Source of the DNA: a virus
Length of the DNA stretch: 64,000 nucleotides
Strand: one strand, 5' to 3'
IMG/VR virus record: IMGVR_UViG_3300044608_002890
In this document: piece by piece, positions 1-64,000 of the stretch
How positions within the stretch are numbered: the first letter of the stretch is position 1
Layout of the letters: each line of letters opens with the position of its first letter
Program-made: the position numbers and the translations under genes
Notes under the pieces: generated by a model
Told to the model about the DNA's origin: nothing
The model's database searches: none
What the model saw: only the letters and a program-made list of their open reading frames with translations

Positions 1-201
1 CAAAAGCCCGCCATCATCCAGCTCATGCCCAGCCGCACCGAACCCAACCAGATCATGGTAGGTCTGATTCCCTATGCACAATATACCAAGTCTCATGCCA
101 TCGAAGTTGCTTCCAGCACAGTATTGTGGGTAGAAGAACCAGTTGATGATTTATACAACAACTATAATTCGATGTTTGGGACAGGTATTCAACTTGTCTA
201 A
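1..201 (+). CDS. partial hypothetical protein (Sm-like fold type, common in T4-like phages)
   Basis: Open frame 1 QKPAIIQLMPSRTEPNQIMVGLIPYAQY...NSMFGTGIQLV ending TAA at 201; AGGAG RBS for next gene follows. Confidence 0.6.
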   Translation, partial: QKPAIIQLMPSRTEPNQIMVGLIPYAQYTKSHAIEVASSTVLWVEEPVDDLYNNYNSMFGTGIQLV

Positions 202-210
202 GGAGAACAC

Positions 211-1221
211 ATGATTAAAACTGCGCTTGTGTATGGTGGTGGCGGATTCATTGGTAGTCATCTGGTTCGTAAACTCAGAGCTGAAAATTACTTCATTCGA
301 GTCGTTGATCTAAAAAAACCTGAATTCAGCGATTCTCCGGCCGATGATTTTAAGGTCGGGGATCTTACAAATTACGATCTTGTCAGCCACTCGTTGGTCT
401 TGCCCGCAGGATTAAACACTGAATTCAATGATTTTGATGAAATCTATCAGCTGGCTGCAGACATGGGCGGAGCAGGTTATATCTTTACTGGCGATAATGA
501 TAGTGAAGTCATGACCAACAGTGCTGCCATCAACATCAATCTTTGCAAGGCCGTAGCCGAAAGAAATATGGCCAGGGGTAAAGTACATTCACGTATTTTT
601 TATAGCAGTAGCGCCTGTATCTACCCCGAACATAATCAAATGGATCCCAACAATCCTAATTGTGTAGAGGATTCAGCCTATCCTGCCAACCCTGATAGCG
701 AATATGGTTGGGAAAAACTTTTCAGCGAAAGACTTTTCTTGGCCTATAATCGCAATCACGGCATACCAGTACGCATTGCTCGTTATCACAATGTATTTGG
801 TCCCGAAGGCACCTGGACCGGTGGTCGTGAAAAAGCACCCGCAGCCATCTGCAGAAAGGTAGCTGAATGCACCACAGGTACCATAGATGTCTGGGGCGAT
901 GGCGAACAGACACGTAGCTTCATGTACGTAGACGAATGTGTTGAAGGCACGCTCAGACTCATGCGTTCGGACTTTACGGGCCCTGTGAATCTGGGTAGCA
1001 CTGAGATGCTAAGCATCAATCAATTAGTTGATATGGTCGCAGGCATTGCTGGCAAATCCATTACCAAAAATCACATTCCAGGACCTTTGGGTGTCAGGGG
1101 TAGGGTCAGCGACAATCGCCTCATCCAGGAAAAACTTGGTTGGGCACCTAGTGCGCCCTTGCAAGCAGGCATGGCCAAAACCTATGAGTGGGTGCATGAA
1201 CAAGTTCAACGTGCAAATTGA
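211..1221 (+). CDS. NAD-dependent epimerase/dehydratase (GDP-mannose 3,5-epimerase-like)
   Basis: GGGGFIGSHL Rossmann motif, QLAADMGG, YSSSACIYP, YGWEK (YxxxK), RYHNVFGP, WGDGEQTRSF. Confidence 0.93.
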   Translation: MIKTALVYGGGGFIGSHLVRKLRAENYFIRVVDLKKPEFSDSPADDFKVGDLTNYDLVSHSLVLPAGLNTEFNDFDEIYQLAADMGGAGYIFTGDNDSEVMTNSAAININLCKAVAERNMARGKVHSRIFYSSSACIYPEHNQMDPNNPNCVEDSAYPANPDSEYGWEKLFSERLFLAYNRNHGIPVRIARYHNVFGPEGTWTGGREKAPAAICRKVAECTTGTIDVWGDGEQTRSFMYVDECVEGTLRLMRSDFTGPVNLGSTEMLSINQLVDMVAGIAGKSITKNHIPGPLGVRGRVSDNRLIQEKLGWAPSAPLQAGMAKTYEWVHEQVQRAN

Positions 1222-1456
1222 CATTGTTTTAAAATGGCTGGCAACAGGCATGCTCATCATGGGCGCATTGTTGACCAGCGGTAACTGGTTTTATCCTTGG
1301 AATGTAGCATTCTTCCTGGCAGGCAACATGGCCTGGGCAGCGGTGGGCATTCTCTGGCGCGAAACCAGCCTCATAGTTCTTAACGTAGGCATCACCTTTA
1401 TCTATGTTGGTGGTATGATCATTAAATACTGGAGTACATATGCAACGAACAGCTAG
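1211..1456 (+). CDS. small multi-pass membrane protein
   Basis: GTG start at 1211 within ORF 1028..1456; three hydrophobic segments. Confidence 0.65.
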   Translation: MQIDIVLKWLATGMLIMGALLTSGNWFYPWNVAFFLAGNMAWAAVGILWRETSLIVLNVGITFIYVGGMIIKYWSTYATNS

Positions 1457-1577
1457 AGTGGATTCAAGAGGTAAGGTCGTTAAAAAACGCACCAAGAGTG
1501 GTGGTCAGGTTCGTCGTAGCAGCATGAGCAAGCACGAAAAACGAAGCTACAAAGCCTATCGCGGTCAGGGCCGATAG
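1440..1577 (+). CDS. small basic protein (MQRTARV...KRSYKAYRGQGR)
   Basis: 45-aa ORF not in the track; ends in the K(R)SYKxYRGQGR motif typical of small phage proteins. Confidence 0.6.
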   Translation: MQRTARVDSRGKVVKKRTKSGGQVRRSSMSKHEKRSYKAYRGQGR

Positions 1578-1579
1578 AA

Positions 1580-1641
1580 ATATTAAGTTTCTGTTAAGAT
1601 TGGCACAACGGTGTTTTTTCATGGGTTAAAAATCTTAAATA
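1580..1641 (+). promoter_or_regulatory. candidate Pho-box-like tandem repeat plus late promoter TAAATA upstream of pstS
   Basis: TATTAAG (1581) and TGTTAAG (1592) 11 bp apart; TAAATA at 1636-1641. Confidence 0.4.
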
Positions 1642-1669
1642 ATAGTATACCAACATTTTTGAGGAACCC

Positions 1670-2677
1670 ATGAAAAAATTACTTGCAATTTTACTTTTCC
1701 CTTTGTTTTCATTAGCTCATGCTGCTGAGATAACTGGTGCAGGTGCTACCTTTCCCTACCCCATCTATGCCAAATGGGCCGAAGCATATAACAAGGCCAC
1801 CGGCAATACCCTTAACTATCAGAGTATAGGTAGTTCAGGTGGCATTCGTCAAATCAATAATAAAACAGTTACTTTTGGTGCGTCAGATGCTCCAGTTAAA
1901 GGAGAGGATCTTGATAAACTTGGACAAGTTCAATTCCCTGCTATCATCGGTGGCACAGTGCCTGTTATCAATCTTGATGGCTTCAAGGCAGGTGAACTTC
2001 GCATCACAGGACCTGTACTTGCCGAAGTGTTCATGGGCAACATAACCAAATGGAACGATGATAAACTTGTTAAACTTAATCCTGGGAAATCCCTCCCCAA
2101 CACCAATATTACAGTGGTTCATAGAGCTGATGGATCTGGTACTACTTTTAATTGGACTGATTATCTCACTAGTGTTAGCCCAGAATGGGAGAAACGAGTT
2201 GGACGAGGAGCAGCAGTAAAATGGCCTGCTACCAGTTCAGTGGGTGGTAAAGGTAACGAAGGTGTTGCTGCCAATGTAAATAGAATTAAGGGTAGTATAG
2301 GCTACGTAGAATATGCTTATGTGAAAAAGAACCTAATGAACTACATGAAGCTACAGAACAAATCAGGTAACTTCGTCGACCCCGATGATGCGACATTTGC
2401 TGCAGCAGCGGCAGGTGCAGACTGGTTCAGCGTGCCAGGCATGGGGCTGAGCATCGTAAATCAGGGCGGCAAAGATACCTGGCCCGTTACTACAGCCAGT
2501 TTCATCATCATGTACAAGGAACCTGCAGACAAAAAAGCAAGCTCTGAAGTCATAAAGTTTTTTGATTGGGCATTCAAGAATGGTGCCAAGCTAAGTGTCG
2601 AACTAGACTATGTTCATTTACCAGATAAACTACAGGCTGACATTCGTAGTCGCGTCTGGAGTCAGATCAAAAATTAA
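1670..2677 (+). CDS. pstS: phosphate ABC transporter substrate-binding protein PstS
   Basis: Signal peptide, ITGAGATFPYPIYAKWAEAY, YQSIGSSGGI, RADGSGTT, GKGNEGVA, IGYVEYAY. Confidence 0.97.
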   Translation: MKKLLAILLFPLFSLAHAAEITGAGATFPYPIYAKWAEAYNKATGNTLNYQSIGSSGGIRQINNKTVTFGASDAPVKGEDLDKLGQVQFPAIIGGTVPVINLDGFKAGELRITGPVLAEVFMGNITKWNDDKLVKLNPGKSLPNTNITVVHRADGSGTTFNWTDYLTSVSPEWEKRVGRGAAVKWPATSSVGGKGNEGVAANVNRIKGSIGYVEYAYVKKNLMNYMKLQNKSGNFVDPDDATFAAAAAGADWFSVPGMGLSIVNQGGKDTWPVTTASFIIMYKEPADKKASSEVIKFFDWAFKNGAKLSVELDYVHLPDKLQADIRSRVWSQIKN

Positions 2678-2687
2678 TAGGTGATGT

Positions 2688-2903
2688 ATGGGTGATGCAG
2701 CGGGTGGATTTTTGGGTGTGTTTGAACAAAGAGTAGGTCAATTGAGAAAAAGACTAAAAGAAGAATTAGACAAAGACAAACCCATCCGCTGTCGTAGAAC
2801 ACTTAAAAAGATTATAAAAGAAATAAAAGAATGGGAAGATGTTCTACATCAACATCGCAAAGATACAAGAAGGTGCCCGCATTGTGGTGAAAAGTTAGAA
2901 TAA
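2688..2903 (+). CDS. hypothetical protein with C-terminal CPHC zinc ribbon
   Basis: RBS-preceded 71-aa ORF ending RRCPHCGEKLE. Confidence 0.6.
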   Translation: MGDAAGGFLGVFEQRVGQLRKRLKEELDKDKPIRCRRTLKKIIKEIKEWEDVLHQHRKDTRRCPHCGEKLE

Positions 2904-2920
2904 TTTAAAGAGGTAACGTT

Positions 2921-3127
2921 ATGCAAGAACTCTTTTGGGATATAAAATTCAACGGTATGTACATAGGTACCGCTCCTGATAGTTTAAAAGATATCTATGT
3001 GCGCTGGTACTTGCTCATGAACAATAGGCCCGATGTGCATTCTACAGACCACATTGAATATGCTCTAAGACACCCGGTCAATCTTAGAAATGATCTAGAT
3101 ACCTGGAGAGTTCTTGATTTGGCTTAA
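2921..3127 (+). CDS. hypothetical protein
   Basis: GAGG RBS, 68-aa ORF in operon orientation. Confidence 0.55.
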   Translation: MQELFWDIKFNGMYIGTAPDSLKDIYVRWYLLMNNRPDVHSTDHIEYALRHPVNLRNDLDTWRVLDLA

Positions 3128-3198
3128 AAATATTCAAGAAACGGTCTTGACCGTCAGATAAAACATATATATAATGTAAGCATCAAAAGGAGATAATA

Positions 3199-3528
3199 GT
3201 GATCCGTAAACTAGCCGCAGCAGCAATTGCCCTGAGCCTCAGTAGCTCGGTGCTTGCCTACGGCCCACACGGACATAGACACTATCATCACCATCATCGT
3301 CATGGGTCCCATTGGGTTGGTCCAGCTGTTGCCGGCGTTGTTCTCGGTACAGTCATAGCCAATGCCTATGCCAGACCACCGCTTGTGATCCAGGAGCCCG
3401 TCTATGTTAATCCGGTGCCTCCGACCATAGTAGTTCCAACGCAATGTTGGATAGAGTTTACAAATCCCTATACGGGAATCAGAGAGACCCAGCTAGTCGA
3501 TTGTAAACGAATTAGTTCAGCGCAGTAG
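3199..3528 (+). CDS. exported His/Gly/Pro-rich protein (resembles proteobacterial PXPV-type proteins)
   Basis: Signal peptide, HGHRHYHHHHRH, GVVLGTVIA, Pro-rich PVYVNPVPP. Confidence 0.75.
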   Translation: MIRKLAAAAIALSLSSSVLAYGPHGHRHYHHHHRHGSHWVGPAVAGVVLGTVIANAYARPPLVIQEPVYVNPVPPTIVVPTQCWIEFTNPYTGIRETQLVDCKRISSAQ

Positions 3529-3535
3529 AACAGTC

Positions 3536-3630
3536 GGTAGGTAGCACAGGTGTGCGGCGGGGTCTTATAAGCCCTGGAGACTGGTCAGATGGGCTGGAAC
3601 GGAAAGGTTCGATTCCTTTACCTACTACCA
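3536..3630 (+). tRNA. tRNA-Ile(UAU) with long variable arm
   Basis: GGTAGGT/ACCTACT acceptor + ACCA; GCAC/GTGC D-stem; GGGGT-CTTATAA-GCCCT anticodon arm; ~25-nt variable region; GGTTCGATTCC. Confidence 0.8.
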
Positions 3631-3647
3631 AATATAGAAAAAATAGC

Positions 3648-3676
3648 TTGACAACTAGAGCCTAAGGTACTATAAT
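3648..3676 (+). promoter_or_regulatory. sigma70-type promoter
   Basis: TTGACA-17bp-TATAAT upstream of tRNA. Confidence 0.8.
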
Positions 3677-3688
3677 TATGTTTTAAAT

Positions 3689-3767
<79 letters not shown>

Positions 3768-3775
3768 AAATTTGC

Positions 3776-3804
3776 TTGACAACAAGTTGTAGTAATGCTA
3801 GAAT
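3776..3804 (+). promoter_or_regulatory. sigma70-type promoter
   Basis: TTGACA-17bp-TAGAAT with TG extension. Confidence 0.7.
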
Positions 3805-3880
3805 GCTTCCTAAGCTAATCTAGTGAAAGCGTCGGTCTGAAGAACCGAAGAGCCTGGAGCGAAACCAGGAGGGAGCACCA
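3805..3880 (+). tRNA. tRNA-Phe(GAA)
   Basis: TCGGT-CTGAAGA-ACCGA anticodon arm; atypical T-loop AGCGAAA; ACCA end. Confidence 0.85.
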
Positions 3881-4014
3881 TGTACACTCGCAGTCCGAAG
3901 GATAGTTTTTTGAGATTCATGCAAAATGCCTATGCCGATACCAATCTAACTCTAGCAGAGATTGTTGTGTTGGTCTTATGCGTAATTTTGGGGATATATT
4001 ATGTCTTTGTCTAA
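3880..4014 (+). CDS. possible small membrane peptide (44 aa)
   Basis: MYTRSPKDSFLRF...IVVLVLCVILGIYYVFV; one TM segment, overlaps the next start. Confidence 0.35.
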   Translation: MYTRSPKDSFLRFMQNAYADTNLTLAEIVVLVLCVILGIYYVFV

Positions 4015-4426
4015 AGAACCATTCTTCAGCATAACAGCTCGTGATTGTGAGTGGAGTTATACCCGGGGCACCGGTGCCGGTGGACAGAAGCGCAACAAGA
4101 CCAGTTCCGCTGTCCATTGCATTCACAAGGCATCCGGAGCCCACGGATATAGCGAAAGCAGCAGAAGTCAGCTTGACAATCGGAAAGATGCCTTTAAAAA
4201 GATGGCCGAGACCGATAAGTTTAAACGATGGATTCACATTGAATACATGAAGCGAACCGGAGAGTATTTAGAAGCCGAAAGACAGTTGGAAAAAAGCTTG
4301 ACAAAAGTTCGTCTAGAGGTTAAAATAGATGGACGATGGACAGAAGTGCGAGCCGACCAGCTTGTAGATGATCCAGATAATTTTGATTTTAGTTTCCTAG
4401 AGGAGAGTCCAGATGGGCAGCGATAA
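4001..4426 (+). CDS. peptide chain release factor-like peptidyl-tRNA hydrolase (RF-1 domain, ArfB/YaeJ-like)
   Basis: TRGTGAGGQKRNKTSSAVHCIH with GGQ motif; SRSQLDNRKDAF. Confidence 0.9.
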   Translation: MSLSKEPFFSITARDCEWSYTRGTGAGGQKRNKTSSAVHCIHKASGAHGYSESSRSQLDNRKDAFKKMAETDKFKRWIHIEYMKRTGEYLEAERQLEKSLTKVRLEVKIDGRWTEVRADQLVDDPDNFDFSFLEESPDGQR

Positions 4427-4441
4427 GGTACGAAAGATACT

Positions 4442-4516
4442 GCGGGTATGGCGAAATGGTATCGCATCAGGCTTTTAACCTGTAAGTTCGGGGTTCGAAT
4501 CCCTGTGCCCGCACCA
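4442..4516 (+). tRNA. tRNA-Lys(UUU)
   Basis: GCGGGTA/TGCCCGC acceptor, CAGG-CTTTTAA-CCTG, GGTTCGAATCC, ACCA. Confidence 0.92.
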
Positions 4517-4580
4517 TATTCAAGCACATTGCCGAACAGACAAATGGCGGCAAGCCGATGAGCAGTGTGTTTGAATATGT
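4513..4580 (+). ncRNA. stem-closed small RNA element, copy 0
   Basis: CATATTCAAGCACATTGC (4515-4532) pairs with GCAGTGTGTTTGAATATG (4562-4579); sits between tRNA-Lys and tRNA-Ala. Confidence 0.75.
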
Positions 4581-4582
4581 TA

Positions 4583-4657
4583 GGGCTGGTAGTGATAATG
4601 GGAGCACGGGGCCTTTGCACGGCTCAGGTAAGAGTTCGATTCTCTTTCGGTCCACCA
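4583..4657 (+). tRNA. tRNA-Ala(UGC)
   Basis: Loop TTTGCAC, G3:U70 pair in acceptor GGGCTGG/TCGGTCC, ACCA. Confidence 0.88.
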
Positions 4658-4660
4658 ATT

Positions 4661-4735
4661 AGGGGTGTAGTATAACGGTCAGTACAACGGGCTTTGAACT
4701 CGTGGGTCTAGGTTCGATTCCTGGCACCCCCGCCA
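4661..4735 (+). tRNA. tRNA-Gln(UUG)
   Basis: ACGGG-CTTTGAA-CTCGT, GGTTCGATTCC, GCCA end. Confidence 0.9.
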
Positions 4736-4747
4736 ATGGAGATAGAC

Positions 4748-4972
4748 ATGGTAAGAAAAACTAAGGTGGCTGAGAAGCCTGCAAAGAAAGAAGCAAAAGT
4801 TGCACCAGTCAAGAAGCCCAAACAGGCCAAGATCGAAGTTGATGCTGTAGAACAAGTTAAAGATGGCACTTATAAAGGTGAATATAGTACTTCTTCATAC
4901 AACAAAGGAGAACTAATTAGTTTTGATATTGATTGGGATCGATTGAAAGAACATTTACGGAAGGTTGGCTGA
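4748..4972 (+). CDS. Lys-rich hypothetical protein
   Basis: GGAG RBS; MVRKTKVAEKPAKK...IDWDRLKEHLRK; 3' end overlaps tRNA-Ser. Confidence 0.6.
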   Translation: MVRKTKVAEKPAKKEAKVAPVKKPKQAKIEVDAVEQVKDGTYKGEYSTSSYNKGELISFDIDWDRLKEHLRKVG

Positions 4973-5050
4973 GAGGCTCAAGGCAGCGGTTTGCTAAACC
5001 GTCGATTCAGGAAACTGGGTCCGTGGGTTCGAATCCCACACCTTCCACCA
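4959..5050 (+). tRNA. tRNA-Ser(GCU)
   Basis: GGAAGGT/ACCTTCC acceptor, CGGT-TTGCTAA-ACCG, long V-arm, ACCA. Confidence 0.92.
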
Positions 5051-5051
5051 G

Positions 5052-5126
5052 GCTGATGTAGATCAGTGGTAGATCGCTGACTTGGTAAGTCAGAGGCCGT
5101 GAGTTCAATCCTCGCCATCAGCACCA
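5052..5126 (+). tRNA. tRNA-Thr(GGU)
   Basis: GCTGATG/CATCAGC, CTGAC-TTGGTAA-GTCAG. Confidence 0.92.
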
Positions 5127-5132
5127 AAAGAG

Positions 5133-5639
5133 ATGAAAATGTTAGATCTACATGTATTTGACAATGTATTTGATGACAAAGTTTTAAATGCATATCTGAA
5201 ACGCATCACCGAACATTTTGCGGTACAGCAGCAGACCGGTGAAGTATTACAATGGCATCCGCATCGAAACATTAGATTGGATGTGCAAGATCCCATGGTA
5301 TTAGAAGTTAAAGAATTTTTGCAATCCAAACTAAGAATGCGTACCAGTTGTTATGATGTAGAACTACAGACCTGGCCCATAGGTTCCTACAGCGATTTGC
5401 ATTGTCATGACAAGACCAATTATGGACGTGCTGGTCTAGGAGACTATAACAGTTTACTGTATTTGAACGATGATTTTGAAGGTGGTGAATTTTTTACGGA
5501 GCACGGCATTACCATTGTACCAAAAAAGAATAGACTCACATTTTTTGATGGGTATAGAATAGCGCACGGTCTTAGGACTGTAGAAAAACGCAACAGGCAT
5601 ACATTGATTTTTTGGTGGTCAAACACCATGTGGTTGTAG
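5133..5639 (+). CDS. 2OG-Fe(II) oxygenase (prolyl 4-hydroxylase-like)
   Basis: HxD (LHCHD), SLLYLNDDFEGGEF, PKKNRLTFF, distal H and R (HGLRTV...RHTL). Confidence 0.88.
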   Translation: MKMLDLHVFDNVFDDKVLNAYLKRITEHFAVQQQTGEVLQWHPHRNIRLDVQDPMVLEVKEFLQSKLRMRTSCYDVELQTWPIGSYSDLHCHDKTNYGRAGLGDYNSLLYLNDDFEGGEFFTEHGITIVPKKNRLTFFDGYRIAHGLRTVEKRNRHTLIFWWSNTMWL

Positions 5640-5827
5640 TATCCCCGGACCTATGCCGGTTATCAGAGGCGCGACAAGACCAGCGTTAGGAGTCTTAGGT
5701 TTCTTTTTTCCTCCCTCTGGGCCATTCATCCAGCAGGGTAAAACAAAAGATAGGACGTGTCATCCGATACACAAGACACTGGACAGGGCAATACCTCATG
5801 TCGGGGCTCTTGGGAAAGAGTAGCCGA

Positions 5828-5933
5828 TACCATATTGAAGCACACTTGAAGACCCGTCAAGGACCAACGCTACGATGCATAGACATATAAGCCGGGGCGA
5901 AAAAGTTTGGTATTAGTGTGTTTCAATATGGTA
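5828..5933 (+). ncRNA. stem-closed small RNA element, copy 1
   Basis: TACCATATTGAAGCACACT / AGTGTGTTTCAATATGGTA, 19-bp stem, 68-nt cargo. Confidence 0.75.
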
Positions 5934-6052
5934 GCAATACCATAACACGTGGCCATCAGCGTGTATAAAGGCGGCGAGTCTTAAACGAAGTCGGTGACGG
6001 GATAGGTAGAACAGTTACTCCGAAAATGTAACGCCGGATTTTGTAACCGGCA

Positions 6053-6154
6053 ACCATATTGAAGCACATTCCTGCCGTATTGGTCTACGGTTCGAAAAGC
6101 GATAGGACCTAGAGTAACCGCCTAGGGAGTTTGAAGAGTGTGTTTCAATATGGT
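6053..6154 (+). ncRNA. stem-closed small RNA element, copy 2
   Basis: ACCATATTGAAGCACATTC / GAGTGTGTTTCAATATGGT, 19-bp stem, 64-nt cargo. Confidence 0.75.
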
Positions 6155-6345
6155 GAGTAGGAAGTAACCGTGAGCCGACTTGGTGAGGTTGCAGACTAAA
6201 GATCAACTTCGACCGCGTAGATAGTCCGGACTATCGTTTGAAACGGAAGATGCATCCATCCCCTGCCCTACTGATCATAAGTCCGATGTGAAATGAAGGT
6301 CAAAGTTTTTCGAGACTCAATTGGCAGTGATTTTCATCTTAGGAC

Positions 6346-6486
6346 ACCATATTGAAGCGCATTTCAAAATCCCGAAACTTTCTAGCACGGGTCGACACAA
6401 CCTAGAAAGCAACCGAAAAAAGGGTAAGATTGCAAGAGTGGGATACTCGGCGGTGAGAATCCGCAGGAAGTGTGTTTCAATATGGT
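6346..6486 (+). ncRNA. stem-closed small RNA element, copy 3
   Basis: ACCATATTGAAGCGCATTTC / GAAGTGTGTTTCAATATGGT, 20-bp stem, 101-nt cargo. Confidence 0.75.
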
Positions 6487-6675
6487 AGATTAAAAATTAG
6501 TCCCGCCACACCTGTTGCTCAAATCCCTAGAGTTAGCGGTGCTCCCAGGGCGAGGCGGGTGCAAGCCCCGTCAACTAAAATACACTTGCAATTGGCGCTG
6601 CAAGGTACGGATGTCTAGCCTGAGGACTGTCGTCCAAGACACAGAAGACAATATGAAACCAGTTTAGGGACTGGT

Positions 6676-6741
6676 GCCATATTGAAGCACATTGCTGCGA
6701 ACAGGTTGATCGCTGTATCTGGTAGTGTGTTTCAATATGGT
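6676..6741 (+). ncRNA. stem-closed small RNA element, copy 4
   Basis: GCCATATTGAAGCACATTGCT / GGTAGTGTGTTTCAATATGGT, 21-bp stem, 24-nt cargo; 3' end overlaps tRNA 5' end at 6739. Confidence 0.75.
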
Positions 6742-6814
6742 AATGTAGCATAGCGGCTAATGCAGCACCTTCATACGGTGCCTATCGTCAGTTCGAGTCT
6801 GACCATTACTACCA
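6739..6814 (+). tRNA. tRNA CAT (elongator Met, or Ile2)
   Basis: GGTAATG/CATTACT, GCACC-TTCATAC-GGTGC, ACCA. Confidence 0.85.
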
Positions 6815-6819
6815 GTTAT

Positions 6820-6911
6820 GGAGGGTTAACCGAGCTGGGCTCGGCACTGTCTTGAAAACAGAGGGATTGGCGATGAGCCGGTTGGAGTTCGATTCTACCA
6901 GCCCTCCTCCA
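6820..6911 (+). tRNA. tRNA-Ser(UGA)
   Basis: GGAGGGT/GCCCTCC, CTGT-CTTGAAA-ACAG, long V-arm. Confidence 0.88.
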
Positions 6912-6920
6912 AAAAAATGC

Positions 6921-6948
6921 TTGACAACTAGCATCAAGGTGCTAGAAT
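6921..6948 (+). promoter_or_regulatory. sigma70-type promoter
   Basis: TTGACA-16bp-TAGAAT with GGTGC extension. Confidence 0.65.
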
Positions 6949-6966
6949 AGTAGTTGTAGTAATTAT

Positions 6967-7043
6967 TCCAGGACGGCCACAAGGTGGGGCAGCGGACTGT
7001 TAATCCGTTCATCAGGTAGGTTCGATTCCTACTCCTGGAGCCA
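6967..7043 (+). tRNA. tRNA-Asn(GUU)
   Basis: TCCAGGA/TCCTGGA, GCGGA-CTGTTAA-TCCGT. Confidence 0.9.
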
Positions 7044-7045
7044 AT

Positions 7046-7123
7046 GTTGGGATGGCAGAGAGGTCCAATGCAAGTGCCTGCAAAGCACTACGGTCGTCGG
7101 TTCGAATCCGACTCCCAACTCCA
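7046..7123 (+). tRNA. tRNA-Cys(GCA)
   Basis: GTTGGGA/TCCCAAC, AGTGC-CTGCAAA-GCACT, U73. Confidence 0.92.
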
Positions 7124-7137
7124 GAATGTAAGAATTT

Positions 7138-7212
7138 GGTCTGTTAGTTCATCGGTAAGAATAGCGGCTTGTCACGCCGCAGAGACGGGTTCGATTCCCG
7201 TACAGACCGCCA
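7138..7212 (+). tRNA. tRNA-Asp(GUC)
   Basis: GGTCTGT/ACAGACC, GCGGC-TTGTCAC-GCCGC. Confidence 0.93.
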
Positions 7213-7219
7213 AGTTTAT

Positions 7220-7294
7220 GCACCGTTCGACTATCGGTTAGGTCACTAGACTTTCAATCTGGAGAGACGGGTTCGACTCCCGTACGGTGTACCA
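7220..7294 (+). tRNA. tRNA-Glu(UUC)
   Basis: GCACCGT/ACGGTGT, CTAGA-CTTTCAA-TCTGG. Confidence 0.92.
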
Positions 7295-7302
7295 AGAATT
7301 AT

Positions 7303-7376
7303 CTCGGTGTAGTATAATGGCATTACGTCGGTCTCCAAAACCGGTTATGGCGGTTCGAATCCGTCCACCGAGGCCA
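7303..7376 (+). tRNA. tRNA-Trp(CCA)
   Basis: CTCGGTG/CACCGAG, CGGT-CTCCAAA-ACCG. Confidence 0.92.
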
Positions 7377-7377
7377 T

Positions 7378-7454
7378 ACCACTGTAGCTCAGTTGAATAG
7401 AGTGCCTGGCTACGAACCAGGAGGTCGTGGGTTTGAATCCTGCCAGTGGTGCCA
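7378..7454 (+). tRNA. tRNA-Arg(ACG)
   Basis: ACCACTG/CAGTGGT, CCTGG-CTACGAA-CCAGG. Confidence 0.92.
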
Positions 7455-7462
7455 GTTTTAAA

Positions 7463-7551
7463 GGGACCTGCCCCTATCAGCGGACTGTAAATCCGTCGTC
7501 AGAAAACCGATAGGAAGTAGACAAGTGGAGCGTTACCACCAGGGCCCACCA
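7463..7551 (+). tRNA. atypical tRNA-Tyr(GUA) lacking a D-stem
   Basis: GGGACCT/AGGGCCC acceptor, GCGGA-CTGTAAA-TCCGT, T-arm GTGG-AGCGTTA-CCAC, ACCA; only ~10 nt in the D region. Confidence 0.7.
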
Positions 7552-7555
7552 GATA

Positions 7556-7629
7556 CTCGGATTGGTGAAATGGTATCATTCGTGCTTTGGGAGCATGAGG
7601 CGCAAGTTCGATTCTTGCATCCGAGACCA
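7556..7629 (+). tRNA. tRNA-Pro(UGG)
   Basis: CTCGGAT/ATCCGAG, CGTGC-TTTGGGA-GCATG. Confidence 0.92.
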
Positions 7630-7634
7630 GTAAT

Positions 7635-7708
7635 GGTGTTGTTAGTGTAGTGGTTGCACACCTGTCTGTGAAACAGGTAGAGAGGGTTCGATTCCCCACT
7701 TCACCCCA
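7635..7708 (+). tRNA. tRNA-His(GUG)
   Basis: G-1:C73, CCTGT-CTGTGAA-ACAGG, GGTTCGATTCC. Confidence 0.85.
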
Positions 7709-7712
7709 GTTT

Positions 7713-7789
7713 GCCCCGGTGACGGAATAGGTATACGTGTTGGTCTTAGAAACCAAATTTTGGGAGTTCGACTCTCCCCTGGGGCACCA
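7713..7789 (+). tRNA. tRNA-Leu(UAG), short variable loop
   Basis: GCCCCGG/CTGGGGC, TTGGT-CTTAGAA-ACCAA, variable region only ATTTT. Confidence 0.88.
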
Positions 7790-7799
7790 TATATACGGC

Positions 7800-8438
7800 A
7801 TGAAACCAAAAGCCGCCGTATTTGTGCATCATCCTCAGTGCAGCATCCAAAGTGCACATGGCATAGTTAGAACGTTGTACGATGATTTTGACATAGATTG
7901 CATAGGCAAACCGGATTTAAATGATAGGAAACTTAAGAAGTATGACATACTATGTGTGCCTGGTGGCATAGGCGACAGTGATACCTGGCATGCGATCCTG
8001 GAAGATCAGGCCCACAGTCTGAGAAATTTTACGGCTAGTGGTCGACGTTACCTGGGTATTTGCATGGGGGCATATTGGGCCGGACAGCATTATTTGAAGT
8101 TGTTGGATGGTGTAGATGCAGTACAGTACATTAAAAGACCGGGTGCAGACATACTACGAAGTTTCGGCACCGTTGCCAGCATAGATTGGTTGGGTCAAAA
8201 CGAAAACATGTATTTTTACGATGGTTGTAGTTTGCTGGGTGATGAAGCCCGGTTTAGAACCATAGCACGATATAGCAATGGCGATGCAGCTGCCATCATA
8301 CAGGACAACATAGGCTGCATAGGACCACATCCCGAAAGCGATGTGTATTGGTATAGCAAGAAGTTCATGCGGCCCTACTGGCATGAGTACAGGCATCATG
8401 AACTGCTTAGAAATTTTGTAAAGGAAATGTTTGTTTAA
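7800..8438 (+). CDS. BPL_N / class I glutamine amidotransferase-like protein
   Basis: LCVPGG, YLGICMGAYWA nucleophile elbow, GPHPE His-x-Glu; start moved to 7800 because upstream overlaps tRNA-Leu. Confidence 0.85.
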   Translation: MKPKAAVFVHHPQCSIQSAHGIVRTLYDDFDIDCIGKPDLNDRKLKKYDILCVPGGIGDSDTWHAILEDQAHSLRNFTASGRRYLGICMGAYWAGQHYLKLLDGVDAVQYIKRPGADILRSFGTVASIDWLGQNENMYFYDGCSLLGDEARFRTIARYSNGDAAAIIQDNIGCIGPHPESDVYWYSKKFMRPYWHEYRHHELLRNFVKEMFV

Positions 8439-8510
8439 GCGGGTTGTTAGAGGAATACGTTTGGCCTTCCAAGCCGAAAGATGCAGGTTCGATGCCTGTA
8501 GCCCGCTCCA
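8439..8510 (+). tRNA. tRNA-Gly(UCC)
   Basis: GCGGGTT/AGCCCGC, TTGGC-CTTCCAA-GCCGA, U73. Confidence 0.9.
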
Positions 8511-8512
8511 TA

Positions 8513-8587
8513 CCCGGATTAGCTCAGAGGAAGAGCAGCGTCTTGATAAGGCGAAGGCGGATGGATCGTTACCATCATCCGGGACCA
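8513..8587 (+). tRNA. tRNA-Ile(GAU)
   Basis: CCCGGAT/ATCCGGG, CGTC-TTGATAA-GGCG; atypical T-loop ATCGTTA. Confidence 0.88.
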
Positions 8588-8594
8588 GTTTTTC

Positions 8595-8669
8595 GCAGGA
8601 TTAATTCAGTGGTAGAATGTCTCGTTGCCAACGAGAATGTCAAGGGTTCGAATCCCTTATCCTGCTCCA
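8595..8669 (+). tRNA. tRNA-Gly(GCC)
   Basis: GCAGGAT/ATCCTGC, TCTCG-TTGCCAA-CGAGA. Confidence 0.93.
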
Positions 8670-8670
8670 T

Positions 8671-8745
8671 TGGGAATTAGCTCAGCGGTAGAGCAACGCC
8701 CTTACAAGGCGAAGGTCCACAGTTCGATCCTGTGATTCCCAACCA
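8671..8745 (+). tRNA. tRNA-Val(UAC)
   Basis: TGGGAAT/ATTCCCA, CGCC-CTTACAA-GGCG. Confidence 0.92.
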
Positions 8746-8767
8746 AATGATGAAAGAGGAGATCATC

Positions 8768-9322
8768 ATGCCAGTGCTTGCCCTAGATGTTTCAGGTACA
8801 CCACGACAGTGGATCAGCAACGAAGATGCCATTAGCTATCAGGCCACCGACAGCGTAGCCTGGAGCATGGGCGATGTCGTTGTTCGCTACAGAGGTGGTA
8901 CTCAAAGGACCGGCACCAAAAGCTATCTAGAGTGTGCAAGCATCATAGCCATCAAGGGGCATGGGTTCAATCCACACAAGCATGCCAAGGTAGCTTTGAG
9001 CAATCGAACCTTATTTGGTCGTGACCGAATGATGTGCGCATACTGTGGTACGCAGCATGCCAGTGCCGGCAAATTAAGCCGTGACCACATTGTGCCACGC
9101 AGCCGTGGCGGCTCCGATGCCTGGATGAATGTTGTAACGGCTTGTCGTAGTTGCAACAGCAAAAAAGACAACTTGACCCTCAAAGAAAGTGGCATGGAGT
9201 TGCTGTACGTACCCTATGTGCCTAACCATTTTGAGAACATGATACTTCAGAATAGAAATATTCTTACCGATCAAATGGATTACCTGATGTCTGGTGTACC
9301 CAGACACAGTAGACTGCTTTAG
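8768..9322 (+). CDS. HNH endonuclease family protein
   Basis: CAYCG, SRDHIVPRSRGG, WMNVVTACRSCNSKK; N-terminus LALDVSGTPRQWIS like betaproteobacterial HNH proteins. Confidence 0.9.
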   Translation: MPVLALDVSGTPRQWISNEDAISYQATDSVAWSMGDVVVRYRGGTQRTGTKSYLECASIIAIKGHGFNPHKHAKVALSNRTLFGRDRMMCAYCGTQHASAGKLSRDHIVPRSRGGSDAWMNVVTACRSCNSKKDNLTLKESGMELLYVPYVPNHFENMILQNRNILTDQMDYLMSGVPRHSRLL

Positions 9323-9395
9323 CCCTCTTAGTTAAATGGTATAACATCGGCTTTGTAACCCGAAATTATCTGTTCGATTCAGTTAGGGGGCACCA
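9322..9395 (+). tRNA. tRNA-Thr(UGU)
   Basis: GCCCTCT/AGGGGGC, TCGGC-TTTGTAA-CCCGA (C31.C39 mismatch). Confidence 0.85.
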
Positions 9396-9399
9396 GCAT

Positions 9400-9474
9400 A
9401 CCACCGTAGTCTAATGGAAAGGCAACGCTCTTCTAAAGCGTCCTATGGGGGTTCGAGTCCCTCCGGTGGTGCCA
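9400..9474 (+). tRNA. tRNA-Arg(UCU)
   Basis: ACCACCG/CGGTGGT, ACGCT-CTTCTAA-AGCGT. Confidence 0.92.
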
Positions 9475-9476
9475 GT

Positions 9477-9551
9477 TGCGGGGTAGCTCAGTAGAAGAGC
9501 GCCGGGCTCATAATCCGGAGGTCGGGGGTGCGACTCCCTCTCCCGCTACCA
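9477..9551 (+). tRNA. initiator tRNA-fMet(CAU)
   Basis: 1:72 mismatch, CCGGG-CTCATAA-TCCGG G-rich anticodon stem, ACCA. Confidence 0.85.
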
Positions 9552-9558
9552 GCAAGAA

Positions 9559-9593
9559 GGGTGCGTATATGCCCAAAAGGCTATACGCGACCC
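9559..9593. terminator. hairpin at the convergence of the tRNA operon and the minus-strand cassette
   Basis: GGGT-GCGTATA-TGCC-CAAAA-GGC-TATACGC-G-ACCC; no clear U-tract. Confidence 0.35.
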
Positions 9594-9610
9594 ATACATC
9601 AATCCACCAT

Positions 9611-10015
9611 TCAACCGGACTTGGCTTCATCTTTTTTGTCTTTGTCCGCAGCTCTCTGAGCAGCAGCACCTGCCATGGCAGCTTCCTTGCCTGTACCAGC
9701 CAGCATGATGCCGCTTAGTGTACCGCATAAGAAAGTGGCTACTGGTATGATGAGTTCAAAAAACTTCTGATCTATGGGACTGATGGCATTCAAGGGCTGA
9801 GTTACAAACATGATGCTGTATAGCACAGTAAATACAATGCCTATGAGAGTAAAGGCCAAACAGCATCCAATGATGAACTTAAGCCTGACCATGAGTTCGT
9901 TTTCGGTGTAGCGTTCACCCTTTTTGCTTCTAGCAGCATCTTGCTTGGGTGGTTCTGGTTTTGGTTCATCAGATTTTCCAAGCACCTTATCGATCATATC
10001 TTGCATTATTTGCAC
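9611..10015 (-). CDS. two-TM membrane protein
   Basis: Two hydrophobic helices (FIIGCCLAFTLIGIVF; LIIPVATFLCGTLSGIML). Confidence 0.8.
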   Translation of the reverse strand: MQIMQDMIDKVLGKSDEPKPEPPKQDAARSKKGERYTENELMVRLKFIIGCCLAFTLIGIVFTVLYSIMFVTQPLNAISPIDQKFFELIIPVATFLCGTLSGIMLAGTGKEAAMAGAAAQRAADKDKKDEAKSG

Positions 10016-10188
10016 TCCTTCTTGGCTTCTTCTTTAAAGATATGTTCAGGACAAGTTTTGTTGATGTCACACCAGGGTTTTTTGCATATGTCTTTGTCCC
10101 AGTTATCGGGGTTCTGGCATGGATAACGATAGTAATCAGAACACCCTGATAACAATACCATGCCCAGAATACAAAGATACTTTACCAT
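10006..10188 (-). CDS. small Cys-rich lipoprotein
   Basis: Lipobox LLSGC; YRYPCQNPDNW...C..PWC...TCP. Confidence 0.75.
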   Translation of the reverse strand: MVKYLCILGMVLLSGCSDYYRYPCQNPDNWDKDICKKPWCDINKTCPEHIFKEEAKKECK

Positions 10189-10706
10189 GGCAACCACATC
10201 CACAGAGCCTGGCTGACTATGACAGATCCTATGGCACCGACAATGGTACTGACATAGAACATGGGCATGCTGGCTGCTAAGATGCTGGCAGTTAATAGTA
10301 CAATGCTGATCTGAAGGATGCTACCACCCCAGGTAAACCATGGCGAACGTTTCTTGGCTTCATCACGTTCGGCTTCCAGTGCCTTGGCCTTTTCCTGGAT
10401 TTCTTTCTTGTCATCGCTCATGCGTTTGGCTTCGGCAAGAAACTTATCTCGATTCTCGGGTTTCTGAGCTTCAGCAGCACTGATTTCATAAAGCACGCCA
10501 CGTACATTCTTAGCCTGATACCAGGCCCACATGTTGTTGGCTTGTATGGTGTTGTTTTGAATTTTACTGGAATTTGAACCACCAATCATGGTGTTGATGG
10601 CTAGCAGAGCCGCAAGAAACACAATTACAAAACCAGCTTTGTCTTTGATCCTAGCTTCTTTTTCGCTGCGAGTCAGCGGTTTTACTTCGGGTTTCTGTTC
10701 ACTCAT
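10182..10706 (-). CDS. DUF4337-like membrane protein
   Basis: LAALLAI..., ANNMWAWYQAK motif, coiled coil, LQISIVLLTASIL. Confidence 0.75.
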   Translation of the reverse strand: MSEQKPEVKPLTRSEKEARIKDKAGFVIVFLAALLAINTMIGGSNSSKIQNNTIQANNMWAWYQAKNVRGVLYEISAAEAQKPENRDKFLAEAKRMSDDKKEIQEKAKALEAERDEAKKRSPWFTWGGSILQISIVLLTASILAASMPMFYVSTIVGAIGSVIVSQALWMWLPW

Positions 10707-10707
10707 G

Positions 10708-10935
10708 TTATTTTTTCTCCTCTTGGGCTTCTTCGTCTAAAATTTCTTTGACCTGTTCCATATAACGAAGGTAAGTATCCAAGAAACCGTCAAACGTACT
10801 GATGCGTTCTTTAACCATCTCATGATCTTGTACCAATCTATTAATCTGTGATTGCAATACATACAGACCGAACGACTGGAGCAAAATTACAAGAGCAAAT
10901 ACTACAAGTATTACATTGTCTCTAATCCAGTTCAT
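10708..10935 (-). CDS. TM-anchored coiled-coil protein
   Basis: N-terminal hydrophobic segment then heptads. Confidence 0.65.
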   Translation of the reverse strand: MNWIRDNVILVVFALVILLQSFGLYVLQSQINRLVQDHEMVKERISTFDGFLDTYLRYMEQVKEILDEEAQEEKK

Positions 10936-10956
10936 AACATCCCCAGAAAAAAATAC

Positions 10957-10968
10957 TAAATATATTTA
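10957..10968. promoter_or_regulatory. palindromic back-to-back late promoters TAAATATATTTA
   Basis: Perfect 12-bp palindrome giving TAAATA on both strands between divergent genes. Confidence 0.5.
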
Positions 10969-12200
10969 TGGAAACCAAATTAGCAACCATAGTTTGTAGC
11001 GATGTCATTGGCTACAGTAGTTTGATGCAGGCCGACGAAGAAGGCACGCTTCGTCGCCTGGATGCCTGTCGTGCCATCATAGATGGTTTAATTAGCGAAC
11101 ACAAGGGCAGATTGTTTAATACTGGCGGCGACAGCATCTTAGTGGAGTTTGCCAGCTCCGTAGACGCCGTGCGGTTCAGCATAGCCATGCAAGAACACAT
11201 GCGCAAACTCAACAATGGCATGCGTTGGCGCATAGGCATGCACATGGGTGAGGTATGGATCTATGGAACCAATCTCATGGGCGACGCAGTCAACCTAGCA
11301 GCTCGCACCGAAAGTCTAGCCGACTATGGTGGGGTGACCATGACCAGCGAAGTTCATAAACTGGTAGCTTCCAAGATAAAAGATCAGAAATTCATCAGCC
11401 GTGGCATGCAGGAATTCAAGAATGTTGCTCCCATGGAAATCTGGAGCATTGACATACCGGGTGCAGAACCCAATCCACATCTAGCCAAAGCAACAAAACG
11501 TCCCGAAGTAACTTCAACCAAGAGTCATGCTGAATTGATAGCCGCAGTTGTCAACGATCAAGCAGCACGAAACCGAAATATCAACGATGCTCTTGCATTC
11601 AAACAAGATGGCAAGATGGGTCCAGCTACTCGCATACTCATGTGGCGTGTGAGTAAACGAGACATGCAGGCCCTGGATGAACTCATAAGCATGAGTCAAA
11701 AAAATCTAGTACCCACAGAACTCAAGCCCTATGTGTATGCAGTATTCAAAGAATTTTGCAACAAAATAACCAGTGATCTGGCTCTTAAGATTGTAGACAT
11801 TGTAGAGAATGATAGTCGCAGTCTTGCCATGCAGTTTCTCAAACAAGCTGCCAAGGTCAATGAACAGGCCAGCTATAAACTAGCCATGATGGTTTTCACA
11901 GATCCGCATAGCAGTTCTACCGAAATCGATGGCGTCATAGGTGACTTAAAAGAAAGCGCCATGAAGCGCCGAGTACCGGCCATGATGAGTTTGGGCAAGT
12001 ACTACATGCAGATTGGTGACAAGAAAAATGCTTTTAGATGGCTCTATGCTGCTCGTGCCGAGCACGATAAAGAAGCACAGAATTTGCTGGAATCATTGAA
12101 CAAGACCATTAGCAAAAGCGATTTCAATAACTACAAGACCGATGGTGATGCATTGGTGGATGAAATTAAATTCATTGATGAAAATAGGATGCGACAATGA
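10968..12200 (+). CDS. class III nucleotidyl cyclase domain fused to a Sel1/TPR-like helical region
   Basis: IVCSDVIGYS, NTGGDSILVEF, WRIGMHMGEV, GDAVNLAARTES; C-terminal AMMSLGKYY...KNAFRWLYAA. Confidence 0.85.
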   Translation: METKLATIVCSDVIGYSSLMQADEEGTLRRLDACRAIIDGLISEHKGRLFNTGGDSILVEFASSVDAVRFSIAMQEHMRKLNNGMRWRIGMHMGEVWIYGTNLMGDAVNLAARTESLADYGGVTMTSEVHKLVASKIKDQKFISRGMQEFKNVAPMEIWSIDIPGAEPNPHLAKATKRPEVTSTKSHAELIAAVVNDQAARNRNINDALAFKQDGKMGPATRILMWRVSKRDMQALDELISMSQKNLVPTELKPYVYAVFKEFCNKITSDLALKIVDIVENDSRSLAMQFLKQAAKVNEQASYKLAMMVFTDPHSSSTEIDGVIGDLKESAMKRRVPAMMSLGKYYMQIGDKKNAFRWLYAARAEHDKEAQNLLESLNKTISKSDFNNYKTDGDALVDEIKFIDENRMRQ

Positions 12201-12409
12201 ATACCCTGGGGTTCATTGTATATTATGTTCTCATTGTCTACGGTTCATTTTTTCTTGTTACAGGCATGCATGAGCTTAGCAAAGAAGCAAAAACCAACAT
12301 GCCGCCAGATCACATAGAACAATACTATGCTGAAATGAGTCAGAGGCGCATGATTGGACAGTTGCTTCTCGCCATACCTGTGTTTAGTTTTGTGGTATGG
12401 TTAATTTGA
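12197..12409 (+). CDS. two-TM small protein
   Basis: ATGA overlap with cyclase stop; two hydrophobic segments. Confidence 0.6.
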   Translation: MNTLGFIVYYVLIVYGSFFLVTGMHELSKEAKTNMPPDHIEQYYAEMSQRRMIGQLLLAIPVFSFVVWLI

Positions 12410-12589
12410 CTTATTAAACAGATCTTTGTTGAGTTTGTTGACCTGATCCCATAGTGCAGTTATCTGCCTGTCATAGTTTTTCTCAAGGTAATCCAATCTA
12501 ACCTTTAACGTTACAGCATAGGCAGCTATGGCTACCACGCCTGCTCCCAAGAACCATAACTTACCTATTGCATCTGTAACGTTTTCCAT
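12401..12589 (-). CDS. small TM + coiled-coil protein
   Basis: LWFLGAGVVAIAAYAV then heptads. Confidence 0.65.
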   Translation of the reverse strand: MENVTDAIGKLWFLGAGVVAIAAYAVTLKVRLDYLEKNYDRQITALWDQVNKLNKDLFNKSN

Positions 12590-12597
12590 GATAGTTC

Positions 12598-13251
12598 CTA
12601 TCTGTTGGCTAGTGGATTGTCCAAGGCCTTCTTAAGATCGTCATTGATCTTTTTATCCAAGGCCTTTAACCGAGCATCAACTTCTTTGTTGTTGGCAGCA
12701 ATGGCCTTGCTGTTTTCAGCAGACATGCGATTGATTTCTTTGGTTGCAGCATTTATGCTTGCATCTGCTTGCTTCTGTATGTTGCGAACATCGGTTTTAA
12801 CTTCGGCAACTGTTCGATCAATTTCTCGTTGCTGAGTTTTGTTGCTACGCTCGACTTCTTCTACGGTCTTTTCAATGCGACGTATGTCATTCTTGAGATC
12901 GTTCTTGATGTCTCGGGTGTATTCAGCAGTCTTGTCCGAACCTTCTTGAACTGCCTTCTGTGTTTTGGCAGCGTTTTCTTCTATCAAGGCCAAACGTTTA
13001 TCAAACTCTGTTAGGTCAGGTGCTATGTATTCGGCTATTTTTTTCTTCATACCCACATAATCTTTATATACTTCAAAGGCTCCGTATAGGCCACCCAATA
13101 TACTTGATACCAAAGTAAAGGCTACCATGAGCTTGGCTGGTGTGAATTCATAGCCACCGATGCTGATTACGGTATCAGCACTGGCATACTTTTTAACTGC
13201 TGCTTGGGCATCATCAATCTTTTTGTTTACGTCTTTAATTTCTTCCGCCAT
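12598..13251 (-). CDS. TM-anchored coiled-coil protein
   Basis: GGYEFTPAKLMVAFTLVSSILGGLYGAFEVY then long heptads ending ALDNPLAN. Confidence 0.8.
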   Translation of the reverse strand: MAEEIKDVNKKIDDAQAAVKKYASADTVISIGGYEFTPAKLMVAFTLVSSILGGLYGAFEVYKDYVGMKKKIAEYIAPDLTEFDKRLALIEENAAKTQKAVQEGSDKTAEYTRDIKNDLKNDIRRIEKTVEEVERSNKTQQREIDRTVAEVKTDVRNIQKQADASINAATKEINRMSAENSKAIAANNKEVDARLKALDKKINDDLKKALDNPLANR

Positions 13252-13259
13252 CTTTTCCT

Positions 13260-13613
13260 CTATTTGTGAAATATTAACTCTATTCCAAGAACCAATGCAG
13301 GATTTCTAGATTTGTTATCAACTGTAGGCATTGCAATAATATTAATGTTTTTATCAATCTGATATCTCGCCAAAACCATCGGTGCAATAGGAGAATCAAT
13401 TGGTAACTTATATCCTGTAACACCTCCTAAAAATATTTCCAATTTATCTTGTTTAAATGTTTTACCAAAATAACTAGAAATTGATTTATCTGTATTGTAA
13501 TAAAATCCACCTACTAAATCATTTTTGGATAAACTTAGATTTGGATGTATGCTATTATCCACATGTGCCACGCCTAAATGTAAGCTTAAAATAGTGCTGA
13601 ATAAAAAATCCAT
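13260..13613 (-). CDS. small exported beta-strand protein (PagP-like barrel candidate)
   Basis: HPNLSL, GGFYYN, FLGGVTGY, PMVL; visibly AT-rich. Confidence 0.55.
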   Translation of the reverse strand: MDFLFSTILSLHLGVAHVDNSIHPNLSLSKNDLVGGFYYNTDKSISSYFGKTFKQDKLEIFLGGVTGYKLPIDSPIAPMVLARYQIDKNINIIAMPTVDNKSRNPALVLGIELIFHK

Positions 13614-13614
13614 G

Positions 13615-16116
13615 TTATTTCCTATACTGAGAATCTACCATTTCTTGATGCAACCTATCACTCGCTAATTGTCTCAAAGCTCTAACATTGTCTACGGTCT
13701 TCTGGTTACGATATATTTCTCGTGGTGCATAGAAATTTGCATCCGTCAATGCCACCATATAGGCATTGAAACCAACAGGAGTTCTAGCAATATTAGCAAT
13801 AGAAACACCAGCGGCTGCATCGTTGTCCTGAACATTGCTTTTTACCTGTTGTGTGTTGGTGCTTTTTTGTTCCTGATCAGAAACGGCTTGTTTGCTGTCT
13901 ATGATTTCATTGATGGGGTTGGTTCGATCTGTGGTAAAATTAGTTGCGGTTAATGGAATGTCGGCTGTGATTACGGGGACTATTACGGTTGGCACGTTAT
14001 TGTTTGATTGGCCTGTGATGACCTGTGCTTGTGGTTGTAAAACATTAATTTGTAGGGCGCCAATATTGACTTGTTGATCGTTTTGAATTGTGTTTGTTTG
14101 AGTTTCGAATGGGCTTTGTTGTAGCGGTGGTTGATATGCAGCAACGGATGCTGTTGTAGTCTGAGATACTGCTGAACTTTGCAGAGGATTAAATTCTCTT
14201 AATATTTGAACGGGCGTTACAGCCATGGCATTGAATTGCACAACTGCGCTGGTGCTTGTACTAGCTGCTGTTGTAGATGCAGTCTGTTCGTTATCCATGC
14301 TTGTAGATTGAATATTGCGTTGCTGAATGGCCTGAGTCACTACGCTGACAGAACCCTGAGTGGGTCCTAAAGTTACAGAGGCATCTGATCTAGCAGCAGT
14401 CAAGTTATTTTCCGTGTGTGTTTCTGTTTGAATTTGTTGATTCTGACTTCTTGTAACCGCATCAAGAGCTAGACTTTCTGCTTGACGCATGCTAGCTGTT
14501 GCAATAGAAGCAGCATTTTGAATTGCACCTTGACTGGCCTGATTGGCCGTGGCCGCTTCTCGCTGCTGGTTGTTTCTTATGAGGCTAAGTGCTGCATTGG
14601 TTGAGTCCTGTGAGTCTAAACGAAGACCCGGTCTTGACGCTCCCGAAGTTGGGCTCATGGCATCACCAACCAAAGCAGTTGATGTTGCAGCAGTAGAGGT
14701 TTTGGTGTTAGTAACTGGCAAAGTACTGTTAGGAGTTTCTGTGGTCACAGTGACCGTTGGATTGGTTGTCGTGGCATCTATTATGGTTGTAGTGACAGTG
14801 CTTGTAGGCGTTGTACTTATGCTGGCTACTGTTATCGCCAGCTGCGCATCCTGTAGAGCTTTTTGTTCGGCTGCCAATCTTTTGATTTCTGCATTAAAGT
14901 TGCTGCAATTAGGACTATACAATGGTTGGCTGAAACATGGGTCAGGTGTCCAAATAGGTCTAGTCCAACCAACCCAACCAAAATGATTCCAAACATCACT
15001 AGTCCACCACTGTATTGAACCCATGTCTAGACTGTTGATGTTTTCAGTGAACAAGTGTCTATTACTATAACTACCACCCGAATTGTTACCAGCAACATAC
15101 CATTGATTTTGAAACAAGGTGGTATTGTTTTTATCGCTAATTCTAAAGTTAATATTGCCACCACCATTAGATCGCCAATCGGTACACCAGAACATGAATG
15201 TATTATAACAGGCTCCATAGTTCCACCAATTGAAGCCATAATCATAGCCATGGAGGATAACACCTCCACCTATGTGAGGCAGAGACTGTGCTATATTATA
15301 ACTATAATAAAACGCAGGACTTTTAGATCCTTGTAGTATGTTTTGAAATCCCGGGCAGCTAGGATTGAATGCTGGATTGAGTATACAAGGGTCAACACTA
15401 TAGTTTAATCTCATATAAGCATCTTTTATCTGAGGACCATAGCAGTCTGGATTGCAGCCCCAAAATCCAGCATCCATACCTGTTATACTTAGTTTAGCTG
15501 AACCCAGTAAATTTATACCTCTAGGACTAGAGAAAGTATATGTTTCAGCTAATTGTTGCCATGTTGGATTATACGCTGGATTACCATCATTTATATTTTT
15601 TAACCCTAATTGGTAAGTAGCTGTATAATCCACAGTATTATCAGACTTATATGCAGTAAATGTTGCATGTAGAGTATCTTGAGGACCATTCAGATCACTA
15701 CAGTCGTTGCCAGCTTCAACTAAATTTTTTACACCGCCTATTTGATTAGCACACTGAAATCTATACTTGAACCCATACATGATGCTAGTAGCAAATACAG
15801 CACTTGTATTTTGATAACCAAAGTTTATAGCATTTAAGTTTATATTTTGCTCTGTAGTACTAGATGTATAACTAAAAATATAACCATCTGGTGTATAAGA
15901 ACCAGTCATCCCTGAAGTAGTCCAACCAGTTCCTGATGTCATTGTAGGATTTTGTATAAGATTCCCGGTTGTGCTATCAATACTATAGCCACTTGGTGTA
16001 TTAGGTGAAGTCTGAGCATATACTGCACCTACTAGCAGGACCAAGGCCAAGAGTATGGCTATGCCAAAACCCTTGGTCCAACGATACTCATAATGCTTAT
16101 GGTTAAAGTCGTCCAT
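13615..16116 (-). CDS. large exported or anchored protein, two DPC..P.Y/F.P.C motifs and Thr/Gln-rich stalk
   Basis: N-terminal hydrophobic segment ending AVYAQ; DPCILNPAFNPSC and DPCFSQPLYSPNC. Confidence 0.85.
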   Translation of the reverse strand: MDDFNHKHYEYRWTKGFGIAILLALVLLVGAVYAQTSPNTPSGYSIDSTTGNLIQNPTMTSGTGWTTSGMTGSYTPDGYIFSYTSSTTEQNINLNAINFGYQNTSAVFATSIMYGFKYRFQCANQIGGVKNLVEAGNDCSDLNGPQDTLHATFTAYKSDNTVDYTATYQLGLKNINDGNPAYNPTWQQLAETYTFSSPRGINLLGSAKLSITGMDAGFWGCNPDCYGPQIKDAYMRLNYSVDPCILNPAFNPSCPGFQNILQGSKSPAFYYSYNIAQSLPHIGGGVILHGYDYGFNWWNYGACYNTFMFWCTDWRSNGGGNINFRISDKNNTTLFQNQWYVAGNNSGGSYSNRHLFTENINSLDMGSIQWWTSDVWNHFGWVGWTRPIWTPDPCFSQPLYSPNCSNFNAEIKRLAAEQKALQDAQLAITVASISTTPTSTVTTTIIDATTTNPTVTVTTETPNSTLPVTNTKTSTAATSTALVGDAMSPTSGASRPGLRLDSQDSTNAALSLIRNNQQREAATANQASQGAIQNAASIATASMRQAESLALDAVTRSQNQQIQTETHTENNLTAARSDASVTLGPTQGSVSVVTQAIQQRNIQSTSMDNEQTASTTAASTSTSAVVQFNAMAVTPVQILREFNPLQSSAVSQTTTASVAAYQPPLQQSPFETQTNTIQNDQQVNIGALQINVLQPQAQVITGQSNNNVPTVIVPVITADIPLTATNFTTDRTNPINEIIDSKQAVSDQEQKSTNTQQVKSNVQDNDAAAGVSIANIARTPVGFNAYMVALTDANFYAPREIYRNQKTVDNVRALRQLASDRLHQEMVDSQYRK

Positions 16117-17567
16117 TATCTAAAAGCGCTGGCTGAATATTTTACTGGATCCATCTTGGGAACTTCACTTTCGGTTTTATAATCGTATTTGGGAATCTTA
16201 TGTGGATTGGCTGCCCAAAGTTCGCGAGCACGTTCGCCAATTTGACCTTCATAGGGGCAAGGTGTACCAGCTGCCATCATGGCTTCAAACACTCTGCGAT
16301 CCTGGCACATGGTGGCAACAGCAGCAACCTTCATGCCCATGTCATATAGGGTTTTGCTCAACTTTAACCGTTCGCAGTTTAAATCACGACCAGTACCACC
16401 CAAGGCCATGCCAAACATTTGTGTTTGTATGGCACCAGATTGACCTGTAGTACACAGATCCTGGCCGCCACCGCTCATCATGGCTGGCGCTATGGCCGTA
16501 GGTGGAGGCTGAATGACTCTTTGAGTAATTGTAGTTTCATTGATATTTCTATTGGTCATGTCACCGGTCTGAATGTTCTGATTAACAGCGGTGCTGGAGT
16601 TGATGTTGGTATTTTGATTGTTGGATGCTGATATAGATGTTGAATTGTTGATGTTGCGATTGGTCATGTCACCGGTCTGAATGTTGTTATTTGTATTGGT
16701 TGTATTTGCAGTTGTCTGATTGATGTTACGGTTGGTCATGTCCCCGGTCTGAATGTTGTTATTTGTATTGACAGCCGTACTATTGCTTTGGTTTACATTG
16801 TTGTTATTGTAGTTCATGGTACCAGTATTGATGTTCTCATTTTTATTCAGACTAGTACTGGTATTGATGTTGTTGTTAGTACTGGTGCTGGTACTGGTAT
16901 TGATGTTGCGGTTGGTCATGTCACCAGTCTGAATGTTGTTGTTGGTGTTTACACTGGTGCTGGTGTTGACGTTATTGTTGTTGTAGGTAACCGAACCACT
17001 CATGATGTTGCGATTGGTATTGTCGCTTGTACTGGTATTTTGATTGATGTTGGTTATGCTGCCACTTTGAATGTTTTGGTTAACATTGGTGTTGGTATTG
17101 TTGCTGGTACTTGTGCTGGCATTGACATTGTTGTTGTTAAATGTCTGAGTACCGGAATTTATGTTGTTGTTGGTATATGTAACCGAACCACTCATGTTGT
17201 TGTTATTGTTGTTGGTTACTGTACCGCTCTGAACATTGTTGTTGGTGTTGACATTGGTACTAGTGCTGGTACTAGTATTCACATTGTTATTGTTGTTGGT
17301 GCTGGTACTGTTCACCGTTGAGAGATTGGTGTTGGTACTAGTGCTGGTACTGACATTGTTGGTAGTAACCGAGCTGGTGCTGTTGCTTGTGGAATTAGTA
17401 TCAACCAGACTTTTGGAATCGTAGGTTCCTTGGTTGATGAGTGTGGTGTTGTTGGTAGTTGTGCCGTTGGTTGTACTTGTGGTACTAGAATTGGTCGTTT
17501 GCGCGTTGGCACCCAAGGTTGTGAACATAACAAGACATGCGCAGATTGCAGCGATAACTGCACGCAT
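16116..17567 (-). CDS. exported Asn/Thr-rich repeat protein with Cys-containing C-terminal domain
   Basis: Signal peptide ending ANAQ; NIQTGDMTNRNIN repeats; DLCTTG...NCERLKLSKTL...MCQDRRV...GTPCP. Confidence 0.88.
   Translation of the reverse strand: MRAVIAAICACLVMFTTLGANAQTTNSSTTSTTNGTTTNNTTLINQGTYDSKSLVDTNSTSNSTSSVTTNNVSTSTSTNTNLSTVNSTSTNNNNNVNTSTSTSTNVNTNNNVQSGTVTNNNNNNMSGSVTYTNNNINSGTQTFNNNNVNASTSTSNNTNTNVNQNIQSGSITNINQNTSTSDNTNRNIMSGSVTYNNNNVNTSTSVNTNNNIQTGDMTNRNINTSTSTSTNNNINTSTSLNKNENINTGTMNYNNNNVNQSNSTAVNTNNNIQTGDMTNRNINQTTANTTNTNNNIQTGDMTNRNINNSTSISASNNQNTNINSSTAVNQNIQTGDMTNRNINETTITQRVIQPPPTAIAPAMMSGGGQDLCTTGQSGAIQTQMFGMALGGTGRDLNCERLKLSKTLYDMGMKVAAVATMCQDRRVFEAMMAAGTPCPYEGQIGERARELWAANPHKIPKYDYKTESEVPKMDPVKYSASAFR
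16552..16940 (-). repeat. four copies of a repeat encoding NIQTGDMTN
   Basis: TTGGTCATGTC(A/C)CC(G/A)GTCTGAATGTT at 16552, 16660, 16732, 16912. Confidence 0.9.
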
Positions 17568-17642
17568 TCTGTTTTCCTTTTTGATGGTGATTTTCAGGGC
17601 CCATAACCATAAATACTCTTAGATTAGATGAAAAATAAGCTA

Positions 17643-17671
17643 TTGACAAATCCACCATGGTTATTTATAAT
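17643..17671. promoter_or_regulatory. sigma70 promoter for gene 43 overlapping a minus-strand T4-type late promoter
   Basis: TTGACA(17643)-17bp-TATAAT(17666); TATTTATA 17662-17669 reads TATAAATA on the minus strand. Confidence 0.7.
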
Positions 17672-17694
17672 GTAGGGATTCAGGAGAACCCTTT

Positions 17695-20187
17695 ATGCGA
17701 TTTTACACAAGCGTCGTCCAGTACGGCAACCGGTTGTTGGTTCGTGGCGTAAACAAAGGACGAAGCGTTCAAGAACGGCTAGAATTCAAGCCCACTCTCT
17801 GGTTACCCAGCAAGAACAAACAAAGCAAACATCGAAGTCTCATGGGAGTACCCCTAGAGAGCATACGATTCGACAGCATCAACGAAGCCAAAGACTACAT
17901 GAAACGCTATGGCGATGTGGATAATTTTGCCATCTATGGCAATACCAACTTTGCCTATCAGTACATCACCGAACTGTTTCCTGGTGAAATTGACTTTGAT
18001 ATTCGAGAAATTCGCACCCTGAGCCTGGACATCGAGACTACGGCTGAGTATGGTTTTCCAGATGTTCGCAACCCCGCAGAAAGCATTCTGTTGATTACGG
18101 TGCAGGACTATGCCACCAAGCAGATTGTGACCTTTGGCTCCAGACATGCCGAACCCATTAAAAGCAATCATAGCTACATCCTTTGCAAGGATGAATATGA
18201 TCTCCTGAAACGATTCTTAGACTATTGGTCTGCCAACTATCCGCACATCATTACAGGCTGGAACATTGAGTTCTTTGACATGCCCTACTTGTTGAATCGC
18301 ATCAAGCGAGTGTTGGGTGAAGATGCAGCCAAGCAGTTGAGCCCCTGGGGCATAGCCAATGAGCGTGAAGTAGAAAAGTATGGCAAGAGTCAGCTAGCCG
18401 TAGACATCCTGGGCATTACAGCTCTGGACTACATAGACCTCTATAGAAAATTTACTTATACTGCACAGGAAAGCTATAAACTAGACTACATTGCCAAGGT
18501 AGAGTTAGGCAAAGAAAAACTAAGCTATGATGAATACGACAGCTTCCGAGACTTTTATAAAAATGACTGGCAGAAATTCGTAGAGTACAACGTGGTAGAT
18601 ACCGAGCTTGTAGATCAGCTCGAAGAAAAAATGAAGCTCATTGAGCTCATCCTAACCATGGCCTATGATGCCAAGTGTAACTTTACCGACATTTTCAGTG
18701 CAGTTCGAACCTGGGATTGCATTTTATACAATCATCTCTGGAACAAGAACATCATTGTACATCAGCGTGACACCAGCAAACGTGCTCGCCAGATCATTGG
18801 AGCCTATGTCAAGGAACCACGTCCTGGCAAGTATGATTGGGTGGTGAGTTTTGATGCCACCAGTCTGTATCCCAGCATCATCATGCAGTACAATCTAAGT
18901 CCCGAAACCATGGTGCCAGGCTTCTTGCAGACCACCATAGAAGAACTACTGGATCAGAAGCACAATCTGCATAGCCTAAAAGAAGATGGATTGTGTTTAA
19001 CGGCCAATGGTTATAACTTTAAAACTGATACTCAGGGCGTGTTTCCAGAGATAGTTCAAAAGTTGTTCGATGATCGACAGAAATACAAGAAGCAGATGAT
19101 TGAAGCTCAAAAGCAGTATGAGCTGACCAAGCAGCCGTTCCATCAGAATCAGATTGCCAAATTTAATAACTTTCAGATGGCTCGAAAGATTCAGCTCAAT
19201 AGTTTGTTTGGTGCCTGGGGCAATGAGTTCTTCAGATACTATGACGATCGCATCGCCGAAGGCATCACACTGACCGGACAATACATCATTCAGACTGTTG
19301 GCCTGGAGTTGAATCGTTGGCTGAACCAGATCTGTGGTACCACCAATGTAGATTATAGTTTTTATTCGGACACTGATTCATGCTATGTTACTCTGGATCC
19401 TTTGGTGCAAAAATTCTATAAGGATCTACCCAAGGACAAGATTGTCGAAATACTAGACAAGATTTGTGCGGAAAAGATTGAATCTGTACTAAACAAGGCC
19501 TGCGACAAGCTAGCCGACTATACCAATGCCTTTGACAAGAAGATAAAGTTTAAGCGTGAAGCCATTGCTGATAGAGGCATTTGGGTTGCCAAGAAAAGGT
19601 ATGCCTTAAATGTTTATAATAACGAAGGTGTTAGCTATGCTGAGCCTAAACTTAAAGTCATGGGCCTGGAGATTGTTCGTTCAAGCACTCCTGAATATGC
19701 TCGTAAGGCTCTTAAGAAAGCAGTTGGTCTTGCGCTTACAAAGAATGAAGCAACGCTTCAGAAATTTATTCAGGAAACCGAAAGCGAATACCGACAGCTC
19801 AGACCCGAAGCCATAGCCTTTCCGCGTGGTGTGAATGGATTAACTGAATATGGTGATGCAGCCAAGATCTATCGCAAGGGAACGCCCATGCATGTTCGTG
19901 CCAGTCTGTTGTACAATCATCAGCTCAAGGTTCGAAGTCTGGAAAAGAAATATGAACGCATTCGCGAAGGTGACAAGATCAAGTTCATCTATCTAAAAGT
20001 TCCCAATAACATTGGTGAAAATTGCATTGCCTTCATAGGCAGCATACCCGCAGAGTTCGATCTGCAGAAGTTCATTGATTATGATACCATGTTCCAGAAG
20101 TCCTTTCTGGAACCATTAAATACTATTCTAGAAGGCATGGGTTGGTCAGCCAAACCACAGGCCACTCTAGAGAGTCTTTTTGCCTAA
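17695..20187 (+). CDS. 43: DNA polymerase, family B (T4 gp43)
   Basis: LDIET exonuclease, SYKLDYIA, SFDATSLYPSII, KIQLNSLFG, YSDTDS, KKRYAL. Confidence 0.98.
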   Translation: MRFYTSVVQYGNRLLVRGVNKGRSVQERLEFKPTLWLPSKNKQSKHRSLMGVPLESIRFDSINEAKDYMKRYGDVDNFAIYGNTNFAYQYITELFPGEIDFDIREIRTLSLDIETTAEYGFPDVRNPAESILLITVQDYATKQIVTFGSRHAEPIKSNHSYILCKDEYDLLKRFLDYWSANYPHIITGWNIEFFDMPYLLNRIKRVLGEDAAKQLSPWGIANEREVEKYGKSQLAVDILGITALDYIDLYRKFTYTAQESYKLDYIAKVELGKEKLSYDEYDSFRDFYKNDWQKFVEYNVVDTELVDQLEEKMKLIELILTMAYDAKCNFTDIFSAVRTWDCILYNHLWNKNIIVHQRDTSKRARQIIGAYVKEPRPGKYDWVVSFDATSLYPSIIMQYNLSPETMVPGFLQTTIEELLDQKHNLHSLKEDGLCLTANGYNFKTDTQGVFPEIVQKLFDDRQKYKKQMIEAQKQYELTKQPFHQNQIAKFNNFQMARKIQLNSLFGAWGNEFFRYYDDRIAEGITLTGQYIIQTVGLELNRWLNQICGTTNVDYSFYSDTDSCYVTLDPLVQKFYKDLPKDKIVEILDKICAEKIESVLNKACDKLADYTNAFDKKIKFKREAIADRGIWVAKKRYALNVYNNEGVSYAEPKLKVMGLEIVRSSTPEYARKALKKAVGLALTKNEATLQKFIQETESEYRQLRPEAIAFPRGVNGLTEYGDAAKIYRKGTPMHVRASLLYNHQLKVRSLEKKYERIREGDKIKFIYLKVPNNIGENCIAFIGSIPAEFDLQKFIDYDTMFQKSFLEPLNTILEGMGWSAKPQATLESLFA

Positions 20188-20244
20188 TGGTCATCGATTT
20201 TCATACATCAACATACTACAATACTAAAAATACAGGAGATATAC

Positions 20245-21306
20245 ATGTCACTCATAGATAGACTCAAAAAGAATTCAACCATCAAAGACACCGAAATACT
20301 TAACCGAAGCAAGTTCTTCAATGCCAAGGACATGATTCAGACTTCGGTTCCCATGATCAACGTTGCTCTGAGCGGCAGACTAGACGGCGGCCTTACACCA
20401 GGGCTCACTGTATTTGCCGGTCCTAGCAAACACTTTAAGACAGCCTTTGCGCTCTTGTTGGCCAAGAGCTACATGGAGAAGTACAATGACGCCGTTGTTT
20501 TATTTTACGATAGCGAGTTTGGTAGTCCTCAATCTTATTTTGACAGCTTTGGTATTGATACCGGCCGAGTCGTCCATACTCCGATTACGGATATTGAACA
20601 GCTCAAACACGATAGCATGGCGCAGCTTAATAGCATTGAACGTGGTGATCATATCATTATTATTGTTGACTCAGTTGGCAACCTAGCCAGCAAGAAAGAA
20701 GTCGAAGATGCACTCGAAGGCAAAAGCGTAGCCGACATGAGTCGAGCCAAGCAGCTCAAGAGTTTGTTCCGCATGGTAACGCCGCATCTGACCATCAAAG
20801 ACATTCCCATGATTGTGGTCAATCATACCTATAAAGAAATGGGACTGTTTCCCAAGGATGTCGTAAGTGGTGGTACTGGTGTTTACTATAGCGCCGACAA
20901 CATCTACATCATCGGTCGCCAGCAAGAAAAAGAAGGTCAGGAGCTCATTGGATATAACTTCATCATCAATGTGGAAAAGAGTCGTCATGTTCGTGAAAAG
21001 AGCAAGATTCCCATTGAGGTAAGCTTCGAAGGTGGCATCAGTCAATGGTCCGGTCTCTTGGACATTGCCATGGAAGGTGGTTTTGTGGTCAAACCCAGCA
21101 ATGGCTGGTATGCACACAAGGGCTCAGAAACCAAGTATCGACAAAAAGATACCTATAGCAAGGACTTTTGGATGCCCATCATAACCAACAAAGAGTTCAG
21201 AGATTACATCAAGGATCAATATCAGGTCAGCAATACCAGTTTGGTGCAGACCGATCTCAGCACACAAGAATTAGATGAGGAGTTTGAAAATGCTGGTCAA
21301 GTATAG
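20245..21306 (+). CDS. uvsX: RecA-like recombinase UvsX
   Basis: AGPSKHFKT, LFYDSEFG, DSVGNLASKKE, SGGTGVYYSAD. Confidence 0.97.
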   Translation: MSLIDRLKKNSTIKDTEILNRSKFFNAKDMIQTSVPMINVALSGRLDGGLTPGLTVFAGPSKHFKTAFALLLAKSYMEKYNDAVVLFYDSEFGSPQSYFDSFGIDTGRVVHTPITDIEQLKHDSMAQLNSIERGDHIIIIVDSVGNLASKKEVEDALEGKSVADMSRAKQLKSLFRMVTPHLTIKDIPMIVVNHTYKEMGLFPKDVVSGGTGVYYSADNIYIIGRQQEKEGQELIGYNFIINVEKSRHVREKSKIPIEVSFEGGISQWSGLLDIAMEGGFVVKPSNGWYAHKGSETKYRQKDTYSKDFWMPIITNKEFRDYIKDQYQVSNTSLVQTDLSTQELDEEFENAGQV

Positions 21307-21580
21307 TCCCTGGAGACATGGTGAAGAAGTTTGGGGAGTAAAAATCGAAGAGGGGCAATTCAATGAAACTGTAATCAGCATCAACAGCATTGATCTTTCC
21401 GATGAAAGCAACGACGTTGCCATAGATTTTAATTTCTTAAGTACTACACCGGGCACAGATCCCGAGCGCAACGACAAAGATGCTTTTGATGGCATCTTGG
21501 CACCCATCATCGAAGATATCATTCACAAAGCCGTACAACACTATCAAGAGCATGAAGCTAGAAACACTGATACTCAGTAG
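21290..21580 (+). CDS. gp40-like protein (head vertex assembly chaperone position)
   Basis: Syntenic between uvsX and 41 as in T4; WGVKIEEGQFNETVI. Confidence 0.5.
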   Translation: MLVKYSPWRHGEEVWGVKIEEGQFNETVISINSIDLSDESNDVAIDFNFLSTTPGTDPERNDKDAFDGILAPIIEDIIHKAVQHYQEHEARNTDTQ

Positions 21581-22946
21581 TTTGATTCACAACGTCGATT
21601 ATGCCCGCAGCATTTTGCCGTTTGTTCGTTCCGAATATTTCAATGACGAAGCCGAACGACATGTGTTCAACATAATCGACGAATTCTACAAGACCTACAA
21701 CAAGGCTCCCAACATCGATGTACTGACCATTGAACTTCAGAACGATCGAAGTCTCAAGGAGAATGAATACAAGACACGAGCAGAAATTGTCATCAATCTC
21801 GAACCCAGCACAGCTGAAATGGACTGGCTCATGGCCGAGACCGAAAAGTTCTGCAAGGATCGAGCCGTGTACAATGCCATACTAAAGAGCATCGGCATCA
21901 TTGATGGCAAGGATCGTGAACACAATCAGGATGCCATACCCAGCCTATTGCAAGAAGCTCTAAGCGTTGGATTCGACAATCGTGTAGGGCATGACTATCT
22001 GGAAGATGCAGCCATTCGCTATGACTTCTATCACAAGGTAGAAAATCGCATTCCATTTGATTTGGATCTGTTCAATAAAATTACCAATGGTGGCATGCCC
22101 AACAAGACTCTCAATGTAGCCTTGGCAGGGACGGGTGTTGGTAAAAGTTTGTTCATGTGTCACGTCGCAGCCAGCACCCTTACACAGGGCAAGAATGTCC
22201 TGTACATTACCATGGAGATGGCCGAAGAGCGCATCGCAGAACGCATTGATGCCAATTTGATGAATATCACCATGGACCAGCTCAAGGATCTGCCCAGGCC
22301 CATCTTTGACAATCGTGTTGCCAAGATCACAGAAAAGACACAGGGCCGACTCATCATCAAAGAGTATCCAACTGCAGGTGCACATACCGGTCACTTCAAG
22401 AGTCTGCTCAAAGAACTACAGCTCAAGCGCAACTTTAGACCTGACTTAATTGTCATAGACTACCTAAATATCTGTGCGAGCTCGAGGTTCAAGGCCGGAG
22501 CCAACATCAACAGTTATACCCTGATCAAGAGCATTGCCGAAGAGCTGCGTGGCATGGCCGTAGAACACGACGTACCCATACTAAGCGCTACTCAGACAAC
22601 ACGCAGTGGCTATGGCAATACCGAAGTTGAACTCACAGACACCAGCGAGAGTTTTGGTCTGCCAGCCACAGTAGACTTCATGTTTGCCCTGATCAGCACC
22701 GAAGATCTCGAAGCCCTGAACCAGATATTGGTCAAGCAGTTGAAAAATAGATACAATGATCCCACCATCAACAAGAAGTTTGTTGTTGGCATAGACCGAG
22801 CCAAGATGCGACTCTATGATCTAGAAAACAATGCCCAGCAAAGCATTAGCAATTCAGGCATAAAACTAGACCCCGAGCAAATTGACAGCCTAACCATGAA
22901 GAAAACGTTTAATAAGCTTCGTGACTTCAGTTCCATAAAAATCTAG
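21552..22946 (+). CDS. 41: replicative DNA helicase (T4 gp41)
   Basis: LAGTGVGKSLFMC, YITMEMAE, IKEYPT, IDYLNIC, SESFGLPATVD. Confidence 0.97.
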   Translation: MKLETLILSSLIHNVDYARSILPFVRSEYFNDEAERHVFNIIDEFYKTYNKAPNIDVLTIELQNDRSLKENEYKTRAEIVINLEPSTAEMDWLMAETEKFCKDRAVYNAILKSIGIIDGKDREHNQDAIPSLLQEALSVGFDNRVGHDYLEDAAIRYDFYHKVENRIPFDLDLFNKITNGGMPNKTLNVALAGTGVGKSLFMCHVAASTLTQGKNVLYITMEMAEERIAERIDANLMNITMDQLKDLPRPIFDNRVAKITEKTQGRLIIKEYPTAGAHTGHFKSLLKELQLKRNFRPDLIVIDYLNICASSRFKAGANINSYTLIKSIAEELRGMAVEHDVPILSATQTTRSGYGNTEVELTDTSESFGLPATVDFMFALISTEDLEALNQILVKQLKNRYNDPTINKKFVVGIDRAKMRLYDLENNAQQSISNSGIKLDPEQIDSLTMKKTFNKLRDFSSIKI

Positions 22947-22954
22947 GAGTAATC

Positions 22955-23113
22955 ATGTTATTCGATCCCAAGACACGTCAGGCTCAGGTAGATCAGGCCC
23001 TAAGCGAAGCCAAAAAAGTTTTGGCTGAATACGAACATCATGATGCCAACGTTCGCCCCCAGGTGAATCTCATTCAAGAATACGGCCAAGAACCCGAAAA
23101 GTTTACGGACTAA
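22955..23113 (+). CDS. small hypothetical protein (52 aa)
   Basis: AGGAG RBS; MLFDPKTRQ...QEPEKFTD; TAATG coupling to next gene. Confidence 0.55.
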   Translation: MLFDPKTRQAQVDQALSEAKKVLAEYEHHDANVRPQVNLIQEYGQEPEKFTD

Positions 23114-23598
23114 TGAAGGTTTATGTTAGGAATGCACGTGATCGAAAGTTCACGTCCATTCTAAAACTTGCCTGCGATACCTATGCCCGGCGTTTGTTCA
23201 AACGCCAGATGTTGCCCAATCTGGTTTTTCATATTCACATACATGAAAAGTTGGGCTACAATGGTCTGTGTGGATCGCTTGATCTCTACAAACCTCGTGA
23301 ATTTGAAATAGACCTGGCCAGACAACGCAACAAGCTCAACATCATGGCCACTCTAGCTCATGAAATGGTGCATGCCAAGCAGTTTGCCTATGGTGAAATG
23401 CGAGACAGATACATCAAACGTCGCATGGTCACTCTCTGGAAAGGCGAGGATTACAGTCATCTCAAATACTGGGACCAGCCCTGGGAAATCGAAGCCTATG
23501 GCCTAGAACCCGGGCTCCTGGCTCATTTTTTAAACCAGCATAAACTTTATGCCTACTTCAAGACTCCAGCCTGGCTCTGGAGCGAGGATCACCAATGA
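23113..23598 (+). CDS. zinc metallopeptidase-like protein (HExxH)
   Basis: ATLAHEMVHAKQF...YWDQPWEIEAY. Confidence 0.8.
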   Translation: MKVYVRNARDRKFTSILKLACDTYARRLFKRQMLPNLVFHIHIHEKLGYNGLCGSLDLYKPREFEIDLARQRNKLNIMATLAHEMVHAKQFAYGEMRDRYIKRRMVTLWKGEDYSHLKYWDQPWEIEAYGLEPGLLAHFLNQHKLYAYFKTPAWLWSEDHQ

Positions 23599-23808
23599 AC
23601 TGGATGGACCTAGTACAAATCGTTCTGCTGTTGCTTGCCTGTGTAGCCTGTTACTTCAAAGGGTTGGGGCAGGGCGTACAAGATGCCCTGGATTTCTGCG
23701 TAAGGGAAAAACTGGTGGATGAGCACTTGCTGCATACAAAGATGAAACGGATCGCAGAAGATGATGAGTAATCATGTAAGTCATTGAAGGACAAGCACAA
23801 AATACTGC

Positions 23809-23837
23809 TTGACAAAAACGTCAAAATCTGCCATAAT
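23809..23837 (+). promoter_or_regulatory. sigma70-type early promoter
   Basis: TTGACA-17bp-CATAAT. Confidence 0.6.
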
Positions 23838-23859
23838 AGCATCATTGCATGAGGAAATT

Positions 23860-24234
23860 ATGGCATATCAAATTGGATCTCAGGTAGAAATTCAGACTCA
23901 GCGCCCTAGCATTGTCCTGGGTCGAGATTTTGATCGGCACACCTATAGGGGTGTTGTCGTACAAACGCCACACTGGCTTGACAAAAACTATGTAAGCGTC
24001 AATACTGGTAATCCAGAACATCCAGTCAGCCACATTCACCAAAGCGTTATTGTTGGCTTCGTTCAGCCCGAAGTCGATGTAGGCATTCGAGTATTTCGAG
24101 TGACCAGCAAGAGCAAGGGCAAGAGCTATGAAGTAACTGTGCATGCTGGTCGAGTCAGCTGCGATTGTGTGGGCTTTCAGTTTCATCGTTATTGTCGGCA
24201 TTCAACTGCTGTGAAAGCAAAACTAGGAATTTGA
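23860..24234 (+). CDS. hypothetical protein with C-terminal SWIM-type zinc finger
   Basis: SCDCVGFQFHRYCRH. Confidence 0.75.
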   Translation: MAYQIGSQVEIQTQRPSIVLGRDFDRHTYRGVVVQTPHWLDKNYVSVNTGNPEHPVSHIHQSVIVGFVQPEVDVGIRVFRVTSKSKGKSYEVTVHAGRVSCDCVGFQFHRYCRHSTAVKAKLGI

Positions 24235-24235
24235 C

Positions 24236-24568
24236 ATGCAAATTATATTCAAAAAGGGAAGTTATATCACCCATGCAGTAGGTGGTGGCGGTGGTGGCAG
24301 TCTTCCCAAGCAAGAAGAATTGGTTTTAACTTTGGACCAGTGCAAGTGGCAAAAGAATCTGAATCAGTTAATTTGTCAGCATGACGGTGCATTCCCCCGA
24401 GAAGTTCGAGTCACCAATACAAAAACCAATGATTACAGAACCTATGTCCATTTGACCGAAAACGATCCTCGTCAGGACCAGGATGGTTGGGACGGTGAAC
24501 AGATGGTCTACAAGACTCATACCAAAACTAACAACGCAGAATATCTGGTACTATATCATGGAAGCTAA
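24236..24568 (+). CDS. hypothetical protein
   Basis: 110-aa ORF in operon. Confidence 0.6.
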   Translation: MQIIFKKGSYITHAVGGGGGGSLPKQEELVLTLDQCKWQKNLNQLICQHDGAFPREVRVTNTKTNDYRTYVHLTENDPRQDQDGWDGEQMVYKTHTKTNNAEYLVLYHGS

Positions 24569-24569
24569 A

Positions 24570-24791
24570 ATGAATTTTAATCGTTTTGATTTTGAACAGC
24601 AATTACTAGAATGCTGGAATGTTACCAAAGACATCAAGACTGTATTCGAAGGCGTTTGCGATTCTAGTCCTGCACTGACTGAGGATCAAATTGCCAATGC
24701 TTTGCTTGGACTTGAAACTCTGTATGAATTAAAATTTAATAAGTTGTGGTCGATGTTTGAAAATGGTGTGCGTGACAAGAAAATCATCTAG
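24570..24791 (+). CDS. hypothetical protein
   Basis: FDFEQQLLECWNVTKDI...YELKFNKLW; start at 24570 or 24558. Confidence 0.7.
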   Translation: MNFNRFDFEQQLLECWNVTKDIKTVFEGVCDSSPALTEDQIANALLGLETLYELKFNKLWSMFENGVRDKKII

Positions 24792-24800
24792 GAGTATATC

Positions 24801-25235
24801 ATGGGTTTGGACATGTATTTGAAGGGCAAAGTATACCTGGACTACAACGGTCCAGAGCGTAAAGATATTGCCAAGATGCTGGACATCGATGACTACGAAG
24901 TCCAAGGTGTAACCGTAGAATTAGGATACTGGCGCAAAGCCAACCACATCCACAAGTGGTTCGTTGACAATGTTCAGAATGGTGTGGATGACTGTGGTGA
25001 TTATTATGCTACTAAAAAGGATCTAGAAAGCTTGCTGCTTGTCTGTGAACAGGTGCTTGAAGATAGATCCAAAGCAGCATCATTATTGCCGACTCAACAA
25101 GGATTCTTTTTTGGCGGTCAAGAATATGATGACTGGTATTATGATGATGTTCAATCAACTGTCGACATAGTTAAGAAGGCATTAGAATTTTATGACGAAA
25201 AAACCGTTGACCTTTATTATCATGCGAGCTGGTAA
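24801..25235 (+). CDS. conserved phage early protein
   Basis: MGLDMYL...YWRKANHIHKWFVDNVQ...YYHASW. Confidence 0.85.
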   Translation: MGLDMYLKGKVYLDYNGPERKDIAKMLDIDDYEVQGVTVELGYWRKANHIHKWFVDNVQNGVDDCGDYYATKKDLESLLLVCEQVLEDRSKAASLLPTQQGFFFGGQEYDDWYYDDVQSTVDIVKKALEFYDEKTVDLYYHASW

Positions 25236-25504
25236 TGGCACATATCATACGTGACGGCGAAATCGTTCCCATAGCCATACCTTTGGGCAAACGTGTAAAA
25301 ATTGGTTCGGCCTATGAGCCTCCTCTGGAGAACTACGTAGCCAACGATCAACTCTGGATTCAGGATGTCTTTACTTTCAACACCATTCCCTGGTATGCCA
25401 TCAAGAACCGGTTCGAAAAGTATCTGGTGGGATTTGCAATCTGGGGTACCTTGGTCTATGCTCTGGCCATGATAGGTCGTTACTTTCTGGGAGCGCCAGC
25501 ATGA
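25235..25504 (+). CDS. hypothetical protein with C-terminal TM
   Basis: TAATG coupling; hydrophobic C-terminus. Confidence 0.65.
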   Translation: MAHIIRDGEIVPIAIPLGKRVKIGSAYEPPLENYVANDQLWIQDVFTFNTIPWYAIKNRFEKYLVGFAIWGTLVYALAMIGRYFLGAPA

Positions 25505-25698
25505 CTGACAAGCATCGAGCCCTGGATCAGTGTAATGCCATACTAAAGGCGTCATTGGGCACCCAACAAGTAGATACCTGGTGGACCATACCCAATAGAG
25601 CCTTTGAAATGCGAGCTCCGAGCGTTGTCTGGGACAGCCAAGACTGGCAACGAGTACATAAATATCTGCTCGGACAGCTCAATGCAGATTATTCTTAG
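25501..25698 (+). CDS. hypothetical protein
   Basis: WWTIPNRAFEMRAP. Confidence 0.65.
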   Translation: MTDKHRALDQCNAILKASLGTQQVDTWWTIPNRAFEMRAPSVVWDSQDWQRVHKYLLGQLNADYS

Positions 25699-25720
25699 TT
25701 ATCAATGACTTAGCCAAAGC

Positions 25721-25757
25721 CCCTATGCTTGACTCGGGTATTCAAAGGTGCTATAAT
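25721..25757 (+). promoter_or_regulatory. early promoter, repeated-cassette type
   Basis: GCTTGACTCGGGTATTCAAAGGTGCTATAAT; same motif as the 60-64 kb copies. Confidence 0.85.
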
Positions 25758-25797
25758 AGTGGTATGTTGTGAGATGTACCGTTTATGAAAGAAGTGC

Positions 25798-25826
25798 TTG
25801 ACCCGTCAGGCGAAATTTGCTAGTAT
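25798..25826 (+). promoter_or_regulatory. sigma70-type promoter
   Basis: TTGACC-17bp-TAGTAT. Confidence 0.55.
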
Positions 25827-25856
25827 TATGTTACCAATTTGAGAAGGATCTTAATT

Positions 25857-26279
25857 ATGACACATGAAAAATTTCTTGTAGCTGGTGTAGCCCGTAACAA
25901 CAAAGGTCAGTTGCGAGCTCGTTATTCAACCCTCACTGTGGCCGAGACCATTGCTCGTCAGGAACGAGCCGGACAGACCGACATCCTGTATGTTGATCTA
26001 CCCGAGCCCATGAGTCGCGAAGATATTCCTGCGTACCTGTTGACCTTGGAAGCATTTACCAGTGTGCCTGATTTCAAGGCTTGCCTAGAAGATGCTAATA
26101 CCAATCATGTACTCAAAAGCAAGGCTCCACGAGCCAAGACTGTCTGGACTACACCAGCTCCCAAGACCGCCAAGGTCAAGACTCCGAAGCCTGTAAAGGC
26201 TCCGAAGGTTCGGCTTCCCAAGCCTGACGCCGAAGACGATCTCATGATCGAAGAACTCAAGGCCCTGGTTGCGGCCTGA
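25857..26279 (+). CDS. hypothetical protein with Lys/Pro-rich tail
   Basis: AAGGA RBS; KTPKPVKAPKV. Confidence 0.7.
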   Translation: MTHEKFLVAGVARNNKGQLRARYSTLTVAETIARQERAGQTDILYVDLPEPMSREDIPAYLLTLEAFTSVPDFKACLEDANTNHVLKSKAPRAKTVWTTPAPKTAKVKTPKPVKAPKVRLPKPDAEDDLMIEELKALVAA

Positions 26280-26287
26280 TAAATAAA

Positions 26288-26375
26288 AGGCCAACGTCGG
26301 GAGACAGTAGGCCGTTTCGTCGGGAGACGGACGACCGGGGGAATAGCGGAGACCCGAAGACTACGCTTATTCTTA
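26288..26375 (+). ncRNA. candidate structured leader or ncRNA with repeated GTC-GGGA-GAC hairpins
   Basis: CGTCGGGAGAC at 26295 and 26318; GAATAGCG/CGCTTATTC stem; follows TAAATA at 26280. Confidence 0.45.
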
Positions 26376-26419
26376 AACGACAGAAAAATTGCGCCCCTTA
26401 AGCCAACACAAAGGACATC

Positions 26420-26659
26420 ATGGCACGAATTACCAGTCAAAAAGCAGCACTACAGATCGGAAATCAGTTCGATATGGTTCTCATTGCAGCTGCCCGCGCT
26501 CGTGAACTTCGTCGTGGCAAGAAAAGCACCCTCGTAACCGACGACAAGGCATCGGTGCTGGCCCTAAGAGAGATCGAAGAAGGCCTCGTAGGCCGAGAAT
26601 ATCTAAGAAAGCTGAGACCATGGGATCGCTCACAAAAATCACGCAACACCAAGGCCTAG
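26420..26659 (+). CDS. rpoZ: RNA polymerase omega subunit homolog
   Basis: MARIT...IGNQFDMVLIAAARARELRRG...DKASVLALREIEEG matches the RpoZ pattern. Confidence 0.9.
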   Translation: MARITSQKAALQIGNQFDMVLIAAARARELRRGKKSTLVTDDKASVLALREIEEGLVGREYLRKLRPWDRSQKSRNTKA

Positions 26660-27243
26660 ACATTACGGGCTATAATAGCGGGTCCTTTGGGCCTGCTATT
26701 CTACTGCTTCACGATTGGTGGGGTTGCACGCCCAGCGTCCGCAATCTTGCGGATCGTTTGGCCAATCACGAACATCAGGTCGTGGCCCTGGATTACTGGC
26801 AAGGGTTGCAACCTGCAAACATCAAAGAAGCCGAACAGAAACTATTTTCCGTGAGTCTAGAAGACCTTACATCGGTTATTTTACCGGATGTCATAACCAG
26901 AACTGGTGTTAGCCATCTGGTTGGCATGGGTTTCGGTGGAACGCTGGCATTGATGGTTCAGGAAAACATGCCTGGCATCAAGAGTGTGACCTGTTGCTAT
27001 GGACTGCCACCAGCGGGGCGAGTCAAGAGTGTGCGTGCGCCGCTCATGGTGGTCAGAGCCACTAGAAACCGTTGGGACGATCCGGCCCATATTCAGGCTT
27101 ACCTGGATCTGGCTCCACGAGCTCAGGTCATGAATCATGACTGTGACGCAGAATTTTTGAATGAAACTGCTGCTAGTTTTGAATTTCAAAGATTGCGAGT
27201 CACAGCCGAAACCATAAGTTCATGGGTCAAGTCCAATAATTAA
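26620..27243 (+). CDS. dienelactone hydrolase-family alpha/beta hydrolase, catalytic residues degenerate
   Basis: PAILLLHDWWG, LADRLA, GMGFGG in place of GFCxGG, CCYG. Confidence 0.75.
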   Translation: MGSLTKITQHQGLDITGYNSGSFGPAILLLHDWWGCTPSVRNLADRLANHEHQVVALDYWQGLQPANIKEAEQKLFSVSLEDLTSVILPDVITRTGVSHLVGMGFGGTLALMVQENMPGIKSVTCCYGLPPAGRVKSVRAPLMVVRATRNRWDDPAHIQAYLDLAPRAQVMNHDCDAEFLNETAASFEFQRLRVTAETISSWVKSNN

Positions 27244-27329
27244 TCGGTATTGACTCTGCCTACGGAGTCATATAGCATCGTAGGCTGGTTTACGCAGCAC
27301 CATAAGCTGCGGTATTTCATGGAGTTATT

Positions 27330-27575
27330 ATGATTAAAAACGTTGTATTGAAAGCACTCAAGAGCGGTCGTCAATTTACTGCAGGTCAACTCAAGGGGTT
27401 GACTCGCAGCACCGAAGCAACCATTCGTGCTCGCATTCATGACCTGCGCAGCGAAGGTTATGCCATCTACAACAACACCACCAAGAATGGCAAGACTGCC
27501 TATCGTCTAGGTACGCCTAGCCGTGCCATGGTGGCTGCTGCTTTCCGTGAATCAGGTTCACGAGTTTTTGGTTAA
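27330..27575 (+). CDS. winged helix-turn-helix protein
   Basis: LKALKSGRQFTAGQL...IRARIHDLRSEGYAIY...YRLGTPS. Confidence 0.8.
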   Translation: MIKNVVLKALKSGRQFTAGQLKGLTRSTEATIRARIHDLRSEGYAIYNNTTKNGKTAYRLGTPSRAMVAAAFRESGSRVFG

Positions 27576-27594
27576 GACTTCGAGCGTCTAACCA

Positions 27595-27615
27595 ACCCGC
27601 TTCGGCGGGTTTTTT
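27595..27615 (+). terminator. rho-independent terminator
   Basis: ACCCGC-TTCG-GCGGGT followed by TTTTT. Confidence 0.9.
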
Positions 27616-27634
27616 CTTGTTTGTTTTCTAGCCA

Positions 27635-27640
27635 TAAATA
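27635..27640 (+). promoter_or_regulatory. late promoter TAAATA
   Basis: CATAAATA ~20 bp upstream of 27659. Confidence 0.6.
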
Positions 27641-27658
27641 TTCCCAAAAGGGAACCAC

Positions 27659-28456
27659 ATGGCACAAGAAGGTTTTATCTACGAACGCAAGGCCTATGAG
27701 GCTCTAGCAGCCTATGACATAAGCACTGGCGGCGTCGCAGGTGCTTCGCATGATAGGCCCGATCTTACCCTTAAAAATGCCGCAGGAAAATCAACAGGCT
27801 GTGAACTCAAGAATCAACCCACAGCAGCAGGCAGCCTGGTCATGAAATACTATGATGGTAGCTGGAGCTTTGGTGATTTTAGTGGTGATCCCGAAAAGGC
27901 TTTCATGTACGGCCTAGCCACCAAGGCCAAGCTCCTGACCGAAATGAACAAGTCAGGCAATGCAGGTCGTAACTGGCGTGGCAAAGTTCCGGCTCTGCAG
28001 AACGATGCCCGAGGCAAAAAGATACTGGCTCCGGGCTTTACCGACAAAAAGAAAGCCTACGAATACGATCTCAAGCAGTTCGGTGGACCCAACGAAGTAC
28101 ATTTAGAAGTTGGTGGCAAAGCCGTAAGCGATTACTATAATTCCAAGAAGACCTACTACATCAATGTTGGTAGTCATGGATTTTATTTGCTGAACAACAG
28201 CGACCCTCTGGGGCTCAATGCCAAGCTCAGAGCAGCCAAGCTAGAAGCCATACCACAGTTCAATACATCGGCCAAGTGTAAGATCAGAGTTCGTTGTCAG
28301 TACAAGGGCGGAGGCGACTATCAGTTTGTCATGACCCTGCAGTTCTATGGTGTCCAGGCATCACCGTACAACATAGCACCCCTGAGACCGGGCAGCAATT
28401 CCGATGTTGACACTGCCCGGCTCAAAAAAGATCCCATTCTCTTGGCCTTTAGGTAA
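27659..28456 (+). CDS. PD-(D/E)xK-like nuclease-fold protein
   Basis: E...PDLTL...GCELK spacing. Confidence 0.5.
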   Translation: MAQEGFIYERKAYEALAAYDISTGGVAGASHDRPDLTLKNAAGKSTGCELKNQPTAAGSLVMKYYDGSWSFGDFSGDPEKAFMYGLATKAKLLTEMNKSGNAGRNWRGKVPALQNDARGKKILAPGFTDKKKAYEYDLKQFGGPNEVHLEVGGKAVSDYYNSKKTYYINVGSHGFYLLNNSDPLGLNAKLRAAKLEAIPQFNTSAKCKIRVRCQYKGGGDYQFVMTLQFYGVQASPYNIAPLRPGSNSDVDTARLKKDPILLAFR

Positions 28457-28466
28457 TAGGACAAAC

Positions 28467-29804
28467 ATGCGCAGTCTCATAGGTTATATTTCCGAAGCGG
28501 CCAACATGGCCGAGACCAACAAAGTTCTCAAGCACATAGACCATGCCGAAGATTTTCTCAGATTTGGTGACGAAGGTTTCAACCACGTACATCGCAGTCT
28601 TAGCCTATTGCATGGGGCTATGCGCGGTCAAAGGAACGAAGCCAGCTACGGACTCACAACGAAGTACGACGGAAGTCCTAGTGTTACTTTTGGCTATCAC
28701 CCTGATACCCATCGTTTCTTTGTTAGTACTAAGTCACTGTTCAACAAAGATGCCAAGGTAAACTATACAGATGCCGACATAGAGCGTAACCATGGTCATG
28801 CTCCGGGTCTGGTCAAGAAGCTTAAAACTGCTCTACAACATCTGCCCAAGATAGCGCCCCATCATAAGATCATGCAGGGCGACATGATGTATTCGCATAC
28901 CAAGGCCGACAATGACATAGCCAGTGATCGCAGCCATCATCACTTCAAACCCAACACCATAAACTATAGTGTGGACAGACATTCTGCCGAAGGTCGAAAG
29001 GTTGACAAGGCCAAGGTAGGCGTTGCTCTGCATACGGCCTATACAGGCAGCATATCAGATCCCAAGGTAGAATACAATACCGATACCGGCGACATTGACC
29101 ACCACCCAGATGTGCATGTCATAGATCATAGACTAGAACTTGCCAAGGTGCATTATCCGCCCGATGCTCAGAAAAAGGTTCGTGAACATCTGCAGGCTGC
29201 AGCCAAACTGCACCAGGACCATGATTTTAGTCATTTAGACAGTGCCGATGCCGGTCACCTCAGTACCTATACCAACAAGATGTCCGATCAGGGACATCGC
29301 ATGAGCTATGAGGGTCTTAGAAATCATGTGGAAGGTAAGCTACAGCAGAAGGTAGACAGCCTAAAGAGTGCCAAGGGTGTAGAAGGAGCTCGTGCCAAGA
29401 TGGCTCAAAGTCTGGCTCATCTGGAATCACACAAGGACAACTGGCAACGATACTTTGACATGCATCATCATTTACAACAGGCCAAGCATGCCATCATGGG
29501 CCCACTGAATGCTGCGGACTATGACTTTAAACACACCATAGACGGCAAGCCCACCAATCCCGAAGGACATGTCCTGGTCATCAACAATACGCCGCTCAAA
29601 CTGGTCGACAGACAGGAATTCGCCCGCAAGAATCGTGAGCGTATACGTGAAGACTATGAAAATCCCAACAGATTTGATTGGGGCACTGCGACCGGAACCA
29701 ACTACATGGTTCGCATGACACCCGGTCAGAATGTCGATCCACGCAGTGATTATTTTAAGAATCCACGACAACGTAGTACATTAAAGTCCATAAAATCCTT
29801 ATGA
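28467..29804 (+). CDS. DUF6267-like protein with ligase-type KxDG motif
   Basis: HIDHAED, TTKYDGSPS, STKSLFN, EGHV, KLVDRQEF. Confidence 0.7.
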   Translation: MRSLIGYISEAANMAETNKVLKHIDHAEDFLRFGDEGFNHVHRSLSLLHGAMRGQRNEASYGLTTKYDGSPSVTFGYHPDTHRFFVSTKSLFNKDAKVNYTDADIERNHGHAPGLVKKLKTALQHLPKIAPHHKIMQGDMMYSHTKADNDIASDRSHHHFKPNTINYSVDRHSAEGRKVDKAKVGVALHTAYTGSISDPKVEYNTDTGDIDHHPDVHVIDHRLELAKVHYPPDAQKKVREHLQAAAKLHQDHDFSHLDSADAGHLSTYTNKMSDQGHRMSYEGLRNHVEGKLQQKVDSLKSAKGVEGARAKMAQSLAHLESHKDNWQRYFDMHHHLQQAKHAIMGPLNAADYDFKHTIDGKPTNPEGHVLVINNTPLKLVDRQEFARKNRERIREDYENPNRFDWGTATGTNYMVRMTPGQNVDPRSDYFKNPRQRSTLKSIKSL

Positions 29805-29852
29805 TACTTCATGCCGACAGCATCATTGTAGGCACGGTGTCTAAACCTGTCG

Positions 29853-30689
29853 ATGACCAAAATGATAAAAAGTGACATAGAACAAAAGGCCAAGCTCATA
29901 GCTCTGGCTCGAGCTCTGGGGCAGGAACCCGATGCCCAACTGGTGGCTGAGGTCGAAGGCTATGCAGCATTCCAGGCTGAAATCAAGGAAAATGCTCGCC
30001 TGAGTATCATGCAGGATTTACAGCAAGCCATTGCCGCCACCAAACAACAATTAGTGGAAACTCTAGTGCAAGAACTGCCTGCAGAATTTCCACAGCCACC
30101 CAGTCTTGAAGAACTAGAATATTTTCTATCTGAATCAACAGCGGAGGACGAACATGACCTGGATACGGCGACGCCCCAAGAAATATCCGAACCCACCTCC
30201 CCCACCGCCCAACCCGTTGCCGAACAAAGCCTTACCGATCTCGTAGCCCAGAGTATAACACAAAGCGTCAAGAAAGATAGTTTCCAGCAACCTGATCCGC
30301 AGACCGTTCCTGCAGACCTAGTATCCATTACTCGCAAGTTAAAATATCTGGAACAATGGCTAGGCAAGATTAGCCTGGCAGGGCCAGGCGGCGGTGCAGG
30401 CAGTGCTCAAACACTAGATAGAGCAACTAAACTTATAACTAACTCATATTATGAAATAACTACTAAAGATTATTACATAGGTGTTAATTATAACAACCCT
30501 GTAACCATTGTATTACCAACAGTTGTTAACAATGGCACTGAATACATTATTAAAGATGAGTCAGGAAATGCCAAACACAATCCCATTACAGTTATTGGTA
30601 CTGTTGATAATGACATAGGCGGTTTTATACTAAGAATAAGTAACGGTGCTGTACAGTTACTTTACAGAAACGGTTGGAGAATTGTATGA
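29853..30689 (+). CDS. hypothetical (structural) protein
   Basis: GGGAG hinge then YYIGVNY...IIKDESGNA. Confidence 0.7.
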   Translation: MTKMIKSDIEQKAKLIALARALGQEPDAQLVAEVEGYAAFQAEIKENARLSIMQDLQQAIAATKQQLVETLVQELPAEFPQPPSLEELEYFLSESTAEDEHDLDTATPQEISEPTSPTAQPVAEQSLTDLVAQSITQSVKKDSFQQPDPQTVPADLVSITRKLKYLEQWLGKISLAGPGGGAGSAQTLDRATKLITNSYYEITTKDYYIGVNYNNPVTIVLPTVVNNGTEYIIKDESGNAKHNPITVIGTVDNDIGGFILRISNGAVQLLYRNGWRIV

Positions 30690-31924
30690 CATATTTGTTT
30701 AATGAGCCTGTTATAAATCTAGATGCTTTTGGTAGAGCTAGAGTATCAGAACCCTTTACACTTGGCGACTATAAACATCTTTATGGTCTAGATCCCAATT
30801 TTATTGACAACATAGAAAATGGAGGTAACGTAACCTTTATAGCTCATGCAGCAGCTGCTAGATTAACCACAAATAACCATGCCAATGCTAGAGTAGTTCA
30901 TCAGACTAAATTTTATCATCATTACATGCCTGGTAAGTCGCAGATAGTACTAAGCAGTTTTAATTTTCATGAAGCCACTGCCAATGTGACCAAACGTACT
31001 GGGTACTATGACGATGAAAATGGTGTATTTCTTGAACAGACTGGCGATGGAAATTTATATTTTGTACTTAGAAGTTTTGTAGGTGGTTCAGTATCGGAAC
31101 GCAGAGTGGTTCAGTCTGATTGGAACGAAGATCATTGTGATGGTAATGGATTTAGTAAATTCAATCTAGACATAACAAAAACACAACTAACAAATTTCGA
31201 TTTTCAATGGTTAGGTGTAGGCAGTGTTAGATGTGGTTTTGTGCATGAAAATGAATTTGTTTATGCTCATACTTTTCATAATAGTAATGTTCTAGCCAAT
31301 GTATATATGAGCACTCCCAATCTGCCAGTTAGATGTGAAATAAAAAATACAGGCACTACTGGTGGTGCTTTCATGGATCAGATTTGTTCGACTGTAATGT
31401 CCGAAGGAGGTTATGTAGAGGCCGGTCAAGACTGGGCAGTACATACAGCCAATCTCATAGCATTAACAGCAAATGCTACCAAACCGCTTATGGCTATACG
31501 CCTAAAAAATACTTTTAGAACCTATAAGAATCGCATGATTGCTCGCATGGGTGCTATCAATGTTTTTAGTGATGGCCAAAATATAACCTGGTATCTAGTT
31601 AAGTTGCCTTCAGTGGCCAATCTAACAGCCAATGCTCAGGCCTGGACTGCTGTAAACACTAATTCAGGCATAGAATACAACATAGATCTCACTGCATTTA
31701 CTGATGGTGAAGAAATAGATGGAGGCTTCGTAGCGGCCGCTACGCAAGGTAGTCAAAAGACCGGGGGAGCACCAGCAGCTAACCAACCCTCATCAGCTAA
31801 GAAAAACTATATTGTACAGAATTTTGATAGTTCAAACTCCGAAGTATTTTGTATAGTTGTTAAGAACTTGACAAGCAGTTCGACCAATGTTGGAGCTGCT
31901 ATTCAATGGCGTGAAATTTATTAG
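30686..31924 (+). CDS. beta-rich putative virion protein
   Basis: LDAFGRARVSEPFTL, YMPGKS, FQWLGVG, NLPVRCEI. Confidence 0.75.
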   Translation: MTYLFNEPVINLDAFGRARVSEPFTLGDYKHLYGLDPNFIDNIENGGNVTFIAHAAAARLTTNNHANARVVHQTKFYHHYMPGKSQIVLSSFNFHEATANVTKRTGYYDDENGVFLEQTGDGNLYFVLRSFVGGSVSERRVVQSDWNEDHCDGNGFSKFNLDITKTQLTNFDFQWLGVGSVRCGFVHENEFVYAHTFHNSNVLANVYMSTPNLPVRCEIKNTGTTGGAFMDQICSTVMSEGGYVEAGQDWAVHTANLIALTANATKPLMAIRLKNTFRTYKNRMIARMGAINVFSDGQNITWYLVKLPSVANLTANAQAWTAVNTNSGIEYNIDLTAFTDGEEIDGGFVAAATQGSQKTGGAPAANQPSSAKKNYIVQNFDSSNSEVFCIVVKNLTSSSTNVGAAIQWREIY

Positions 31925-31925
31925 A

Positions 31926-31933
31926 TATAAATA
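31926..31933 (+). promoter_or_regulatory. T4-type late promoter TATAAATA
   Basis: Exact T4 late consensus upstream of 31959. Confidence 0.8.
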
Positions 31934-31958
31934 ATCGGTTATATTGAAATGGACCACC

Positions 31959-34157
31959 ATGGAATTTAAGACTTTCATTACCGAAGGCAAGCGCGACACC
32001 GTAGTGTTCAGTCATGGTCGCATGAATCCCGTAACCGTAGGCCATCAGAAAATGGTCGAAGCCGGTCAGAAGCTAGCCCAAAGGCTCAATGCTGACTATG
32101 AACTCAGCATCACTCATAGTCACGATCCCAAGAAAAATCCCCTGAGTGTTGATCAAAAGCTCAAGCATGTCAAACGAGCCTTTCCCAAGGTCAAAGTAAC
32201 AGCTACCAGCAAAGAAACCCCTAGCTTCTTGCATCAGGCCAAGCGTCTGCATCAGCAAGGCTATCAGCATCTGGTCATGGTGGCTGGTTCGGATCGGGTA
32301 CAGGAATATCACGACACTCTGCACAAGTACAATGGACATCCAGACTTTTATAATTTCAAAAGCATCCGTGTGCCCAATGCCAAGGAAATGCACAAGCTGG
32401 CTGGAGTAAGTCTAGAGAGAGATCCTGACAGCGAAGGTGCCGAAGGCATGAGTGCCAGCAAGATGCGAGCTCATGCTGCCAACAATGACTATGCAGAATT
32501 CCGCAAAGGCGTACCTGCGCATTTCAGCGATGCTCAGGCTCGTGAGCTGTACAACGATGTGCGTCAAGGCCAAGTCCGAAAAGAAAGTCGTGATCTCCGT
32601 CAGATCTATGTCAACGGAGAAATATATAATCTAGGCGACCGAGTCAATTGCGGTAAGCAGCTTGCAGAGATAGTATACAGGGGTTCGACCTATGTAACTT
32701 TGCAGCTAGAAGACCACACCACGGAGAAATATTGGATAGCCGATCTCGAAGAACGATCGGGACAATACTATACCAAAACCGGAAGGTTAAAGCAAAACCC
32801 AACAAATCCTAGTGGGCTGTCTAAGAAATATTCGGGCGAACTATCTCATGCTACGCAGTTAGCTCGTCGCCAACATTTCAAGAAACATGGTGCCAAGGCC
32901 AGCTCTGATGCCAGCGCCTATGTACCTGCGCCTGGCGACACTGAAGCCACCACTAAACTCAGCAAATACACCAAACGCTATCACGAACGATATCGTGTTC
33001 GTGAACAACATCTGCCCTGGATACTCATGTCAGCCGAACAGCGCATGATCATCAAGGAATCCGAACAGCAATTAAGTTTCAATGGCTATACAACGGTCAA
33101 CCTAGATCTTTGTCCAGGTGCAGTGATCACCCTCAAACAGGTCATAGACAATCCTGCTCTGAATCCCGAATTTGTCATCAAAGCCATACAGGCTACGGAT
33201 GCCATGCTGGGTGTAGAACGCGAAGCCATGAATCAGGGTTTTGCCACCACAGAACTCATACATGATTTTACCATGTACATGGGCATAGCTCATGATACCC
33301 TGCACTTGTTGGGTTTGACCGATGCCGACTTTGCCACCAAATACGGCAAGAATTGGTTTGAAACGCACATGCGTAAAATGTCAGAGCTGGGCATGCACAA
33401 CGATGGCATCATGATGCAGCAATATGGAACGCATCTGCCCGTAGAGCAAGGAGAGGTTGAAGAAAGCATGAAACCCATAAAAAGCACTCACGCCGTGCAG
33501 AGCATTCTTTTGCACCGAACCGATGGCAAAACTATCAAACGCCATAACTTAGTCAAGAAACTAGACTTCAAAGACGATACGGAAAACAGCAAAATGGATA
33601 CAGAAATCAAAGAAGCTGCTGATGCCGCTCTTAGCAAAAAAGCATCTGAGAGTGGTGTTAGCCTGGGTACCTTGCGTCAGGTCTACAAGCGTGGCGTAGC
33701 GGCCTGGCGCACTGGCCACAGACCCGGAACTACTCCGCAGCAATGGGGCATGGCCAGAGTCAACAGCTACATCACCAAAGGCAAAACCTATCACACTGCA
33801 GACAAAGACCTGCGTGAAGCCGAAGAAGCCCAGAATTTGCCTGACAATCAAAACATTAAAAAAATGGGTCCCTACAAGCACATGGGCGATCCACAGCGCG
33901 ATGAACGCGATATTAATTTTAACGATGGCAAAGACGTTTTTCATGGCATAGACAAAGCCGTGACCGACGAAGTTGGTTTCGATGGCAAGCCCGTAGGATT
34001 TGTTAGCTTCAAGAGTTTCATGCACGAGCCTGAAAACATCAAAACAACTGCTCAACACGATGCTGCACGAGCCAGCATTCATGCAGCTCAGGTTACTGAT
34101 TTCGCCCAGCACGGTCCAGCCTATAGAGCCCAAGTCAAAGCACGTAAAATGGAGTAG
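31959..34157 (+). CDS. cytidylyltransferase-like (HxGH) nucleotidyltransferase with modular C-terminal domains
   Basis: GRMNPVTVGHQK, VAGSDRV, MSASKMR; C-terminal KYTKRY and GVAAWRTGHRPG modules. Confidence 0.85.
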   Translation: MEFKTFITEGKRDTVVFSHGRMNPVTVGHQKMVEAGQKLAQRLNADYELSITHSHDPKKNPLSVDQKLKHVKRAFPKVKVTATSKETPSFLHQAKRLHQQGYQHLVMVAGSDRVQEYHDTLHKYNGHPDFYNFKSIRVPNAKEMHKLAGVSLERDPDSEGAEGMSASKMRAHAANNDYAEFRKGVPAHFSDAQARELYNDVRQGQVRKESRDLRQIYVNGEIYNLGDRVNCGKQLAEIVYRGSTYVTLQLEDHTTEKYWIADLEERSGQYYTKTGRLKQNPTNPSGLSKKYSGELSHATQLARRQHFKKHGAKASSDASAYVPAPGDTEATTKLSKYTKRYHERYRVREQHLPWILMSAEQRMIIKESEQQLSFNGYTTVNLDLCPGAVITLKQVIDNPALNPEFVIKAIQATDAMLGVEREAMNQGFATTELIHDFTMYMGIAHDTLHLLGLTDADFATKYGKNWFETHMRKMSELGMHNDGIMMQQYGTHLPVEQGEVEESMKPIKSTHAVQSILLHRTDGKTIKRHNLVKKLDFKDDTENSKMDTEIKEAADAALSKKASESGVSLGTLRQVYKRGVAAWRTGHRPGTTPQQWGMARVNSYITKGKTYHTADKDLREAEEAQNLPDNQNIKKMGPYKHMGDPQRDERDINFNDGKDVFHGIDKAVTDEVGFDGKPVGFVSFKSFMHEPENIKTTAQHDAARASIHAAQVTDFAQHGPAYRAQVKARKME

Positions 34158-34159
34158 TA

Positions 34160-34594
34160 ATGGAAGAATTAATTCAAGCATTAAGACAAACGTTGGCCAA
34201 TACCTTTGGCATGTATTTCCAGGCTCATAGCGGTCACTGGAATGTCGAAGGACCGGACTTTGCTGAGTATCATGATTTCTTGGGCGAGCTCTATGAAGAG
34301 TTGCACGGAGCCGTAGATCCCATAGCCGAGTACATCAGAATACTAGATGCCTATGCTCCAGGCGACATCAGCGAAATGATGATGTCCACCAGCATTAGTG
34401 CCATGGGCGTTAAAAGCAACCCCAGGGACATTGTTAGCAGCCTAGTGGACAGCAACAACATCTGTCTTTTGACTCTCATGACAGCCTTTAAAGCCAGTGA
34501 AGCTGCTGGAGAAGTTGGTTTGTCAGACTTTTTAACACAACGCATCAATGCACACCAGAAACATGCCTGGCAGATGCGTAGCATGCTAAAATGA
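34160..34594 (+). CDS. dps: Dps-family ferritin-like protein
   Basis: HSGHWNVEGPDFAEYHDFLGELYEE...DPIAEYIR...HQKHAWQMRS. Confidence 0.9.
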   Translation: MEELIQALRQTLANTFGMYFQAHSGHWNVEGPDFAEYHDFLGELYEELHGAVDPIAEYIRILDAYAPGDISEMMMSTSISAMGVKSNPRDIVSSLVDSNNICLLTLMTAFKASEAAGEVGLSDFLTQRINAHQKHAWQMRSMLK

Positions 34595-35079
34595 AAAGCT
34601 TCGTAGAAATCATTTGGGAATCAAAATCCCAAGATGACGTTATTTCGGACACCGATCTCGAACAAATGGCCGAGGCTTTAACCTGGGACGACATTGCGGA
34701 TCTTTACGATGCCGATGAACTCATCGAAGTCGACGAAGCCGAAGAAGACATCAATGAAGCTCTAAGTGCTCAGGCTCGTCTGCGTAAGCGCATGACCTTT
34801 GCCAGACACAAGGCCAAGCGGGTGCAATTGCGTGGCATCAAGCTTCGCAGAGCCAGTGACTTTGCCACTCTCAAGAAACGTGCCACCAATGCTGCACGCA
34901 GATCCATAACCAAAAGATTGCTCAGAGGTCGTGACAAAGCGTCTCTGAGTCCAGCGGAAAAAGATAGAATAGAGCAACAAGTACGTCGCATGAAGAACAT
35001 ACAGAACATTCTGGCTCAGCGAATGATTCCCAAGATTAAAAAGATTGAGCAGGGTCGTCTGTACAAGAAACGCAAATGA
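34591..35079 (+). CDS. putative internal head protein (acidic N-terminus, basic C-terminus)
   Basis: MKSFVEI; INE/ALSAQARLRKR. Confidence 0.75.
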   Translation: MKSFVEIIWESKSQDDVISDTDLEQMAEALTWDDIADLYDADELIEVDEAEEDINEALSAQARLRKRMTFARHKAKRVQLRGIKLRRASDFATLKKRATNAARRSITKRLLRGRDKASLSPAEKDRIEQQVRRMKNIQNILAQRMIPKIKKIEQGRLYKKRK

Positions 35080-35498
35080 AAAAATTCTTTGAACTAAGAA
35101 ACGAACTCTATGAATCTGCTTGCCCTGTGGCTACGCAGCATCTGGACACCAACGTTAAAAATCGCCAGCATGCCATTGATGAATATCTGTACGGCCCAGC
35201 CAACCCCAACGAGCCCGGTGATCATTGGAATAAAATAGCCAAGGTCTGGAGCATCAGTGTAGAAAATGCCAAGACCATGACCTGTGGCAACTGTGCGGCA
35301 TTTGATATTTCGGACAAGATGCGCAAGTGCATAGAAGTGGGCATGCAAGGTAAAGAAAAATCGGCCGATGCTCTGGCCACCGCAGAAAAAGCAGACCTGG
35401 GTTACTGCAACATCTTACATTTCAAATGTGCTGGTACCAGAACCTGTAAGCTATGGTTGACCGACGGTCCCATAGATAATAAAGACCGAACCATGTAA
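35076..35498 (+). CDS. Cys-containing putative internal protein
   Basis: MKKFFELR; CGNCAAF, GYCNILHFKCAGTRTC. Confidence 0.75.
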   Translation: MKKFFELRNELYESACPVATQHLDTNVKNRQHAIDEYLYGPANPNEPGDHWNKIAKVWSISVENAKTMTCGNCAAFDISDKMRKCIEVGMQGKEKSADALATAEKADLGYCNILHFKCAGTRTCKLWLTDGPIDNKDRTM

Positions 35499-36106
35499 TG
35501 TTCAGCATTGCCAGAATCGATTTTATAACCGATCCTGTAATTAACGTAGGCATAGATGATGTTTTTTACAAGGATCCGCAGGCCATGGACTTCTTTGATA
35601 AAGATGGCTATGAGCTCACTAGACTCGAACAGACCTATTATGCCTGCCAGGGACTAGAAGTAAGTCGTTATACTGCTGGTCATCCCGGAGTATTTCAGCC
35701 CTGGATTGCCGTTGATCATGAATATTTGAGCATAGATCATAGCTGTGCCATGTATCGCTGCAATTTTGAGGGTATGGCCCTGGCACAGATTCAACGACAG
35801 ACCAAGAAGTATCCCCGCGTAGGTTGGTTATTGACCTGCAAGAAGAAATGGGGGCTGGATTTAAACATAGATTATTGTGATGGCAACATAGCACTAGAAG
35901 TTATACATCTAGAATGGGATAGTCCTAGTCTAGAGTACATAGAACAAGAAAGAGTCAAAGCCGAAGAATTAGTTAAGAATACAGATTGGGTGGATGCTGC
36001 CAAGCGAGTTTGGTCACTACGAGATGAATGGCAAAACCTCAAAGGCTGGTATGCGCAGGCTCATTGGAAAGCAACCTATTTTGGATTAGAAAGGCCCTGG
36101 TATTAA
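35498..36106 (+). CDS. hypothetical protein
   Basis: 202-aa ORF, TAATG-coupled; FFDKDGYELT, KWGLDLNID. Confidence 0.75.
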   Translation: MFSIARIDFITDPVINVGIDDVFYKDPQAMDFFDKDGYELTRLEQTYYACQGLEVSRYTAGHPGVFQPWIAVDHEYLSIDHSCAMYRCNFEGMALAQIQRQTKKYPRVGWLLTCKKKWGLDLNIDYCDGNIALEVIHLEWDSPSLEYIEQERVKAEELVKNTDWVDAAKRVWSLRDEWQNLKGWYAQAHWKATYFGLERPWY

Positions 36107-38266
36107 ATGAAGACATTCAAAGATCTAAGAACTGTTCAAGAACAAGCATCACCCATGATCAAACCACCTACGAATGAGTTTGGTAAAAAAGAAGATGCCT
36201 TTGCCCATGCCAAGCAACATGGTGGTAAGGTGTTTAAAAAGACATTTACCCATCCTACTTCTGGTATGAAGAATGTTAGTTATGTTGTTAGAGAAGATGC
36301 CGAACAGATTGATGAGCTAAAAAGAACAACACTTGCCAATTATGTTAGCAAGGCAGCAGGTAGCTATGGTCGTGACAAACAGAACATAGGCAGAGAAAGC
36401 CCAGATGGTACCGTGGCCAAGGCTCGACCAGAACTCAAACGCGCAGTAAAGAATCGTCTAACTGGTATCAATCGTGCAGCCGAAAGACTGGCCAAAGAAG
36501 AAACCGAAATCGACGAAGCATCCAAGAAACCTAATGCCACTACTCGTCATCTAAGACAATATCCAGTTAGTGATAAGGACGTGGCTAAACCTGTTAAGCA
36601 GTCAGAGTATCAACATCATGTCGTATCAAAGTTAGATGGTAATGTTTTGGCCTCTTATAAATCACGGGAAGATGCGCATAAAAATGCTCATGGTAATCCA
36701 GTTGTTTCCGGTTCTCTAGAAACCATCGGTGATCGTAAATATGTTAGAGAGCAAAGTGAGTCTAAACCCGTAACATATTACTCATTAGTACATAAAGCAA
36801 CTAATAAAGTACTAAGCACACATAAAGATTTAGAATCTGCTAAAGACGAACATAGGGGCATGGATCAGGGTGAACGAGCACATTACAGAATTGCCACGAC
36901 AACAAAAGCGCCTAAGTCTTTTAGTATGAAAGAAGATGCCGAAGGTGTGGCGGAAGACATTTCCTCTACTAAAAAGAAAATATCAAAATACGAAGAACTT
37001 GCGTTGGCTGCGAATCGTGCTGGTGATGATGCAAAAAGCAAACAATATCAACAAAAGATTCAAGTACTTAAACAAAAAATGTCTCAAGGTGTGGCAGAAG
37101 AAAATATTCTTGAAGGTGCATACGAAAAATCTGAAGAAAATAAACGTTCTGCTGATGCTGCTAAGAAGCAAGGTGATATGTTCGCCCATCACCTACACAT
37201 GGCTGACCATCACGATAATTTAGCTCAATGGCATGCTGAGAGAGGTCGTCATAGCGTAGCAGATAGTCATGCAGCCAAGGCTGAAGAACATCAAGAAAAG
37301 GCTATGGAACATAAAAAGCAAGGTGTGGCGGAAGCTGCATTCAAAGATCCTAGTCCTATGATGAAAGACAGCATCAAGCAAGATAGAATTCGCAGTCTAA
37401 AAAATCTTATTGCTGTTGCCAAAGTAAAAGGCGTCCATCATAAAGTCAAAGAATATGAATTAGAATTGAAAAAATTGAAGGAAACGACGGAAGTGACAGA
37501 AGCCGGTGCATTTTCCTATGGAGCTAAACCACCACGTAAAGGTTCGGTTGCCTACAATGCTCTCATGAAACGCAAAGAGCAGGATAAAAATCGTGTCAAA
37601 GAAATCGAAGCCATTGGTACTAAAAATCATCATGTAGGTGTAGCCAAAGTCACAAAAGCTGTGGCGGAAGGCTATACCGGTCGTGAAACCAAAGACGGAA
37701 CCTGGCGTGTGTTCAAGGATGGGCAAGCGGTAGCAGTGGCGGGACCATTCAAGAGCAGAGATGAAGCACATGCCTGGATTAAAAAACACAAGCAAGGTGT
37801 CTCGGAAGCCAAAGATACTGAGATGTACAAGTACATAGATCAGTCTGGTGGTCATCAAATAAAAGGAAAATCAGGAACCTATGTAGGTTATACGCATTCT
37901 GCCACCAAAGGCAAGGGTGCCAACATTCTAAAGCATAACACGACAAAAAAGTATTATGCAGCAGGTGGTTCATCCACAGCATTTACTGCAAAAACTACTC
38001 TACACGATACACCCCAAGCAGCAGCCAGGGCATATCACAAAGGTAACCTAGCCGAACAAGACGAAAAAGAAGCACAAGAGTATGATTACGAAGGCGACAT
38101 GGCTAGATCCGATCTGCGCAGCATTATATTCAATGCACAAGAGGTGCATGACATGCTGGAGCCCAACACCAATTTACCTGAGTGGGTACAGGCCAAGATT
38201 ACCAAGGCCGAGGACTACATGAGTTCCGTAAGATCCTATATGAAGGCCGAAAATGAAGACCTTTAA
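36107..38266 (+). CDS. modular putative internal head polyprotein with repeated GV(A/S)E sites
   Basis: MKTFKDLR; GVAE/AVAE/GVSE x5; C-terminal EYDYEGDMA...LPEWVQAKI. Confidence 0.8.
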   Translation: MKTFKDLRTVQEQASPMIKPPTNEFGKKEDAFAHAKQHGGKVFKKTFTHPTSGMKNVSYVVREDAEQIDELKRTTLANYVSKAAGSYGRDKQNIGRESPDGTVAKARPELKRAVKNRLTGINRAAERLAKEETEIDEASKKPNATTRHLRQYPVSDKDVAKPVKQSEYQHHVVSKLDGNVLASYKSREDAHKNAHGNPVVSGSLETIGDRKYVREQSESKPVTYYSLVHKATNKVLSTHKDLESAKDEHRGMDQGERAHYRIATTTKAPKSFSMKEDAEGVAEDISSTKKKISKYEELALAANRAGDDAKSKQYQQKIQVLKQKMSQGVAEENILEGAYEKSEENKRSADAAKKQGDMFAHHLHMADHHDNLAQWHAERGRHSVADSHAAKAEEHQEKAMEHKKQGVAEAAFKDPSPMMKDSIKQDRIRSLKNLIAVAKVKGVHHKVKEYELELKKLKETTEVTEAGAFSYGAKPPRKGSVAYNALMKRKEQDKNRVKEIEAIGTKNHHVGVAKVTKAVAEGYTGRETKDGTWRVFKDGQAVAVAGPFKSRDEAHAWIKKHKQGVSEAKDTEMYKYIDQSGGHQIKGKSGTYVGYTHSATKGKGANILKHNTTKKYYAAGGSSTAFTAKTTLHDTPQAAARAYHKGNLAEQDEKEAQEYDYEGDMARSDLRSIIFNAQEVHDMLEPNTNLPEWVQAKITKAEDYMSSVRSYMKAENEDL

Positions 38267-38558
38267 AGAACTCAGGGAAGCCACCTACAAGGGCAAGACC
38301 GTGCCCTTGAACAAGCCCATGGCTGGTGATATTAAAAAACGCAAGGTCTATGTTGATCCAGATGGTGACGGCAAAGCCAAGAAAGTAGAATTTGGTGATA
38401 CTACGGGGCTGACCATCAAGACATCGGACCCCAATCGTCGCAGAAATTTCAGAGCGCGTCATAATTGTGACCAGAAGAAGGATAAAACAACAGCAGGATA
38501 TTGGTCCTGTAAAGCCTGGAGTGCACCTACAGTCAAACAGGGACTGGGCACTAAATGA
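38253..38558 (+). CDS. DUF6321-like protein
   Basis: MKTFKELRE; VEFGD...RRNFRARHNCD...AGYWSCKAW. Confidence 0.75.
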   Translation: MKTFKELREATYKGKTVPLNKPMAGDIKKRKVYVDPDGDGKAKKVEFGDTTGLTIKTSDPNRRRNFRARHNCDQKKDKTTAGYWSCKAWSAPTVKQGLGTK

Positions 38559-39295
38559 AAACTCTAGCAGAGCTACGGGAAAAATGGTCCAACAAATACA
38601 AACGCAGCATAGATTGCAACGACCCTAAGGGCTTCAGTCAACGTGCGCATTGTCAGGGTAAAAACAAAACCAATGAAGGTGTTAGTACTTCATATAATAA
38701 GCCCGATGAGCAAACTGGTGTAATGTCGTACCATGATCTAGAAGCTCATATCGGTAAACCAAAGGCTCTTTTGATTGCTAAGCACGAACAATTTCAAAAA
38801 CATATGTTTCCGCAAATGAGTTTAGGGGCTCAGGTAGGTTTTAAGTTTGAAAGACGTCATGGTTTTGAACATGTTTATGCTGTTCATGGTCCCAATAAGT
38901 ACGTTGACAAAGAAAAGCCTGGATACAGAACCATGCTTAGATTTCATTTAAGTGGTAGTGGTAAAAAGGTTACTCAGGTTGATCGTTCTGTTAATCACAA
39001 CAATGAACGACATCATGAAGGTAGTCTAGTTTGGGATCATCGTGAGACCTGGGAACATCCGGTAAACAAACGTGAGGATAAACAAATAGCTAAGAGAATG
39101 GCTGCATCTAAAGCTACTAATGAAAATTTTCAAGACGGACGTAATCCACAGGATCGGGGTGATAGTGCTAGACACGGCATACCCAAGGGAGCTACCATAG
39201 CTCTCCTAAAGAAAATTCGTAGCAGTCCCAATTCTAGTCCACGCAAGAAACAGCTTGCGCATTGGCAGATAAATATGCGAAAGGGTCGCACCTAA
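38555..39295 (+). CDS. modular putative internal protein
   Basis: MKTLAELRE; KWSNKYKRSIDC...FSQRAHC; NFQDGRNP module. Confidence 0.75.
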   Translation: MKTLAELREKWSNKYKRSIDCNDPKGFSQRAHCQGKNKTNEGVSTSYNKPDEQTGVMSYHDLEAHIGKPKALLIAKHEQFQKHMFPQMSLGAQVGFKFERRHGFEHVYAVHGPNKYVDKEKPGYRTMLRFHLSGSGKKVTQVDRSVNHNNERHHEGSLVWDHRETWEHPVNKREDKQIAKRMAASKATNENFQDGRNPQDRGDSARHGIPKGATIALLKKIRSSPNSSPRKKQLAHWQINMRKGRT

Positions 39296-39320
39296 ATTTT
39301 AATGACAAACTGAGAAAAGC

Positions 39321-39851
39321 ATGCCTAATCTTAAATTAAGTCAATTGCCTGTAGCCAACAATGCTGTAGCCGGTGATTATGTTTATCTTGTGCAAGGTGG
39401 TGTTAGCAAGAAACTAACTGCTTCGAATCTGTTAGTTGGTCTGAACATGAACATCATACCCAGCACCAATGATGTCTATAGCATGGGCAACAGCACCAAT
39501 AGATTCCGAGCCATCTATGTTGCTTCGGATGGAATCTTCCTGGGCAATACCAACCTCAGAGCCGATGCCAATGGCAGTGTAACTTTTTCCGGCAATCTAG
39601 CAGCCAATGCTTTTGTTTCATTGGGATCAGGCGTACCAACTTTGCGCAGCAATAGCAACATCAATCTTAGAGCAAATTCCAATGGCGGTGGTGGAGCGGT
39701 TGTCATCACCAACAGTCCTCTGAGATTTACTGGTTTCACCACAACACAAAGAAATTCGTTGATTGGCGTAGCCAATGGTGATGTAATCTATAACACTACC
39801 ACTAATAAACTTCAGGCCTATGTCAATAATAGCTGGACGGATTTACACTAA
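39321..39851 (+). CDS. tail-fibre-associated-like structural protein (paralog A)
   Basis: MPNLKLSQLP; C-terminal GDVIYNTTTNKLQAY...WTDLH. Confidence 0.75.
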   Translation: MPNLKLSQLPVANNAVAGDYVYLVQGGVSKKLTASNLLVGLNMNIIPSTNDVYSMGNSTNRFRAIYVASDGIFLGNTNLRADANGSVTFSGNLAANAFVSLGSGVPTLRSNSNINLRANSNGGGGAVVITNSPLRFTGFTTTQRNSLIGVANGDVIYNTTTNKLQAYVNNSWTDLH

Positions 39852-40381
39852 TGCCTGATAATTTAACCATTGATGCCTCATCAGCATCCGGAGCCGATAC
39901 TACCTATCTGGTAAAAGTCGATCCTGGATTGACCAGCAATCAGATCAGTATTGCCAATCTTCTGAACAGCACGAGTGGTAATGTCGGATTTACTACTAGC
40001 AATATCCATACTTTGGGTAATACAAATCGTAAATTTCGCGGCATTTATCTGTCTCAGGAAATCAACGCCAACTCTCTGGTGATTAATGAGACTGCTGGAA
40101 CCATCAACTTCAAGTCCAATGTATCAGCCAATGGTTTTGAAATTGTTAACAGCACAGCGGAACCTGCCCTAAAAAGCTTGTTTGATTTGCGCATATATGC
40201 CAATGCCAACAGCAGAGGTGGCGCGGTTGTGGTTACCAATAGCCCTCTGAGGCTTGCAAGTTTTACTACGACCGATCGCGACAATCACATTATTTCACCA
40301 GCCAACGGTGATGTAATTTTAAACATAACCACCAATAAAATACAGGTGTTTGCTGATAAAGTTTGGACGGATTTACACTAA
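39851..40381 (+). CDS. tail-fibre-associated-like structural protein (paralog B)
   Basis: Shares GGAVVVTNSPLR and GDVILNITTNKIQ...WTDLH with paralog A. Confidence 0.75.
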   Translation: MPDNLTIDASSASGADTTYLVKVDPGLTSNQISIANLLNSTSGNVGFTTSNIHTLGNTNRKFRGIYLSQEINANSLVINETAGTINFKSNVSANGFEIVNSTAEPALKSLFDLRIYANANSRGGAVVVTNSPLRLASFTTTDRDNHIISPANGDVILNITTNKIQVFADKVWTDLH

Positions 40382-42354
40382 TGAGCACAGCCAACGTAAT
40401 CTATAATTTCCAAGGACACGAAGATCTTTTCAGATCAGATCTCTTTGCCCAGATTAATAATCTACCCCCTAATCTGTCTTCTGGTCACTTGTATAATCCT
40501 ACGTCAGCAGATTTGGTGGATGGCAAACGTGAATATATTGTTATTGCGCACGATGGATGCCTAGAATCTCTTGAACAGGATCTAGAACTTGATACTACAG
40601 CCAACAACGAAGTTGATGGCAACATTGTACCTGATAGGCCTGTAGAAGTTGCTAATCGCAGAATCACATCAGATATTCAAACACATTACTGGCTAACCGA
40701 TCAAGAAGCTGCAAATCTTCAGTCTGATCCTAGAGTCCGATTTATTCATCCCACCATTGAACATGATACTGGTCTAGCTCTAACCCAGTTTGGTTTGGAC
40801 TATCAGCCGTATTATTCATTTCAAAGCAGATACAATGTAATTCGCCAATCGATAAACTTTCCTGGCGGAGCTCGTAATTGGGCCCTGCACCTATGCGGTA
40901 ATGGCAATGTTGATTATGGTTCTGGTCTTACTAGTCCGTCTGATGATCGCACCTATCGTTACATATTGGATGGCGATGGTGTGGATGTGGTCATATCTGA
41001 CGGTGGTCTTGATCCAGCGCACATGGAATGGTTGGATCCAACAGGTAGGGTTAGTAGATTCCAACGAGTTAACTGGTATACCCTTGCTGGCATCAGTGGA
41101 GCACAGGCTACAGCCCTACAGGCCAACATCAACAACGGTACATTTTACCAATCCGATGATGGTGGCCATGGCATGCACGTTGCCAGCATAACTGCAGGCA
41201 GAGTGTTTGGTTGGGCCAAACGGGCCAACATCTACAACATGAAATTTTTTGGCTTTGGCGCCATTGGTGTTGATGAAGGCCTAGATCTCATAAGACTCTG
41301 GCACAAAAATAAACCCATAGATCCCAAAACCGGACAAAAAAGACCCACCATAGTCAATGGAAGTTGGGGGGTATCTAGATTTGTTGCCATACCTAAGCAA
41401 AAGGGGTTTGAACATCCAAGTTTTTTCCCGGGTTCCGGTAATAAAGTTTACAGTGGTGTTGCCGCAGCCAACATTACCTACAGAGGTACTAATATTGGTA
41501 CAGTCAATGTATTCGATGATGTTGCCAATACTGGCCTTAACGGAACCACAAGATTAGATAATTTTGATGCGGGCTCAAATTCTTCGGGAGTTCCTATAAC
41601 AATTAGATTTTTTGGCTTCAATGGACAAGTTGGCTCTTGGGATACTTCAGCTGAATCAATGATCAAAGAGGGCGTAATCTTTGTACACGCCGCAGGTAAC
41701 GATCATCATAAACTAGATGTTCCAGGTGGTCCTGACTATAACAATCAAATTTCAGTTTGGTATACCCCAATATCTTTTCTTCCCCCAATTTTTCAACAAT
41801 CTTATTATTATCATAGACCAAGTAGCCCTGACCTTGGTAACGTCATACACGTGGGCAGTGTTAACAGCATATGTTCCCAAAAACCCAATATTTTAGAAAG
41901 CTCACCATTCAGTGCCTGGGGACCAGGAGTAACTGTCTGGGCGCCTGGCTCGGCAATTGTAGCTGCTTATTCTGCCAAGTACGGTAATCTGCCGGCTAAT
42001 GATGATTTTGTCTATAAAAATCCCACGACCGGAGCATCAGTCGCTGGCAACGCAATGGTAGCCTTGTCTGGTACCAGCATGGCTGCTCCACAGGTAACTG
42101 GGTTTTTGGCCCTATATCTGCAAGCCAACCCCGCAGCCAACCAGTTGGCCTGTTTGCAATGGTTACAAAATGTAGGCAGCAACAGCAACTTACTGTATAC
42201 AGGCAATGTTGATGATTATGCCAATGCCTACATAGTTGGTAATTCTGGTAAATTCATGTATACACCTTGGAAAACAGGCGTTGCTACGCAGTCTACGCAA
42301 GACAACATAGAGGGTAGTTTGGTTCTAGAGAATTTAACCATCAACACCATCTGA
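40381..42354 (+). CDS. S8 (subtilisin-like) serine peptidase
   Basis: VDVVISDGG (Asp), HGMHVAS (His), AAGN oxyanion, GTSMAAPQVTG (Ser). Confidence 0.93.
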   Translation: MSTANVIYNFQGHEDLFRSDLFAQINNLPPNLSSGHLYNPTSADLVDGKREYIVIAHDGCLESLEQDLELDTTANNEVDGNIVPDRPVEVANRRITSDIQTHYWLTDQEAANLQSDPRVRFIHPTIEHDTGLALTQFGLDYQPYYSFQSRYNVIRQSINFPGGARNWALHLCGNGNVDYGSGLTSPSDDRTYRYILDGDGVDVVISDGGLDPAHMEWLDPTGRVSRFQRVNWYTLAGISGAQATALQANINNGTFYQSDDGGHGMHVASITAGRVFGWAKRANIYNMKFFGFGAIGVDEGLDLIRLWHKNKPIDPKTGQKRPTIVNGSWGVSRFVAIPKQKGFEHPSFFPGSGNKVYSGVAAANITYRGTNIGTVNVFDDVANTGLNGTTRLDNFDAGSNSSGVPITIRFFGFNGQVGSWDTSAESMIKEGVIFVHAAGNDHHKLDVPGGPDYNNQISVWYTPISFLPPIFQQSYYYHRPSSPDLGNVIHVGSVNSICSQKPNILESSPFSAWGPGVTVWAPGSAIVAAYSAKYGNLPANDDFVYKNPTTGASVAGNAMVALSGTSMAAPQVTGFLALYLQANPAANQLACLQWLQNVGSNSNLLYTGNVDDYANAYIVGNSGKFMYTPWKTGVATQSTQDNIEGSLVLENLTINTI

Positions 42355-42362
42355 CCAAAAAA

Positions 42363-42378
42363 TAAATACGGATAAATA
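42363..42378 (+). promoter_or_regulatory. tandem late promoters TAAATA
   Basis: TAAATA at 42363 and 42373. Confidence 0.65.
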
Positions 42379-42410
42379 AACGTATAACTAATTTCTGACG
42401 AGGAAATAAC

Positions 42411-43454
42411 ATGTCCAATTTTGTTGCAAAAACCAGAGCCCTCATGGAGCAGATGTCTGAGGCTCAGGACAAGCCTGTAGACAAAGCGCATTTTTGTGCT
42501 ACGCACGTCGAACATCTGCTTTTTGGTCCAGGGACCTGCATTAGCGAAGCTCATGCCGAGCCCGATGACAATGGACATGTCGCCTGGTACACTGTTCAGT
42601 TTACCGATGGTGTGCGTAAAATTGACACCAAGGATCTAAAGGTTACCGAAGGCAAGAGCCACATGCACAAGAAGCCCATGAAGGAAGCAGAGGTTGCCGA
42701 AGCCAACATTAAACATCCCAATCAGCAGAAGCTCGATGTACATGAGCCCGAAAAGGATGAGCTAACAGCCAAGGACTTCGAAATGTTCCGCAAGGGCAAG
42801 AAAGTCGAAAAGACTGTTGACACAGAAAAAGAAGAACAGAAGATGACCAACGAAGCTCAGACAAGTGCTGCTGCTAGATACACCAAAGCTAAAATGAGTC
42901 ATCAGGCATCAACCACCATGAAACACATAGCCAATCCGACAGCAGGCGAAACTAAAGCTGCCAAGGACATCAAGCCTGGCATAGCTGGTTATCGTGACCG
43001 TATTGCTATGCTTAAAAGTGCCCAAGCAAGAGGTGCTTTGAAAGCAGAAGAAGTCGAAACGGAAAATTTCGAATTGATTGATATTACTACAACCTATGAA
43101 ATGACTGAACATGTTGCTATACCTAAAAATCCATCCTTTGAGAATTATTTGGATGCTGTAAGTTTTCTAATTAACAATGACAGCGAAGAAATTCAGAAAG
43201 AAATAATTTCATTGGCTCAAGAAGCATTTGCCAACAAAGAAATTGATGTCCTTATCAAAGCCGAATTGCAGGCCATGAACGAAGCAGGCGCCATCAAGAT
43301 GCCAACAGCAACAGGCATGCGCGTCATGGGCACACGTTACGGAAATAGTGCTGAGGCTGAACGTAATAGTACCAAGAAGTTCATAGACACAATGAAAGGC
43401 CCTAGCTCTGCGGCTATGGCTAAATTGGAAAAACCAGCCAAAGCCAAGAAATAA
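42411..43454 (+). CDS. modular putative internal or structural protein
   Basis: HFCATHVEH module, KLDV...LTAKDFEMFRK module, multiple xxE sites. Confidence 0.75.
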   Translation: MSNFVAKTRALMEQMSEAQDKPVDKAHFCATHVEHLLFGPGTCISEAHAEPDDNGHVAWYTVQFTDGVRKIDTKDLKVTEGKSHMHKKPMKEAEVAEANIKHPNQQKLDVHEPEKDELTAKDFEMFRKGKKVEKTVDTEKEEQKMTNEAQTSAAARYTKAKMSHQASTTMKHIANPTAGETKAAKDIKPGIAGYRDRIAMLKSAQARGALKAEEVETENFELIDITTTYEMTEHVAIPKNPSFENYLDAVSFLINNDSEEIQKEIISLAQEAFANKEIDVLIKAELQAMNEAGAIKMPTATGMRVMGTRYGNSAEAERNSTKKFIDTMKGPSSAAMAKLEKPAKAKK

Positions 43455-43470
43455 TCAAGGGGAAACCAAA

Positions 43471-44337
43471 ATGTCTCTATGGGGAATTTACGACGATAAG
43501 ACCAGTGCCGGTACAGTCAATGTATGGGCCAACGGTCAGGTAGTAGGATCTAGCACATTCTTTGCTGATCCTACAGTTGCCAAGGTAGGCGACTACATTA
43601 CCATTGATGCAACAGGTCAGAATCTGTTGATCACTGAGATTACCAGCAACACCATTGCCACGGTGATAGCCGGTACAGCCGGTGAAAGTGTAGTTAATGT
43701 TAATGCTGGTGCTGCTTTTGCTCTCAGCGAAAAACCCAAGTATGTTAGCTATTATAGCATAGGCAGTACTGTGGGTCAGGGAGCTGCCAATGTATATGGT
43801 GTTAGCAACGTCGAAATAGCAGCCAACAGCCACAATGCTGGCATTCAGCATGCTGGTTGGGTAAAAAGACTGGAAAGCGCAGGTCCTGGCGGTGTAGGTA
43901 CACGTGTCCGCTACGAAACACTGGTGGCTACTCGTCGTATCAATGGCGATGCTCTTGACGACAGCATTCTTCTTGACTTCTATGCTGCCATTACCACACA
44001 GCCTAGTGCTACAACAGCCAACCTCATTGCCAATGCCAATCTACAGCCAACCTTTACGGTGGTCAACAGTGTAGCTCCAGCGACTGGCAACATTGGTTAT
44101 TACTGGCAGATTAGTACCGATAATGGTGCTAACTGGGCAAACATCAGCAATGCTACAGCATATGCTGGTTTCTCAAGCAGCGGTCTTGGCAACACATCGT
44201 CAACACTCACTGTATTACAACCGCTGGGCAAAGACACTTATGAATATCGTGTCAAGATCTTTGCGGGCGATGGTTATGCATCAACTGGATTCAATGAAAT
44301 AACCAGTACCAATGTCATTCTGACCATCATCCAGTAA
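43471..44337 (+). CDS. virion structural protein (MSLWG type, Ig-like C-terminus)
   Basis: MSLWG; HAGWVK...RYETLVA; YYWQISTDNGANW...YEYRV. Confidence 0.75.
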   Translation: MSLWGIYDDKTSAGTVNVWANGQVVGSSTFFADPTVAKVGDYITIDATGQNLLITEITSNTIATVIAGTAGESVVNVNAGAAFALSEKPKYVSYYSIGSTVGQGAANVYGVSNVEIAANSHNAGIQHAGWVKRLESAGPGGVGTRVRYETLVATRRINGDALDDSILLDFYAAITTQPSATTANLIANANLQPTFTVVNSVAPATGNIGYYWQISTDNGANWANISNATAYAGFSSSGLGNTSSTLTVLQPLGKDTYEYRVKIFAGDGYASTGFNEITSTNVILTIIQ

Positions 44338-44371
44338 TTGATGTTTAAATTTTCTACGCTAGGAGTATATA

Positions 44372-45079
44372 ATGGCCGATAGTAAGGTAAGTCAGCTAGC
44401 ACCGGCTACACAGGCCGCAGCAGCTGACCTCATGTATTTGGTACAATCCAATACCAGTAAACGACTTACCGTTGGTAATTTGTTTAGCAATGTTGCTGTG
44501 GACCTAGTGCCAACTGTGAACAATGCCAACAACATAGGTTCGGCTTCGTTCCGTTGGCGCCAGGTTTTTGCAGCCAATCTCAACATATCTACATCGGCCA
44601 GCATAGCCAATGCCAATCTTACAGGATTTGCCACTACCATTAGCAGCAATGTATTGCCTGCTGCTACTGGTGTATGGAGTTTGGGCAACACTGATTATAG
44701 ATTTAGATCCATCTGGTTAACGGGCAGCAGTTCCATCTACCTGGGCAGCAATACAGCCATTAGGTCTGATGATGAAGGTAATGTAACCATCAGCATGGGA
44801 CAGAATACCCTGTTTGCCAATGCCGATGGTTCAGTGAAGGTGGGTACATTCAGCATCAAACCTACCAATACAGCCAACGGTAGTCCAGTGCGTCCGTTGG
44901 TGTTTACCAATGCCGAACTAGACATTTCCAATTTGCCCAACATAGCCAACGTTGACTTTGGTCGAGGGCCCAGCACCGTAGGAATGGGTCCGCTGGTAGG
45001 TGACCTAGCCTTCAATTTGACCACCAGTAAGCTCATGATCTATCTAGGAAACGTACTTGGTTTTGCCAATGTAGCATAA
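44372..45079 (+). CDS. tail-fibre-associated-like structural protein
   Basis: MADSKVSQL; NIGSASFRWR repeats; GDLAFN. Confidence 0.75.
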   Translation: MADSKVSQLAPATQAAAADLMYLVQSNTSKRLTVGNLFSNVAVDLVPTVNNANNIGSASFRWRQVFAANLNISTSASIANANLTGFATTISSNVLPAATGVWSLGNTDYRFRSIWLTGSSSIYLGSNTAIRSDDEGNVTISMGQNTLFANADGSVKVGTFSIKPTNTANGSPVRPLVFTNAELDISNLPNIANVDFGRGPSTVGMGPLVGDLAFNLTTSKLMIYLGNVLGFANVA

Positions 45080-45468
45080 TGAATGTCATAGAATTGAATG
45101 ATGAAACCTTTATCATGTATGCCATTAAAAATTATGATAACCCAAACTGTACAGGACTCACAGAATTTCATGATGACGTACAGAGATTTAAATATCTAAA
45201 AAGATTGTTTCGCAAGGCCAATCGCGGTGAGCTCAAAGAAAGACTCATACTAAATCATCTGGTTGTCCTTTATAATTTGTTTGGTGCAGAAGCTGCGACA
45301 CGCATGCTGTTCTACAAGATAGACAACATTGATTGGCCGCAGCTTAAAACCTTCTTGGTGTTTTTGAACTTCATGCCTGAAAATTTAGTTTTGGCTGATG
45401 GGTCAAACATGCCCAGTGCAGACATAGCTCTTGTACCTGCACTCATAGATGTGCTAAGGAAAATTTAA
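45079..45468 (+). CDS. conserved T4-like phage protein
   Basis: YAIKNYDNP...RFKYLKRLF...LILNHLVVLYNLFG. Confidence 0.85.
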   Translation: MNVIELNDETFIMYAIKNYDNPNCTGLTEFHDDVQRFKYLKRLFRKANRGELKERLILNHLVVLYNLFGAEAATRMLFYKIDNIDWPQLKTFLVFLNFMPENLVLADGSNMPSADIALVPALIDVLRKI

Positions 45469-45989
45469 TGGGACGTTTTGTAGACAACATCATAGCTTTT
45501 AGAATACTGCGTCTGCTTACCACGCCCTTTGAAGAAACCGATGCATTCAAGCAGGGCATCATAGATGCTAAAGGGCGTGAACTTAAACGCATGCGTGATC
45601 TGCATACCGATGCCGAGCTCGAAGCCTATACCCTATTGCATAGACTGGTGTTTAGACTCAAAAAAATCATTGAAAAAGTACCCATTGACAATAAAAAGAT
45701 CGTTAGTTATGCTGCAGCCATAGCGTTAATTCGCGAACATCTGGACAACAATGTCGAGCCTGCTGATCTAGAAGCCAGATTTGTTGTCAAAATGCGTTCC
45801 GAACTTACCGAAGAAATAAACTGGGTAAACGACAATCTAAATAAAGGTAGCTTGTTTACCTTCAAACAGTTCCGAGAAGATGCACCAGCTAACAATTCCA
45901 TGGCTACTGGTGGCATAGCAAGACCCGAAGGCAAACCCTTGTTTGGTAAAATGACTCGCAGGAGCAATGTAAATGTTAAAGTGGTTTAA
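45468..45989 (+). CDS. conserved T4-like phage protein
   Basis: FRILRLLTTPFEETDAFKQGIID...YTLLHRLVF. Confidence 0.8.
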   Translation: MGRFVDNIIAFRILRLLTTPFEETDAFKQGIIDAKGRELKRMRDLHTDAELEAYTLLHRLVFRLKKIIEKVPIDNKKIVSYAAAIALIREHLDNNVEPADLEARFVVKMRSELTEEINWVNDNLNKGSLFTFKQFREDAPANNSMATGGIARPEGKPLFGKMTRRSNVNVKVV

Positions 45990-46233
45990 GACGTTATTTT
46001 TTGGACCCGAACCACGCCCGGTTACGGAGCCCGTCACACCCATGCCCCCGCCAGTGCCTGCACCTGTCATAGAGGAGCCCATGGTTACTGCTGCACCCGC
46101 AGAAACCAAAGCTCAACCCAAACCTGCAACACGGACCAAAACCACAGCAGTCAAGGCCAAGGCCAAACCGCAGCCTAAAAAGACTGAAACAAAACACTCT
46201 ACCACTCGTGGCCGACCCAAGAAAAATGGATGA
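45973..46233 (+). CDS. Pro/Lys-rich small protein
   Basis: Ends RGRPKK (AT-hook-like). Confidence 0.6.
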   Translation: MLKWFKTLFFGPEPRPVTEPVTPMPPPVPAPVIEEPMVTAAPAETKAQPKPATRTKTTAVKAKAKPQPKKTETKHSTTRGRPKKNG

Positions 46234-46552
46234 AGCCTCTAGGATAGCCAAATTGGAAGCTCAAGTAGACGCCATCAAAGAAGACGTAAGTGAGCTTAAA
46301 TCCGATGTACGTGACCTCCATTCCCGTATTACTACGGGCAATAGAGAAATCATGGAAAAGATTGACTCAAAATTCGATACCTTGACCAGCTCTGAAAAAT
46401 CTGCTCATGTAGAAATGATGCAGAGCGTTGACACTCTAAGTGAACGAGTCAACGTCCTGGAGCGCTGGCGCTGGATGATTGTTGGTGCTTCCATAGTAGC
46501 TGGCTATGTAGTTGGTCAAATAGACATCAAAGCATTATTAAATCTGCACTAG
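46226..46552 (+). CDS. coiled-coil + C-terminal TM protein (holin-like candidate)
   Basis: RIAKLE...LERWRWMIVGASIV. Confidence 0.7.
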   Translation: MDEASRIAKLEAQVDAIKEDVSELKSDVRDLHSRITTGNREIMEKIDSKFDTLTSSEKSAHVEMMQSVDTLSERVNVLERWRWMIVGASIVAGYVVGQIDIKALLNLH

Positions 46553-46555
46553 GCA

Positions 46556-46584
46556 TTGACCCCTAGCCTCTAAGACTCTATAAT
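46556..46584 (+). promoter_or_regulatory. sigma70-type promoter for primase operon
   Basis: TTGACC-17bp-TATAAT. Confidence 0.7.
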
Positions 46585-46603
46585 TAGAGTCTGGAGGATC
46601 ATA

Positions 46604-47626
46604 ATGTCGTTATACGTTGATATCAAATACCTAAGACTCATCAGCCACAGACTTGATAAATTCAAACAAAAGTCTGAGGACAAATTCAACTGCCGTTGTC
46701 CTATCTGCGGCGACAGTCAGGTCAAAACCAACAAGGCTCGTGGATACTTCTACCCCAGCCCCAACAGAAACGATCTCCAGTACAAGTGCCACAACTGCGG
46801 CGTAAGCATGATGTTCGGTACCTTTCTCAAGCAACTGGACAGCAATCAATACGGCGACTATGTTGTAGAAAATTTTGGCGAACGACCCAAACGCAGCAAT
46901 GCAACGGTCAAGTTGGAATACAGTCGGCCCATGCCCGAAGTTCAAACCACAACCAAAAGAAATCTTCTGGATGAACTGCTGCCCAGACTCAGCGCCCTGC
47001 CCACAGACAACGAAGCCGTAGTGTTCTGCAAAAGCCGCCACATACCCGAACATTGTTTTGACTACTTGTACTTTGTAGACGATGTGCGCAAGATAGAACA
47101 GCTGAGCGACAAGTATACCAATAAATTACAGACCTCAGAGCCCAGATTGGTGCTGCCTTTCTACGATCATCGACTTCAACTAAGCGGCATAACCTGCAGA
47201 GCACTCAGAGGCGAAGCTCTCCGATATCTAACCATCAAGATCAAAGACAATGTTCCCTTGATCTTTGGCCTGGATCGCGTAAATGTCCGTAAACCCATTT
47301 TGGTGGTCGAAGGTCCCATAGACAGCCTGTTCTTGGACAACTGCATAGCCGTTGGCGGAACAGCCTTTGGCAAGATTCATGAACTTGGTCTGCCCGATGT
47401 CACGGTTATCTTTGACAACCAGCCACGCAACCGTGAACTCACCAAGCTCATGTCAGCCATCATAGATAGCAATACCAAAGTGGTTGTGTGGCCACAAAAA
47501 TACGAAGCCCACAAAGACATCAACGACATGGTGCTGGCCGGCATTGATGTACGTGCCATTGTCAGGCATCATACCTATCAGGGGCTCGAAGCTCGTTTAA
47601 AATTTACAGCGTGGAAAAGATGCTAG
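46604..47626 (+). CDS. 61: DNA primase (T4 gp61)
   Basis: CRCPICGDS, YKCHNCG zinc finger; VVEGPIDSLF, IFDNQPRN, KDIND TOPRIM. Confidence 0.96.
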   Translation: MSLYVDIKYLRLISHRLDKFKQKSEDKFNCRCPICGDSQVKTNKARGYFYPSPNRNDLQYKCHNCGVSMMFGTFLKQLDSNQYGDYVVENFGERPKRSNATVKLEYSRPMPEVQTTTKRNLLDELLPRLSALPTDNEAVVFCKSRHIPEHCFDYLYFVDDVRKIEQLSDKYTNKLQTSEPRLVLPFYDHRLQLSGITCRALRGEALRYLTIKIKDNVPLIFGLDRVNVRKPILVVEGPIDSLFLDNCIAVGGTAFGKIHELGLPDVTVIFDNQPRNRELTKLMSAIIDSNTKVVVWPQKYEAHKDINDMVLAGIDVRAIVRHHTYQGLEARLKFTAWKRC

Positions 47627-47901
47627 ACGAAAAACAACGTGAAACACTACTAATCATGCAAGAAGAATGTGCAGAAGTTATTCAGGCAGTCAGTAAGATT
47701 TTTAGATTTGGTCCTGAAAATTTCAAGCCCGGTAAACCTCTGACCAATACAGAACATCTGGAAACTGAGCTAGGTGATCTTTTATGCATGATAGAAATTT
47801 TATATGATCAGGGCATGATCAAAGCCGAAGCCATAGAACAGGCCATGCAGAACAAACGCGAAAAACTTAAAATTTACAGCAGGATTTATCATGAAAGTTA
47901 A
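47620..47901 (+). CDS. MazG-like NTP pyrophosphohydrolase
   Basis: EECAEVIQAVSK...ELGDLLCM. Confidence 0.85.
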   Translation: MLDEKQRETLLIMQEECAEVIQAVSKIFRFGPENFKPGKPLTNTEHLETELGDLLCMIEILYDQGMIKAEAIEQAMQNKREKLKIYSRIYHES

Positions 47902-48601
47902 ACTAATCAGCTATTCACAGGCATCCAAGGAGATGCTAGAAACCTATGATAAGCACATTATACCCGATGTACAGGACCTCATTGCCTATTGCGCCCGAGT
48001 CTCGAACCCAAACAACCAATCCAACACAGAAACCACGGACCGATTACTCAGATACCTCATCCGGAACCAGCACTGGTCACCCTTCGAAATGGTCAGCGCC
48101 TGTCTCGAAGTTACCACCACACGAGACATTGCCCGACAAATGCTCCGACATCGAAGCTTTACCTTCCAGGAGTTCAGCCAGCGATACGCTGACCCTACTA
48201 AGGACCTCGATTTTGTTCTTAGAGAAGCAAGGCTACAGGACACCAGCAACCGACAGAATTCCATCAAACTGGATCTCACAGACCCAGAAAGTCGAGAGCT
48301 GAACAATCTCTGGATAGAAAAACAGCAAAAGGTTCTTCGAGTAGTCCGTGCTGCGTATGAATGGGCTACGTTCAACGGCATTGCCAAAGAGCAGGCCCGT
48401 GCAGTTTTGCCAGAGGGCTTGACAGTTAGCAGGTTATATATACATGGCACCATTAGAAGCTGGATTCATTATTGTGAACTACGTAGCGCTCATGGTACGC
48501 AGCTCGAACATCAGGAAATCGCTCGGGCCTGTGCAGACGTTATATCTAAAGTATTTCCTTTGATGAATCATATCAGGAGTGATGATGAACACAAGGCTTG
48601 A
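47891..48601 (+). CDS. thyX: flavin-dependent thymidylate synthase
   Basis: HWSPFE, RQMLRHRSFTFQEFSQRY, EQARAVLP. Confidence 0.96.
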   Translation: MKVKLISYSQASKEMLETYDKHIIPDVQDLIAYCARVSNPNNQSNTETTDRLLRYLIRNQHWSPFEMVSACLEVTTTRDIARQMLRHRSFTFQEFSQRYADPTKDLDFVLREARLQDTSNRQNSIKLDLTDPESRELNNLWIEKQQKVLRVVRAAYEWATFNGIAKEQARAVLPEGLTVSRLYIHGTIRSWIHYCELRSAHGTQLEHQEIARACADVISKVFPLMNHIRSDDEHKA

Positions 48602-48965
48602 TGTGGCTACGTTTATGCGAGCCGGTCAACAGAATGTTGACACCATGAATGCTGGATTTTATCCGGGACGTTTGACTCAGGCCGATCTGTACATGGATCT
48701 AGTCACTGAGGAATTCAATGAATTAACTCAAGCAGTCATTAAAAAAGACATTGTCGAGACTGCCGATGCCTGTGCAGATCTAATCTGGGTAGTTGAAGGA
48801 CTCATGTACAGCCTGGGCATAGATCCGCAGACAGTATGGGACGAAGTAGCCCGTTCCAATCACAGCAAAACCGTCGATGGCATGCTCATCAAGCGTGAAG
48901 ATGGTAAGGTACTAAAGCCTGCATCATATTCACCACCCAACATACAAAGAGTACTGGGACTATAA
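48585..48965 (+). CDS. MazG/PRA-PH-like dNTP pyrophosphatase
   Basis: EEFNEL, DACADL, SNHSK, REDGKVLKP. Confidence 0.88.
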   Translation: MNTRLDVATFMRAGQQNVDTMNAGFYPGRLTQADLYMDLVTEEFNELTQAVIKKDIVETADACADLIWVVEGLMYSLGIDPQTVWDEVARSNHSKTVDGMLIKREDGKVLKPASYSPPNIQRVLGL

Positions 48966-48968
48966 TAC

Positions 48969-49472
48969 ATGTGGCAAATCACCTATATGCTAGGGTTCTT
49001 ACCCGAATGGTTATGGACAGCTTTGTTCTTTGTTGGTGTTGCTCTGCTGATTGCAGCGCAATTTCTCCGAGCATTGCCCAGCATAGCTGCATATAGATAT
49101 CCCATTGTTATGGTTGGTGGCTTCAGCCTCATGCTAAGCATCTGGCAATTGGGCGCAGCCAGCAATGAAGCCAAGTGGCAGGAACGCATCAAAGAAGTCC
49201 AAGCACAGCTAGATGCAGCCAAAGCAGAAAGTGCTGCCATCAACGATAAACTCAAGGCCGAACAAGCCGAAAAAGCCAAAATTGCCGAACAGAAAAGCCG
49301 AACCGTAGTACAGTATGTTGACAAATTCCGTGATCGTGAAGTACTCAAGACTGTCGAAGGTCCTGAGCGTGTCAAGATTGAAAAAGTCATAGAGTACGTT
49401 GAGAAATGCCCAGTCCCCAAGGAGCTACTAGATGCACACAATGCAGCTGCCAAACGTGAGGGCATGAAATGA
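48969..49472 (+). CDS. Rz-like i-spanin candidate
   Basis: N-terminal TM segments, coiled coil, C-terminal CPVP...HNAAA. Confidence 0.6.
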   Translation: MWQITYMLGFLPEWLWTALFFVGVALLIAAQFLRALPSIAAYRYPIVMVGGFSLMLSIWQLGAASNEAKWQERIKEVQAQLDAAKAESAAINDKLKAEQAEKAKIAEQKSRTVVQYVDKFRDREVLKTVEGPERVKIEKVIEYVEKCPVPKELLDAHNAAAKREGMK

Positions 49473-49753
49473 GAGCCATGATCATACTATTTTGCCTGTT
49501 ATTTTCGGGTTGTAGCCTGTTCCAGAAGCAGCCTGTTCCCATGGTACCAGATTTTCCACAGCCCTACAGCACCGAAAAGTGCAAGCAGCTCATGACCATC
49601 GAAGGCGATCAGGTACCCATGACCGATGTGCTTAAAGTAATCGTGGAAAACTACAAACTATATTATTATTGTTCAGACATGGTAGATGGCTGGAATGATT
49701 GGTACAAACAACAGCGCGATGTCTACGAAAAGCTCGGTAAGGATAAGAAATGA
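49469..49753 (+). CDS. Rz1-like o-spanin candidate lipoprotein
   Basis: Lipobox FSGC; PDFP; ENYKLYYYC. Confidence 0.6.
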   Translation: MRAMIILFCLLFSGCSLFQKQPVPMVPDFPQPYSTEKCKQLMTIEGDQVPMTDVLKVIVENYKLYYYCSDMVDGWNDWYKQQRDVYEKLGKDKK

Positions 49754-50007
49754 AAAAGCTCGTAATAGTATTCACAGCACTTATGCTTTCGGCCTGCGTT
49801 GTCAACAAAGAGCAGATGTATTATGATACGGCCAAGAGCATCAGCAAGGACAACACCATGGCTCAGACAGCTTGCTGGAGTGCCATCAGTGAAATAGCCA
49901 AAAGTGGCGATAGCGGTGCCAAGGTAGGAGCAGTTGCCCTGGCAGATAAATGTAAGAACGAACCCATTAAGATTGAAGCGCCCAAGCGTAACTGGCTGGG
50001 CTTGTGA
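49750..50007 (+). CDS. lipoprotein
   Basis: Lipobox LSAC. Confidence 0.7.
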   Translation: MKKLVIVFTALMLSACVVNKEQMYYDTAKSISKDNTMAQTACWSAISEIAKSGDSGAKVGAVALADKCKNEPIKIEAPKRNWLGL

Positions 50008-50034
50008 TCTAGAAAAACAACAACGGAGCAGTAT

Positions 50035-51834
50035 ATGACCCCAGCTACGGTACATGGGATCAGGATGGATCTTTCTCGCGACGATCTGTTCGATGATCTG
50101 GGACGCATGCGTCTCAAAGAAAGCTACATGCGTGAAGAAGAAAACAGTCCACAGGAAAGATTTGCATATGTCTCAGCAGCGTTTGGAAGTAATCCAGAGC
50201 ACAGTCAGCGTCTTTATGATTATAGCTCTAAGCATTGGCTTAGCTATAGCACTCCCATACTATCATTTGGACGTTCAAAGCGTGGTCTCCCTATCAGTTG
50301 CTTTTTACCTTATCTGGATGATAGTGCTGAAGGTCTGGTCGATACTCTATCAGAGGTCAACTGGCTCAGCATGCTCGGCGGAGGCATAGGCATTGGCATC
50401 GGTATTCGTAGTGCTGATGATAAGTCTGTTGGCGTTATGCCTCATCTACGCACATATGATGCTAGCTCGCTTGCCTACAGACAGGGCCGAACACGTCGTG
50501 GCTCATATGCTGCTTATCTGGACATATCTCACCCTGATATTCATATGTTCCTGGACATGAGAAAGCCTACGGGTGATCCCAACATGCGAGCGCTTAATCT
50601 GCATCATGGCATCAACATCACCGACGATTTCATGCACATCGTTGAACGATGCATGATGGATCCAACGGCCGATGACAGCTGGCATCTGCGTGATCCCAAC
50701 AATGGCGAAATACGAGAAACCGTAAGTGCTCGTCAGCTCTGGCAAACCATTCTAGAACTCAGAATGCACACCGGTGAACCCTATCTGCATTTCATTGATA
50801 CCAGCAATCGACACATGCCAGAGTTTCAAAAGAAACTAGGACTGAGCATCAAACAAAGCAATCTATGCAGCGAAATCATCCTGCCAACAGACAAGGATCG
50901 CACGGCTGTATGCTGTCTGAGTTCAGTAAACCTAGAGTACTATGATGAGTGGAAAAACAATAAACAGTTCCTCCGTGATGTTGCTGAGATGCTTGATAAT
51001 GTTTTACAATATTTCATTGATCACGCACCTAGTTCCATTTCCCGAGCCGTTTACTCTGCTAGCCGTGAACGTTCTATTGGCATTGGAGCCCTAGGATTTC
51101 ATGCTTACCTCCAAAAAGTACAAGTCCCGTTCGAATCAGCCTTGGCTGTAAGTAAAAACAAACAGATGTTCAAACATATTCGTGAAGGATTAGATCATGC
51201 AAATATCGAACTGGGAAAAGAAAGAGGCGAGGCTCCTGATGCTGTTGGTACAGGTAAGCGTTTTAGCCACATGCTTGCCATTGCTCCTAATGCTTCAAGT
51301 TCCATTATTATGGGCAACACTAGTCCCTCCATTGAACCTTATCGTGCTAATGCTTATAGACAAGACACTCTTTCAGGTGCTTTTCTGAATAAGAATAAGT
51401 GGTTAGATTATATTATAAAGGAAAAATGTCATGCCGATGCTAAGTTGGACTACAACGAAATCTGGTCAAGTATCATCGCCAACGATGGAAGTGTTCAACA
51501 TCTGGAGTTCCTTGACGACTGGACCAAAGATGTTTTCAAGACTTCCATGGAAATTGACCAAAGATGGGTCATACAACATGCCGCTGATCGCCAGACCCAT
51601 ATTGATCAAGCGCAAAGTGTCAATCTCTTTTTCAGACCCGACTCAAACATCAAATACATACATGCAGTACATTTCATGGCATGGAAGCAAGGACTCAAAA
51701 CGCTTTACTACTGCCGCTCAGAGAAGATTGGCAAAGCTGATAAAGTCTCTAAGCGCATCGAAAGACAGGTAATTCAAGAGATAGATATGAAGGCTCTGGC
51801 CGAAGGGACTGACTGCCTAGCATGTGAGGGATAA
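50035..51834 (+). CDS. nrdA: ribonucleotide reductase class Ia alpha subunit (no ATP cone)
   Basis: PISCF, SNLCSEI, VCCLSS, APNASSS, KTLYY, C-terminal CLACEG. Confidence 0.96.
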   Translation: MTPATVHGIRMDLSRDDLFDDLGRMRLKESYMREEENSPQERFAYVSAAFGSNPEHSQRLYDYSSKHWLSYSTPILSFGRSKRGLPISCFLPYLDDSAEGLVDTLSEVNWLSMLGGGIGIGIGIRSADDKSVGVMPHLRTYDASSLAYRQGRTRRGSYAAYLDISHPDIHMFLDMRKPTGDPNMRALNLHHGINITDDFMHIVERCMMDPTADDSWHLRDPNNGEIRETVSARQLWQTILELRMHTGEPYLHFIDTSNRHMPEFQKKLGLSIKQSNLCSEIILPTDKDRTAVCCLSSVNLEYYDEWKNNKQFLRDVAEMLDNVLQYFIDHAPSSISRAVYSASRERSIGIGALGFHAYLQKVQVPFESALAVSKNKQMFKHIREGLDHANIELGKERGEAPDAVGTGKRFSHMLAIAPNASSSIIMGNTSPSIEPYRANAYRQDTLSGAFLNKNKWLDYIIKEKCHADAKLDYNEIWSSIIANDGSVQHLEFLDDWTKDVFKTSMEIDQRWVIQHAADRQTHIDQAQSVNLFFRPDSNIKYIHAVHFMAWKQGLKTLYYCRSEKIGKADKVSKRIERQVIQEIDMKALAEGTDCLACEG

Positions 51835-51837
51835 ATC

Positions 51838-52041
51838 ATGAGTAAGATTGTTCTTTTAAAAGATGTCTATGAACTCAAAGAACAAAAAGAAAGAGAGCTG
51901 GCTTTTTACAAGGAAAAGCTAGCCGAGCTGCAGGAGAAAATGTATTGGGTTGAGCGCGAACTGCGTTTAACCAAGGATATTATTAAGATGATCCAAGAAG
52001 AAAAACTAACCAACATAGAGGCGCGGGATGAAACTACTTAA
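51838..52041 (+). CDS. coiled-coil hypothetical protein
   Basis: KQKERELAFYKEKLAEL-type heptads. Confidence 0.7.
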   Translation: MSKIVLLKDVYELKEQKERELAFYKEKLAELQEKMYWVERELRLTKDIIKMIQEEKLTNIEARDETT

Positions 52042-52282
52042 GTTTTACGGCGAGTGGTGCGGGCCCTGCAAGACGCAGAACAGCATCATAAAGAATTTAG
52101 GTTCTAGAGTAACCATACCCATCGAAGAAATAGACATAGACGAAAAATTTGATCTGGTAAAAAGCTACAAAGTAACCTCAGTACCCACCATGATCATCAT
52201 CGATGAGAATGGCGAAGTAAAAAGACATACCGGTGTATTAAAAGAACAACAATTCCTAGAGTTCATCCAAAATGCCTCCTAG
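52028..52282 (+). CDS. thioredoxin
   Basis: KFYGEWCGPCK, VTSVPT. Confidence 0.92.
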   Translation: MKLLKFYGEWCGPCKTQNSIIKNLGSRVTIPIEEIDIDEKFDLVKSYKVTSVPTMIIIDENGEVKRHTGVLKEQQFLEFIQNAS

Positions 52283-52360
52283 ATAGTATTGTTTGCATAT
52301 CGAAGTCATGCTTGAGCCAAGGATCATAATATTATATATACTATGTAACCTGGAGGAAAC

Positions 52361-53054
52361 ATGGCCAAGCCCTATATGTACGTACTAGAAGAAACGACTA
52401 CTGGCAGACTTTATATAGGATGCCAGTATAATCGTAACGCCGATCCCGCTGACCTAGGTAACCGATATCTATCAAGTTGCAAGTATGTTCAGGATAACTA
52501 TAGCAACTTTATAGTAAGGTTGATCCGAGAACATCCCAGAGCAGCAATACTAGAAAGACGTTATCTGAGCCAGCTATATCGTAAGTTGGGTCGTGACGCT
52601 TTTCTAGAGAAGTATATCAATCGAAACCTAGCACCTGGTATAATACATGATGAGTCTGGACGTAAAGGCATTAGTGAAAGAATGAAAGCTCTGTGGCAAA
52701 CTCCAGAGAGACAAGAACAGCATCGCCAGATGATCAAAAGGAGAAAAGAGTCTGGAGGGTATGACAAACGAAAGGGAGGTCAAGGCAGCTATGTCAGAGC
52801 GCATGACTAAGTATAATCCCATGTCAGACCCAGCAGCACGAGCCCGGCAATTAGCAGCAGTTAGTACCGATGAGCATAAACGTGCTTTGGCAGCTCGGAT
52901 GAAAGGAAACAAGAATACCCAGGGTCGTACCTGGTATAACAACGGCATCACAACTAAGATGAGTACTGAACCGCCAGGTCCTGAATGGGTTCCTGGCAGA
53001 CTACAACCACACTGGAACACTAATAGAGAACGCAATGGCTCCCAAGAAAGATAG
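52361..53054 (+). pseudogene. GIY-YIG homing endonuclease split into two overlapping frames (52361..52810 and 52761..53054)
   Basis: YMYVLEETTTGRLYIGCQY and YLSS in frame 1; RTWYNNG...EWVPGRL DNA-binding motif in frame 2. Confidence 0.65.
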
Positions 53055-54030
53055 ACTCAAACTTACAGACGAAAGACAGTATTTCAAACCCTTTACATAT
53101 CCCTGGGCCTATGAAGCCTGGCTAGCCCATGAACAGAGTCACTGGCTGCATACCGAAGTACCCATGCTGGAAGATGTCAAGGACTGGAAAAATCGCCTCA
53201 ACGAACACGAGCGCAAGTTCCTGACCAACATTTTTCGTTTCTTTACGCAGGGCGACATCGACGTAGCCGGTGGCTATGTTAAAAACTATCTGCCCTACTT
53301 TCCTCAGCCCGAAGTAAGAATGATGCTGTTGGGCTTTGCGGCTCGGGAAGCCCTGCACATTGCTGCCTATAGTCATCTCATCGAGAGCCTGGGCATGCCC
53401 GATACCACCTACAATGAATTCCTGCAATATTCAGAGATGAAGGAAAAGCATGATTACCTTCTGGATCTCAGCTCGAAAAATGGTACTAAGGAATCTACAG
53501 CCGCACACATCGCAGCATTTAGCGCGTTTACGGAAGGCATGCAGCTCTTTAGTAGTTTTATCATGCTGCTTAATTTTCCTCGCCACGGAGTCATGCGTGG
53601 CATGGGTCAGATAGTGACCTGGAGCATTGTGGATGAGACACAGCACACCGAGAACATGATCAAACTGTTCCGTACCTACATCGAAGAAAACAAAGAGATC
53701 TGGAATGACGATCTTAAATCTCGAATCTATACCATTGCCACTAAGATGGTGGATCTGGAGGATAAGTTTATTGACCTGGCATTTGGCGTGGCACCTATGG
53801 CTGATCTGGACCGTAGTGACGTTAAATCTTACATCCGCTATATTGCTGACCGTCGCCTTATTAGCCTGGGCCTTAAGGGAATCATGAAGGTTAAGAAGAA
53901 TCCCTTGCCTTGGGTCGAAGAAATGATCAATGCTCCCACACATACTAACTTCTTTGAAAACCGTGCTACGGACTATGCCAAGGGTGCCCTGAGTGGCGAT
54001 TGGTCGGACGTCTGGGGGCGTGCAGCCTAG
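53035..54030 (+). CDS. nrdB: ribonucleotide reductase beta subunit
   Basis: FFTQGDIDV, REALHIAAYS, FTEGMQLFSSF, VDETQH, NFFE. Confidence 0.97.
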   Translation: MAPKKDRLKLTDERQYFKPFTYPWAYEAWLAHEQSHWLHTEVPMLEDVKDWKNRLNEHERKFLTNIFRFFTQGDIDVAGGYVKNYLPYFPQPEVRMMLLGFAAREALHIAAYSHLIESLGMPDTTYNEFLQYSEMKEKHDYLLDLSSKNGTKESTAAHIAAFSAFTEGMQLFSSFIMLLNFPRHGVMRGMGQIVTWSIVDETQHTENMIKLFRTYIEENKEIWNDDLKSRIYTIATKMVDLEDKFIDLAFGVAPMADLDRSDVKSYIRYIADRRLISLGLKGIMKVKKNPLPWVEEMINAPTHTNFFENRATDYAKGALSGDWSDVWGRAA

Positions 54031-54051
54031 ATCGGGCAAAGTTGTACCAGA

Positions 54052-54057
54052 TAAATA
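54052..54057 (+). promoter_or_regulatory. late promoter TAAATA
   Basis: GATAAATA upstream of 54088. Confidence 0.6.
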
Positions 54058-54087
54058 AACTAATATACCCATATCTGGAATGCTAAC

Positions 54088-57000
54088 ATGGATCTAAAAA
54101 AATTCATAGCCTTTAATTCCGAAGCCAAGTCCGAGGCGCATGATCCGGCAGTGCTCGAGAGCTATGCCCGTAGCCTGGAAGTTGTAAACGAGAACCTGGG
54201 CAAGATGCTGCTCATGAGTGCTGAGATTGAAAAGATCCGTGAAGATCTCAAGCATGTAGTCAAAGAAGGCGAATTCAAAGGCGCCATGGTGGCCCTGCTC
54301 AGTCAGATAGAACCCTTGCGAGAAGAAATTGCTCGCCAGGTCAATACCGAAGTGCAGGCCATCCGAGAAAGTTTTCGTACTCTAACCACCAAGACCACCA
54401 GTCTACAGAAGCTGGTCGACGAAGCCGTTGACCAGCAAAACCTCCGCATCATCAATCACTTTGAGACCCAGGAACAGAAGCTTCTGGATCTGCGCCAGGC
54501 CGTAGAAGACCGTGCCGATCTTGGTCCCATGAAGACCAAACTGGAGCACGTAGCCGAGGATGTCGACTATCTCAAAAAGCTAGACATCTATGACAATCTC
54601 AATGCCACTCAAGAAGCCGCAGTGGCTCTGGGTCAGCACATAGACGACATCGATGGCAATGTGGTCAAGTTGGCCAAGGAAATACTAGAGTTCAAACAGG
54701 ACATGCTGGACACCAGCCTGGTGCTGGAACGTTCAACCAATGCTCGCTACCAGGAAGCCCTGGAAGCTCTGGATGAGAATTTGCGCAATGTTACCACCCT
54801 GCAAGAAAATCTGCAGGACATAGAAAAGCGCTATGATGATCTAAACAAAGAGCTTACTGAAAGCAATCTAGCACATGATGTAGCCACCGCAGAGCTAGGC
54901 AAGGTGTTGGAGAACATTCAAAAGGCCAACCACGAACATGCTGAGGTACTGGACGAGCAGGTCACGCACATTGTAGGCAACATTACCACACTCAAGCAAG
55001 AGCTAGATGCACTAGGTCAGGGACTGGATCAAGGCACCGAAGCTCATGCACAATCCGTAGCACGCATCCAAGAACTAACCACTCACATACCTCGCCTGGA
55101 TGCCAGAATCGATGAGCATGTTGGTTTGGTTGAACAGGAAATAAAGAGTCTGAGCAAGACTCTATTAGAACAAAATACTCGCATACAGGATTCACATCGT
55201 GACCTCAAGGCCCAGGTAGCCAAGGTCATTACCGATGGTAAAATGCTATTAGAACGAGAACAGTCTCGCATCGACGGTGATACCTTGTTCGAAGATCGCT
55301 ATGACCGCATCATCAAACGCGTTGAAGAAGTCGAAGGCATGCTGGCTGACATTGATGCCAAGACCGAGCATAACGATGTAATCTATGAACACGTACGCAC
55401 CAGTTCGGATCGTTTGGATGCTCATGCTGATAGATTGATGCAGAAACTGCAAGAGACTGCCAACCAATCCATCAGTGATCTCAAGAAAAAGACCAAACTA
55501 CTCAATGAAGCTGCCCCTACGGACATTGCAGGCATCAATGCCGGACTAGGCGTAGACACTCGCGACCTAGACAAAAAGTTTGTTACCTTCCAGCAGCTCC
55601 GCGATCACTATAGACAGTTTGTGGATCGCGTACAACGTCAACTAGCCGAAAACATCGGCGGTGGCGGTGCTCAGTTCCTATGGGACCTGGACGATGTAGA
55701 CATTAATACGGTTCGATATCCTGGCAATGGAGAATTGCTGATCTGGAGCGGCGCTCTTAGGAAGTGGATATCAGGCAATGCCTTTACCATCAGTACAGTG
55801 CAAGGCAACTTGACTGTTCAGGAAAGCATCGAAGTGCTGGGCAATGCCAACATCTATGGGTTCCTGACTGTCGGTGGCAACATCATCCTGGGTGATGCCA
55901 CTACGGATAATTTTACCCTAGGTGCCGATGTAAACAGCGACATCCTACCAGATGTAAGCAGCACGTATAACCTTGGTTCAGTGTCACAGACCTGGGGCAA
56001 CATACATGTTGACAGTGTTTATGTAGACAATCTTTGGGCTGCTGGCAACATCATGCCCGCAACCGATAATGTGCATGATCTGGGCAATGCAACGCATCGT
56101 TGGCGAGACCTTTATCTAAGCGGCAATAGTTTGTACATTGGTACTACGTCGTTTCACGATACCGGGGCACAACTAGAAATAAAATACAATGGTAACGTAG
56201 CACTTAGATCAGACACCACAGGCAACATCAGAGCCAACTTATTCATAGGCGACCTAGATGGTAGGGTCAGCAACATAGCCAACCACACCACAGATGCACT
56301 GCGAGAAGGTACAGCCAATCTCTATCATACTGTTGCTAGAGTCAGAACCAATATCTTTGCTGGTACGGGTGTACTGTACAACAATGTCACAGGTCAGATA
56401 AGAATCAGCCAGAACGTCGACCCTGAGGTAGACGTACAGTTTAGCAATGTTACCATTACGGGCAATCTTAATGTCCTGGGTGCAGCAGCTAACTTCGAAG
56501 CAAATATCCTGAACGTTCAAGATCCCAGCATTATCTTTGGCGATGGCAATCCCAGCGATACCTATGATCTGGGCATACATGGAGAATATGTCAGCTCTGG
56601 TACACGTTACAGTGGATTGTTCAGAGATGCCAGTGCCGACGGACGCTGGAAACTCTATGCCAATCTTACCAACATGCCACAAAACTTTGTGGACACATCC
56701 AGCATCAGTTTTAATTTTGCCAACCTAGAACTTAATCACGTTCATGGCAGAGTTACTTTAATAGATAACTTTACTACTACGGATCTGGTCGAAGGGGCTA
56801 ACCTATACTTTACCAATACCCGAGTATGGGCCAATGTAGGTACCAACATTGGTAACCTTAATAGCTGGGTCAGCTCCAACAGCAGCAACATTGGCAACAT
56901 CAACAGCTGGCTGCGTACTACTAATAGCAATGTTGGCAACCTAAACGCCTGGACTAGTTCCAACAGCAGTAACATTGGCAACCTAAACGCCTGGACTAGT

Positions 57001-57621
57001 TCCAACAGCAGTAACATTGGCAACATCAACAGCTGGCTGCGTACAACCAACAGCAACATCGGCAACATCAACGGTTGGGTAAGTTCCAATAGCACCAACA
57101 TCGGTAACCTTAATGCCTGGACCAGTAATAATAGTGCCAACATTGGCAACATAAACACTTGGCTAAGAACCATAACCACCACTGGCGTTGCCGAAGGTGC
57201 TAACCTGTACTACACTGATGATCGTGTATGGGGTAATGTTGGTACCAACATCGGTAACCTAAATGCCTGGGTCAGCTCTAATAGTACCAACATTGGCAAC
57301 CTTAATAGTTGGGTTAGCTCCAACAGCAGCAACATCGGTAACCTAAATGCCTGGACTAGCTCTAATAGTACCAACATCGGTAACCTAAACGCCTGGACTA
57401 GTTCCAACAGCAGTAACATCGGCAACCTAAATAGTTGGGTCACCAATGTATACACCAGCATACCCACCAGCGCCAACAACATCAACAGCATAACCACCCT
57501 GGCAGCTCCAGCTACTACGGGCGATGCTGGTACAGCTGGCGAAGTAAGATTTGATGGTAATTATTTCTATGTGTGCATAGCCAGCAATACCTGGCGACGC
57601 GCTAACCTACATACCTGGTAA
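54088..57621 (+). CDS. large fibre-like protein: N-terminal coiled coil, beta-rich middle, 14-aa repeat stalk
   Basis: ~520 aa of heptads, GGGGA hinge, EGxNLY(F/Y/H)T motifs, NIGNLNAWTSSNSS repeats, C-terminal YFYVCIASNTWRR. Confidence 0.85.
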   Translation: MDLKKFIAFNSEAKSEAHDPAVLESYARSLEVVNENLGKMLLMSAEIEKIREDLKHVVKEGEFKGAMVALLSQIEPLREEIARQVNTEVQAIRESFRTLTTKTTSLQKLVDEAVDQQNLRIINHFETQEQKLLDLRQAVEDRADLGPMKTKLEHVAEDVDYLKKLDIYDNLNATQEAAVALGQHIDDIDGNVVKLAKEILEFKQDMLDTSLVLERSTNARYQEALEALDENLRNVTTLQENLQDIEKRYDDLNKELTESNLAHDVATAELGKVLENIQKANHEHAEVLDEQVTHIVGNITTLKQELDALGQGLDQGTEAHAQSVARIQELTTHIPRLDARIDEHVGLVEQEIKSLSKTLLEQNTRIQDSHRDLKAQVAKVITDGKMLLEREQSRIDGDTLFEDRYDRIIKRVEEVEGMLADIDAKTEHNDVIYEHVRTSSDRLDAHADRLMQKLQETANQSISDLKKKTKLLNEAAPTDIAGINAGLGVDTRDLDKKFVTFQQLRDHYRQFVDRVQRQLAENIGGGGAQFLWDLDDVDINTVRYPGNGELLIWSGALRKWISGNAFTISTVQGNLTVQESIEVLGNANIYGFLTVGGNIILGDATTDNFTLGADVNSDILPDVSSTYNLGSVSQTWGNIHVDSVYVDNLWAAGNIMPATDNVHDLGNATHRWRDLYLSGNSLYIGTTSFHDTGAQLEIKYNGNVALRSDTTGNIRANLFIGDLDGRVSNIANHTTDALREGTANLYHTVARVRTNIFAGTGVLYNNVTGQIRISQNVDPEVDVQFSNVTITGNLNVLGAAANFEANILNVQDPSIIFGDGNPSDTYDLGIHGEYVSSGTRYSGLFRDASADGRWKLYANLTNMPQNFVDTSSISFNFANLELNHVHGRVTLIDNFTTTDLVEGANLYFTNTRVWANVGTNIGNLNSWVSSNSSNIGNINSWLRTTNSNVGNLNAWTSSNSSNIGNLNAWTSSNSSNIGNINSWLRTTNSNIGNINGWVSSNSTNIGNLNAWTSNNSANIGNINTWLRTITTTGVAEGANLYYTDDRVWGNVGTNIGNLNAWVSSNSTNIGNLNSWVSSNSSNIGNLNAWTSSNSTNIGNLNAWTSSNSSNIGNLNSWVTNVYTSIPTSANNINSITTLAAPATTGDAGTAGEVRFDGNYFYVCIASNTWRRANLHTW
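56830..57450 (+). repeat. 42-bp tandem repeats encoding NIGN(L/I)N(A/S)W(T/V/L)SSNS(S/T)
   Basis: e.g. AACATTGGCAACCTAAACGCCTGGACTAGTTCCAACAGCAGT; two blocks split by an EGANLYYT spacer. Confidence 0.9.
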
Positions 57622-57623
57622 GG

Positions 57624-57977
57624 ATGAACATGAGTTTTGTTGATGAACGTCTTAAAATCTGTAGCACCTGTCCTGAATATCGACCTCTGGCCCTGGGCAT
57701 GTCACAATGCCAGGCCTGTGGTTGTGTGATCCAAATGAAGGCCCTGGTACCCTGGGCCAGCTGTCCAAAAAATCTCTGGCCTTCGTCTGACAACATCAAA
57801 CAACAGGAAATCGATGACATCATCATCAACGATGTTGCCATGGGCCGCATGAACGGCGCACACGACACTCCCTATGGTCAGCACCTGGAACGACAGTTTA
57901 CCGAACGTTTCGGAGCCAATGCCGACATCAACGCACTCTGGATGGACCTTGTTGATCGGAGAAGTCGTGCCAACTAA
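57624..57977 (+). CDS. Cys-rich hypothetical protein
   Basis: ERLKICSTC...CQACGCVIQMK...ASCP. Confidence 0.7.
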   Translation: MNMSFVDERLKICSTCPEYRPLALGMSQCQACGCVIQMKALVPWASCPKNLWPSSDNIKQQEIDDIIINDVAMGRMNGAHDTPYGQHLERQFTERFGANADINALWMDLVDRRSRAN

Positions 57978-58389
57978 GTGGGATGGTGCTCACATGCAGG
58001 CAGCACATGTCTATGCTGGCCTGAGCTCGGCTCGACGTTTGAAGGTGGGTTGTGTGTTGGTTCGAGACGATCGCATCATTGGCATAGGCTACAATGGCAT
58101 GCCCGCTGGCTGGGACAACAATTGTGAGTCTCTTGAACCCGATGGTTCCTTGCAGACCCGACCCGAAGTCCTGCACGCAGAATCAAACGCCATAGCCAAG
58201 CTGGCCCGATCAACCGAAAGCGCATCCGGAGCAACATGCTATGTTACGCATGCCCCGTGTCTGGACTGTGCCAAGTTGCTGTACCAGGCCGGCATAACAA
58301 GAGTGATCTATGGCATGGCCTACAGAGATACCAGGGGCATGGATTTTCTAGAACGTTGCAACATAGAGGTTGTGCAGCATGACCGTTAA
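57967..58389 (+). CDS. cd: dCMP deaminase
   Basis: GYNG, VLHAESNAI, THAPCLDCAK; GTG start at 57967. Confidence 0.93.
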   Translation: MPTKWDGAHMQAAHVYAGLSSARRLKVGCVLVRDDRIIGIGYNGMPAGWDNNCESLEPDGSLQTRPEVLHAESNAIAKLARSTESASGATCYVTHAPCLDCAKLLYQAGITRVIYGMAYRDTRGMDFLERCNIEVVQHDR

Positions 58390-58528
58390 ACGCTACCATT
58401 GCTGGCATTGCGATGCCGAATACACAATGCGCTGGGACATGAACGAAGAATACTACGAAGCCCTGTACTGTGCATTCTGTGGTGAAAGCATAGACGATGA
58501 CGACTACAGAACCGACGAAGAAGAGTGA
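58379..58528 (+). CDS. small zinc-ribbon protein (49 aa)
   Basis: CWHC...CAFCG with acidic tail; not in ORF track. Confidence 0.65.
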   Translation: MTVKRYHCWHCDAEYTMRWDMNEEYYEALYCAFCGESIDDDDYRTDEEE

Positions 58529-59000
58529 CTGGCGGTTCCAGGGTCAGCTGTTTGATGATGCTGCTGATTGGTTGGGCTTTGTGTATGTCATTCACAACAC
58601 CAGGGATGATCGAAGATACATAGGCAAGAAGCTGTTCAAGCAGACCCGCACAAGAATGGTCGGAGGTCGACGTCGGCGCATGACCACAGAGTCAGACTGG
58701 CGCGCATACTGGGGATCAAATCCGCATGTTCACGCAGACAGAGACAGATTGGGCGTGGATGGCTTTCACAGACAGATTGTCTATCTGGTACGATCAAAGG
58801 GCGTGCTGAGCTATCTGGAAGCAAAAACGCAATTCGATGCCCATGTGCTGTTGCATCCTGACAGATTCTACAATGGCATCATTAACTGTCGCATCAATGC
58901 TACGCATGTTCGCAGCATTCAGGACATAGCATGTGATCAACAATGCCTTGAGGAAATTCATCATGCAAAGACATTTTTTGGAAACCCTGGGATGGGTTGA
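58497..59000 (+). CDS. GIY-YIG nuclease family protein
   Basis: GFVYVIH...RYIGKK, ESDWRAYWGS, LSYLE, YNGII. Confidence 0.85.
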   Translation: MTTTEPTKKSDWRFQGQLFDDAADWLGFVYVIHNTRDDRRYIGKKLFKQTRTRMVGGRRRRMTTESDWRAYWGSNPHVHADRDRLGVDGFHRQIVYLVRSKGVLSYLEAKTQFDAHVLLHPDRFYNGIINCRINATHVRSIQDIACDQQCLEEIHHAKTFFGNPGMG

Positions 59001-59571
59001 GGATTGCATGCCGCAACGCATGCTACGATCACTGCAGACCTGGTGCAATGCACAGATTGCACAGAACTTCGCTGGCCTGCAGTCCCGACGTCAGGGTCTG
59101 GTGGGCCAGATCGAACACGAGTACGACGTACCCTGGGCAACGTGGATGAGCATCGAACCCTGGATCATGAAACTGGTGCAGAGCTATGCAGACCCTGAAT
59201 TGACTCCGAACTTCGAAGGTTGTCGAACCAGAACTGGTCTGCAGCCCTGGATAAACTTTGCTAAACCCGGAGAATACAATCCCCTGCACGTACACGAAGG
59301 CAGCCTGAGCTGGGTGCTGTGGATCAACATTCCTCCACAAAAGCGGCCCGTAGCAGACAGCGTATTAGAGGGTCAGGTACGAAACCGAAGCTACTTTGGC
59401 TTTGTATGGGCCAGCACACGCAATGGTCTGGGTCTGGCTCAACGAGCTCTGGACGTTGATTCTGACTGGATGGGTCGATGCATAGTATTCCCCAGTTGTC
59501 TGTCACATCATGTACAGCCCGCTAGTCACGAAGCAGGCTATCGCATCAGCATGGCTGGCAATGTGTGGTGA
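58963..59571 (+). CDS. 2OG-Fe(II) oxygenase
   Basis: WINF..PGEYNPLHVH, SWVLWI, VFPSCLSHHV, RISMAGN. Confidence 0.85.
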   Translation: MQRHFLETLGWVEDCMPQRMLRSLQTWCNAQIAQNFAGLQSRRQGLVGQIEHEYDVPWATWMSIEPWIMKLVQSYADPELTPNFEGCRTRTGLQPWINFAKPGEYNPLHVHEGSLSWVLWINIPPQKRPVADSVLEGQVRNRSYFGFVWASTRNGLGLAQRALDVDSDWMGRCIVFPSCLSHHVQPASHEAGYRISMAGNVW

Positions 59572-59633
59572 TGCTCTGAATGAGAATGTATTCGCAATAA
59601 CTGTGATCGCACTCTAGACAATAGGGGTAAACC

Positions 59634-59939
59634 ATGGGCAGAAAGCGGAGAGAACCCAGAACATGTCCCCGATGCGGTATCATACACCAGCTACGTGGAC
59701 CGTACTGTAGCCAGAGCTGCGGCAACGTACGCGAGTATACGCCCGAGCTACGACAGCAACGCAGCAACGCAGCGCGCGCCTACATGCAGGCCAATCCCGA
59801 CGTAGCGCACAATCTGCAGAACATCCGACAGCTGCAACAGTCAAGCAACGGAGACATACGCACCTTCGATGACTGGATGGTCGTACCGCCCCTTGACGAC
59901 GATGATGAGCTCGCTGACTGGGACGTAAACAGTTACTGA
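59634..59939 (+). CDS. hypothetical protein with N-terminal Cys knuckle
   Basis: CPRCG...YCSQSCGN. Confidence 0.7.
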   Translation: MGRKRREPRTCPRCGIIHQLRGPYCSQSCGNVREYTPELRQQRSNAARAYMQANPDVAHNLQNIRQLQQSSNGDIRTFDDWMVVPPLDDDDELADWDVNSY

Positions 59940-59999
59940 GAACGCATTCTCAGCAGGCACCCAGAGATGCTTTGGCTTAGTAAGAACGCATTCTCAGCA
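59936..59999. repeat. 17-bp direct repeat containing a palindrome
   Basis: AGAACGCATTCTCAGCA at 59939 and 59983; CTGAGAA-CGCA-TTCTCAG. Confidence 0.8.
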
Positions 60000-60017
60000 T
60001 TTCCCACCCAAACCAAA

Positions 60018-60056
60018 GACCCTTTGCTTGACTCGGGTATAGAACGGTGCTATAAT
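60018..60056 (+). promoter_or_regulatory. early promoter cassette
   Basis: TTGACT-17bp-TATAAT, spacer CGGGTATAGAACGGTGC. Confidence 0.88.
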
Positions 60057-60089
60057 CGTAGCATGTTAAGTGATAAAGGCCAAGTTCAA

Positions 60090-61007
60090 ATGCAAGCTAC
60101 CAGTTCCATTAAGTTCGATGCTCAAAGTCGACAGTTCTATGCGTTCGTAGGCAGTAAGAAAGTGCGCAGCACCCGCAGAGAATACGTTGAAATGCGCATC
60201 CTGCAGCTGGGTGGCAACATAGCACCCCAGGCTACGACAGCTGCCGTGAGTCAGGCAGCCACAGAGAGCTTTGGCATTACGGAACGCTTTGGCTTCGTAG
60301 AGCAGATGGTGCAGATGGTAAGCAGCCGTACCATGGCAAGTGCCATTGTCAGCGGTCCGGGCGGATTGGGCAAGACCCATACCGTGTTGCAGAGCCTTAG
60401 AAAGGTCGGACTTACAGATGTTACCGACATGGCTGACTTTGAGGTTGGGGCTAGAGTGAACCGCAGTCGTAGCTTCAGAGTCATCAAGGGCTTTAGCACA
60501 GCCAAGGGACTGTTCCGTAGCCTGCAGGAAGGCAATGGCATGACCCTGGTGTTCGATGATTGCGACAGCGTGCTCAAGGATCCCGTAGCGCTCAACCTGC
60601 TCAAGGGAGCCCTGGATAGCTACAGTGACCGTTGGATTTCCTGGAATGCAGATTTGAAGGACGACGATCTGGATCGTACCTTCAAGTTCACGGGATCGAT
60701 CATATTCATTACCAACCGCAGTCTCAACGACATTGACCAGGCCATCCGCACCCGGGCCATGTGCGTGGATCTAACCATGACTGCAGCTCAGAAGCTAGAG
60801 CGCATGACTACGATTGCCGGTAGTGCAGAGTTCATGCCCGAGGCTACGGATGCCGAGAAGACCGAAGCCCTGGAGTTGTTGAAGAGCTTTGTTGACAGCG
60901 TAGAGACCCTGAGCCTCCGCAGCCTGATCCAGGTTGTGAAGATTCGTCAGACCGCTGGTGATAACTGGAAGAACTTTGCCCGTTATGTCCTGACCCAGGG
61001 CGCCTGA
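60090..61007 (+). CDS. AAA+ family P-loop ATPase (early)
   Basis: SGPGGLGKT Walker A, LVFDDCD Walker B, IIFITN. Confidence 0.88.
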   Translation: MQATSSIKFDAQSRQFYAFVGSKKVRSTRREYVEMRILQLGGNIAPQATTAAVSQAATESFGITERFGFVEQMVQMVSSRTMASAIVSGPGGLGKTHTVLQSLRKVGLTDVTDMADFEVGARVNRSRSFRVIKGFSTAKGLFRSLQEGNGMTLVFDDCDSVLKDPVALNLLKGALDSYSDRWISWNADLKDDDLDRTFKFTGSIIFITNRSLNDIDQAIRTRAMCVDLTMTAAQKLERMTTIAGSAEFMPEATDAEKTEALELLKSFVDSVETLSLRSLIQVVKIRQTAGDNWKNFARYVLTQGA

Positions 61008-61015
61008 GCCTAGGC

Positions 61016-61044
61016 TTGACAAAGGTTGGAAACGGTGCTAGAAT
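61016..61044 (+). promoter_or_regulatory. early promoter
   Basis: TTGACA-17bp-TAGAAT with GGTGC. Confidence 0.8.
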
Positions 61045-61072
61045 CAAGGTTATGATGATAAAGGAAATTGCG

Positions 61073-61258
61073 ATGAGAAAAATCATGGGTACAGCAGGTC
61101 TGATTGTGGGTATGCTGGTGTTGATCGGCATCGCTGGTCATGTTACCGAGCTAGGTCCCGAGGCTGGCATCAACGAAGCGCTGAATGTGCTGGCAACCTT
61201 GCTGGTCACGGGCTGTCTGATCAATCTAAGCTGGTTCATGATAGAACACGACGTCTAG
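61073..61258 (+). CDS. small two-TM protein
   Basis: AAGGA RBS; two hydrophobic segments. Confidence 0.65.
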   Translation: MRKIMGTAGLIVGMLVLIGIAGHVTELGPEAGINEALNVLATLLVTGCLINLSWFMIEHDV

Positions 61259-61447
61259 GCTGATATCCAGCAGGTCGGGAGATCTGCTTGGAAAAAAGTG
61301 CTTGTAAATCAATGACTTAGCTACGGGGATTTCTGTGTTTTTCATGAAAATCCTCTGAATCTACGTTTGCTTAGGGGCTAGTGTATCAAGCCCCATGCAG
61401 GAACATTTGAAGCCAAGCAAACACGGGGATCATTATAGATGTTAAAA

Positions 61448-61597
61448 ACCCCTTGATTTGACTCTGGTATAGATTGGTGCTAGTATGTAGTTGTGGTTCG
61501 AATCCGACACGGAGGGGTGGACGGCGGGGGTTCTTCGCAAAAACGCATTCTGTGCAAAGACCCGTTGCTTGACTCTGGTATAGATTGGTGCTAGACT
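61448..61597 (+). promoter_or_regulatory. two tandem early promoter cassettes
   Basis: TTGACTCTGGTATAGATTGGTGCTAG at 61458 and 61569. Confidence 0.8.
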
Positions 61598-61619
61598 GTA
61601 TGTTATGATGACAAAGGAA

Positions 61620-61850
61620 ATGAAAATGATCCGCGATACCGTATATGTTAGCCCATTCTTCGGACACGTTTGCCGCATCCCAGCAGCAGCTGTCAAGACC
61701 TACATGGAGCGTGATGCAGCCCTAACCAAGATGCGTGAGCTGGGTGGAATTCATGCAGCTCCCAGTCCTGCGATGCTGAAGCTTCGTGCTAAGATGCTCC
61801 GCTGCAAGCGCCGGATCGAGCGCGAAGGCTGGTACAGCGTAATCCTCTGA
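61620..61850 (+). CDS. small early protein
   Basis: AAGGA RBS downstream of promoter. Confidence 0.7.
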   Translation: MKMIRDTVYVSPFFGHVCRIPAAAVKTYMERDAALTKMRELGGIHAAPSPAMLKLRAKMLRCKRRIEREGWYSVIL

Positions 61851-61852
61851 AA

Positions 61853-61891
61853 GACCCGTTGCTTGACTCGGGTATAGATTGGTGCTATAAT
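61853..61891 (+). promoter_or_regulatory. early promoter cassette
   Basis: GACCCGTTGCTTGACTCGGGTATAGATTGGTGCTATAAT. Confidence 0.9.
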
Positions 61892-61927
61892 CAAGACATG
61901 TTAAATAAGAAATTGAAGGAAAAGCCG

Positions 61928-62152
61928 ATGTTCGAAAGTCGTTATGGAATGTTCAGTGCCGAAGGTGATGAAGCAGTGTCAAGAGTCATTGACACCGCAA
62001 AGAACTTCAACATGACCTGGGACCGGGTCGTTGATTTCATTGACAGCATTTGCACCATGCGTCCCAATGTACGTGAGATGCGTGACACCGCAGTGCTCGA
62101 AGAAATCTTCGACGCCATTGGCTACGACGAATCCGTTGACTTTTACCAGTGA
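61928..62152 (+). CDS. small early protein
   Basis: YGMFSAEGDEAV...E..DTAVLE. Confidence 0.7.
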   Translation: MFESRYGMFSAEGDEAVSRVIDTAKNFNMTWDRVVDFIDSICTMRPNVREMRDTAVLEEIFDAIGYDESVDFYQ

Positions 62153-62160
62153 GATTGACG

Positions 62161-62370
62161 ATGTCTAGAATGAAAGACCTATACATGGACATCATGGAAG
62201 AGCTTGAGTTAGCTGAGCTGAATTTCCATGAGATTGCAGCCAAGTTTGGTGTGACCCATGAAGATGTCTGCATAGTCTGGGATGAGCTCAGCCTGCAGCA
62301 TGAAGAACTATTGTCAGATCGTCACAGGCCCATAGAGGCTGACGCAAGCTGGTACGATCTCGAATACTAG
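62161..62370 (+). CDS. small acidic early protein
   Basis: MSRMKDLYMDI. Confidence 0.7.
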   Translation: MSRMKDLYMDIMEELELAELNFHEIAAKFGVTHEDVCIVWDELSLQHEELLSDRHRPIEADASWYDLEY

Positions 62371-62385
62371 AATGCAGGAGCAACC

Positions 62386-62613
62386 ATGGGAATGTGGACC
62401 ACAGAACTTCAGGACGAGATGAAGACCGTCGTAGCCGAGCTCAGTAACGCCAGCCAGGCCTGCTACGGAAACCACAGTTATGCTGCGGGTTACCTGGAAA
62501 GCGTTGTCGTAGACCTGCTTCGACACGCACCCAAGCGTCGACAGCGAGCGTTAATCAGCGACCTGTGTCGAGTCTCCCAGGAGCTCAGAGCTCGGGCTCA
62601 GAACCATGTATAA
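62386..62613 (+). CDS. small early protein
   Basis: AGGAG RBS; SYAAGYLES. Confidence 0.75.
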   Translation: MGMWTTELQDEMKTVVAELSNASQACYGNHSYAAGYLESVVVDLLRHAPKRRQRALISDLCRVSQELRARAQNHV

Positions 62614-62746
62614 GGTTCAGCTCATAAACTTTGGTACGACCCGAGAGTTTCAGACCCTGGAAGCTGCTCTGACCTGGGCTCGTTCCACGGGTTTCGAATG
62701 CAGCATCTGGGCCGGATCTGAATACTTGCAGATGGTTAGACCCTAA
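62606..62746 (+). CDS. small early protein (46 aa)
   Basis: MYKVQLINFG...ARSTGFECSIW; not in ORF track. Confidence 0.55.
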   Translation: MYKVQLINFGTTREFQTLEAALTWARSTGFECSIWAGSEYLQMVRP

Positions 62747-62747
62747 A

Positions 62748-62786
62748 GACCCGTTGCTTGACTCGGGTATTCGAAGGTGCTAGAAT
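62748..62786 (+). promoter_or_regulatory. early promoter cassette
   Basis: GACCCGTTGCTTGACTCGGGTATTCGAAGGTGCTAGAAT. Confidence 0.9.
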
Positions 62787-62918
62787 GATTGTTATGGTGA
62801 AGACGAAACCGAACAGACAAATTGCAGAGGGTAGTCCGAAGCAGATGAGTTTCGTTGGATCCAGCCAAGCAATTGGTGCTGGGCAAAGAAATTTTACAGC
62901 GTAATCAGGAGCTCGTCC

Positions 62919-63185
62919 ATGCGTAATCGTCTAGTCGTAGGTCTAAAGAATAGCCAGAAGATCCGAGTCATCGTCAATGGCGTAGCGTTTCACACCACAG
63001 TAGCTGGTGCCCTGGAAGGCATGACGTTCGTGGATCAGCGTCTCGCAGTAAGCCATGTTCTGACCGAGCTGGGCTTGGGGCAGTTCAACCATACCGATCG
63101 ACCCATGGGCATAGCCAAACCCGTCCGAGTCTACAATCACAAGAATGAGCGTGTTACCATAGATGTTCAGGTTGATTTAGTCTAG
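62919..63185 (+). CDS. small early protein
   Basis: LKNSQKIRVIVNGV. Confidence 0.7.
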   Translation: MRNRLVVGLKNSQKIRVIVNGVAFHTTVAGALEGMTFVDQRLAVSHVLTELGLGQFNHTDRPMGIAKPVRVYNHKNERVTIDVQVDLV

Positions 63186-63193
63186 GAGCAGAT

Positions 63194-63379
63194 ATGGACT
63201 TTCTTATTCGAGCGGAAAAGTATGCTGAGGCCCGAGGCCACGATGCCTTTTTCAAATGGATCTATGTGAATCACCGCGAATCCAACGGAGTCACGGATAG
63301 TGTGTGGAAATCATTAAGTTATCTTTATGGTGATGACGTGGCTCATGGGCTAGAATTCCCTGAATACCCCGTTGCTTGA
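63194..63379 (+). CDS. small early protein
   Basis: AGGAG RBS; stop codon lies inside the next promoter's -35 box. Confidence 0.7.
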   Translation: MDFLIRAEKYAEARGHDAFFKWIYVNHRESNGVTDSVWKSLSYLYGDDVAHGLEFPEYPVA

Positions 63380-63404
63380 CTCGGGTATTCGAAGGTGCTA
63401 GAAT
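63366..63404 (+). promoter_or_regulatory. early promoter cassette
   Basis: CCCGTTGCTTGACTCGGGTATTCGAAGGTGCTAGAAT. Confidence 0.9.
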
Positions 63405-63410
63405 ACATGT

Positions 63411-63611
63411 ATGATGAATAAGGAATCCAAGATGACCATAGACCCGGATGTTCGTAGTTACGCCCTAGACCTGGTTGCCCAGGGTGTCGTAGACACAGAA
63501 GTGTTGCTCAGAGCCTGTTTGGGCTACATGAAAGCCGATGATGTAGCTCACATGCTGGACCTCAACGAACTCAGCCCCCGTTTCATGTCAGAGGCTATCG
63601 AAAATGTCTGA
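63411..63611 (+). CDS. small early protein
   Basis: LRACLGYMKADDVAHMLDLNEL. Confidence 0.7.
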   Translation: MMNKESKMTIDPDVRSYALDLVAQGVVDTEVLLRACLGYMKADDVAHMLDLNELSPRFMSEAIENV

Positions 63612-63789
63612 CCAGATCATTACTAGAGTCATTAAGTATTTCACTGATGCTGGCGAAGCAGGCTTCGATCGTGAAGCCAGTCCTGGCAACGGAAGCTATT
63701 ACGTAGCCCTCTATGATGGAAGCTACGATGCTACAGGCTTCGACACTCTGGCCGAGGCCATTGAGGAACTTCGATACGCTACAGAATGA
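63604..63789 (+). CDS. small early protein
   Basis: 61-aa ORF coupled to the previous one. Confidence 0.6.
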   Translation: MSDQIITRVIKYFTDAGEAGFDREASPGNGSYYVALYDGSYDATGFDTLAEAIEELRYATE

Positions 63790-63826
63790 CCCGTTGCTTG
63801 ACTCGGGTATTCCCTGGTGCTAGAAT
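63788..63826 (+). promoter_or_regulatory. early promoter cassette
   Basis: GACCCGTTGCTTGACTCGGGTATTCCCTGGTGCTAGAAT. Confidence 0.9.
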
Positions 63827-63856
63827 AGTGGTATGGTAAACAACAAGGAGCAAGCG

Positions 63857-64000
63857 ATGAACGAACGAATTAGACAACTTGCTGAACAAGCGGGTATTCC
63901 TGCCATCGACGGTGTATGGGACTACAATGACAGAAATCTTTTAGTAAAAGATGGCGGTGAATGGCGGACGGCTGTGCCATCTGAAATCATCGGCACCATG
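63857..64000 (+). CDS. partial early protein (MNERIRQLAEQAG...)
   Basis: AAGGAG RBS; runs off the window. Confidence 0.7.
   Translation, partial: MNERIRQLAEQAGIPAIDGVWDYNDRNLLVKDGGEWRTAVPSEIIGTM

What the first reader, a model, noticed from the sequence alone, without database searches (positions are those of the whole stretch)
4513..6741. Family of five small RNAs in the tRNA operon: constant closing stem, variable cargo
Seen: five copies (4513-4580, 5828-5933, 6053-6154, 6346-6486, 6676-6741) of the left arm (A)CCATATTGAAGCACA(T/C)T and right arm AGTGTGTTTCAATATG(GT). They form 18-21 bp stems around unrelated cargos of 29, 68, 64, 101 and 24 nt. Evidence for selection on RNA: copy 0 has a compensatory swap (TTCAA/TTGAA vs TTGAA/TTCAA); one G.U wobble recurs at the same position in all five copies and a U.G in four; copy 3's A>G change becomes another G.U. 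The units abut tRNAs: copy 0 begins in the ACCA of tRNA-Lys and copy 4 overlaps the first 3 nt of tRNA-CAT, so tRNA maturation would release them. The two shortest cargos share CGAACAG. I do not recognise this as a named RNA family. Inference: a cassette system in which a constant stem is a protein-binding or RNase III handle carrying interchangeable RNA domains (decoys, guides or antitoxin-like RNAs).
Basis: partly seen in the sequence, partly recalled or inferred. Interest (0 to 1): 0.9.

Follow-up and report, generated by a model that had tools for sequence, protein, structure and literature searches.

The report
RNase III-released phage small-RNA cassettes
Between its tRNA genes this lake phage carries five copies of one RNA stem, shaped like a cutting site for the host enzyme RNase III, that would release about eight different small folded RNAs; related phages use the same stem for hundreds of swappable RNAs whose jobs, possibly as decoys against host defences, are still unknown.

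Summary
The five stems belong to a phage-only family: 645 units in 316 loci, none in reversed controls, none in GTDB genomes, no Rfam hit. The stem starts on a tRNA's CCA in 269 of 284 cases with a tRNA nearby. It looks like an RNase III site. A profile built only from these stems ranks T7 sites R1.1 and R18.5 first and third in the T7 genome. The predicted cuts fall in the same register as the annotated ends of T5 RNAIII. A related stem closes the excised segment of phage two-piece tmRNAs; one carries a cassette cargo. Cargos (262 families) move between tRNAs, and 20 carry a tRNA T-arm (0.2 expected). The array lies in RNA-library contigs of four studies. Cutting is inferred, not shown. Cargo function is unproven; a decoy role is most likely. 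rRNA mimicry, inversion and guide roles were not supported. The closest precedent is T5's stable RNAs of unknown function. This scan noted the family before (72 notes, 70+ genomes); I found no paper on it.

The parts
4298..4326 (+). sigma-70-type promoter (11/12 consensus); the last strong + strand promoter before the array (a weak 9/12 match lies at 4571-4599)
   Evidence: no + strand terminator-like site found between 3000 and 10000
4442..4516 (+). tRNA-Lys(UUU); its ACCA is the start of cassette 0's left arm
4513..4580 (+). cassette 0. Predicted RNase III cuts at 4520/4521 and 4575/4576, giving a 55-nt product. Cargo family of 18 members with an invariant internal loop and a variable hairpin
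   Evidence: cut sites inferred
5640..5832 (+). linker RNA B0; homologues in 19 loci down to 72% identity; 10 of 44 predicted pairs compensatory
   Evidence: covered in RNA-library contigs
5828..5933 (+). cassette 1; predicted product 5837-5926 (90 nt). Same cargo in 5 other loci, behind tRNA-Ile(GAU) in L034 and L046. Absent, with B0 joined directly to B1, in L046, L050, L114, L160
5931..6056 (+). linker RNA B1 (predicted product 5927-6060); homologues in 22 loci; very conserved, little covariation (3 of 30 pairs)
6053..6154 (+). cassette 2; predicted product 6061-6148 (88 nt); cargo in 7 other loci
6153..6349 (+). linker B2 (predicted product 6149-6353); a 126-nt 5' module found in 16 loci plus a 3' module of about 70 nt found in 4-5; not tested for covariation
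6346..6486 (+). cassette 3; predicted product 6354-6480 (127 nt); one homologue (L292, 94%), and present in RNA contigs of all four runs
6485..6679 (+). linker RNA B3 (predicted product 6481-6683); 28 loci down to 72% identity; 16 of 39 pairs compensatory
6676..6741 (+). cassette 4; predicted product 6684-6735 (52 nt); homologue in L016 with a two-sided stem change
6739..6814 (+). tRNA(CAT); its first three nucleotides end cassette 4's right arm; the predicted cut leaves a 3-nt leader

Best explanation
The array is a polycistronic small-RNA operon punctuated by a standard RNase III site. Step 1 (inferred from promoter, strand and RNA contigs): host RNA polymerase transcribes the tRNA cluster as one long RNA. 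Step 2 (shown by covariation): each pair of arms folds into a 17-21 bp helix whose foot pairs the upstream NCCA with the first bases of the next RNA. Step 3 (inferred, about 0.8): host RNase III cuts 4 nt after the CCA on the left arm and 3 nt before the last G of the right arm, leaving 2-nt 3' overhangs. This frees the upstream tRNA with a 4-nt trailer for trimming and the downstream tRNA with a short leader for RNase P. It also releases the cargo, protected by an 11-bp terminal helix, and the linkers, which can close on the outer half-stem. Step 4 (shown): homologous arms let phages gain, lose and reorder modules. Step 5 (inferred, about 0.45): the released RNAs act by shape, as decoys or sponges for host RNA-binding proteins, most plausibly tRNA-cutting or tRNA-sensing defence proteins. 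In the T-arm-bearing families the retained half-stem stands in for an acceptor stem and gives a tRNA-shaped molecule without CCA. The likely host is a freshwater Comamonadaceae bacterium.
For: Covariation: at the outermost pair (index 16), which neither my filter nor the search patterns constrained, mutual information is 0.69 against a shuffle maximum of 0.08; G.U 78 vs A.C 11 on the tRNA strand outside three special positions. Position: 269 of 284 units with a tRNA end nearby share its CCA exactly, and in 83 the last G is the next tRNA's nt 1. T7 test: the phage-only pair profile ranks R1.1 1st, R18.5 3rd, R0.5 15th, R1.3 16th and R6.5 25th of 1960 T7 peaks; the cut lies 3 nt after the aligned arm in six sites; column-permutation p about 0.02. 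In that register proximal-box position 2 is A-U in 261 of 262 families and the distal box has U.G in 208, both E. coli RNase III requirements (PMC1540722). The only mismatch-tolerant pair (A.C in 39) lies next to the predicted cut. T5 RNAIII: CCA, then 4 nt, then the annotated 5' end; 2-nt 3' overhang; next tRNA follows; same register. The excised segments of phage two-piece tmRNAs use the inner half-stem (27-31 bits in L071, L263), and L071's carries a cargo 91-98% identical to six cassettes. No RNase III gene in five related phage records, four of them at least 90% complete, so the enzyme would be the host's. Cargos: 262 families, 55 of 70 larger families in more than one upstream context, only 1 of 179 multi-unit loci repeats a family, T-arm in 20 families vs 0.2 expected, 14 of them within 7 nt of the right arm. 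RNA-library contigs of four studies cover 5665-6760. tRNA regions of T5-like phages counter tRNA-cutting defences (PMC11555353). PstS is 69-78% identical to Comamonadaceae proteins.
Against: No cut or RNA end was observed; only contigs were available. The pair next to the predicted left-arm cut is G-C in 181 of 262 families, and G-C there lowers E. coli RNase III cleavage 14-fold without lowering binding. The two central pairs are U-A, whereas in-vivo E. coli sites favour G-C there (PMC6212723). The helix is under 22 bp on the tRNA side. The profile did not pick out the known rRNA processing sites. None of this window's cargos has a canonical T-arm, cargo-only folding is only slightly better than shuffles (median z -0.4), and no target is identified for any cargo. 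Five of the T7 cut coordinates came from memory.
Confidence: 0.55

Rival explanations
1. The stems are only punctuation that speeds tRNA maturation; cargos and linkers are leftovers (decayed tRNAs, spacers) without a job.
For: The stem sits exactly on tRNA ends. T-arms could be relics of dead tRNAs. Cargo-only folding is weak overall. High identity of C1, C2 and B1 could reflect recent exchange.
Against: Cargos are not shrunk to minimal loops (median 51 nt). The copy-0 family keeps an invariant unpaired loop around a freely varying hairpin. B3 and B0 show many compensatory changes at 72% identity. Four stems in a row (5828-6741) separate no tRNAs from each other. Families are almost never repeated in a genome.
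Confidence: 0.15
2. The stem is bound but not, or only slowly, cut. It is a handle for RNase III or for a phage or host protein, so the array titrates RNase III or displays cargos on a protein, as Y RNAs do on Ro60.
For: G-C at the catalytic antideterminant position in 69% of families. Sequence invariance is far above what E. coli RNase III substrates show.
Against: An uncut stem would bury the tRNA's CCA and leave two-piece tmRNA unprocessed. The lower box set that governs the right-arm cut is permissive. T5's equivalent RNA is annotated with staggered ends. No phage RNase III was found; Ro60 was not searched for.
Confidence: 0.15
3. The released RNAs are base-pairing regulators (sRNA, microRNA-like or guide RNAs) aimed at host or phage messages.
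For: Release from a hairpin by an RNase III enzyme resembles Dicer and tracrRNA processing; some cargos have invariant single-stranded loops.
Against: No long antisense match inside the window. No excess antisense match to rRNA. Lengths vary from about 20 to 180 nt, and the same cargos recur across phages, unlike spacers. The host genome is unknown, so host mRNA targets were not tested.
Confidence: 0.1
4. A DNA-level element: a miniature transposon inserting at tRNA 3' ends, or an invertible cassette.
For: Inverted repeats, and clean gain or loss at an NCCA with a short direct repeat.
Against: G.U is favoured over A.C on one strand. No cargo pair occurs in opposite orientation. Units occur on the tRNA strand, interiors are unrelated, and there are no copies elsewhere in the window or in GTDB genomes.
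Confidence: 0.03

Closest known systems
Phage T5 stable RNAs RNAIII, RNA2H, RNAIV (and RNAI, RNA1, RNA2), GenBank AY543070, 'stable RNA with unknown functions'
   Same: Located in the tRNA region. RNAIII is closed by a stalk whose foot pairs the upstream RNA's CCA with the start of tRNA-His; its annotated ends give a 2-nt 3' overhang, 4 nt after the CCA, as predicted here. Neighbouring RNAs end in CCA or are tRNA-like. Function unknown.
   Different: T5's three stalks differ in sequence from each other and score at most 3.6 bits with this family's full model, against 57-61 here. No cargo homology was shown. Here one near-invariant stem is reused up to 10 times per locus for hundreds of exchangeable cargo families. 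I could not check whether T5's annotated ends were mapped experimentally.
T7 RNase III sites R0.5, R1.1, R1.3, R6.5, R18.5
   Same: The upper-stem pattern matches the inner half-stem, in a fixed register to the cut.
   Different: T7 sites have short loops and an internal loop giving one cut between mRNAs. These stems are fully paired, enclose RNAs of about 20-180 nt and sit on tRNA ends.
Intervening segment of two-piece (permuted) tmRNA, Rfam RF04321/RF01850
   Same: CCA, then an excised stem-closed segment, then the 5' G of the next piece. In related phages it uses the inner half-stem and can hold a cassette cargo.
   Different: There the flanking pieces pair into one RNA. Here the flanking linkers occur without each other and their pairing is not significant. 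This window has no tmRNA.
Bacterial Y RNAs (YrlA/YrlB) with Ro60; GOLLD and ROOL RNAs of phage tRNA arrays
   Same: A constant terminal stem with a variable, sometimes tRNA-like, effector part (Y RNA, from my own knowledge). GOLLD lies in the same kind of array (L117).
   Different: No Rfam match at gathering score (YrlA only 17 bits, on a tRNA). The stem is unbroken, without the bulged Ro-binding helix. The array is several small modules, not one large ornate RNA.

Membership tests
RNase III substrate (E. coli rules) | At least 11 bp of helix on one side of the cut | tested here: met
   Indices 6-16 are paired, mostly in 90% or more of families (index 6 and 16 about 80%) (rule)
RNase III substrate (E. 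coli rules) | A-U or U-A at proximal-box position 2, and U-A/U.G distal box | tested here: met
   A-U in 261 of 262; U.G in 208 and U-A in 242 of 262, in the T7-derived register
RNase III substrate (E. coli rules) | No G-C at the pair next to the scissile bond; G-C preferred between the two cuts | tested here: not met
   G-C in 181 of 262 next to the left cut; U-A between the cuts. This slows cleavage rather than abolishing it, and the host enzyme is not E. coli's
RNase III substrate (E. coli rules) | RNase III-dependent ends with 2-nt 3' overhang | not testable with these tools
   Only assembled contigs were available
T5-type stalk-closed stable RNA | In a phage tRNA cluster, stalk foot pairing the upstream CCA with the next tRNA's start | tested here: met
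T5-type stalk-closed stable RNA | Sequence homology to RNAIII, RNA2H or RNAIV | tested here: not met
   No blastn match in 50,697 phage records; stem model at most 3.6 bits on the T5 RNAs
T5-type stalk-closed stable RNA | Accumulates as a stable RNA in infection | tested here: inconclusive
   Array present in RNA-library contigs of four studies, but contigs give no level or ends
Any Rfam family (GOLLD, ROOL, YrlA, tmRNA, ribozymes) | Covariance-model hit at gathering score | tested here: not met
   Window. Fifteen cassette-rich related loci: only tRNA, GOLLD, tmRNA and a group I intron
Y RNA / Ro60 system | Ro60 (TROVE) gene in the phage or host | not tested
   None among 20 window proteins scanned; whole genome not held
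CRISPR-like or RNA anti-CRISPR array | Direct repeats with uniform, non-conserved spacers | tested here: not met
   Arms are inverted, inserts are about 20-180 nt, and the same inserts recur across phages
MITE or invertible element | Strand-symmetric inverted repeats, either orientation, dispersed copies | tested here: not met

The most novel reading that the evidence does not exclude
Large freshwater phages keep a shared library of several hundred distinct RNA effectors (262 cargo families seen, Chao1 estimate about 520, plus about 60 linker families). Each plugs into a standard RNase III release socket and is swapped by recombination between the sockets. The RNAs act as aptamer-like inhibitors or tRNA-shaped decoys of host defence and RNA-binding proteins: an RNA counterpart of anti-defence protein islands.
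Probability: 0.35. Interest if true: 0.88.

Novelty: new variant of a known kind. Interest (0 to 1): 0.62.

Why it matters
T5's stable RNAs are annotated only as 'stable RNA with unknown functions', and I found no paper giving them a role. This family turns that single case into hundreds of comparable natural variants with a predictable release site, so processing and function can be tested in E. coli by cloning one cassette. If the cargos are decoys, they are a large untapped set of RNA inhibitors of bacterial immunity and a new side of the tRNA-centred arms race. The stem would also be a compact natural device for expressing several stable small RNAs from one transcript.

Tried and rejected
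rRNA mimicry. Several modules looked like 16S/23S pieces (copy 0 like h15, B2 like h21, B3 like 23S 325-357; single p values 0.03-0.15). Shared 9-12-mers with eight species' rRNA equalled shuffles and reversed sequences, and profile alignments had no heavier tail than reversed sequences, whose best hits looked just as convincing. Rejected as a general rule.

Split RNA across cassette 2 (B1 pairing with B2): p about 0.12, and each occurs without the other.

Linker CCA as an aminoacylation end: GCA, UCA, CUA and UUA are common before stems that follow no tRNA (263 of 376 are CCA), so there the CCA is mainly stem.

RNA ends from public runs: contigs in two riverine runs start at 5925, 2 nt from the predicted cut, but that is also where the most variable stem base would branch an assembly; not counted. 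Missing cover on the ORFs is not evidence either.

rRNA processing stalks scored with the stem profile: uninformative.

Phage RNase III: none. Stem in GTDB genomes: none with one pattern. Cultured phages: no match.

Literature: nothing describing the family. The supplement of the 10,006-candidate viral RNA catalogue (PMC10690425) was not held, so single cargos may be listed there unnamed. The original T5 paper was not held.

Full report
Setting. The window is part of a large T4-like phage genome: family B polymerase, UvsX, helicase and ribonucleotide reductase, with the helicase 59-65% identical to Methylophilales phage Melnitz and cyanomyoviruses. It has 24 tRNAs by ARAGORN, all on the + strand. 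Its PstS is 69-78% identical to Acidovorax, Hydrogenophaga, Limnohabitans and Polaromonas proteins, and a relative carries a betaproteobacterial-type tmRNA, so a freshwater Comamonadaceae host is likely (inference). No whole genome is held.

Observation. All five stems, their spacing, wobble pairs, the swap in copy 0 and the tRNA overlaps are as described. Folding z-scores are -4.4 to -6.7. A stem model finds exactly five copies in the window. Rfam has nothing here but tRNAs.

The family. GTDB genomes gave none, and cultured phages gave no match. In 269 of 284 units with a tRNA end nearby, the tRNA's CCA is the start of the left arm; in 83 units the last G of the right arm is the next tRNA's first base. 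tRNA-Lys(UUU) (45%), Glu(UUC) (27%) and Leu(UAG) (21%) are most often followed by a stem; this may be descent. My unit finder required pairing at indices 0-13, so the fair evidence is outside that range. Index 16 covaries strongly (MI 0.69, shuffle maximum 0.08) and index -1 also (0.19 vs 0.05). G.U outnumbers A.C 78 to 11 on the tRNA strand outside indices 6, 9 and 14. The stem is therefore selected as RNA.

What the stem is. The inner half resembles the upper stem of T7 R1.1. I recalled that sequence and confirmed it in T7 records. A pair profile built only from the phage stems was run over the whole T7 genome. It ranked R1.1 first, R18.5 third, R0.5 15th, R1.3 16th and R6.5 25th of 1960 peaks, with the cut 3 nt past the aligned arm in six sites. 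Permuting the columns reached this in about 2% of trials. Cuts for R0.3, R0.5, R1 and R1.1 and the R1.3 stem are from the DQ100054 annotation; the other coordinates are from memory. This register puts the left cut 4 nt after the CCA and the right cut 3 nt before the final G. In it, the most invariant pair (A-U, 261 of 262) is proximal-box position 2 and the conserved U.G is the distal-box pair that E. coli RNase III needs (PMC1540722). Against this, the pair beside the left cut is usually G-C, which slows cleavage 14-fold in E. coli, and the central pairs are U-A rather than the G-C favoured in vivo (PMC6212723).

Two further comparisons agree with the register or with excision. T5 RNAIII has the same layout, and its annotated ends fall in exactly this register with a 2-nt overhang; this lead came from earlier scan notes and I checked it. 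The segment that must be cut out of two-piece tmRNA uses the inner half-stem in related phages (27-31 bits in L071 and L263; L016 by eye), and L071's holds a cargo 91-98% identical to six inter-tRNA cassettes. Five related phage records encode no RNase III. Cleavage itself was not observed.

The cargos. There are 262 families (149 singletons, Chao1 about 520, median 51 nt). Of 70 families with three or more members, 55 occur in more than one upstream context, and only 1 of 179 multi-unit loci repeats a family. All five window cargos have homologues elsewhere. The copy-0 family keeps an invariant unpaired loop around a variable hairpin. The one strong shared motif is the tRNA T-arm: 20 families against 0.2 expected, 14 within 7 nt of the right arm. 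Several of these fold as cloverleaves with the half-stem in the acceptor position. None of this window's cargos has a canonical T-arm.

The linkers. The segments 5640-5832, 5931-6056, 6153-6349 and 6485-6679 are modules too, found in 16-28 loci each and in different orders. B3 has 16 of 39 pairs compensatory and B0 10 of 44; B1 is nearly invariant. No open frame in 5640-6741 exceeds 63 codons. Cassette 1 is cleanly absent in four relatives, and RNA contigs show further rearranged joins, consistent with recombination between arms.

Expression. RNA-library contigs from four studies cover 5665-6760, with summed word depth up to 2209 at B0 and 297 at B1. These come from relatives, may include DNA, and give no ends or levels, so this is supporting only.

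Mechanism and odds. Shown: RNA helix, placement on CCA, modular exchange, structured linkers B0 and B3. Inferred: RNase III release (about 0.8) and a decoy function (about 0.45). The decoy reading rests on the T-arm subset, the diversity and non-redundancy of cargos, and the known counter-defence role of tRNA regions in T5-like phages (PMC11555353). Rivals are plain punctuation (0.15), an uncut protein handle (0.15), base-pairing regulators (0.10) and a DNA element (0.03). rRNA mimicry looked attractive but failed reversed-sequence controls.

Verdict. It works like an RNase III processing stalk and like T5's stalk-closed stable RNAs, but is not homologous to them and matches no Rfam family. 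What is new is one standard stem serving a large exchangeable RNA library. I found no paper describing it; this scan has noted it in at least 70 other genomes. New variant of a known kind; interest 0.62.

Noticed in passing
L016, L071, L263, L170, L047, L056, L292 (tmRNA genes): Related phages carry two-piece tmRNAs whose intervening segment starts 1-2 nt after the CCA with a stem like the cassette's inner half. In L047, L056 and L292 the segment is 118-232 nt and seems to begin with a ribosome-binding site and a small ORF.
   Followed up: partly
window 4001-4426: Stand-alone RF-1-domain (GGQ) peptidyl-tRNA hydrolase gene just before tRNA-Lys; possibly ribosome rescue.
   Followed up: no
window 6820-6907, 7463-7551, 3805-3877: tRNAs missed by ARAGORN: a Ser-type tRNA (Rfam tRNA-Sec model, 44 bits), an unusual Tyr-type tRNA with a very short D region (also noted in e1-5833978), and a Phe-type tRNA found by Rfam only.
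   Followed up: no
window 3532-3630: tRNA-Ile(UAU) with a long variable arm; the same type recurs in 66 places among related loci.
   Followed up: no
L009, L003, L016 and others, upstream of tRNA arrays: A recurring leader-like motif (GGACC...AAACGGGCGG around a hairpin) precedes many arrays in relatives; in L016 a boxA-like element lies just before the tRNA; possible antitermination signals.
   Followed up: no
L117 9154-9615 (-); L051 13185-13378 (-): A GOLLD RNA and a group I intron lie in the same tRNA arrays as the cassettes.
   Followed up: no
window 6555-6577 (B3): An invariant hairpin in B3 resembles 23S rRNA 325-345, the L24/L4 region; not significant on its own after controls, but conserved on both sides.
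   Followed up: partly
window 6700-6712; families in L011 and L163: The same short loop motif (UUGAUCRC) recurs in three different cargo families, suggesting that cargos share sub-modules.
   Followed up: partly
L318 7809-7980 (T5 RNA2H) and the L016 tmRNA segment: By eye these share a 14-nt exact word; not tested for significance.
   Followed up: no
window 1670-2677, 5133-5639, 8732-9322, 10968-12200: PstS, a 2OG-Fe(II) oxygenase inside the tRNA operon, an HNH endonuclease, and a nucleotide-cyclase-domain protein.
   Followed up: partly

Follow-up and report, generated by a model that had tools for sequence, protein, structure and literature searches.

We asked what kind of protein is encoded by the mosaic open reading frame (ORF) at 36107..38266 (+ strand) of a 64,000-nucleotide stretch of DNA (the window, by which we mean that whole stretch) from an uncultured freshwater (lake-water) T4-like phage. 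The window encodes the T4 core replication genes polB, UvsX and gp41, and the 719-aa ORF, a candidate cargo polyprotein, consists of about 12 modules of 29 to 83 aa. A first-pass annotation had described these modules as unrelated peptides of 30-70 aa, several of them AT-rich. The sizes were approximately right, and the composition was indeed uneven, with a GC content of 0.35 to 0.52 from module to module. An all-against-all BLASTP comparison gave no pair of modules with E<0.01, suggesting that the modules are unrelated at the sequence level; a beta-beta-alpha pattern that several modules seemed to share by eye was not supported by BLASTP.

We then looked for relatives of the ORF. A phmmer search gave 3075 matches (E<=1e-3), which covered varied segments in varied orders, and the 120 listed homologues included no co-linear full-length orthologue and no named protein. 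No PHROG family matched the ORF, Pfam gave only a sub-threshold match to DUF4170 (17 bits; cut-off 25), and Foldseek with the AF2 model against BFVD returned nothing meaningful (best TM 0.15), so that no family or function was recognised for the modules in these searches or, for the C-terminal module, in the ESM Atlas, where only viral clusters labelled 'hypothetical protein' were found. The model was built from an alignment (A2) of 46 rows, after 8 rows of the MAFFT alignment A1 had been left out as misplaced fragments, and its pTM of 0.28 suggests that there is no global fold. The protein was predicted to be highly helical and charged, and its modules are mostly basic. The C-terminal module (38057..38263, +; EYDYEGDM...LPEWVQ.KIT) is acidic and is the most widely shared; it was modelled as a confident helical bundle, occurs elsewhere as a stand-alone protein or embedded within other viral proteins, and is the sole part seen in cultured phages (S-WAM2 and S-H9-1, 50.6% identity).

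The modules were said to be joined by a linker conserved as DNA. When the window was scanned with CAAGGTGTGGCGGAAG, allowing up to 3 mismatches, five matches were found, against 0.45 expected, and all five lay on the + strand within the ORF and none outside it; a count of 5 was reached in 0 of 100 shuffles, and a 15-mer version of the scan had the same outcome. All five motifs named in the first-pass annotation were thus recovered. Their in-frame readings are GVAE three times, AVAE and GVSE. Copy 1 (GAAGGTGTGGCGGAAG, E-GVAE-D) lies at 36941..36956, copy 2 (CAAGGTGTGGCAGAAG, Q-GVAE-E) at 37085..37100, and copy 3 (Q-GVAE-A), an exact CAAGGTGTGGCGGAAG, at 37319..37334. Copy 4 (AAAGCTGTGGCGGAAG, K-AVAE-G; 37655..37670) and copy 5 (CAAGGTGTCTCGGAAG, Q-GVSE-A; 37793..37808) are decayed, with 2 mismatches each. 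Ahead of the GYTGRE module, which copy 4 precedes in the window, relatives carry GGTGTGGCGGAAGGCTATAC, and in the related locus L017 the joint orthologous to copy 5 is an undecayed GGTGTGGCGGAA. In the AF2 model, pLDDT falls below 50 at aa 405-409 (copy 3) and in segments whose edges coincide with copies 4 and 5. Copy 2 lies inside a long helix with pLDDT above 90, which argues against an exposed linker at that place.

The remaining junctions were also present at the amino acid positions assigned to them: QIDE (36305..36316, +; aa 67-70), EIDE (36506..36517, +; aa 134-137), NILE (aa 333-336, after linker copy 2), EVTE (37490..37501, +; aa 462-465, with pLDDT below 50 at aa 463-473) and NLAE (38045..38056, +; aa 647-650). 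The sequence EIDE|ASKKPNAT is kept in L005, L006 and L007. Every joint of the ORF ends in [L/I/V]-x-Glu; the protein holds 17 [LIV]xE sites, four of which (aa 449, 459, 499 and 692) lie off the module borders.

The linker turned out to belong to a discrete 21-mer that is read in frame, AAGCAAGGTGTGGCGGAAGGC (K-Q-G-V-A-E-G). We scanned IMG/VR with the degenerate pattern AARCARGGNGTNGCNGARGG, which demands K-Q before and G after GVAE, and obtained at least 141 matches in at least 126 stretches; among the matches listed, 131 of 141 were open in frame and represented at least 114 distinct protein contexts, 83 of which carried GGTGTGGCGGAA exactly. Neither these contexts nor the alignment ends considered below are phylogenetically independent. 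A sequence logo of 120 contexts among the listed matches showed 73-97% consensus at the free positions, and flanks without information or hairpin. Judging from these matches, the 21-mer is common, letter for letter, to many uncultured lake phages, jumbo phages included. We found no published description of it. When the 31-nt stretch around the 21-mer was compared by blastn with 50,697 cultured-phage records, the best identity was 18 nt. The exact 21-mer occurred in two stretches among the genomes of 185,579 prokaryote species: once in a Rhizobiales isolate, which is about chance level (0.27 matches by our own estimate), and in two copies on a MAG contig.

Recurrence of the codons GTG-GCG-GAA had been taken as a sign of DNA-level constraint. 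The recurrence was stronger than claimed: GGT GTG GCG GAA was found in 12 of 18 distinct GVAE contexts in the mosaic ORFs of 80 related loci and the window, and in the same ORFs the background use of both codons is low, 19% for GTG and 8% for GCG. QIDE served as an internal control, because in its 37 distinct contexts the silent sites varied freely (CAG/CAA, ATT/ATC, GAT/GAC, GAA/GAG); on this comparison QIDE and the other junctions outside the five linker copies are conserved only as protein. Between pairs sharing a flanking module, synonymous codon differences were slightly lower in the linker (0.244) than in the flanks (0.264-0.336), a small gap that recent or continuing copying would fit as well as purifying selection on DNA. 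Conservation of the linker as DNA stands; these data do not prove constraint. The pattern suggests that the linker copies are very probably DNA homologues, copied rather than reinvented.

We next examined whether modules had moved at these joints. Of 597 internal HSP ends, 57.1% were no more than 5 aa away from one of the 17 [LIV]xE sites, with a cluster at QIDE; the corresponding values were 22.6% for random positions and 32.9% for other Glu residues, and none of 5000 draws reached 57.1%. At the DNA level, homology between the window and L005, L007, L015 and L017 begins and ends inside the 15-16 nt linker. In L005 and L007 the module left of copy 1 is fused straight to the one that copy 4 precedes, with an HSP overlap of 15 nt; L015 and L017 show a direct fusion of the module left of copy 2 to that same right-hand module, at 96-98% nucleotide identity. 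In L003-L006 the order is permuted, so that the NLAE-ending module is followed by the one that comes after the leader in the window, and L221 carries a linker-to-linker tandem duplication of a 201-nt module (2.1 copies, 99% matching). A co-occurring variant contig from the lake run X18 matches the window up to 37334 and from exactly that position continues into a different module. Across 119 listed IMG/VR junctions, all 19 left families with several members pair with at least two right families, as do 10 of 11 such right families with left ones. Module order is thus not fixed among relatives, as the proposal of a shufflable cassette with the linker as recombination micro-homology had implied, and these comparisons show modules deleted, permuted, duplicated and swapped among relatives, with the shuffling in all likelihood taking place at the linker. 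Four of 12 linker-bearing ORFs of relatives had any Pfam match at E<=0.001, namely to GNAT, GP88, DUF6115 and SutA-RBD (the last below its own cut-off). ParB-like, cytidylyltransferase-like and ART-like modules noted by eye in jumbo-phage relatives were not confirmed by Pfam at that threshold.

The start of the ORF and its neighbours bear on where such a protein might go. The ORF opens with an N-terminal leader, MKTFKDLRTVQE (36107..36142, +), which ends in V-Q-E and resembles the T4 capsid targeting sequence; this is similarity only, with Val at P3. The T4 starts compared were MKTFKEF...ITE (IPI) and MKTYQEFIAE (IPII and IPIII), and 39 of 141 Met-started homologues of the ORF begin MKx[FLY]xx[FLI]. 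About seven genes of the locus carry a leader like those of T4 internal proteins. Upstream are two such genes (MKSFVEIIWE and MKKFFELRNE; 34591..35498, +) and a cytidylyltransferase-type multi-module protein with a DUF5824 domain (31959..34157, +; ATG at 31959, leader MEFKTFITE|G), whose homologues begin MKFSDFLRE and MKFKDFLAE. Downstream, a 101-aa gene (38253..38558, +; leader MKTFKELRE|A) matches phrog_7595; its module is the last linker-joined module of the polyprotein in L004-L007 (...KQGVAE|GLELQEAEKNGKKV...) and stands alone in L008 and L009 behind the leaders MLAFKEWLAE and MLSFKEFIQE. The first module of the 246-aa gene that follows (38555..39295, +; leader MKTLAELRE) is likewise linker-flanked in jumbo-phage polyproteins, after VAE in L223, L154 and L193, and is a stand-alone protein in L018 and L054. 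Because the modules of both genes are linker-joined elsewhere, leader and linker appear to be interchangeable.

In T4, according to the available part of PMC9026906, gp21 cuts by the rule L/I-X-E and the capsid targeting sequence has 10-19 aa. V-A-E and V-S-E fit a hydrophobic-any-Glu rule, but Val replaces the Leu/Ile of T4, and in relatives, too, the sites inferred in capsid proteins have Leu. Consistent with such cleavage, the capsid-protein propeptides of relatives end in L-x-E, and their scaffold genes are rich in [LIV]xE sites, some VAE among them. Within the 64-kb window there is no protease or capsid gene; S77 protease and Gp23 were both found in five of five long related contigs, and in two of five linker-bearing jumbo contigs, namely those that hold the head module. 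From its leader, the 719-aa polyprotein is probably targeted to the head. Three observations lead us to infer that cleavage at GVAE by a gp21-type protease has about an even chance of taking place: the match of the junctions to [LIV]-x-E, the likeness of the leader to the T4 capsid targeting sequence, and the S77 protease genes of long relatives. The gp21 cleavage that had been proposed at the linker is only consistent with the data. The label 'effector' for the modules holds by analogy only, and that they are injected effectors is a possibility to which we give somewhat less than even weight.

Taken together, these data are best explained, in our judgement with fair probability, by a capsid-targeted, linker-shuffled cargo polyprotein that would be cut and injected, the later steps being the more conjectural. 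The linker copies act as in-frame recombination joints, a step that the comparison of relatives shows: exchange, slippage or unequal crossing-over between copies deletes, duplicates, permutes or imports a module with the reading frame intact. The leader would load the polyprotein into the prohead core. There the S77 (gp21-type) prohead protease would cut behind each leader or joint Glu, and the freed modules would remain with the DNA, entering the host in the manner of T4 internal proteins.

The most serious competitor, which we consider rather unlikely, is a beads-on-a-string protein that is never cut, in which the 21-mer is only a recombination joint, K-Q-G-V-A-E-G a tolerated linker, and the fit to the protease rule a coincidence to be expected of an acidic linker with small residues. 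DNA-level conservation speaks for it, in that the joint would be copied as DNA and not selected as peptide, as do the confidently predicted helix around GVAE copy 2, the four of 17 [LIV]xE sites that lie off module borders, and Val, which is not the T4 P3 residue in the available part of PMC9026906. Against it, the junctions that lack DNA conservation (QIDE, EIDE, NILE, EVTE and NLAE) also end in [LIV]-x-E, the same modules exist as separate genes behind cleavable-looking leaders, the ORF's own leader resembles T4 capsid targeting sequences, and the joint keeps one frame in 131 of 141 listed matches. It is improbable, we think, that the 21-mer is instead kept for another role as nucleic acid, either as the recognition site of a dedicated endonuclease or recombinase by which the swaps would be initiated or as a Shine-Dalgarno-like (AGGUG) pause site that would assist the folding of each module. 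In favour of such a role, conservation stops sharply at the ends of the 21 nt, beyond which the flanks are uninformative, and this length would be apt for a homing-type enzyme; HNH and SegE-like GIY-YIG nucleases are encoded in the window, and AGGTG is contained in the 21-mer; yet no enzyme has been linked to the 21-mer, which occurs only in frame in coding DNA among the matches listed, copies 4 and 5 have decayed by point mutation, and deletion, tandem duplication and exchange with linker-sized overlap need only short homology.

A further alternative is an accessory protein of the scaffold or core, comparable to T4 gp22, gp67 and gp68, which would be loaded into the prohead, cut into peptides and expelled but not injected. 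Such a protein would equally be helical, charged and rich in [LIV]xE sites; the EEVE(E/Q)(L/I)DE motif of the junctions also occurs in the scaffold genes of relatives, and cutting of the core proteins of T4 yields several fragments each (available part of PMC9026906). We regard this as very improbable: the module content is hypervariable, with no co-linear full-length orthologue in the 120 listed homologues, and so ill-suited to a structural role, GNAT and GP88 domains occur among the linker-joined modules of relatives, and the density of [LIV]xE sites is 2.4 per 100 aa, compared with 4-7 in the relatives' scaffold genes (where EEVEELDE and some VAE are found). Least probable of all, and hardly credible, is that the mosaics are false and arose when metagenome assembly joined separate sequences at a short repeat that they share. 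The repeat length is near common assembly k-mers and the relatives are all metagenomic contigs, but contigs from four separate runs (2020, 2024 and 2025) match the order of the window over all five linkers with 0 differences, which argues that the ORF is not a chimera, and the same alternative junctions are found in more than one contig, with an identity of 96-98% and not 100% (L015/L017 and L005/L007).

A cargo polyprotein assembled at linkers can be compared with several known systems. The mature parts of T4 internal proteins are not homologous to one another. Those of the window have no sequence homology to IPI, IPII, IPIII or Alt (0 PHROG families, no Pfam match above cut-off), which, given the lack of homology among the T4 proteins themselves, lowers only a claim of membership by descent. 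The likeness to this group lies in a near-identical leader start (MKTFKEF in IPI; MKTFKELRE and MKTFKDLR in the window) with a hydrophobic-x-Glu end, in mostly basic products, and in several leader genes placed together in a variable locus of a T4-type phage. Unlike the T4 internal proteins, about 12 modules share one gene here, and the internal joints include a DNA-frozen 21-mer; a role as cargo is in this case suggested by sequence. T4 gp22, gp67 and gp68 and the inner-body/ejection proteins of phiKZ and SPN3US are cut at several sites after Glu (PMC9026906, PMC5694885), and they likewise have several internal sites of a hydrophobic or small residue-x-Glu per head protein; their architecture, in contrast, is conserved and fixed, and the available parts of those papers describe no DNA-level linker or module exchange.

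Short shared DNA has been proposed before as homology for gene swaps, in the PeSL cassettes of T4-type phages, whose short motifs lie in hyperplastic regions (PMC2839356, PMC4122927), and T-even IP loci carry conserved elements (Repoila et al. 1994, as cited in PMC2839356). The linker resembles these as short conserved DNA that could promote insertion, deletion and replacement. PeSLs, however, are intergenic promoter and stem-loop units that move whole ORFs, whereas the element here is 21 nt long, lies within an ORF, is translated and moves protein modules; as it is coding and in frame in 131 of 141 listed matches, it is not a PeSL. Motif swapping of the kind described for the glycine-rich motifs (GRMs) of gp38 and the conserved boxes of T-even tail-fibre adhesins (available part of PMC3157838) shares with the present case exchanges localised to short motifs within a gene, by analogy and not homology; GRMs form the structural core of one domain in fixed order, whereas this joint connects modules that are unrelated and occur independently, in whatever order, in many genes and phages. 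The polyvalent proteins of phages and conjugative elements (Iyer et al. 2017, PMC5512222) are also long, mosaic, multi-module proteins predicted to enter the host with the DNA. They carry several conflict-related domains; Pfam recognised none of these signature domains in the 719-aa ORF, and no shared coded joint is described in the main text of that paper.

T4 internal proteins are the textbook example of proteins injected with phage DNA against host defences. To our knowledge, diversification of such injected cargo is known at the level of whole genes only. Here modules of 30-80 aa are exchanged, at a joint that is itself a translated 21-mer. Should this joint double as a protease site, one short sequence would couple evolvability, by in-frame shuffling, to the release of modules; the long-standing question of how phages generate and try new injected proteins would become directly testable, and nature would supply a template for loading several foreign proteins into T4-type capsids. 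The 21-mer also offers an easy sequence tag by which candidate injected proteins can be sought in metagenomes. A more speculative and, on present evidence, doubtful idea is that the 21-nt element is maintained as a translated assembly joint, at once the homology by which T4-like and jumbo phages could recombine any two modules in frame and the prohead-protease site, serving a community-wide combinatorial library of injected proteins; a dedicated joint-recognising enzyme may assist it.

Finally, we noted some minor features of the locus. One contig from run X17 skips 35763-35978, upstream of the ORF, with a shorter side of 23 letters, and about 0.10-0.11 of the sampled words were present in RNA runs. 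A T4-late-promoter-like TATAAATA (31926..31933, +) immediately precedes a cluster of closely spaced + strand genes (31959-39295). Because the window holds 2 matches to TATAAATA against 1.97 expected, its position alone is suggestive, a weak hint that it may be the late promoter of this cluster.

The first-pass annotation had read the ORF at 36107-38266 (+ strand, 719 aa, beginning right behind the upstream gene's stop) as a polyprotein of short modules joined by a repeated linker, and the repeat was borne out. When the 64-kb window was scanned with CAAGGTGTGGCGGAAG, allowing up to 3 mismatches, five matches were found (copies 1 to 5, at 36941, 37085, 37319, 37655 and 37793), all on the coding strand, in a single frame and inside this ORF, versus 0.45 expected. 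Five matches were reached in 0 of 100 shuffles, and the 15-mer gave the same result. The copies translate as GVAE (three), AVAE (one) and GVSE (one). The protein contains 17 [L/I/V]-x-E sites, among them QIDE, EIDE, NILE, EVTE and NLAE. The modules between junctions measured 29-83 aa rather than the proposed 30-70 aa; their proposed unrelatedness held, as no pair of window modules showed similarity at E <0.01. Most modules are basic (seven with pI 9.3-10.3) and the C-terminal one is acidic, and GC per module ranges from 0.35 to 0.52. The acidic C-terminal module (38057-38263) is the only part of the polyprotein common to cultured cyanophages, where it occurs in 179-aa proteins starting MKTFKQLREE; it is also present in a viral Atlas cluster with HicA_toxin in 95% of its members.

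An exhaustive phmmer search returned 3075 proteins at E<=1e-3 (60 at E<=1e-30), whose matches cover differing query segments, in differing places and orders. We examined 597 internal ends of ungapped HSPs from the best 150 of the 3075 matches: 57.1% lay within 5 residues of an [LIV]xE site, compared with 22.6% at random positions and 32.9% at other Glu residues, and this rate was reached in 0 of 5000 random draws; because the matches are akin to each other, the figure should not be taken as an exact probability. Among the best 150 proteins, GVAE stands in 77 distinct 16-residue contexts (33 times the expectation), with the same left flank meeting differing right flanks and vice versa. The ORF product is mosaic in structure, with its module borders at the junctions. 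Among the 120 homologues listed from a collection of 5.8 billion proteins, no named protein was found.

The linker is conserved as DNA as well. In the ORFs of 80 related IMG/VR loci and the window, GGT GTG GCG GAA encodes 12 of 18 distinct GVAE contexts, whereas the background use in the same ORFs is 19% GTG for Val and 8% GCG for Ala, confirming the recurrence of GTG-GCG-GAA codons noticed at first pass. An exception, GGC GTT GCC GAA at window 57184, lies in an unrelated 1177-aa protein. For QIDE, used as a control, silent positions vary freely across 37 distinct junctions. A further class of junction, (K)EEVEQIDE(L) and ELDE(A) (window 36305-36316 and homologues), is in strong excess as protein, with silent sites free. 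As an unbiased test, a degenerate scan of IMG/VR with AARCARGGNGTNGCNGARGG gave at least 141 matches in at least 126 stretches; among the matches listed, 131 of 141 were open in frame, giving at least 114 distinct contexts, and 83 of the 114 use exact GGTGTGGCGGAA. A logo of 120 contexts yielded the 21-mer AAGCAAGGTGTGGCGGAAGGC with sharp bounds: at its seven free positions 73-97% of contexts agree with the consensus, and the flanks are uninformative. The exact 21-mer is nearly missing from 185,579 prokaryote species genomes (2 stretches) and was not found in 50,697 cultured-phage records, where the longest match was 18 nt. Each of five jumbo contigs (199-262 kb) carries 2-3 exact 16-mer copies.

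We then compared module order among relatives. In two related loci (L015 and L017), window residues 280-332 are followed at once by 517-569 (96-98% nucleotide identity), both alignments overlapping by the 15-nt linker; L005 and L007 likewise join residues 216-284 directly to 517-568. In L003-L006 the NLAE-ending module (567-650) stands ahead of the window's post-leader module, and in a jumbo-phage polyprotein (L221, 2665-3082) a linker-bounded 201-nt module is repeated in tandem (2.1 copies, 99%), with GTC GCA replacing GTG GCG in one linker copy. Across 119 junctions, each taken with the 20 residues to its left and right and grouped into 86 left-hand and 105 right-hand module families, all 19 left families with at least two members were joined to at least two right families, and 10 of 11 such right families to at least two left families. 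The shuffling proposed at first pass is thus found among relatives as deletion or insertion, permutation, tandem duplication and new combinations; modules are gained and lost at the linker, and their order is not fixed. An assembly chimera as the source of the window ORF was excluded, because contigs from separate lake runs of 2020, 2024 and 2025 cross all five linkers with zero differences. The match of a low-depth variant contig from lake metagenome run X18 ends at 37334, the last base of copy 3, and a different module follows, so that a different mosaic co-occurs in the same lake sample. That module is absent from the window; upstream, the contig joins window 36493-36598 (a module that ends around residue 164) to 37317 by way of 22 other letters.

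In 68 junction pairs with a common flanking module, synonymous codon differences were 0.336 on the left, 0.264 on the right and 0.244 in the linker; the linker value is near the flank values, which argues against strong purifying selection having frozen it over that time scale. Copying accounts better for the linker's uniform sequence in unrelated contexts: exchange between two linkers would let each new junction inherit the linker sequence, and decayed linkers, such as copies 4 and 5, would leave the exchange pool. Less probably, the linker is kept as the target of a dedicated enzyme or for a role at the RNA level. Bacterial recombination becomes efficient from roughly 20-30 bp of homology, a range that a 21-mer would fit. 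Shuffling, and the origin of the linkers as DNA copies, are well supported.

Modules also occur behind leaders, N-terminal starts like those of T4 internal proteins (IPs). MK[T/S/K][F/L]xE[L/I].. starts five cluster genes (34591, 35076, 36107, 38253 and 38555), and a 730-aa cytidylyltransferase-DUF5824 multi-module protein (ATG 31959, + strand) begins MEFKTFITE; in T4, IPI starts MKTFKEF, and IPII and IPIII start MKTYQEFIAE. The module of gene 38253-38558 (MKTFKELRE followed by ATYKGK...) stands alone in the window and, behind different leaders, in L008 and L009, and is the last polyprotein module in L004-L007, joined as ...KQGVAE to GLELQEAEK.... In L223, L154 and L193 the leading module of gene 38555 is flanked by VAE; in L018 and L054 it stands alone. 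Leader and linker are interchangeable, the same modules occurring in both forms. A T4-IP-like leader was present in 39 of 141 Met-started homologues, and the block 31959-39295 looks like a capsid-cargo locus. TATAAATA, which resembles a T4 late promoter, lies 26 nt upstream of ATG 31959, at the head of this tightly packed cluster; its count in the window is at chance level, making it a weak hint. Leader-like …MQKKTFFKLREQ… and …MEKVSFKSFLEE… lie inside long ORFs of the L004 and L005 polyproteins, suggesting that two leader genes fused via stop loss; in L003 the same module opens a gene starting MKSFFKLREE. Of the eight + strand genes packed tightly into 31959-39295, all but one (35498-36106) either carry a leader like that of the T4 IPs or are members of the same mosaic family. 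A Dps/ferritin-like gene (34160-34594) lies within the cluster.

According to PMC9026906, T4 gp21 cuts behind the Glu of L/I-X-E, the 10-19-residue leaders of IPs direct them to the prohead core and are then removed, and T4 core proteins give several fragments after cutting; PMC5694885 describes A-X-E and similar motifs for the related proteases of SPN3US and phiKZ. Several findings count for cleavage here. Hydrophobic-x-Glu fits all polyprotein junctions, and all five long relatives (126-174 kb) encode both an S77 (gp21-type) prohead protease and the capsid protein Gp23. T4-type Gp23 and S77 protease are also encoded by both jumbo contigs (2 of 5) that include the head module. Capsid-protein propeptides end ...ILTE, ...ALFE and ...ILNE in the long relatives, and capsid proteins of the jumbo contigs end ...NLAE and ...SLME; gp22-like scaffold genes of relatives contain EEVEELDE and 4-7 [LIV]xE per 100 aa. 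Val, not Leu/Ile, at linker P3 counts against cleavage or is neutral, as does the position of copy 2 within a confident long helix of an AF2 model (46-row alignment, mean pLDDT 65.9, pTM 0.28); copy 3 lies in a stretch of pLDDT <50, copies 4 and 5 at the borders of stretches of this kind, and copy 1 directly downstream of one. From the junction fit and the relatives' proteases we infer that gp21-type cutting may occur at the junctions, and a role of the linker as protease site in an injected cargo is plausible.

The leader, protease and variable locus resemble the T4 internal-protein system, and the shuffling resembles that of PeSL cassettes (PMC2839356, PMC4122927) and of the conserved motifs of gp38 adhesins (PMC3157838). 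Unlike in these systems, a translated 21-nt joint here lies inside reading frames, links independently occurring modules in any order, and spans many genes of T4-like and jumbo phages. The terms 'linker' and 'shuffl' were not found in the main text of the polyvalent-protein paper (PMC5512222), nor was a published description of the GVAE linker found in the literature.

The window comes from a T4-like phage that is uncultured, and carries genes for a family-B DNA polymerase, UvsX, a gp41-type helicase, primase, ThyX, ribonucleotide reductase and a SegE-like nuclease. The region shares synteny with the variable region in the T4-like cyanophages S-WAM2 and S-H9-1: the order DUF6267 protein, virion structural protein, cytidylyltransferase, ..., primase, RNR is common to all three. 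Near-identical DNA is present in at least 18 metagenome runs from lake water (at least 95% of sampled words). Auxiliary genes encode a PstS-like phosphate-binding protein with a signal peptide (1670-2677), an RF-1 domain protein (4001-4426) and a product with an adenylate/guanylate cyclase domain (10968-12200). Two tandem paralogues of 176 aa each (39321-39851 and 39851-40381) gave weak matches to endosialidase tail-spike C-termini; next to them lies the gene of a 663-aa subtilase (Peptidase_S8) protein (40363-42354) related to tail-fibre PHROGs.
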